From assembly GCA_048939245.1 (NCBI GenBank), contig JBHLPR010000046.1, positions 1 through 17,959 on the forward strand: a DNA stretch of 17,959 nt. Reading direction: 5' to 3'. The DNA comes from Promethearchaeota archaeon (GTDB taxonomy: Archaea; Asgardarchaeota; Hermodarchaeia; Hermodarchaeales; Hermodarchaeaceae). The position numbers and the translations under genes were made by a program. Numbering within the stretch: the first letter of the stretch is position 1; every line of letters begins with the position of its first letter. The notes under the pieces are model-generated. The model ran no database searches, was not told where the DNA came from, and saw only the letters and a program-made list of their open reading frames with translations. This document shows, piece after piece, positions 1-17,959 of this stretch.

Positions 1-459
1 GTTGCTGGGTTAACTCGGAATCAGGTTTATCATCATCTACCAGGTCTAATTGATGCTGGTTATGTAATCAAATTTGGTGCGGTTTCAACAGGTAAACGGA
101 CGACAGATTATTTTCGGCGGACCGCGCAAACTTTTGTTCTTCCCCGAGATACACCGGTGGTTAATGAGAAATTTCAGGCCGAAAGGATGGCTAGAGATCT
201 AAAGCATATAGGGCAAGTGTTTGGGTTTAAAATTCCAAAGCAAGAGCGAGATGAGTTCATGCGTTTAGGGGTTATGATGTGGCAGATGAAAGAGGAGGGG
301 GCTAAGATTATTTTACGAGATTTGAGAGCAGATTTAGTTGATTCCGCGTCCCTTAGACTGTATGATTGGTTATTGGAGATGTATATGTTGGGGGTTGAAA
401 AGTACGTGCAATTGGGAAGACAGATGCAGGAAATTTTGTTCAGGGCTAAAAAGGAGTGA
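1..459 (+). CDS. Winged helix-turn-helix (ArsR-like) transcriptional regulator, 5'-truncated by the window edge
   Basis: Frame +1 is open from base 1: VAGLTRNQVYHHLPGLIDAGYVIKFGAVSTGKRTTDYFRRTAQTF, continuing into the listed 157..459 ORF. 'VYHHL..L.DAGYV' followed by 'Y.RTA' is the recognition helix and wing pattern of archaeal ArsR-like wHTH proteins. The GTG at 157 is therefore internal. Confidence 0.75.
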   Translation, partial: VAGLTRNQVYHHLPGLIDAGYVIKFGAVSTGKRTTDYFRRTAQTFVLPRDTPVVNEKFQAERMARDLKHIGQVFGFKIPKQERDEFMRLGVMMWQMKEEGAKIILRDLRADLVDSASLRLYDWLLEMYMLGVEKYVQLGRQMQEILFRAKKE

Positions 460-465
460 TGGGCA

Positions 466-1851
466 ATGGAAGATTTAGCTGAAATTGCTATTCAATCGGC
501 ATTAGATGCAGGAGCGGACTTTGCAGATATCCGAATCGAAGAAACTTATCAAACCAAATTTGAGATAAGCAATGGCATTTCAAAGACTTCGTTAGGTGCG
601 CAATTAAGAGGTGCGGGGATTCGTGCGTTCGTTGATGGTGCATGGGCGTTTGCACATGTAAGCGATTTTACTTCAAATGGAATGAAAAAAACGGGTCAGC
701 AAGTTGCTAAAACAGCCTTGGCGATTCGTGATCGTGTTGCTGAAAAATTTGACCTTTCAGGGCCTTGTTTTCAGGATAAAATTCGAATGAAAGTGAAGCA
801 GAAGTTTATTGATGTGCCTTTGGAGGAAAAAATGGCGCTTGTCCGTATGTTAGATGATGAGGTTCATGATGTTGATCGTCGGATAGCAAATACACAAACC
901 ATCTACCGTGATCTCTCAACCCAGTTGTATATTGCCAATTCGTTTGGTACAAGTGTTTGGGTGGAAAATTCTTTACCACGTATACTGTTGAGAATTACCT
1001 CTAAGGAAAATGGAATTAGGCAACGTGCTTGGGGTGAAACGGCTGGACGAGGGGGCTTCGAAGTGCTCGATGAAATTGCCCTCTGCAAGATCGCTCGTGA
1101 ATCTGCGAATCTAGCAATCGATTTGCTCAATTCAAAAACTGTACCCGGTGGAATCTACGATGTCATTCTTGATCCACGGTTAAATGCAGCAATGGTGCAT
1201 GAAGCCTTTGGGCACCCTTGTGAAGCGGATCACTGGGTTGCTCAAAATTCTGTATTAGAAGGATTACTCGGTCATCAAGTTGGTCCTGAATTTTTGTCTA
1301 TAGTTGATGACCCCACAATGCCTAGAGAGCGCGGATCTTTTGAATACGATTGGGAGGGAACTAAAACTTTGAAACGTTCACTTGTGAAAGCGGGAATTCT
1401 CACAGAGCTAATGCATAATCTTGAAACCGCTACGCGAATGGAAATGAAGCCTAATGGTGCAGCACGCTGTCAGTCTTTTATGTATCCGCCAATACCCCGA
1501 ATGAGCAACACCTACATGGAACCTGGTGATTGGGATCTCGACGAGTTGATTTTAGACACAAAAGAAGGTATTTTGCTTTGCGATTGGAATTACGGGTACA
1601 CAGATCATACTAAAGGGCAATTCATGTTCCAAGCCAGTTATGGTTATTTGATCAAGAAAGGCGAAAAGACCCAGATCATACGTGATGTGTCATTAGCTGG
1701 ACAAATCGTTGAGTTTTTGCATAAAATCGATGCTTTGGGAAACAAGCTAGGAATGTCTGCTGGAACTTGTGGAAAGGGAAATCAACTGGTTCCTGATAAT
1801 TCTGGAGGTCCTCATGCTAGGGTTCTACAAGTTCCTGTGGGAGGGATGTAA
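466..1851 (+). CDS. tldD: TldD family metalloprotease (catalytic subunit)
   Basis: 461 aa. N-terminal 'GADFADIRIE', metal-binding HEAFGH (HExxGH), 'DDPT', 'YDWEG', 'PRMSNTYM' and the conserved C-terminal Cys in 'TCGKGNQLVP'. SD AAGGAGTG overlaps the upstream stop. Confidence 0.95.
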   Translation: MEDLAEIAIQSALDAGADFADIRIEETYQTKFEISNGISKTSLGAQLRGAGIRAFVDGAWAFAHVSDFTSNGMKKTGQQVAKTALAIRDRVAEKFDLSGPCFQDKIRMKVKQKFIDVPLEEKMALVRMLDDEVHDVDRRIANTQTIYRDLSTQLYIANSFGTSVWVENSLPRILLRITSKENGIRQRAWGETAGRGGFEVLDEIALCKIARESANLAIDLLNSKTVPGGIYDVILDPRLNAAMVHEAFGHPCEADHWVAQNSVLEGLLGHQVGPEFLSIVDDPTMPRERGSFEYDWEGTKTLKRSLVKAGILTELMHNLETATRMEMKPNGAARCQSFMYPPIPRMSNTYMEPGDWDLDELILDTKEGILLCDWNYGYTDHTKGQFMFQASYGYLIKKGEKTQIIRDVSLAGQIVEFLHKIDALGNKLGMSAGTCGKGNQLVPDNSGGPHARVLQVPVGGM

Positions 1852-3201
1852 ATGAAACATGAACTATTAGACTTAGGAGACAAGGTCATACGCGATGCTG
1901 AAAAATTGGGCGCCCAGCAGGCCGAAGCTTATCTGACATCAAGGAAGCAAATTAGTGTTCAAGTTGAAAGGGGGGCAATTAAGTCTGCTGAGGAAAAACA
2001 TGATTTAGGTTGTGCTATTAGAGCAGTTTTGGACAAGAAATTAGGATTTGCATATACATCTACAATTAATCAAGAGGATATTCAAGCAAGAACTAGAGAT
2101 GCTATTAATTTAGCCAAAGTGTCTCTTCCTGACATCGAATTTCACAGTTTTCCTGAACACAGTAATGTCTACCGTGAAGTGTCAGGAATTTACGATAATA
2201 AATTATCCACACTAACGTCAGAACAGGCAATAGCGCTCATCTTTCGGGCAGTAGATTCATGTCGAGCTCATCTGAAAAAAAAGCGGGTCGTGATTCAAGG
2301 TGGACTTACAATTCAATCAAAAGAGACAGTAATTATCAATTCATTGGGTGTCTCAGGAATCTATCGGGACACACATATTGATCTCTCAGTGGATCCTACA
2401 ATAAAAGAAGATGGTCGCCAAGCATCGAGTTTTGAGTTCCAAATTTCACGAAGCCTCTCAAAGGCTAATCCTGAATGGGTTGGCGAAAGTGCAGCTAGAA
2501 ATGCTCAACGGCTGTGGCACCCAAAGACAATCCAAGAACGTCAACTTCCCGTAATCTTTTCTCCTATGGCTATCGACTTTCTCTTCAGGATTGGATTTGG
2601 AGACGCCTTTAATGCCGAAGAAGTCCAAATGAAGCGTTCATTTTTAGCGGATTTCGCAAATACCTCGATTGCTCCTGAGTTTTTCAATATCAGTGATAAT
2701 GCACTGCTGTCTAAAGGAAATAGGTCTAGACCGTTTGATGCTGAAGGTGTTCCCTCTCAAAATAATAAAATCATCTCAAAAGGGGTGCTAATGCATTTTC
2801 TTCACAACTCCTATACTGCAAATAAAGCTCAAGTTCCGAATACAGGTAACGCTAGTCGTGAATCCTATCAAAACTTTCCCACAATTTCTCCTACAAACTT
2901 GGTCATTACTCCAGGTCGTGGAACTCTTGAGGACCTAATCTCTCAAATTGGGAAGGGCATTCTTTGCCGAGTTACGTTTGACAAACCTAACATTAGCACT
3001 GGGGATTTCAGTGCCCTTATCATGGAGGGCTTTTATTTCGATAAAGGTGAAATTAAACATCCTGTAAAGAACACTCTCATTGGGATCAATATGCGCGATT
3101 TCTTTCAGAAAATTACGCTCATAGGGGCTGACGCTCGCTCTCTAAATACCGCTATAACGCCGTCTGTAGCCATCGAATCTGCGAAAATCACTTCTGGATA
3201 A
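1852..3201 (+). CDS. pmbA: PmbA/TldE family protein (non-catalytic partner of TldD)
   Basis: 449 aa. 'GAQQAEAY', 'SRPFDAEGVP', 'LHNSYTA', 'TGNASR', 'TGDFS'; no HExxGH. ATG directly follows the tldD TAA (TAAATG), suggesting coupling. Confidence 0.93.
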   Translation: MKHELLDLGDKVIRDAEKLGAQQAEAYLTSRKQISVQVERGAIKSAEEKHDLGCAIRAVLDKKLGFAYTSTINQEDIQARTRDAINLAKVSLPDIEFHSFPEHSNVYREVSGIYDNKLSTLTSEQAIALIFRAVDSCRAHLKKKRVVIQGGLTIQSKETVIINSLGVSGIYRDTHIDLSVDPTIKEDGRQASSFEFQISRSLSKANPEWVGESAARNAQRLWHPKTIQERQLPVIFSPMAIDFLFRIGFGDAFNAEEVQMKRSFLADFANTSIAPEFFNISDNALLSKGNRSRPFDAEGVPSQNNKIISKGVLMHFLHNSYTANKAQVPNTGNASRESYQNFPTISPTNLVITPGRGTLEDLISQIGKGILCRVTFDKPNISTGDFSALIMEGFYFDKGEIKHPVKNTLIGINMRDFFQKITLIGADARSLNTAITPSVAIESAKITSG

Positions 3202-3217
3202 ATTCGCCTATTTTGGC

Positions 3218-4129
3218 TCATTGATTTGTTGCAGTGTAATAGTAGATTGGTGTGTATTTTGCTTGGTTCGGGGTAAAGGTATCTTTACAATTCACGCATC
3301 CAAGTAGGTAATCTGGGTGTTTCGGATGGCTCTGACATGTGACACAATGGAAGACCTTACCGAGTGTGCGATACGTTCCTGGTGACAAGGAGATTTTGCA
3401 CTCGGGGCAGACAAGCCCTGAGGAAGAAGAGAAGGCTTCAATAAAGGCGGTGTGGTTGCAAATGAAATGTTCCAAGGCGATACCGGATTCTAAGGTTGGA
3501 AGGCCACATTTGGGACAGTAAGCATGTAAGAGAACTTGGTGGCTACGGCATTTTGGACATGTTATTATATTACCACAAATTCGACCTTGTATCAGACCAG
3601 CCGACATCATGGTGGTTAAGAGCCCATTGGTGTCCTCTGTTGATTTGCCCATAATTTCTTCAGCTAAAGGATATCTGTACCCATATTTTAGAGACCAAGC
3701 TGGGCGTAAGGGTTCTTGAGACCGTTGGAGCTCTTCTAAGAGCTCTTGGACTTCAGATTTAGCACATAAGGTTTTTCGAATTTGATCATTAGTTTTTGAA
3801 ACAATCGCGTTATAAATCTCTAAGAGCTTTGCTTGGTCAATTTTTCCGTCATGGTTGAAGTTGCTGAGTACTTGTTCCATTGGTTCCCCAAAGTCTTTCT
3901 GTCGTTCTTTTGGGGATAATAGAATGCAGTATAAATAGGGTGGATTTAGGTAGGTCACCCACGTTCGGTCCTTGACTGTGATGCCCGTGAAGCCTTTGGC
4001 TATCATTGTTCTCGTTGTGAATAGGACAATAGTTTCATCTTGAGATACTTCAAGTGTACTTGGGATAACAAATTTGATGATTGGACCCATTTTTGCATCG
4101 AATTCAAGAAGAACAGTACCACGTGGGAT
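3218..4129 (-). CDS. uDENN/longin-like N-terminal domain fused to a TackOD1-like multi-zinc-ribbon output domain
   Basis: The listed ORF 3218..4090 extends 13 codons upstream in frame (IPRGTVLLEFDAK-MGPIIKFVIP), restoring an 'FDxxxGP' longin/uDENN first strand-turn. Proposed ATC start at 4129 after GAGGGGGGG. The C-terminal half has 'GYRYP', a helical segment 'LLTTMMSAGLI', then CPKC, CPKC, EHxxC, CPEC, CVTC and CVNC, the pattern of the archaeal TackOD1 domain. Confidence 0.7.
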   Translation of the reverse strand: MPRGTVLLEFDAKMGPIIKFVIPSTLEVSQDETIVLFTTRTMIAKGFTGITVKDRTWVTYLNPPYLYCILLSPKERQKDFGEPMEQVLSNFNHDGKIDQAKLLEIYNAIVSKTNDQIRKTLCAKSEVQELLEELQRSQEPLRPAWSLKYGYRYPLAEEIMGKSTEDTNGLLTTMMSAGLIQGRICGNIITCPKCRSHQVLLHAYCPKCGLPTLESGIALEHFICNHTAFIEAFSSSSGLVCPECKISLSPGTYRTLGKVFHCVTCQSHPKHPDYLLGCVNCKDTFTPNQAKYTPIYYYTATNQ

Positions 4130-4220
4130 AGTATCCCCCCCTCAACATTTCATTTGTTTTGAATCTAGCCGCAACATCTCTGGTGAGCCACATTCTATTA
4201 TGCAATGAACCTGCGTTCAT
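4104..4220 (-). CDS. Putative 38-aa upstream ORF (MNAGSLHNRMWLTRDVAARFKTNEMLRGGYYPTWYCSS)
   Basis: ATG at 4220 preceded by purine-rich AGAGGAAAGAAG; TGA at 4106-4104. Overlaps the proposed start of the downstream gene. No homology recognised. Confidence 0.2.
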   Translation of the reverse strand: MNAGSLHNRMWLTRDVAARFKTNEMLRGGYYPTWYCSS

Positions 4221-4277
4221 CTTCTTTCCTCTACTCTGACATTCAGGGTAAAGGCGTTATTCCGCGTGAGTATGGTT

Positions 4278-4331
4278 TTACAGGCTCCAGGGATCGGGTG
4301 ATCCTTTATCGCCCGGTGGATAGACTTGCAT
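4278..4331 (-). CDS. Putative 17-aa peptide (MQVYPPGDKGSPDPWSL)
   Basis: ATG at 4331 preceded by GATGTGA, the same SD-like motif and similar spacing as before the VOC gene at 12560. A TATA-like TTTTAA lies at ~4376-4371 on the minus strand. Confidence 0.3.
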   Translation of the reverse strand: MQVYPPGDKGSPDPWSL

Positions 4332-4607
4332 TGAGTAATCACATCGAATTAGTAGTGAATGTGAGATGTGTTAAAAGATAGTTCAAAAAGACCTCTCGCG
4401 CCCTAGAATGGAATTTGGGTTGAAATCTGGCTGAGATTCGATATGAAAAGGCTAATTTTCTCTTAGAACAAAAAACTAGGTGTATTTTACTCTCTAAATC
4501 AACAATTGAGTATCATGCCTTAGGAAAAATGTAAAAAAACCTAAAGGCTTTCATTAAATCCTGCTTTCTCATGAAGGCACGAAACGACATTACTACTGAA
4601 GTGAAGT

Positions 4608-6011
4608 GTGTTGCTTAAATCTATCAGTCACCCACTTCGACCTATCATTGAGAAAATCTTGAAACGTGCAAAACCTGAGAGTGAAAGACCAGAGTTGAAA
4701 CGGCTTCTAACAAACATTTTACTTTATATTAAAAGAGTGGAGCTTGGCGAATTAACACCAGAAGAAAAGCGTTTTCCGGGCGTACCGCGCTTCCATTTTC
4801 TAGCCTTAGCACCTTCAACCCAACTCGCATCAATATTCTATGATCAAATACGAATTATCCATGACTATAATATACAATCCGCATCGAGAATTCGAGAAAT
4901 ACTGATACATCGACGGGGCGGGTTTTGGCCACAGGTCTACTCATCGAATCAAGTCGAAATTTTAGAGTTATTAAGTAATAATCCCACACTTAACGTATCA
5001 CAGCTTAGCCACATAACTGGGAGATCTCGTCCAACCCTTACAAAGATTCTGAATCAGTTACGTAATAGCTTTGGTCTTCGGCAAGGCTATACAGTAAATA
5101 CGAGTAAGTTTAAGCTAGTTAGATTCAGTGTTGTTTTTCGCACTAAATCCTTTGAAGCGTCACAGGCATTAGAAAAATGGGTTCTGGATGATAAACCGCC
5201 ATTTATTGGAAATATTATTTTTGATTTAAACTATCGAAATGGGTTCATCGTCTATTTGGTACCTTTACAGCAACGAGCGATTCGACTTTTTTACAAACGA
5301 GTGGATTGGCTAACCCGTAAGTTCTTTCAACACGTTCAGGTTCACCGTATATTCGCGTTGTTCTGGAAAGCACGGTTTGATGTTTATGATACAGAAAATG
5401 GTCGTTGGCAAATCCCGGAGATTCTCAAAAATTATCCGCATTCGTTTTTCAATGAATCTATCGCCTCAAATAAGGTGGATTTTCAGCGTTGTATTAGAAT
5501 GGAAGCACCGCTTCGATTTTCCCGCATTGATTATCTTCTAGCTAATTCCGATGTTATTGGTGGGTCTGCAATCCGAGGAAAACGTGAATTTCTCAGACGT
5601 TTTGATTATCATTTATCTGCGAATGTAGTGTGGTCTCGTTTCAAGCATCTGAAAGAAAATGGAGCTGTTGTTCCCTATGTCGTATTTGCAGGCGCTGGTC
5701 TAGAAGATTTTGTTTGCCTTTGTCTTTACTGTGATGCAGAGGTTCAAAGATTTATCAAATCGTTTGCAATGTTTCTACCATTCTCCTACGTCTATATTAC
5801 TGAGAAGGGTGTTGGATTGTTTTTCAAACGTCCTTTAGGATGGAGTGCAATTGTTAATAGGATTATCAAAGAAACACCCAAGTTATCGGGTGTAGATGAT
5901 TTTATGGTTGTGCATCAAGAAAGCCAATCAGGAATACACTTAGGTTACGAAATATACTCTCGATGGAATGAAAAAAGACAATATTGGGAGTTTAAAGAAA
6001 AGGAGATCTGA
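4608..6011 (+). CDS. Large regulator with two tandem Lrp/AsnC-like HTH + ligand-binding units (paralog 1)
   Basis: 467 aa. HTH 'ILELLSNNPTLNVSQLSHITGRSRPTLTKILNQL' followed by Lrp-type linker 'VNTSKFKL'. Second degenerate unit 'FSRIDYLLA...LSANVVWSRFKHLKENGAV...AGL'. Each half ends in a related aromatic motif (YDTENGRW / WNEKRQYW). Confidence 0.7.
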   Translation: MLLKSISHPLRPIIEKILKRAKPESERPELKRLLTNILLYIKRVELGELTPEEKRFPGVPRFHFLALAPSTQLASIFYDQIRIIHDYNIQSASRIREILIHRRGGFWPQVYSSNQVEILELLSNNPTLNVSQLSHITGRSRPTLTKILNQLRNSFGLRQGYTVNTSKFKLVRFSVVFRTKSFEASQALEKWVLDDKPPFIGNIIFDLNYRNGFIVYLVPLQQRAIRLFYKRVDWLTRKFFQHVQVHRIFALFWKARFDVYDTENGRWQIPEILKNYPHSFFNESIASNKVDFQRCIRMEAPLRFSRIDYLLANSDVIGGSAIRGKREFLRRFDYHLSANVVWSRFKHLKENGAVVPYVVFAGAGLEDFVCLCLYCDAEVQRFIKSFAMFLPFSYVYITEKGVGLFFKRPLGWSAIVNRIIKETPKLSGVDDFMVVHQESQSGIHLGYEIYSRWNEKRQYWEFKEKEI

Positions 6012-6048
6012 AAAACTATTTTCTCTTCTAAAGATGAGTTGAAACCGA

Positions 6049-6110
6049 ATACTAGCACTCAGTGGTGGGCATTCTAGTAATAGAACGCCCACTTTCTGAA
6101 TGCCTAGTGT
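6049..6110 (-). terminator. Long imperfect stem-loop directly after the stop codon of the 92-aa gene, between convergent genes
   Basis: Minus-strand RNA: ACTAG-g-CATTCAG-aaa-GTGGGCGTTCTA-[TTAC]-TAGAATGCCCAC-ca-CTGAGTG-CTAGT. Two of the stem positions pair as G·U only on the minus strand. Confidence 0.55.
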
Positions 6111-6389
6111 CTAATCCGGGCAGTCAATTCTCAGCCTTACTCCCCCGTGTTCAGATGGCCGTATGGAAATACGTTCCGGCGAATGAATGTTGAAATCTCG
6201 TGCGAGTACTCGTAAGAACAAACGGCAAAGTGCAGCCAATTGGCGAGATGCCTCCCACTGGGAAAATTGATTGACGTGAATGTATTGTGTCTTCTCTTCA
6301 CACAGGTTGAAACTTTGATCAGACGTCTCAACAGGAGACATCTTAAACTGTGCTATGTCGACCGTATCGTTTTCGATTGGTTCGGTCAT
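6111..6389 (-). CDS. Hypothetical 92-aa protein
   Basis: Fills an intergenic gap. SD GGTGGA upstream of the ATG, TATA-like TTATATTA at ~6497-6490 (minus strand), and hairpins in both UTRs. No family recognised. Confidence 0.55.
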   Translation of the reverse strand: MTEPIENDTVDIAQFKMSPVETSDQSFNLCEEKTQYIHVNQFSQWEASRQLAALCRLFLRVLARDFNIHSPERISIRPSEHGGVRLRIDCPD

Positions 6390-6422
6390 ATGAAGTATCC
6401 ACCAATATTTTTCATGCTTCGG

Positions 6423-6463
6423 CAGGGTTAGGCTGAAGGGTTGTGCTTGTTTCCCTAACCCCG
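6423..6463 (-). promoter_or_regulatory. 5'-UTR stem-loop of the 92-aa gene
   Basis: Minus-strand CGGGGTTAGG ... CCTAACCCTG forms a 10-bp stem (one G·U) enclosing 21 nt, just downstream of the putative TATA box. Confidence 0.45.
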
Positions 6464-6638
6464 TTCGTTATAGAGAATGGTTAGGTAAATAATATAAGAG
6501 AAGATTCTAACACGAATCGTTTCCTGATTCTAGATTTAAAGTCCAATCTGATAAGCTTTGGATTGAAAATCCGTTAAAAACTGTTAATACCCCTATTCAC
6601 TCGTTTTCCTTCCTTTTTTCGAATATTGATTTTAGCTA

Positions 6639-6655
6639 ATTCGGAAATTCCGAAT
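6639..6655. promoter_or_regulatory. Palindromic putative operator ATTCGGAA-A-TTCCGAAT upstream of regulator paralog 2
   Basis: Perfect 8-bp inverted repeat with 1-nt spacer in the divergent intergenic region. Confidence 0.45.
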
Positions 6656-6695
6656 ACCTACAAGCGTGTTTGGGCAATATTTTCTTTCAACCTAA

Positions 6696-8141
6696 ATGTT
6701 AAAAGAAGGCACCCTGGGATTACTTGCTGCAGGTCTTGGGATGGCTGATTATCGTAACATTCTAGAAGTGCGGAGCCAGCGAATCCTTGCTGCAATAGGT
6801 TCAACTACTGACCGTGAAAAAGCAACGCCCTTCTTAGAAGACATAATACGCTATGTTGTTGCAGCCTTTGAAGGCGAAGCTACATTTCAAGAAGGAGTAC
6901 AATCATTCAAGCCACTAGTGCCGATTCTTAATGGACCACTCTCGTATGAAATTGCCACTGAACTCGACTACCGGTTACGGCTTCTTGCGGAATACCAACT
7001 CCCTGTATTTGAGCGAATTTTTGGTTTCTTAACATCCGGGTTGAATACCCTTACATCTGCAACTTTAAGACGTCACCATATTTCATTCATTAAACTAGTA
7101 AACGAAAACCCGAATCAGGGCGTAGTTACCTTATCTCGGCAATTGAAGGTTAGCCCGCGTACTGTGAGAAAGAATCAACAAAATTTATCCAACCAGTATG
7201 GCCTTCGTATTGCTGGAATTTTAGATGTCCCACGGTTTGGGCTTTCCCATTTTGGTGTGCATTTTCGTACTCGTGGAATTGATTATGCTTATAATTTTGA
7301 AAAATGGGTTCGAAACCCGTCCAATGCCCTTGAACTTTCTCCCTTTCTATTAGGCTATGGTATTAACCCCAATCATTTTGATGGCTACTGCTCCTTTTTT
7401 GTTCCCGACAGGATACATTCCTTAAAAAGAATGGAGAGAAAATTAAAATGGCTTGAACAGGAATTTTTCGAGTCGATGACCATTCTGAAAATAATGGGTA
7501 CTTTTTCGAATGTAAGCTTTGATTCTTATGATTATGTTTCTCAGAGTTGGTCAATATCTGCCGATTTAAGTACAGAGGGTACTCTTAGTTTCATCAAGGA
7601 ACGCGGTCCTCAATTTTCATTACCTCGGGGAGTTCATTATTCAACAAAAATTAGTCGATTTCATGAGGTTGATTGGCTTCTTGCCCTCATGTATTGTACC
7701 GGGTTTCTTCAGAAAGCTGAACGTGTTACCACTCTGGCACGGTACGGATTTCCTTTAGCTGAAAAAACGGTTTGGGCTCATGAGCGTAGGCTCATCAGAA
7801 GTCGAACTCTCCTGCCAACAATCATGTTTAGTAATTTAGCCTTTGAAGACATTATCTGCATTATAATTCAGTGCGAAGAGCAGTTAGTGGCCAATTTAGT
7901 TCAAGTAGTAATACAATATGCCTACAGCAGGATCCATCCAACAAATGAGGGTGTTATTTTTTTCATCGGAGTTCCAACCGGAGGTTCAGGTCTAATAAAT
8001 CACTTAACACGCACTCTTGTCCAGGAGATAGGTATCCACCAATTTACTGTCCTCCGGCTGAAACAGGACCTTCCCCAAATGCCCTCGTTAAAGACTTATG
8101 CCCTATGGGATAACGAAAGTCAGCAGTGGAAAGGTGAATAG
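6696..8141 (+). CDS. Large regulator with two tandem Lrp/AsnC-like units (paralog 2); start may be ATG 6741
   Basis: HTH 'FIKLVNENPNQGVVTLSRQLKVSPRTVRKNQQNL' and linker 'LDVPRFGL'. Collinear similarity to 4608..6011 (FRT, EKWV, PF, FDxYD...W, 'D.LLA', 'VW', 'W....Q.W'). Confidence 0.7.
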   Translation: MLKEGTLGLLAAGLGMADYRNILEVRSQRILAAIGSTTDREKATPFLEDIIRYVVAAFEGEATFQEGVQSFKPLVPILNGPLSYEIATELDYRLRLLAEYQLPVFERIFGFLTSGLNTLTSATLRRHHISFIKLVNENPNQGVVTLSRQLKVSPRTVRKNQQNLSNQYGLRIAGILDVPRFGLSHFGVHFRTRGIDYAYNFEKWVRNPSNALELSPFLLGYGINPNHFDGYCSFFVPDRIHSLKRMERKLKWLEQEFFESMTILKIMGTFSNVSFDSYDYVSQSWSISADLSTEGTLSFIKERGPQFSLPRGVHYSTKISRFHEVDWLLALMYCTGFLQKAERVTTLARYGFPLAEKTVWAHERRLIRSRTLLPTIMFSNLAFEDIICIIIQCEEQLVANLVQVVIQYAYSRIHPTNEGVIFFIGVPTGGSGLINHLTRTLVQEIGIHQFTVLRLKQDLPQMPSLKTYALWDNESQQWKGE

Positions 8142-8231
8142 CTAATTATACGACTATACAATGAATCTGTGTGACCTACTCTTGTCTGGAAGGCTGGGCG
8201 TTTTCTCGCTTTTCGACTAGTTGTCTTCGAA

Positions 8232-9158
8232 TCAAGGTCTTTTCCGTTTCCACAGGAAGAAAGCTGCTATTCCGACAACGACAATAACTGTAGTGATACC
8301 GACTACTATCAGAATTCCTCCCATGCCAGTGAATGGGTTGGGTGGAGGGCTATATGGTGACTCGTCGATGAGCCATTGAGTTACTTTTTCTAAGAGACTC
8401 CACTCTGAATCCGGGTCATCCAGGTAGTCATAGCGGGTAGTTCCATCCCTATCGCTGCCTTCTTCGAATTCTGGGTGTGGACCACAAATAAAGGTCGTGC
8501 CATGTCCATAGTGTGAAACGCACATGGCGACTTCATCATTTGCTGCATAGGACATGACGGGGATGATGTCATCTGAATTAGTTGGGAGGAAATAATGGGA
8601 GCCCCAATAAAGTACTTCATAGGTTGCTGGCTCTTCCGATAAATCAGGGCCCGTGGAGGCTTGGTTAACATTTAACTCAGCAAGTTGGATTCCTGCAGAA
8701 ATGCCGGGGATGGGATATACCCAGTACCCTTCACATAGGTTGAGGTTTCGCGTGGCAAACATCCCGCCACCACAAATGCCAAAGTAGGAGCCTCCATTCT
8801 CAACAAATTGTCGGATGAGTTGAATTCCCACATCACCAAGCATCGCCGTATAAGTGTCCGGAGATCCACCAGGAAACGCCAACAAATCAAGTGTATTTAA
8901 TATTCCATTGTGAATGCTCACATGGTCAACCCAGGTCACCGTCGACCCCATCCAGTCTAATAGGCTATACAGGGCGGTTGTGCAATCATCATCTGCACCA
9001 ACTCCGTTATACACACCGACTTGAATGTCTGCCAAATCCGTTTGTGCCTGTACACTTAGGTAATCAGGTGTAAGGGGGAGAAGTGAACTGATTAGGGCGA
9101 GACTGATTAGAATGTAAAGCGCCCCTCGAGCTAGTTTGTTGGAATAAATGCTTTTCAA
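8232..9158 (-). CDS. Secreted, C-terminally anchored BPL_N / class I glutamine amidotransferase-like hydrolase (paralog A)
   Basis: N-terminal hydrophobic signal, 'VGVYNGVG', 'FPGG', nucleophile elbow 'YFGICGG', 'GPHPEF' (Cys-His-Glu triad), C-terminal TM plus KRKRP. TTG start with SD GAGGAG. Confidence 0.82.
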   Translation of the reverse strand: MKSIYSNKLARGALYILISLALISSLLPLTPDYLSVQAQTDLADIQVGVYNGVGADDDCTTALYSLLDWMGSTVTWVDHVSIHNGILNTLDLLAFPGGSPDTYTAMLGDVGIQLIRQFVENGGSYFGICGGGMFATRNLNLCEGYWVYPIPGISAGIQLAELNVNQASTGPDLSEEPATYEVLYWGSHYFLPTNSDDIIPVMSYAANDEVAMCVSHYGHGTTFICGPHPEFEEGSDRDGTTRYDYLDDPDSEWSLLEKVTQWLIDESPYSPPPNPFTGMGGILIVVGITTVIVVVGIAAFFLWKRKRP

Positions 9159-9515
9159 TATTGTAGTCTCCTCTGTTATTCGCTGTTCGAGTCCTATTTG
9201 AACAAAACTTCACAGTTATAGGGGTTTGAACCGAAATAGCCTCAAATATCCTTGTTAGCCGGTAGGTTCGGAATTTCGTACAAACCTCACTAGTCATTGT
9301 TCTTTTTCGAACAAATTGGTGCGAAAACCGGAACGAAAGGTTCATTCAAAGAGAGAGGCCAAGTCCTCGAACATTTCTTCTTCAATAGATCAGATTACGA
9401 ACTGCTGCACAAGGATGATGTTGCGACGGAGTTATGTTGCCAACTCTCAATTTTTTCGAAAAATGGATAAAATACGCTTCATAAGAAGTACTCATCGCTT
9501 CAATTTGTGATTACC

Positions 9516-9815
9516 ATGAATGAGTTCAATTACTCTCAATATGATATTGCAACATATAGCAAAAAACTCCAATTATCATTAAAAACCCAAAAACGAACTA
9601 AAACAATTATCATGGATGCACAGCAAACGGGATTAACGACGCGGAAGACGCCAGAGAGTCTTATTGCCGCAGCAATATATATAGCGTGTATCTTAGAAGA
9701 TGAAAGACGAACGCAGAGGCAAATTAGTCAAGCTACTGGTGTTTCCCCTCACACGATTCAGATCCGTTATAAGCAGCTTGTGCATGACCTTAAGATTCAG
9801 TCAGCTTCCTCATAA
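9516..9815 (+). CDS. Stand-alone TFB/TFIIB C-terminal cyclin-repeat protein (99 aa)
   Basis: 'GLTTRKTPESLIAAAIYIACILEDERRTQRQISQATGVSPHTIQIRYKQL' matches the second cyclin repeat and HTH of TFB. No Zn ribbon or first repeat; in-frame TAA at 9468. ATG 9516 follows TGTGA (track start is GTG 9507). Confidence 0.82.
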   Translation: MNEFNYSQYDIATYSKKLQLSLKTQKRTKTIIMDAQQTGLTTRKTPESLIAAAIYIACILEDERRTQRQISQATGVSPHTIQIRYKQLVHDLKIQSASS

Positions 9816-9947
9816 GCAACGAATCGGCTTCTGAACAATCCTGAGTGTCTTCGTTATTTCTTTTATCCATTAGGCGTTTCGAAACGAATTTTATAGGCTA
9901 TTGATGATTTGAAATTCTCATCTTTATTATTTCAAGGAAGTGTAATT

Positions 9948-10361
9948 ATGGAATCGAAAAAGCTTGCCCGTTGGCTTAGTGTGGCATTGATTGCCTGGAG
10001 TTTTGCAAGTATTATCATTGGTATAGTGCTGCTTCTGGTTCCGATTAGTGTGATCCAGGGGATTGGGCTTCAAGCCTTGTTATGGGGATTCATTGATGTG
10101 CTGATAGCAGTGATTGGAGTGTTACGGAATAAGGAAATGCCTGGAGACAAGGTGGCGCGTTTTCTTCGGATTAATGTCTTCTTAGATATTGGATATATGG
10201 TGGTCGGAATACTGTTGATGGTCTTCTTGTGGATGGATCCCTTCATCCTTGGGAATGGGCTTGGAATCATTATACAAGGCGCATTCTTGTTTATGTTAGA
10301 TCTTTTCTTTTATCGTAGATTTATGACGCTAGATAAAGCCAGTAGCCCATTCCGAGTATGA
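9948..10361 (+). CDS. Small 4-TM membrane protein (resembles DUF6992-type proteins)
   Basis: Four hydrophobic segments with 'GLQALLWGFIDVLIA', 'INVFLDIGYM' and 'GNGLGIIIQGAFLFMLD'. ATG 9948 after GGAAGTG is preferred to TTG 9909. TATA-like TTTTATA at ~9889-9895. Confidence 0.7.
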   Translation: MESKKLARWLSVALIAWSFASIIIGIVLLLVPISVIQGIGLQALLWGFIDVLIAVIGVLRNKEMPGDKVARFLRINVFLDIGYMVVGILLMVFLWMDPFILGNGLGIIIQGAFLFMLDLFFYRRFMTLDKASSPFRV

Positions 10362-10478
10362 GTTGAATATCAGAGTTAATCAGAGGCAGGTGAGGGGAAG
10401 TGAAAAAAGCTTACGGACTCCTGATCTAAAGAAAATATCTATTTGTGATTCACAAACCAATTTACTCGGTTAATCCTA

Positions 10479-11249
10479 TCAATCCAGTTTCCAATCTTGT
10501 TTAATGTAATAATAGGGACCATAGGTTAATGGGTCAAGTTCATCAAGGACTTCTCCAGGGTGCATCCAGATTTCTATTCCTGTGCCATATCCTGCGAGGA
10601 GAATTTTTTTGACAGGTATCTCATGAATTGGATCATAGGGAGATTTTCCAAAGGTTAGGCGTCCTGTTCCAATTTCAGGTGTATTCCAGTGGAAGTCGTT
10701 TGGGCACCAGATAAGCAATGGTGGGTATTGAAATCCCTCAAAGGAAACGTTTGGGAACGCTTTGATGGTAAAAACGTCGGTTGATGGTAGCTCCTCTTTA
10801 TAGGGGCCTTCTAATTGGAGTGTAATTGTGATTATCCGTTTTCTCTGTCGGATACAGGTACCGGTCACATAGTTGCCCCGCTCTTCGATGGCGATAAGCT
10901 CAGCAAGTTTTTTAGGATACCCTTGGGCTTCTCGACCTCTACACATCGGCATATCCACTGTAACGGGCATCGAAATACAATATTTTCCAATCTTTCCTTG
11001 ATATTGAGCAGAGAGGAATACCCCTGCTTCATTATAAGGGGGACTGAAATTCGTTTTACCAAATTCGGCAACATAGACAAATCCGGTGGGTTGCGGTGTG
11101 GACTCTAAAGGTGGAGGCAACACTCGTTTGACGACTTCAGACTCGGTTAGAAAGGTGGCGAACACCATCTTGACGTCACCGATTATTAATCCTTCCTCGA
11201 AGTGTTTTCGTCGCTGCTTAAGTTCTTCAGAAGTCGGCACAAGTCCCAT
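10479..11249 (-). CDS. Acetoacetate decarboxylase family protein
   Basis: 'VLPPPLE', 'PYNEAGVF', 'GREAQGYPKK' (conserved GRExxGxPKK lysine motif), 'SPYDPIHEIPV'. The track's GTG at 11258 is part of SD GAGGTGA; ATG 11249 is the likelier start. Confidence 0.88.
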   Translation of the reverse strand: MGLVPTSEELKQRRKHFEEGLIIGDVKMVFATFLTESEVVKRVLPPPLESTPQPTGFVYVAEFGKTNFSPPYNEAGVFLSAQYQGKIGKYCISMPVTVDMPMCRGREAQGYPKKLAELIAIEERGNYVTGTCIRQRKRIITITLQLEGPYKEELPSTDVFTIKAFPNVSFEGFQYPPLLIWCPNDFHWNTPEIGTGRLTFGKSPYDPIHEIPVKKILLAGYGTGIEIWMHPGEVLDELDPLTYGPYYYIKQDWKLD

Positions 11250-11336
11250 CAGCTTCACCTCATCCTCATACGCTGATGTCAGGATATAAACGCTGTCACT
11301 ACAGCTTAAAACTAGAACATGGATACTAACCTGCGG

Positions 11337-11606
11337 TTACCAGTCATTTTTGCGAATACGTTTATCATGAAGAATAGCCCAGATGTAGCTTTGTCCACGA
11401 ACAAGACCATCAAGTTCTCCTGGCCCTGTTAAGGGAACATGATGATGGGCAGACATGATGTCTTTCCGAATGAGGGGGTACTTTGTACGGTTAGTAATTA
11501 GGGCATTCCCTTGAATCGTATATGTGAATTTCAACCTCTTTTTTGTGTAGAATACTTTCCCTTGGTTCAGGAGAATACGTTCCCACACTTCTGAGAATGG
11601 TATCAT
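11337..11606 (-). CDS. Small basic hypothetical protein (89 aa)
   Basis: Clean ORF with SD GGGTGGAG, co-oriented with the ADC-family gene. Protein-like C-terminus 'RGQSYIWAILHDKRI'. Confidence 0.7.
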   Translation of the reverse strand: MIPFSEVWERILLNQGKVFYTKKRLKFTYTIQGNALITNRTKYPLIRKDIMSAHHHVPLTGPGELDGLVRGQSYIWAILHDKRIRKNDW

Positions 11607-11677
11607 TTATTATCAAACTCCACCCTAACATTCTCCAATGCATTTATTATTTATCTTAGCTTCTCCATGATTCGTTT

Positions 11678-12487
11678 ATGAATCTAGTGAATCAGATGAT
11701 TAAAGATGGACGGCAATTCCTCAAGTCGTATAATTGGAACCGAGGACCAGACATTCAAAGTGATCAGCAGAAGGGGATTCCTCCACCTCCGTTTCAAAAA
11801 CCTTTTCCAGAAGATTCCCCACTCATCGATTTAATTGCACCCCAGAATTTTTCCATCACTCAAATCCCGTTACTCGACGCAATTAATCGACGAAAAAGTC
11901 GTCGGGGGTTTTTAGATGAACCTTTATCAATTGACGAACTATCTTTCCTTCTCTGGGTAACCCAGGGTGTTCATAAGGTAGCTATTGATAATCGACATGG
12001 AAAAATTAACACTACGAAACGTACGGTCCCTTCCGGAGGGTCGCGTCATCCATATGAAACTTACCTAGCTGTCTCAAATGTAACAAGCCTTCGTTCCGGC
12101 GTTTATCGGTATCTTGCCCTTGAACACAAGCTCTTATTGCAATTCCCAGCTGAACAAGACCTAGCAATACAGATTAGCAAAATGTGTCATAACCAAAATT
12201 TTGTCGCTCGTGCTGCAGTGGTGTTTATCTGGGCAGTAATTCCGTATCGGATTGAATGGCGATACAGTGTTGCAGCACATAAAGGAACCGCAATTGAAGC
12301 AGGACATATCTGCCAGAATCTATACTTGGCGTGTGAAGCAATTGGGTCCGGAACATGTGCCATCGCCGCCTACGATCAAGAAGCAGTTGACAGATTTCTC
12401 GGGCTAGATGGGGATGATGAGTTTGTTGTATACATCTCCCCGGTAGGAAAAATTCCTTCACAAAGTCGTTATACCCTATCGTGTTAA
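11678..12487 (+). CDS. SagB/ThcOx-family FMN-dependent dehydrogenase (nitroreductase fold)
   Basis: 'AINRRKSRR', 'LSIDELSFLLW..QG', 'RTVPSGGSRHPYE', 'EAGHICQNLYLACEAIG'. Confidence 0.92.
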   Translation: MNLVNQMIKDGRQFLKSYNWNRGPDIQSDQQKGIPPPPFQKPFPEDSPLIDLIAPQNFSITQIPLLDAINRRKSRRGFLDEPLSIDELSFLLWVTQGVHKVAIDNRHGKINTTKRTVPSGGSRHPYETYLAVSNVTSLRSGVYRYLALEHKLLLQFPAEQDLAIQISKMCHNQNFVARAAVVFIWAVIPYRIEWRYSVAAHKGTAIEAGHICQNLYLACEAIGSGTCAIAAYDQEAVDRFLGLDGDDEFVVYISPVGKIPSQSRYTLSC

Positions 12488-12559
12488 TCTTAGCCGGAAC
12501 CGATATACACTAATTATAGCAGATTTGAGTAATCATATTCCATGTGGATGTGATTTTCG

Positions 12560-12931
12560 ATGACTCGCGTTATTGATTTTGAACTTCCCGCTGATGATAC
12601 AGAAAGGATTGCAAAATTCTATCAAAACGTATTTGGCTGGAAGATAGAAAAATGGAAAGGCCCTGTGGATCACTGGTTTCTAATTACAGGTGATGATACA
12701 ATCCCTGGTATAAACGGATCCTTTGCCAAACGAGAAGATTTCCCAGAAAGCACCACTGTCAACGTAATTGGTGTCGATGATATCGAAAAATTCGTGCAAT
12801 TAATCAAAACTCATAAGGGTACCATTATTGGAGACAAAATTACAATTCCTGGCGTGGGATACTATGTATATTTCAAGGATACCGAAGGGAATCTCATGGG
12901 CATGATGCAATATGATTCAACCGCTAAATGA
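12560..12931 (+). CDS. VOC family (glyoxalase/bleomycin-resistance) protein
   Basis: 'FELPADD.ER..KFYQNVFGW', 'IPGVGYYVYFKDTEGNLMG'. SD GGATGTGA. Confidence 0.92.
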   Translation: MTRVIDFELPADDTERIAKFYQNVFGWKIEKWKGPVDHWFLITGDDTIPGINGSFAKREDFPESTTVNVIGVDDIEKFVQLIKTHKGTIIGDKITIPGVGYYVYFKDTEGNLMGMMQYDSTAK

Positions 12932-12954
12932 TTGTAGACTAACTGGGATGAAGT

Positions 12955-13530
12955 ATGGATCCTTTGTTGTTAGAGCTTCCTGAAGAATTGAAGACTAATC
13001 GACTACTTATCCGGAAATATCGCAAAGGCGACGGTAAAGCCCTCTATGCTTTACTAGAACGAAATAATAATCGCCAACATCTTTCTCCGAACGTTGAAGA
13101 AGTTGCCACCATCAAAAATACTAAGGCTGCAGAAATAAAGGTCCGCCAACATGTTGCAGAATGGGTGGCTCGGAAACGTTTTGTACTAGGCGTATGGCTA
13201 GAAAAGGCTGCGCTATATATTGGAGAGATTTGGATTGAACCCAATCAGTGGGAAGTCCCTTCCTTTGAGATAGGTTGGTTCCTTGATAATGGCTTTCAGG
13301 GAAAAGGATTCGCAACCGAAGCCACAAAACGTTCACTTTCATTCCTTTTCACCAATCTTCGTGCACACAAAGTGATTATAATCACCCGGGATACAAATCA
13401 GCGAAGCATTAAACTAGCTGAACGATTGGGGTTCAAACAGGAGGCTCATTTCCGTGAGGCCCGAATCGAGAAGGGAAAACGGTATGGTCTCATGTATTTT
13501 GGACTTTTAAGACCAGAGTTTTCGAATTAA
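12955..13530 (+). CDS. GNAT N-acetyltransferase, RimJ/RimL family
   Basis: 'LKTNRLLIR', 'EIGWFL...FQGKGFATEA', 'NQRSIKLAERLGFKQEAHFRE'. Confidence 0.92.
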   Translation: MDPLLLELPEELKTNRLLIRKYRKGDGKALYALLERNNNRQHLSPNVEEVATIKNTKAAEIKVRQHVAEWVARKRFVLGVWLEKAALYIGEIWIEPNQWEVPSFEIGWFLDNGFQGKGFATEATKRSLSFLFTNLRAHKVIIITRDTNQRSIKLAERLGFKQEAHFREARIEKGKRYGLMYFGLLRPEFSN

Positions 13531-13686
13531 ATGGGTTTGCATAACCTTTTCTGAATATGTTAGTTCACAAAAGATGCACTTTTCATATATCTCCTGATGA
13601 AATCCTTCATAACCGGTATCCAAGATAATAAATTCCACCGTCCACGATTCGAATAGTAATCAATCACTTATGAACGGTAGATAAGC

Positions 13687-14649
13687 GTGCCAATAAATTC
13701 AACGTGGACAAGAAAGAAAGGAAGCACTTTATTTTGTTTTCTCCTCCTAATGCTGCTTACCCCGCCAATCTTTCACCCAGAGCTTAGAAACTCCACAACA
13801 CAAGCGACATCTGATTTAACAGAGGCTAGAGTAGCCATCTATAACTGCGACCGATTAGATAATTTTAGTTTCACAGCATGTATTCATCTATTTGAATGGA
13901 TGAATGCCACAGTCGAATTAGTGACAGGGACAGAAATTCAGCAGGGCGTACTAAATGCCTTTGATTTACTGGTGTTGCCCGCTTTTGGACCTAGTTCCTA
14001 TGAAAGAGAATTAACCCCGGTGGGCAAGGAACGCATCCGTCAATTCTTGGCAATGGGTGGGTCACTCTTCACTATTTGCCGAGGAACCGAATTTGCTGTA
14101 ACCTGTTTAGGTATTATTGATGCCACCTTACATTATATCGGGTCAATCGGTGTTCAATGCCATGATACTCATAATGGTGAACTCGAATGTACGGAAATGA
14201 TTGTCAATCATGCTTCTACAGGTCCGGATTTATCAGAAGAACCCGACTCCTACATGGTCTTTACCACGGGAGCACAATATTTTGAAATCCATGGTCCTAC
14301 AGAAGTTATCCCTATCCTCTCCTATACGGAGACAGGCTTGCCAGGGGTAATTGTCTTCCGATATGGGCAAGGCACCGTAATGCTCTCTAGCCCCCATCCT
14401 GAATTTGAGGAAGGAGATAATCGGGACGGATTAAGTGCAGCTAATATTGTCCATTGGCCAACATACCAAGATCTTCAGGATCCGGATTCAGAGTGGGACC
14501 TCCTTAACAAGGTAGCCTATTGGCTTATAGACGCTTCTCCAGGAATTCCCGCAAATGTATTCTCGGGGCCCCTAATCTTAATTGGTGGTGCGTTTGCCCT
14601 TCTGTTTACCACAATCCTTATCCTGGAATTTCGAAAACGGCCCAAATAA
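13687..14649 (+). CDS. Secreted, C-terminally anchored BPL_N / GATase1-like hydrolase (paralog B)
   Basis: Signal-like N-terminus, 'RVAIYN', 'FTICRG' nucleophile elbow, 'SPHPEFEEG', C-terminal TM plus RKRPK. Shares STGPDLSEEP and DPDSEW with 8232..9158. Confidence 0.8.
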   Translation: MPINSTWTRKKGSTLFCFLLLMLLTPPIFHPELRNSTTQATSDLTEARVAIYNCDRLDNFSFTACIHLFEWMNATVELVTGTEIQQGVLNAFDLLVLPAFGPSSYERELTPVGKERIRQFLAMGGSLFTICRGTEFAVTCLGIIDATLHYIGSIGVQCHDTHNGELECTEMIVNHASTGPDLSEEPDSYMVFTTGAQYFEIHGPTEVIPILSYTETGLPGVIVFRYGQGTVMLSSPHPEFEEGDNRDGLSAANIVHWPTYQDLQDPDSEWDLLNKVAYWLIDASPGIPANVFSGPLILIGGAFALLFTTILILEFRKRPK

Positions 14650-14725
14650 GGTGATATCAGGCTAGTTCCAACGAATTCAAAAACCTAACAAGAAACTTAG
14701 TGAAACACTCTGAGTTGCTTTCATA

Positions 14726-15892
14726 ATGATTGACCGCCGAAGTTGGTTCATCGGACTGTTTCTCCTGAGCCTTTTCCCTTTCGCTATTAACTCAGAAGCT
14801 AGATTCCAGCCAAGCACCACAACCCTTCGAGATTATTGGCCCACAACCGGCTGGCGTAGCGTTTTACCTGAAGTCCAAGGAATGAATTCAACCTTACTGC
14901 ATGAGTTCTGGGATCATGTTCACACGACAGATGGAGTGGAAGCCTTTCTATTAATCCGCAATGGATATTTGCTTTTTGAAGAGTATGGTCCAAGCTCCAG
15001 TATCAACTACCTTTGGCGAATCTATTCAGCTACTAAAAGTGTCACTGCGATCGCCACTGGTCTTGCTCTAACTGCAGGGTTCGTTTCTCACGTTAACGAT
15101 TCCGTGCTCGAATATTTCCCGGATCGAATCATCCAGAATCCTGATCCCCGAAAATCGAACATGACCCTATGGCACTTATTGACTATGTCGTCTGGATTAG
15201 AGCGTAGTGATTTTGGTTTAGGTACACAGCCTGACTGGGTGCAATATCTTCTGGATTCACCCATGTCTCATGAGCCTGGAGAGGTCTGGAGCTATAATGG
15301 AGGCTGTAGTCATCTTCTCTCTGCTATCATTTCAGAAACCACAGAGTTATCAATGGAGACCCTGGTTCGAAATCGACTATTTATTCCTATGGGGATTTCC
15401 GTTTATGACTGGGGAGTTGATCCTCAAGGCGTAAGTACCGGAATGGCAGGACTAAGTTTGACTCTACGCGACTTGGCAAAACTAGGGTATCTGTATCTGA
15501 ATAATGGTACATGGGACGCATCAGAACTCATACCCCCTGAATGGGTCGCAGAGTGCACGCAACCTTACTTTATCTTTCCATATGGTGAAGGTTACGGCTA
15601 TCAATGGTGGATTGATCTTCCTATCAATGGTTATTCCATGCGCGGGGCAGGGGGCATGCGTGTTTTTGTTCTTCCTGACCAAGATCTCGTTTTAGCCTTC
15701 GGTGCTGCACCCTACGGATCTGAGGTATATTATGCCCTCTTTGATGAGTACATTAATCCGGCCATTATTGGTGATCCCCAGAGCCTTCTCACACCAACGA
15801 GCGAACAGCTACTCCTGGTTATAGTTGGTGGCTTGTCCATCGCTATCTTCATTGCCATCATGGTTGTATATCGGAGTCGAAAAATCCAGTAA
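14726..15892 (+). CDS. Serine hydrolase, beta-lactamase/AmpC-like (peptidase S12) family, secreted and C-terminally anchored
   Basis: SxxK = 'YSATKS', 'HLLTMSSGL', 'PGEVWSYN', 'RDLAKLGYLYLNNG.W', 'YGYQWW', 'RGAGG'. N-terminal signal and C-terminal TM plus RSRK. Confidence 0.9.
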   Translation: MIDRRSWFIGLFLLSLFPFAINSEARFQPSTTTLRDYWPTTGWRSVLPEVQGMNSTLLHEFWDHVHTTDGVEAFLLIRNGYLLFEEYGPSSSINYLWRIYSATKSVTAIATGLALTAGFVSHVNDSVLEYFPDRIIQNPDPRKSNMTLWHLLTMSSGLERSDFGLGTQPDWVQYLLDSPMSHEPGEVWSYNGGCSHLLSAIISETTELSMETLVRNRLFIPMGISVYDWGVDPQGVSTGMAGLSLTLRDLAKLGYLYLNNGTWDASELIPPEWVAECTQPYFIFPYGEGYGYQWWIDLPINGYSMRGAGGMRVFVLPDQDLVLAFGAAPYGSEVYYALFDEYINPAIIGDPQSLLTPTSEQLLLVIVGGLSIAIFIAIMVVYRSRKIQ

Positions 15893-16044
15893 TACGCTTC
15901 AGAGGGTGTTCAGTATCTCGGAATGATTTCGTGAAACCTTCCGATGTGCAAAAACCTTTTTCTGCCGCCTTCCTAAACCTTGATTGAAGCCAAGTGACAG
16001 ATTTCAAATAGTTCATCTCTGTCTTAATCGGAAGGTGACTAATT

Positions 16045-17061
16045 ATCCCTCGGGGCCTCGTCGTCAGTCAATGGGACACCAAAGAAGGACTCAAGATAAT
16101 ATCCAAATATCCTGCATCCTTAAACTTCAATGTCACTGATTTATCTCTGATGTATTATAACTGTGCTCCCCAAGACAACGGTACATCCTTCCAAACCTTC
16201 CCCTCTAATGATGTAAAGGAACGTGCGGCTGTAGCCTGTGCTCGGAAAAAACGAGAAGGAGCAGAAGACGATATTTGCATCACTGTCTTATTGACAAGCG
16301 AGGAAGAAGGCAGTGCCTATGAAGAAATTCTTAACAATACCTTACAACGGCTCATGAAAACAAACGTGAAACCTGCAAACCGAAAACGCCGATACCGACA
16401 AATTCTTTCCGATAGCTACAGAAAAATCGAACGACGAGGTGGATCTCGAGATCAGTCGCTATGCCCCTATATGTATGAAAGACCCATTAAAGATGGCGAA
16501 ATAACCTCCTACTGTCGAGTCGTCAAGAAGCAATGCTACCTGAACATCTACAAGATGCCCGGTTATCCTCAATGCCCCCGATATATCCGACGGCAACGCC
16601 AAATCCAACTAGCCAACGCCCGGCAACTCGTTCGCGCTGGAATACGTCGTATCCTTGAAGACTATGATCACGAAAGACAAAAGTTCAAAGATAAGAAACC
16701 TGGCCTCTGGAGTGAACCTGTTCATGCAATTCTCGACCGGCTCTTCGCCATCCTTGAAGTGGAACCCGCCACCGAAGAATACGCCCACAACGTCGTTGAA
16801 TATGTCGGGAACGAAGGGCTTTTCCAAGGTCATCCCCGACCTATTATTGCTGCTTCTATCGCCTATTATAGCGCAAAACAAACCGAAGATTCAATACCCG
16901 AAAATGATATAATCGAACTTGTAGGTTGTTCACGTACTTCCCTACGTCGAAACTATCGGGAGCTGCGCAGTCTGCTTAGTTCAGATGAGAAGAAACTACC
17001 CAAACACAAACCCCGACGACGCAACAAATCTACGGAAAAAGCCATCAGTCGCGCTGAATAA
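16045..17061 (+). CDS. uDENN/longin-like domain – Cys4 cluster – TFB/TFIIB cyclin-repeat fusion protein
   Basis: The frame of listed ORF 16150..17061 is open back to TGA 16036-16038 and reads IPRGLVVSQWDTKEGLKIISKYP (longin/uDENN 'WDxxxG..I...YP'). SD GGAAGGTGA at 16030-16038, 6 nt before ATC 16045. Middle: CPY...YC...C...QCPRY. C-terminus 'GLFQGHPRPIIAASIAYYSAK...IIELVGCSRTSLRRNYREL' is a TFB cyclin repeat with HTH. Confidence 0.72.
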   Translation: MPRGLVVSQWDTKEGLKIISKYPASLNFNVTDLSLMYYNCAPQDNGTSFQTFPSNDVKERAAVACARKKREGAEDDICITVLLTSEEEGSAYEEILNNTLQRLMKTNVKPANRKRRYRQILSDSYRKIERRGGSRDQSLCPYMYERPIKDGEITSYCRVVKKQCYLNIYKMPGYPQCPRYIRRQRQIQLANARQLVRAGIRRILEDYDHERQKFKDKKPGLWSEPVHAILDRLFAILEVEPATEEYAHNVVEYVGNEGLFQGHPRPIIAASIAYYSAKQTEDSIPENDIIELVGCSRTSLRRNYRELRSLLSSDEKKLPKHKPRRRNKSTEKAISRAE

Positions 17062-17082
17062 TCATCAGGAGAAAACAAAACC

Positions 17083-17952
17083 ATGATTCACAACATTTTC
17101 ATAATGGCCCGCGATGGACGTCTCGCCTTTCATCGGCAATACTGGTCTGTCGATATCGCTGCAGAAGAGCGGCAAGAATTTCTCGCCACATACAAACACT
17201 TCGAATCTGAACTTGGTAGTCAAGTTGATTTACCCATCCATGTGAAAAACATCAAATTCATCTACGCCGATGCTGGATCCCACCTCCTTTTGGTTTTCGC
17301 GGTGGACATGAGTGACGAAGACGATAAGATCAAAGATACCTTGAAAAAAACCCGCGAACTTCTCATTAACAAATTTGGTCACGAAATCGACGCCTATATC
17401 CAAAAACCCGTGCCTCTCGGCGAAGCTTTCAAAGGCTTTGCTGCTGAACTCGACAATGTCATCGTCACCATGCTCAAAATCTGCTTACTCGGACAAGGAG
17501 GCGTCGGCAAATCTACTATGCTTAAACTCCTCACCGCCGACAGCATCCCCGGCGACTACTACCCCACAATCGCCGTCGATATCGAAACCCTTCAAGGCGT
17601 CCGATTTGGACCCTACGAACTCGCCGTCTGGGACTTCGCTGGCCAAGATCGATTCCGCTCCCTCTGGAACTATTACCTCCGCAACGCCGACGCAGTCCTC
17701 CTCGTCACCGACTCCACCCTCAAAAACGTCCTCGAAACTCGCGACATCCTCGAAATTGTGCGCAAAAACTCCCCATCCTCAATCGTCTGGGCCATCGGCA
17801 ATAAACAAGACCTCCCCGGTGCACTCGCACCAAAACTCGTCCAACGCATCCTCGGTGTCCAAGCTTACGGTCTCGTCGCCATCGACCCCCGCTATCGAGA
17901 AGTTCTCTACAAAATCATCCTAGGTGCCGTCGCAGAAGCCACTACAGATTAA
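17083..17952 (+). CDS. Longin (AP sigma/mu-like) domain fused to an Arf-like small GTPase
   Basis: N-terminus 'MIHNIFIMARDGRLAFHRQY' is typical of adaptin-type longins. G1 GQGGVGKST, G2 YYPTI, G3 WDFAGQ(DRFRSLW), G4 NKQD(LPGAL). SD AGGAG; 21 nt after the upstream stop. Confidence 0.92.
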   Translation: MIHNIFIMARDGRLAFHRQYWSVDIAAEERQEFLATYKHFESELGSQVDLPIHVKNIKFIYADAGSHLLLVFAVDMSDEDDKIKDTLKKTRELLINKFGHEIDAYIQKPVPLGEAFKGFAAELDNVIVTMLKICLLGQGGVGKSTMLKLLTADSIPGDYYPTIAVDIETLQGVRFGPYELAVWDFAGQDRFRSLWNYYLRNADAVLLVTDSTLKNVLETRDILEIVRKNSPSSIVWAIGNKQDLPGALAPKLVQRILGVQAYGLVAIDPRYREVLYKIILGAVAEATTD

Positions 17953-17959
17953 CCATCCT

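Follow-up and report, generated by a model that had tools for sequence, protein, structure and literature searches.

Two co-oriented genes, A and B, lie on the plus strand of the window (the whole stretch of DNA that was analysed, 17,959 nt), with A 5' of B and 21 nt between them, as the sequence-only reading had described and as the ORF coordinates bear out. The frame of gene A is open from position 16039, directly after a TGA at 16036-38, and ends at a TAA at 17059-61; gene B opens with an ATG at 17083 and closes with a stop codon at 17950-52. We found no terminator-like site on the plus strand of the spacer. The features of the locus are as follows, with gene A residues numbered from the ATC at 16045.

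15909..15994, plus strand: three near-invariant non-coding blocks 5' of gene A (TTCAGTATCTCGGAATGA; GCAAAAACCTTTTTCTG; AAACCTTGATTGAAGCCAAG), from an alignment of 17 upstream regions
16030..16038, plus strand: Shine-Dalgarno (SD) sequence of gene A, GGAAGGTGA; its TGA is the in-frame upstream stop, and its AGGTG is invariant in 18/18 loci
16045..17061, plus strand: gene A, 338 aa, longin - Cys4 - TFIIB-type cyclin repeat, probable AUC start
16045..16419, plus strand: NPRL2/FLCN-type longin domain of gene A in the AlphaFold2 (AF2) model, residues 1-125, block pLDDT mostly 75-88
16072..16092, plus strand: WDTKEGL, a beta1-beta2 loop motif; gene A and its paralogue p3 share an invariant W-D-x-K-x-G-L
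16432..16449, plus strand: RRGGSR linker; R130, R131, G132, G133 and R135 invariant; modelled as disordered, pLDDT <50 at residues 132-138
16462..16575, plus strand: four-Cys basic module, C-x16-C-x6-C-x12-C (C140, C157, C164, C177), net charge ~+6
16576..16692, plus strand: long basic helix, residues 178-216, net +6, running into the cyclin repeat
16711..16980, plus strand: single five-helix TFIIB-type cyclin repeat, residues 223-312
16900..16968, plus strand: HTH-like last two helices of the repeat, ENDIIELVGCSRTSLRRNYRELR, among the most conserved stretches of gene A, with invariant columns from E286 to L307
16990..17058, plus strand: basic disordered tail, net +8, ending in a conserved RAE
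17062..17082, plus strand: A-B intergenic spacer, 21 nt, with a GGAGA-type SD (caggaga)
17083..17952, plus strand: gene B, 289 aa, longin - Arf/Rag-like small GTPase
17083..17472, plus strand: sigma-adaptin/TRAPPC/MglB-like longin domain of gene B, residues 1-130, AF2 block pLDDT 76-89
17473..17949, plus strand: GTPase domain of gene B, matching Arf1 chains at 27-34% identity
17491-17514, plus strand: G1 motif of gene B, GQGGVGKS
17632-17646, plus strand: G3 motif of gene B, DFAGQ, including the catalytic Gln188
17800-17811, plus strand: G4 motif of gene B, NKQD

Conservation of the gene pair and the third gene p3

The sequence-only reading had proposed a check of gene neighborhood across Asgard genomes, and the adjacency held up: A is followed by B in 18/18 related loci, with a gap of 21 to 22 nt or an overlap of 4 nt (ATGA), the latter in the second genus among the relatives. 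Across 400 Asgard genomes, full-length gene A was confined to a single family, in which 18/18 of the other genomes carry it. The second genus also has two paralogous longin-GTPases, which flank gene A. Fused A-B proteins or longer forms were absent from the databases searched, a result that carries little weight.

The relatives further revealed a third gene, p3, which encodes an NPRL2-type longin protein paralogous to gene A and lies directly after gene B; almost every locus of sufficient length has it downstream. In this genome p3 is on contig C86, whose start shares the same 77 nt with the end of contig C39, and a 1.7-kb insertion precedes p3 after gene B. Two other Asgard families have p3 orthologues with no GTPase within 20 kb, indicating that the A-B-p3 arrangement is not general. 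In the best explanation, a conserved small-GTPase signalling module belongs to one Asgard family (Hermodarchaeota-type), and A and B are its two leading genes.

The start codon and upstream region of gene A

Gene A has no AUG, GUG or UUG start, and its probable start is the ATC at 16045, the extended start that had been put forward from the sequence. The related loci agree with it, since all 18 start with ATC or ATT, 6 to 7 nt past the invariant AGGTG. Between this ATC and the first ATG, at 16150, lie 35 codons whose differences are distributed 192:66:290 over the three codon positions, which indicates that they evolve as coding sequence, and the 35 residues ahead of Met36 contain the most conserved longin motif of the gene A family. 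Gene A thus probably initiates at ATC 16045. If instead the deposited annotation were right, translation would begin at ATG 16150 and yield a 303-aa "cyclin family protein", the 35 codons being an untranslated leader. The public calls for most homologues do begin at or near Met36, and ATC/ATT starts are rare; against this, the 35 codons show conservation at the protein level and substitutions of a coding pattern, a protein starting at 16150 would lose the beta1-beta2 strands of the fold together with the invariant WD..G motif, the second genus has no Met there, the SD precedes the ATY codon and not 16150, and p3 begins with ATG or TTG at the residue exactly homologous to the gene A ATC. We therefore regard the annotated start as very improbable. 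Because the conserved start is ATC/ATT and not AUG/GUG/UUG, gene callers drop the first 35 residues, and this explains why gene A is truncated in public annotation and its longin domain was missed.

The three upstream blocks are candidates for a promoter, an operator or a 5' leader. When searched across the genome, each of them was unique, with the best near-copy falling within a coding region; as they do not recur, no regulon is visible. The region upstream of gene A gave no Rfam match to a structured RNA, and a possible 7-bp ACCTTTT:SD pairing there showed no covariation.

Domains of the two proteins

Longin domains had been proposed at both N termini, and AF2 models and fold searches supported them. 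DSSP of the gene A model gave the longin topology beta-beta-alpha-beta-beta-beta-alpha-alpha, without an N-terminal helix (strands at residues 4-11, 15-22, 46-52, 61-70 and 73-82; helices at 30-40, 89-105 and 110-130). In the fold search, this domain matched NPRL2 (9o5d_D, Z 14.1, rmsd 2.7, 129 residues), with NPRL2 matches spanning Z 13.4-14.1, followed by a Lokiarchaeal Roadblock-Longin protein (8yqg_B, Z 13.6), Npr2 (Z 11.8), an FLCN-complex chain (6nzd_H, 10.8) and Lst4 (9.9); VAMP7, Sec22, Ykt6 and sedlin, at Z 8.7-10.9, were ranked below the NPRL2-group longins. Judged by its closest structural relatives, the modelled gene A longin is of the NPRL2/FLCN type. Profiles of the gene A and p3 N-terminal domains retrieved no longin from the PDB at E≤10, so that the Arg-finger positions of NPRL2/FLCN cannot be mapped onto them by alignment.

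A G-P at the end of the beta1-beta2 loop marks FLCN/NPRL2/SMCR8-type GAP longins (PMC12290439), and the loop of C9orf72 reads W33-D34...G38-P39 (PMC12290439, section 2.4). The W-D...G spacing in the gene A loop is that of C9orf72, and the invariant motif of A and p3 corresponds to the WD/GP region of longins with a catalytic pocket (PMC12290439). Both gene A and p3 lack the G-P: the Gly is invariant and a Leu replaces the Pro. In NPRL2 and FLCN the catalytic Arg finger may lie in the beta4-beta5 turn. Among the arginines of gene A, R67 (≥90% conserved) sits within a strand, R70 is variable, and R60, though invariant, is placed at the distant edge of the sheet. p3 has an R70-G71 that is constant inside the family, but its more remote orthologues carry K or Q there. 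An HMM search of the genome for longins of the gene A type recovered gene A, p3 and one longin-TackOD1 gene only. The last of these, a longin of the gene A type fused to a TackOD1 output domain, is encoded in the same window, and its loop reads F-D-x-x-x-G-P, that is, it has the G-P. An origin of the gene A longin by duplication of p3 was considered and set aside, as the tree did not resolve it and gene A sat on a long branch.

The four-Cys cluster, likewise pointed out in advance, proved to be invariant, C140, C157, C164 and C177 being kept in all 28 gene A family sequences. The AF2 model has two short strands here (pLDDT ~70), and the cysteines stand alone and do not form the two CxxC knuckles of a zinc ribbon. 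The module is presumably a metal site. Relatives beyond the family were found neither among 1.84 billion representative proteins nor as a lead in the Atlas.

The C-terminal domain had been read as a TFB cyclin/HTH repeat, and this stood: profile, fold and an HTH arginine support it. There is only one repeat, it is very divergent, and in gene A itself it falls below the PF00382 threshold (E 0.17, 12.4 bits, against a 23.6-bit cut-off). Within the gene A family, PF00382 was matched at E≤0.1 by 21/28 members, the best of which reaches 27 bits, versus 9/28 for Cyclin_C, and the profile matches of the repeat in the PDB were to TFB/TFIIB only, including P. woesei TFB. The best fold match was also to TFB (1ais_B, Z 15.2, rmsd 2.0, 92 residues), about 2 Z units above CDK cyclins (Z 12-13). 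To the organism's own TFB the repeat is weakly similar (hhalign probability 21%, E 0.001). The genome encodes five full TFB paralogues and one stand-alone TFB repeat (9507-9812), and the latter shows no BLASTP similarity to the gene A repeat. The repeat is net acidic (-6), and three strongly basic segments flank it.

Archaeal TFB and eukaryotic TFIIB (PF00382; PDB 1AIS, 1D3U) have the same five-helix repeat, and the last helices of TFB (...TVRNRYKEL) align with those of gene A with the Arg kept. In the HMM alignment, CSRTSLRRNYREL of gene A aligns with VTEVTVRNRYKEL of TFB 1ais_B, with an invariant R301. This residue pairs with the Arg of the TFB VTVRNRY helix, which contacts BRE DNA in TFIIB/TFB structures. 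Unlike TFB/TFIIB, gene A has one cyclin repeat and not two, and it lacks the Zn ribbon, which the organism's own TFB has, as well as the B-reader and B-linker. Gene A is no general transcription factor. It is chiefly through the first repeat that TFB/TFIIB touches TBP in TFB/TFIIB-TBP-DNA structures; given this and the single divergent repeat of gene A, binding of TBP by gene A is not to be assumed.

For gene B, the reading of a GTPase with intact motifs was upheld by GQGGVGKS, a switch-I Thr (T162), DFAGQ and NKQD, which complete G1 to G4. The G domain scored with the Pfam models Roc (4.5e-21) and Arf (1e-19, 71.1 bits versus a 22.3 cut-off) and also passed Gtr1_RagA (27.7 versus 22 bits). 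Fold searches with the N-terminal domain returned AP2 sigma (6owt_S, E 6.7e-6), Bet5 (2j3t_C) and MglB, and Pfam Clat_adaptor_s matched it at E 0.0036. The N terminus of gene B is therefore a longin and not an Arf-type amphipathic helix or myristoylation site, and the protein ends ~30 residues past the G domain, without the C-terminal roadblock of Rag proteins. It belongs to a large Asgard family of ~290-aa "ADP-ribosylation factor-like" longin-GTPases.

Comparison with known systems and a proposed mechanism

In GATOR1, NPRL2 pairs with NPRL3 (Npr2-Npr3 in yeast), and NPRL2 is among the best solved matches of the gene A longin. The locus resembles GATOR1, FLCN-FNIP and SMCR8-C9orf72 in offering two paralogous longin proteins, A and p3, whose genes here adjoin that of a Rag/Arf-like GTPase. 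In contrast to these systems, the A/p3 loop ends in G-L and not G-P and no Arg finger can be assigned; A has no DENN domain, NPRL2 C-terminal domain or DEPDC5 partner, its C-terminal half consisting of Cys4 and a TFIIB-type repeat; the accessory domain of the GTPase is an N-terminal longin and not a C-terminal roadblock; and similarity to the GATOR1-type longin complexes is undetectable at the sequence level. Rag/Gtr proteins resemble gene B in being small GTPases permanently joined to a dimerisation domain of the roadblock/longin superfamily, and the two longin-GTPase paralogues flanking gene A in the second genus recall the Rag heterodimer; the order of domains is reversed in gene B, however, and for its G domain the Arf and Roc models give better scores.

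The architecture of gene A had not been recognised as a described one. The exact fusion of longin, Cys4 and TFIIB-type repeat is mentioned neither in 10.1101/2020.10.19.343400 or PMC10933270 nor elsewhere in the literature searched, but its parts are on record: longin-GTPase fusions and NPRL2-like longins with signalling output domains are known in Asgard archaea (10.1101/2020.10.19.343400; PMC10933270), and Liu et al. reported many NPRL2-like longins fused to two-component-type domains (10.1101/2020.10.19.343400). The locus shares its building blocks and fusion logic with the Asgard longin fusions of Liu et al. and Tran et al. Together with the longin-TackOD1 neighbor, the fusions of Liu et al. 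support a logic of input longin plus output domain. In MK-D1, GTPase genes are generally not in operons (Tran et al., PMC10933270), unlike A, B and p3, which bring longin proteins and GTPase together in a conserved operon.

The gene pair suggests a GTP switch wired to gene control. Gene B would be the switch, with an Arf/Rag-like G domain on its own longin dimerisation domain. A and p3 would most likely pair through their longins, as do NPRL2-NPRL3, FLCN-FNIP and SMCR8-C9orf72; because the longins of A and B are of different subtypes and that of p3 is paralogous to A, an A:p3 heterodimer is more natural than the A:B pair suggested from the sequence alone. The pair could then dock on the G domain of B and either speed GTP hydrolysis or read the nucleotide state. 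The C-terminal half of A (Cys4, basic helix, cyclin repeat and basic tail) would serve as the output domain, probably binding nucleic acid or a basal-transcription partner, so that the state of the switch would reach gene expression. In another version, the Cys4 site would receive a metal or redox signal and hand it on to the switch. The AUC/AUU start may hold the level of gene A low relative to gene B. The heterodimer, its role as GAP or effector, the binding of metal and of DNA or TBP, and the direction of signalling are points that we infer. For the reading as a whole, a GATOR1/FLCN-like longin pair acting on a GTPase switch with the TFB-derived half of A as output, we consider the chances even. 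The more specific version, in which the nucleotide state of B directly gates a TFB-derived DNA/TBP-binding domain through the NPRL2-like pair and Cys4 adds a metal or redox input, seems to us unlikely.

One alternative is a pure GTPase-regulator complex, with A and p3 as a GATOR1/FLCN-like GAP or GEF for B and no link to transcription; the cyclin repeat and Cys4 would then be a mere protein scaffold in place of the eukaryotic DENN/NPRL2 C-terminal domains. Cyclin folds serve protein binding in general, CDK cyclins come close to TFB in the fold search (Z 12-13 versus 15), the gene A repeat is net acidic and under the PF00382 cut-off, and it comes without the Zn ribbon, B-reader and other repeat on which TFB function depends. 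Yet profiles favor TFIIB repeats (PF00382 in 21/28 against Cyclin_C in 9/28, with TFB/TFIIB as the only PDB profile matches), the HTH-like helices and their Arg do not vary, and the flanking segments are strongly basic, all three of them; in our judgment this alternative is somewhat unlikely. The single TFB repeat without RNA-polymerase-recruiting parts and the four invariant Cys would also suit a TFB-derived decoy or anti-factor that competes for a BRE-like site or a TFB partner under metal or redox control at Cys4, its longin being a dimerisation or sensor module and the neighboring GTPase merely co-expressed; the five full TFB paralogues and the stand-alone repeat indicate that TFB parts are freely used in this genome. 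Strict adjacency at translational-coupling distance in 18/18 loci, however, and the fact that the NPRL2-type relatives of the longin act on GTPases, make a chance neighbor unlikely, and we consider a decoy quite improbable.

Eukaryote-like small GTPases and longin/roadblock proteins number in the dozens in Asgard archaea, and since their genes tend to be scattered, almost none can be assigned a partner or an output (PMC10933270). In this locus a family has conserved, side by side, the genes for a GTPase, two NPRL2-type longin proteins and a plausible output domain, which constitute a defined, testable three-protein set. If the TFB-derived half of A acts on transcription, the module would reveal the target of an archaeal "eukaryotic signature" GTPase system and the way in which a basal-factor repeat came to serve as a signalling output. 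If true, a nucleotide-gated A would amount to a relay from a small GTPase to transcription in a prokaryote, the archaeal counterpart to the Rag-GATOR1/FLCN logic of nutrient signalling.

Gene layout and the start of gene A

The window is the whole of contig C39, from a 2.5-Mb Asgard genome that is 88% complete. Two co-oriented genes lie at its 3' end.

16045-17061 (+): gene A, 338 aa, longin, Cys4 and TFIIB-type cyclin repeat; frame opens after the TGA at 16036-38, first ATG at 16150, closes at the TAA at 17059-61
17083-17952 (+): gene B, 289 aa, longin and Arf/Rag-like GTPase; starts at the ATG at 17083

A GGAGA-type SD lies in the 21-nt spacer; on the + strand, no terminator-like site was found between the genes. 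The genes 5' of gene A are functionally unrelated (beta-lactamase-like, BPL_N-like, GNAT, glyoxalase and nitroreductase). The sequence-only reading proposed gene-neighbourhood conservation as a check. In 18/18 related loci gene A has gene B next to it on the 3' side; the two are 21-22 nt apart, except in the second genus, where they overlap by 4 nt (ATGA). The gene A-gene B feature is real and conserved. When 400 Asgard genomes were searched in full, full-length gene A turned up in a single family, where 18/18 other genomes carry it (14/14 in one genus, 4/4 in the other).

We also examined the start of gene A. About 35 residues ahead of ATG 16150 (IPRGLVxSxWDxKxGL...) are kept in homologues and mostly left out of public gene calls. 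All 18 related loci share an invariant AGGTG and, 6-7 nt further on, an ATC or ATT that corresponds to 16045; the TGA of AGGTGA shuts the frame just upstream in most of them, and an ATG occurs nearby in only one. Counted by codon position (1:2:3), differences from the window over the 35 codons are 192:66:290, as is typical of coding sequence, and p3, the third member of the module, starts with ATG or TTG at the exact homologous residue (MPKGL versus IPRGL in gene A). From this layout, these substitutions and the p3 start we conclude that gene A most probably initiates at AUC 16045, as had been proposed. Upstream, at 15909-15994 (+), three non-coding blocks are near-invariant within a genus whose proteins are no more than 68-85% identical. 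Pairing between block 2 (ACCTTTT) and the SD (GGAAGGT) is possible, but no covariation was seen for it. No further copies of the blocks were found elsewhere in the genome.

Domains and fold of genes A and B

An AlphaFold2 model of gene A was built from 28 family sequences (mean pLDDT 79).

Residues 1-130: longin topology, beta-beta-alpha-beta-beta-beta-alpha-alpha
Residues 130-135: RRGGSR linker, modelled disordered; R130, R131, G132, G133 and R135 invariant
Residues 140-177: two short strands with four invariant Cys, C-x16-C-x6-C-x12-C
Residues 178-213: long helix
Residues 223-312: five-helix cyclin repeat
After residue 312: basic tail

Fold matches of gene A from Foldseek and two VIA-align searches (one independent of Foldseek), mutually consistent
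N-domain, NPRL2: Z 13.4-14.1, rmsd 2.7, 129 residues aligned
N-domain, Lokiarchaeal Roadblock-Longin protein: Z 13.6, rmsd 3.2, 132 residues
N-domain, Npr2: Z 11.8, rmsd 3.3, 127 residues
N-domain, FLCN-complex chain (6nzd_H): Z 10.8, rmsd 3.1, 128 residues
N-domain, Lst4: Z 9.9, rmsd 3.6, 124 residues
C-domain, P. woesei TFB: Z 15.2, rmsd 2.0, 92 residues
C-domain, human TFIIB: Z 14.5, rmsd 2.5, 101 residues
C-domain, CDK cyclins: Z about 12-13

The modelled topology and the matches to NPRL2, Npr2 and Lst4 confirm the longin first proposed for gene A. The proposed TFB cyclin/HTH repeat held at the level of fold (TFB Z 15.2) and of the family profile, for which TFB/TFIIB chains were the only PDB matches; by its sequence the repeat is very divergent (PF00382 E 0.17; 21/28 relatives match at E<=0.1, one above cut-off). 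Alignment of the repeat to the organism's own TFB by hhalign was weak (probability 21%, E 0.001). An HMM alignment placed gene A CSRTSLRRNYREL on TFB VTEVTVRNRYKEL; few stretches of gene A are as well conserved as these two helices. No relatives of the Cys4 module were detectable outside the family in a 1.84-billion-protein search or the Atlas. Three segments are strongly basic, with a net charge of +6 for the Cys4 module, +6 for the long helix and +8 for the tail; that of the cyclin repeat is -6.

Gene B likewise proved to be the predicted longin plus GTPase. Residues 131-261 match Roc (4.5e-21), Arf (1e-19), Ras (3.6e-18) and Gtr1_RagA (2.2e-6) in Pfam, and the GTPase motifs, namely G1, the switch-I Thr, G3 (which includes Gln188) and G4 (NKQD), are all intact and invariant. 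Residues 1-98 match sigma-adaptin (longin) weakly, and the modelled N-domain has longin topology (block pLDDT 76-89), with fold matches to AP sigma subunits, Bet5, MglB and Mon1-Ccz1. The G domain, poorly modelled from a shallow alignment, matches Arf1 (27-34% identity). Asgard archaea have a large family of ~290-aa proteins, named 'ADP-ribosylation factor-like' at NCBI, of which gene B is a member; its own genome holds five more full-length paralogues.

The window holds further longin and TFB parts, listed below with other genes. In the first gene, the longin has a true F-D-x-x-x-G-P loop (IPRGTVLLEFDAKMGP...) and its fusion partner is a TackOD1 zinc-ribbon output domain (Pfam 4.5e-26); as in gene A, no ATG, GTG or TTG precedes the conserved first strand, and the gene appears to start at an ATC after a GGTGGTGA-type SD. 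The lone TFIIB repeat has no BLASTP similarity to that of gene A, and the genome encodes five full two-repeat TFBs.

3221-4129 (-), frame open to 4141: longin-TackOD1
9507-9812 (+): lone TFIIB repeat, 102 aa (PF00382 3.5e-15)
466-3201 (+): PmbA/TldD-family metallopeptidase genes in tandem, 461 and 449 aa
4608-6011 (+): 467-aa protein, winged-helix (HTH_24/MarR) match
6696-8141 (+): 481-aa protein of similar size, no Pfam match, separated from the preceding one by an opposite-strand 92-aa orphan ORF

The third member, p3

In almost every locus that extends far enough, p3 (430-550 aa) lies 3' of gene B, as at L003:8104-9594 and, in the second genus, L015:7971-9266. Its first 130 residues are ~25% identical to the gene A longin, with which it shares an invariant W-D-x-K-x-G-L loop. 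A very conserved ~240-residue domain follows, with no Pfam match and no PDB sequence match, and then a variable Lys/Glu-rich tail of about 30 to 150 residues with repeats (KEEEKKRKEEEK...). Conservation across the family is higher for p3 (72-91% identity in residues 1-375) than for gene A. The own-genome copy (L019:1946-3493, that is, C86:1946-3493) lies on another contig, whose first 77 nt are identical to the end of C39; the break may reflect strain variation. Here p3 is separated from gene B by a 1.7-kb insertion with a 451-aa gene, and relatives lack the insertion. The inserted gene (C86 415-1770) has a C-terminal membrane anchor and a weak EMC1-like beta-propeller match (E 0.008).

Two other Asgard families that have neither gene A nor a nearby GTPase carry p3 orthologues (30-35% identity). 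On these comparisons p3 probably came first, and gene A would be a lineage-specific derivative that acquired a new C-terminal half. Two small near-complete Asgard genomes of another family each hold two p3 orthologues of 361 and 363 aa, ~11 kb apart (L050, G300:C1, 5275-6360 (-) and 16965-18056 (+); L051 likewise). The KE tail is absent from them, and no GTPase was found within 20 kb. One has a JAB/MPN protease and a 139-aa protein as neighbours; beside the other is an 862-aa protein that has no Pfam match.

The second genus encodes a paralogous longin-GTPase (~42% identity to gene B) immediately 5' of gene A (L015:4956-5837, L016:5043-5927, L017:2279-3166, L018:8-874), giving two GTPases and two NPRL2-type longins per block. 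Its own-genome orthologue (L053:3656-4513, 72% identity) sits at the extreme end of contig C90.

A candidate GTPase-regulator-output module

The evidence best fits a GTPase module built on an A:p3 pair, which would form through the NPRL2-type longin domains of both proteins and either act on the G domain of gene B, perhaps catalytically, or read it. The TFB-derived, basic, Cys4-bearing half of gene A would serve as the output or else as a further input, with possible metal binding and possible DNA or TBP contact. The A:B longin heterodimer of the sequence-only reading is possible but less natural than A:p3, since the longins of A and B differ in subtype. The main rival takes the complex to be purely GTPase-regulatory and the cyclin repeat a scaffold. 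No Arg finger was assignable in the A and p3 longins by residue conservation or a profile search of the PDB. A 2025 survey defined two features of GAP longins, the GP motif and the Arg finger, found them in some Asgard longins, and described the W33-D34...G38-P39 region of C9orf72 (PMC12290439); A and p3 share this loop's spacing but have Leu in place of the C9orf72 Pro.

Rag-family GTPases fused to longin domains have been reported in Asgard archaea, as have many NPRL2-like longins joined to domains of two-component type (Liu et al., 10.1101/2020.10.19.343400). Longin-GTPase architectures were modelled by Tran et al., who noted that the GTPase genes of MK-D1 generally do not share operons with genes for longin or roadblock proteins (PMC10933270). 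We found no paper in the literature searched that treats longin, TFIIB and archaea together. The module is a new variant made of parts already known in Asgard archaea, and its value lies in offering a defined, testable set of GTPase, regulator and output.
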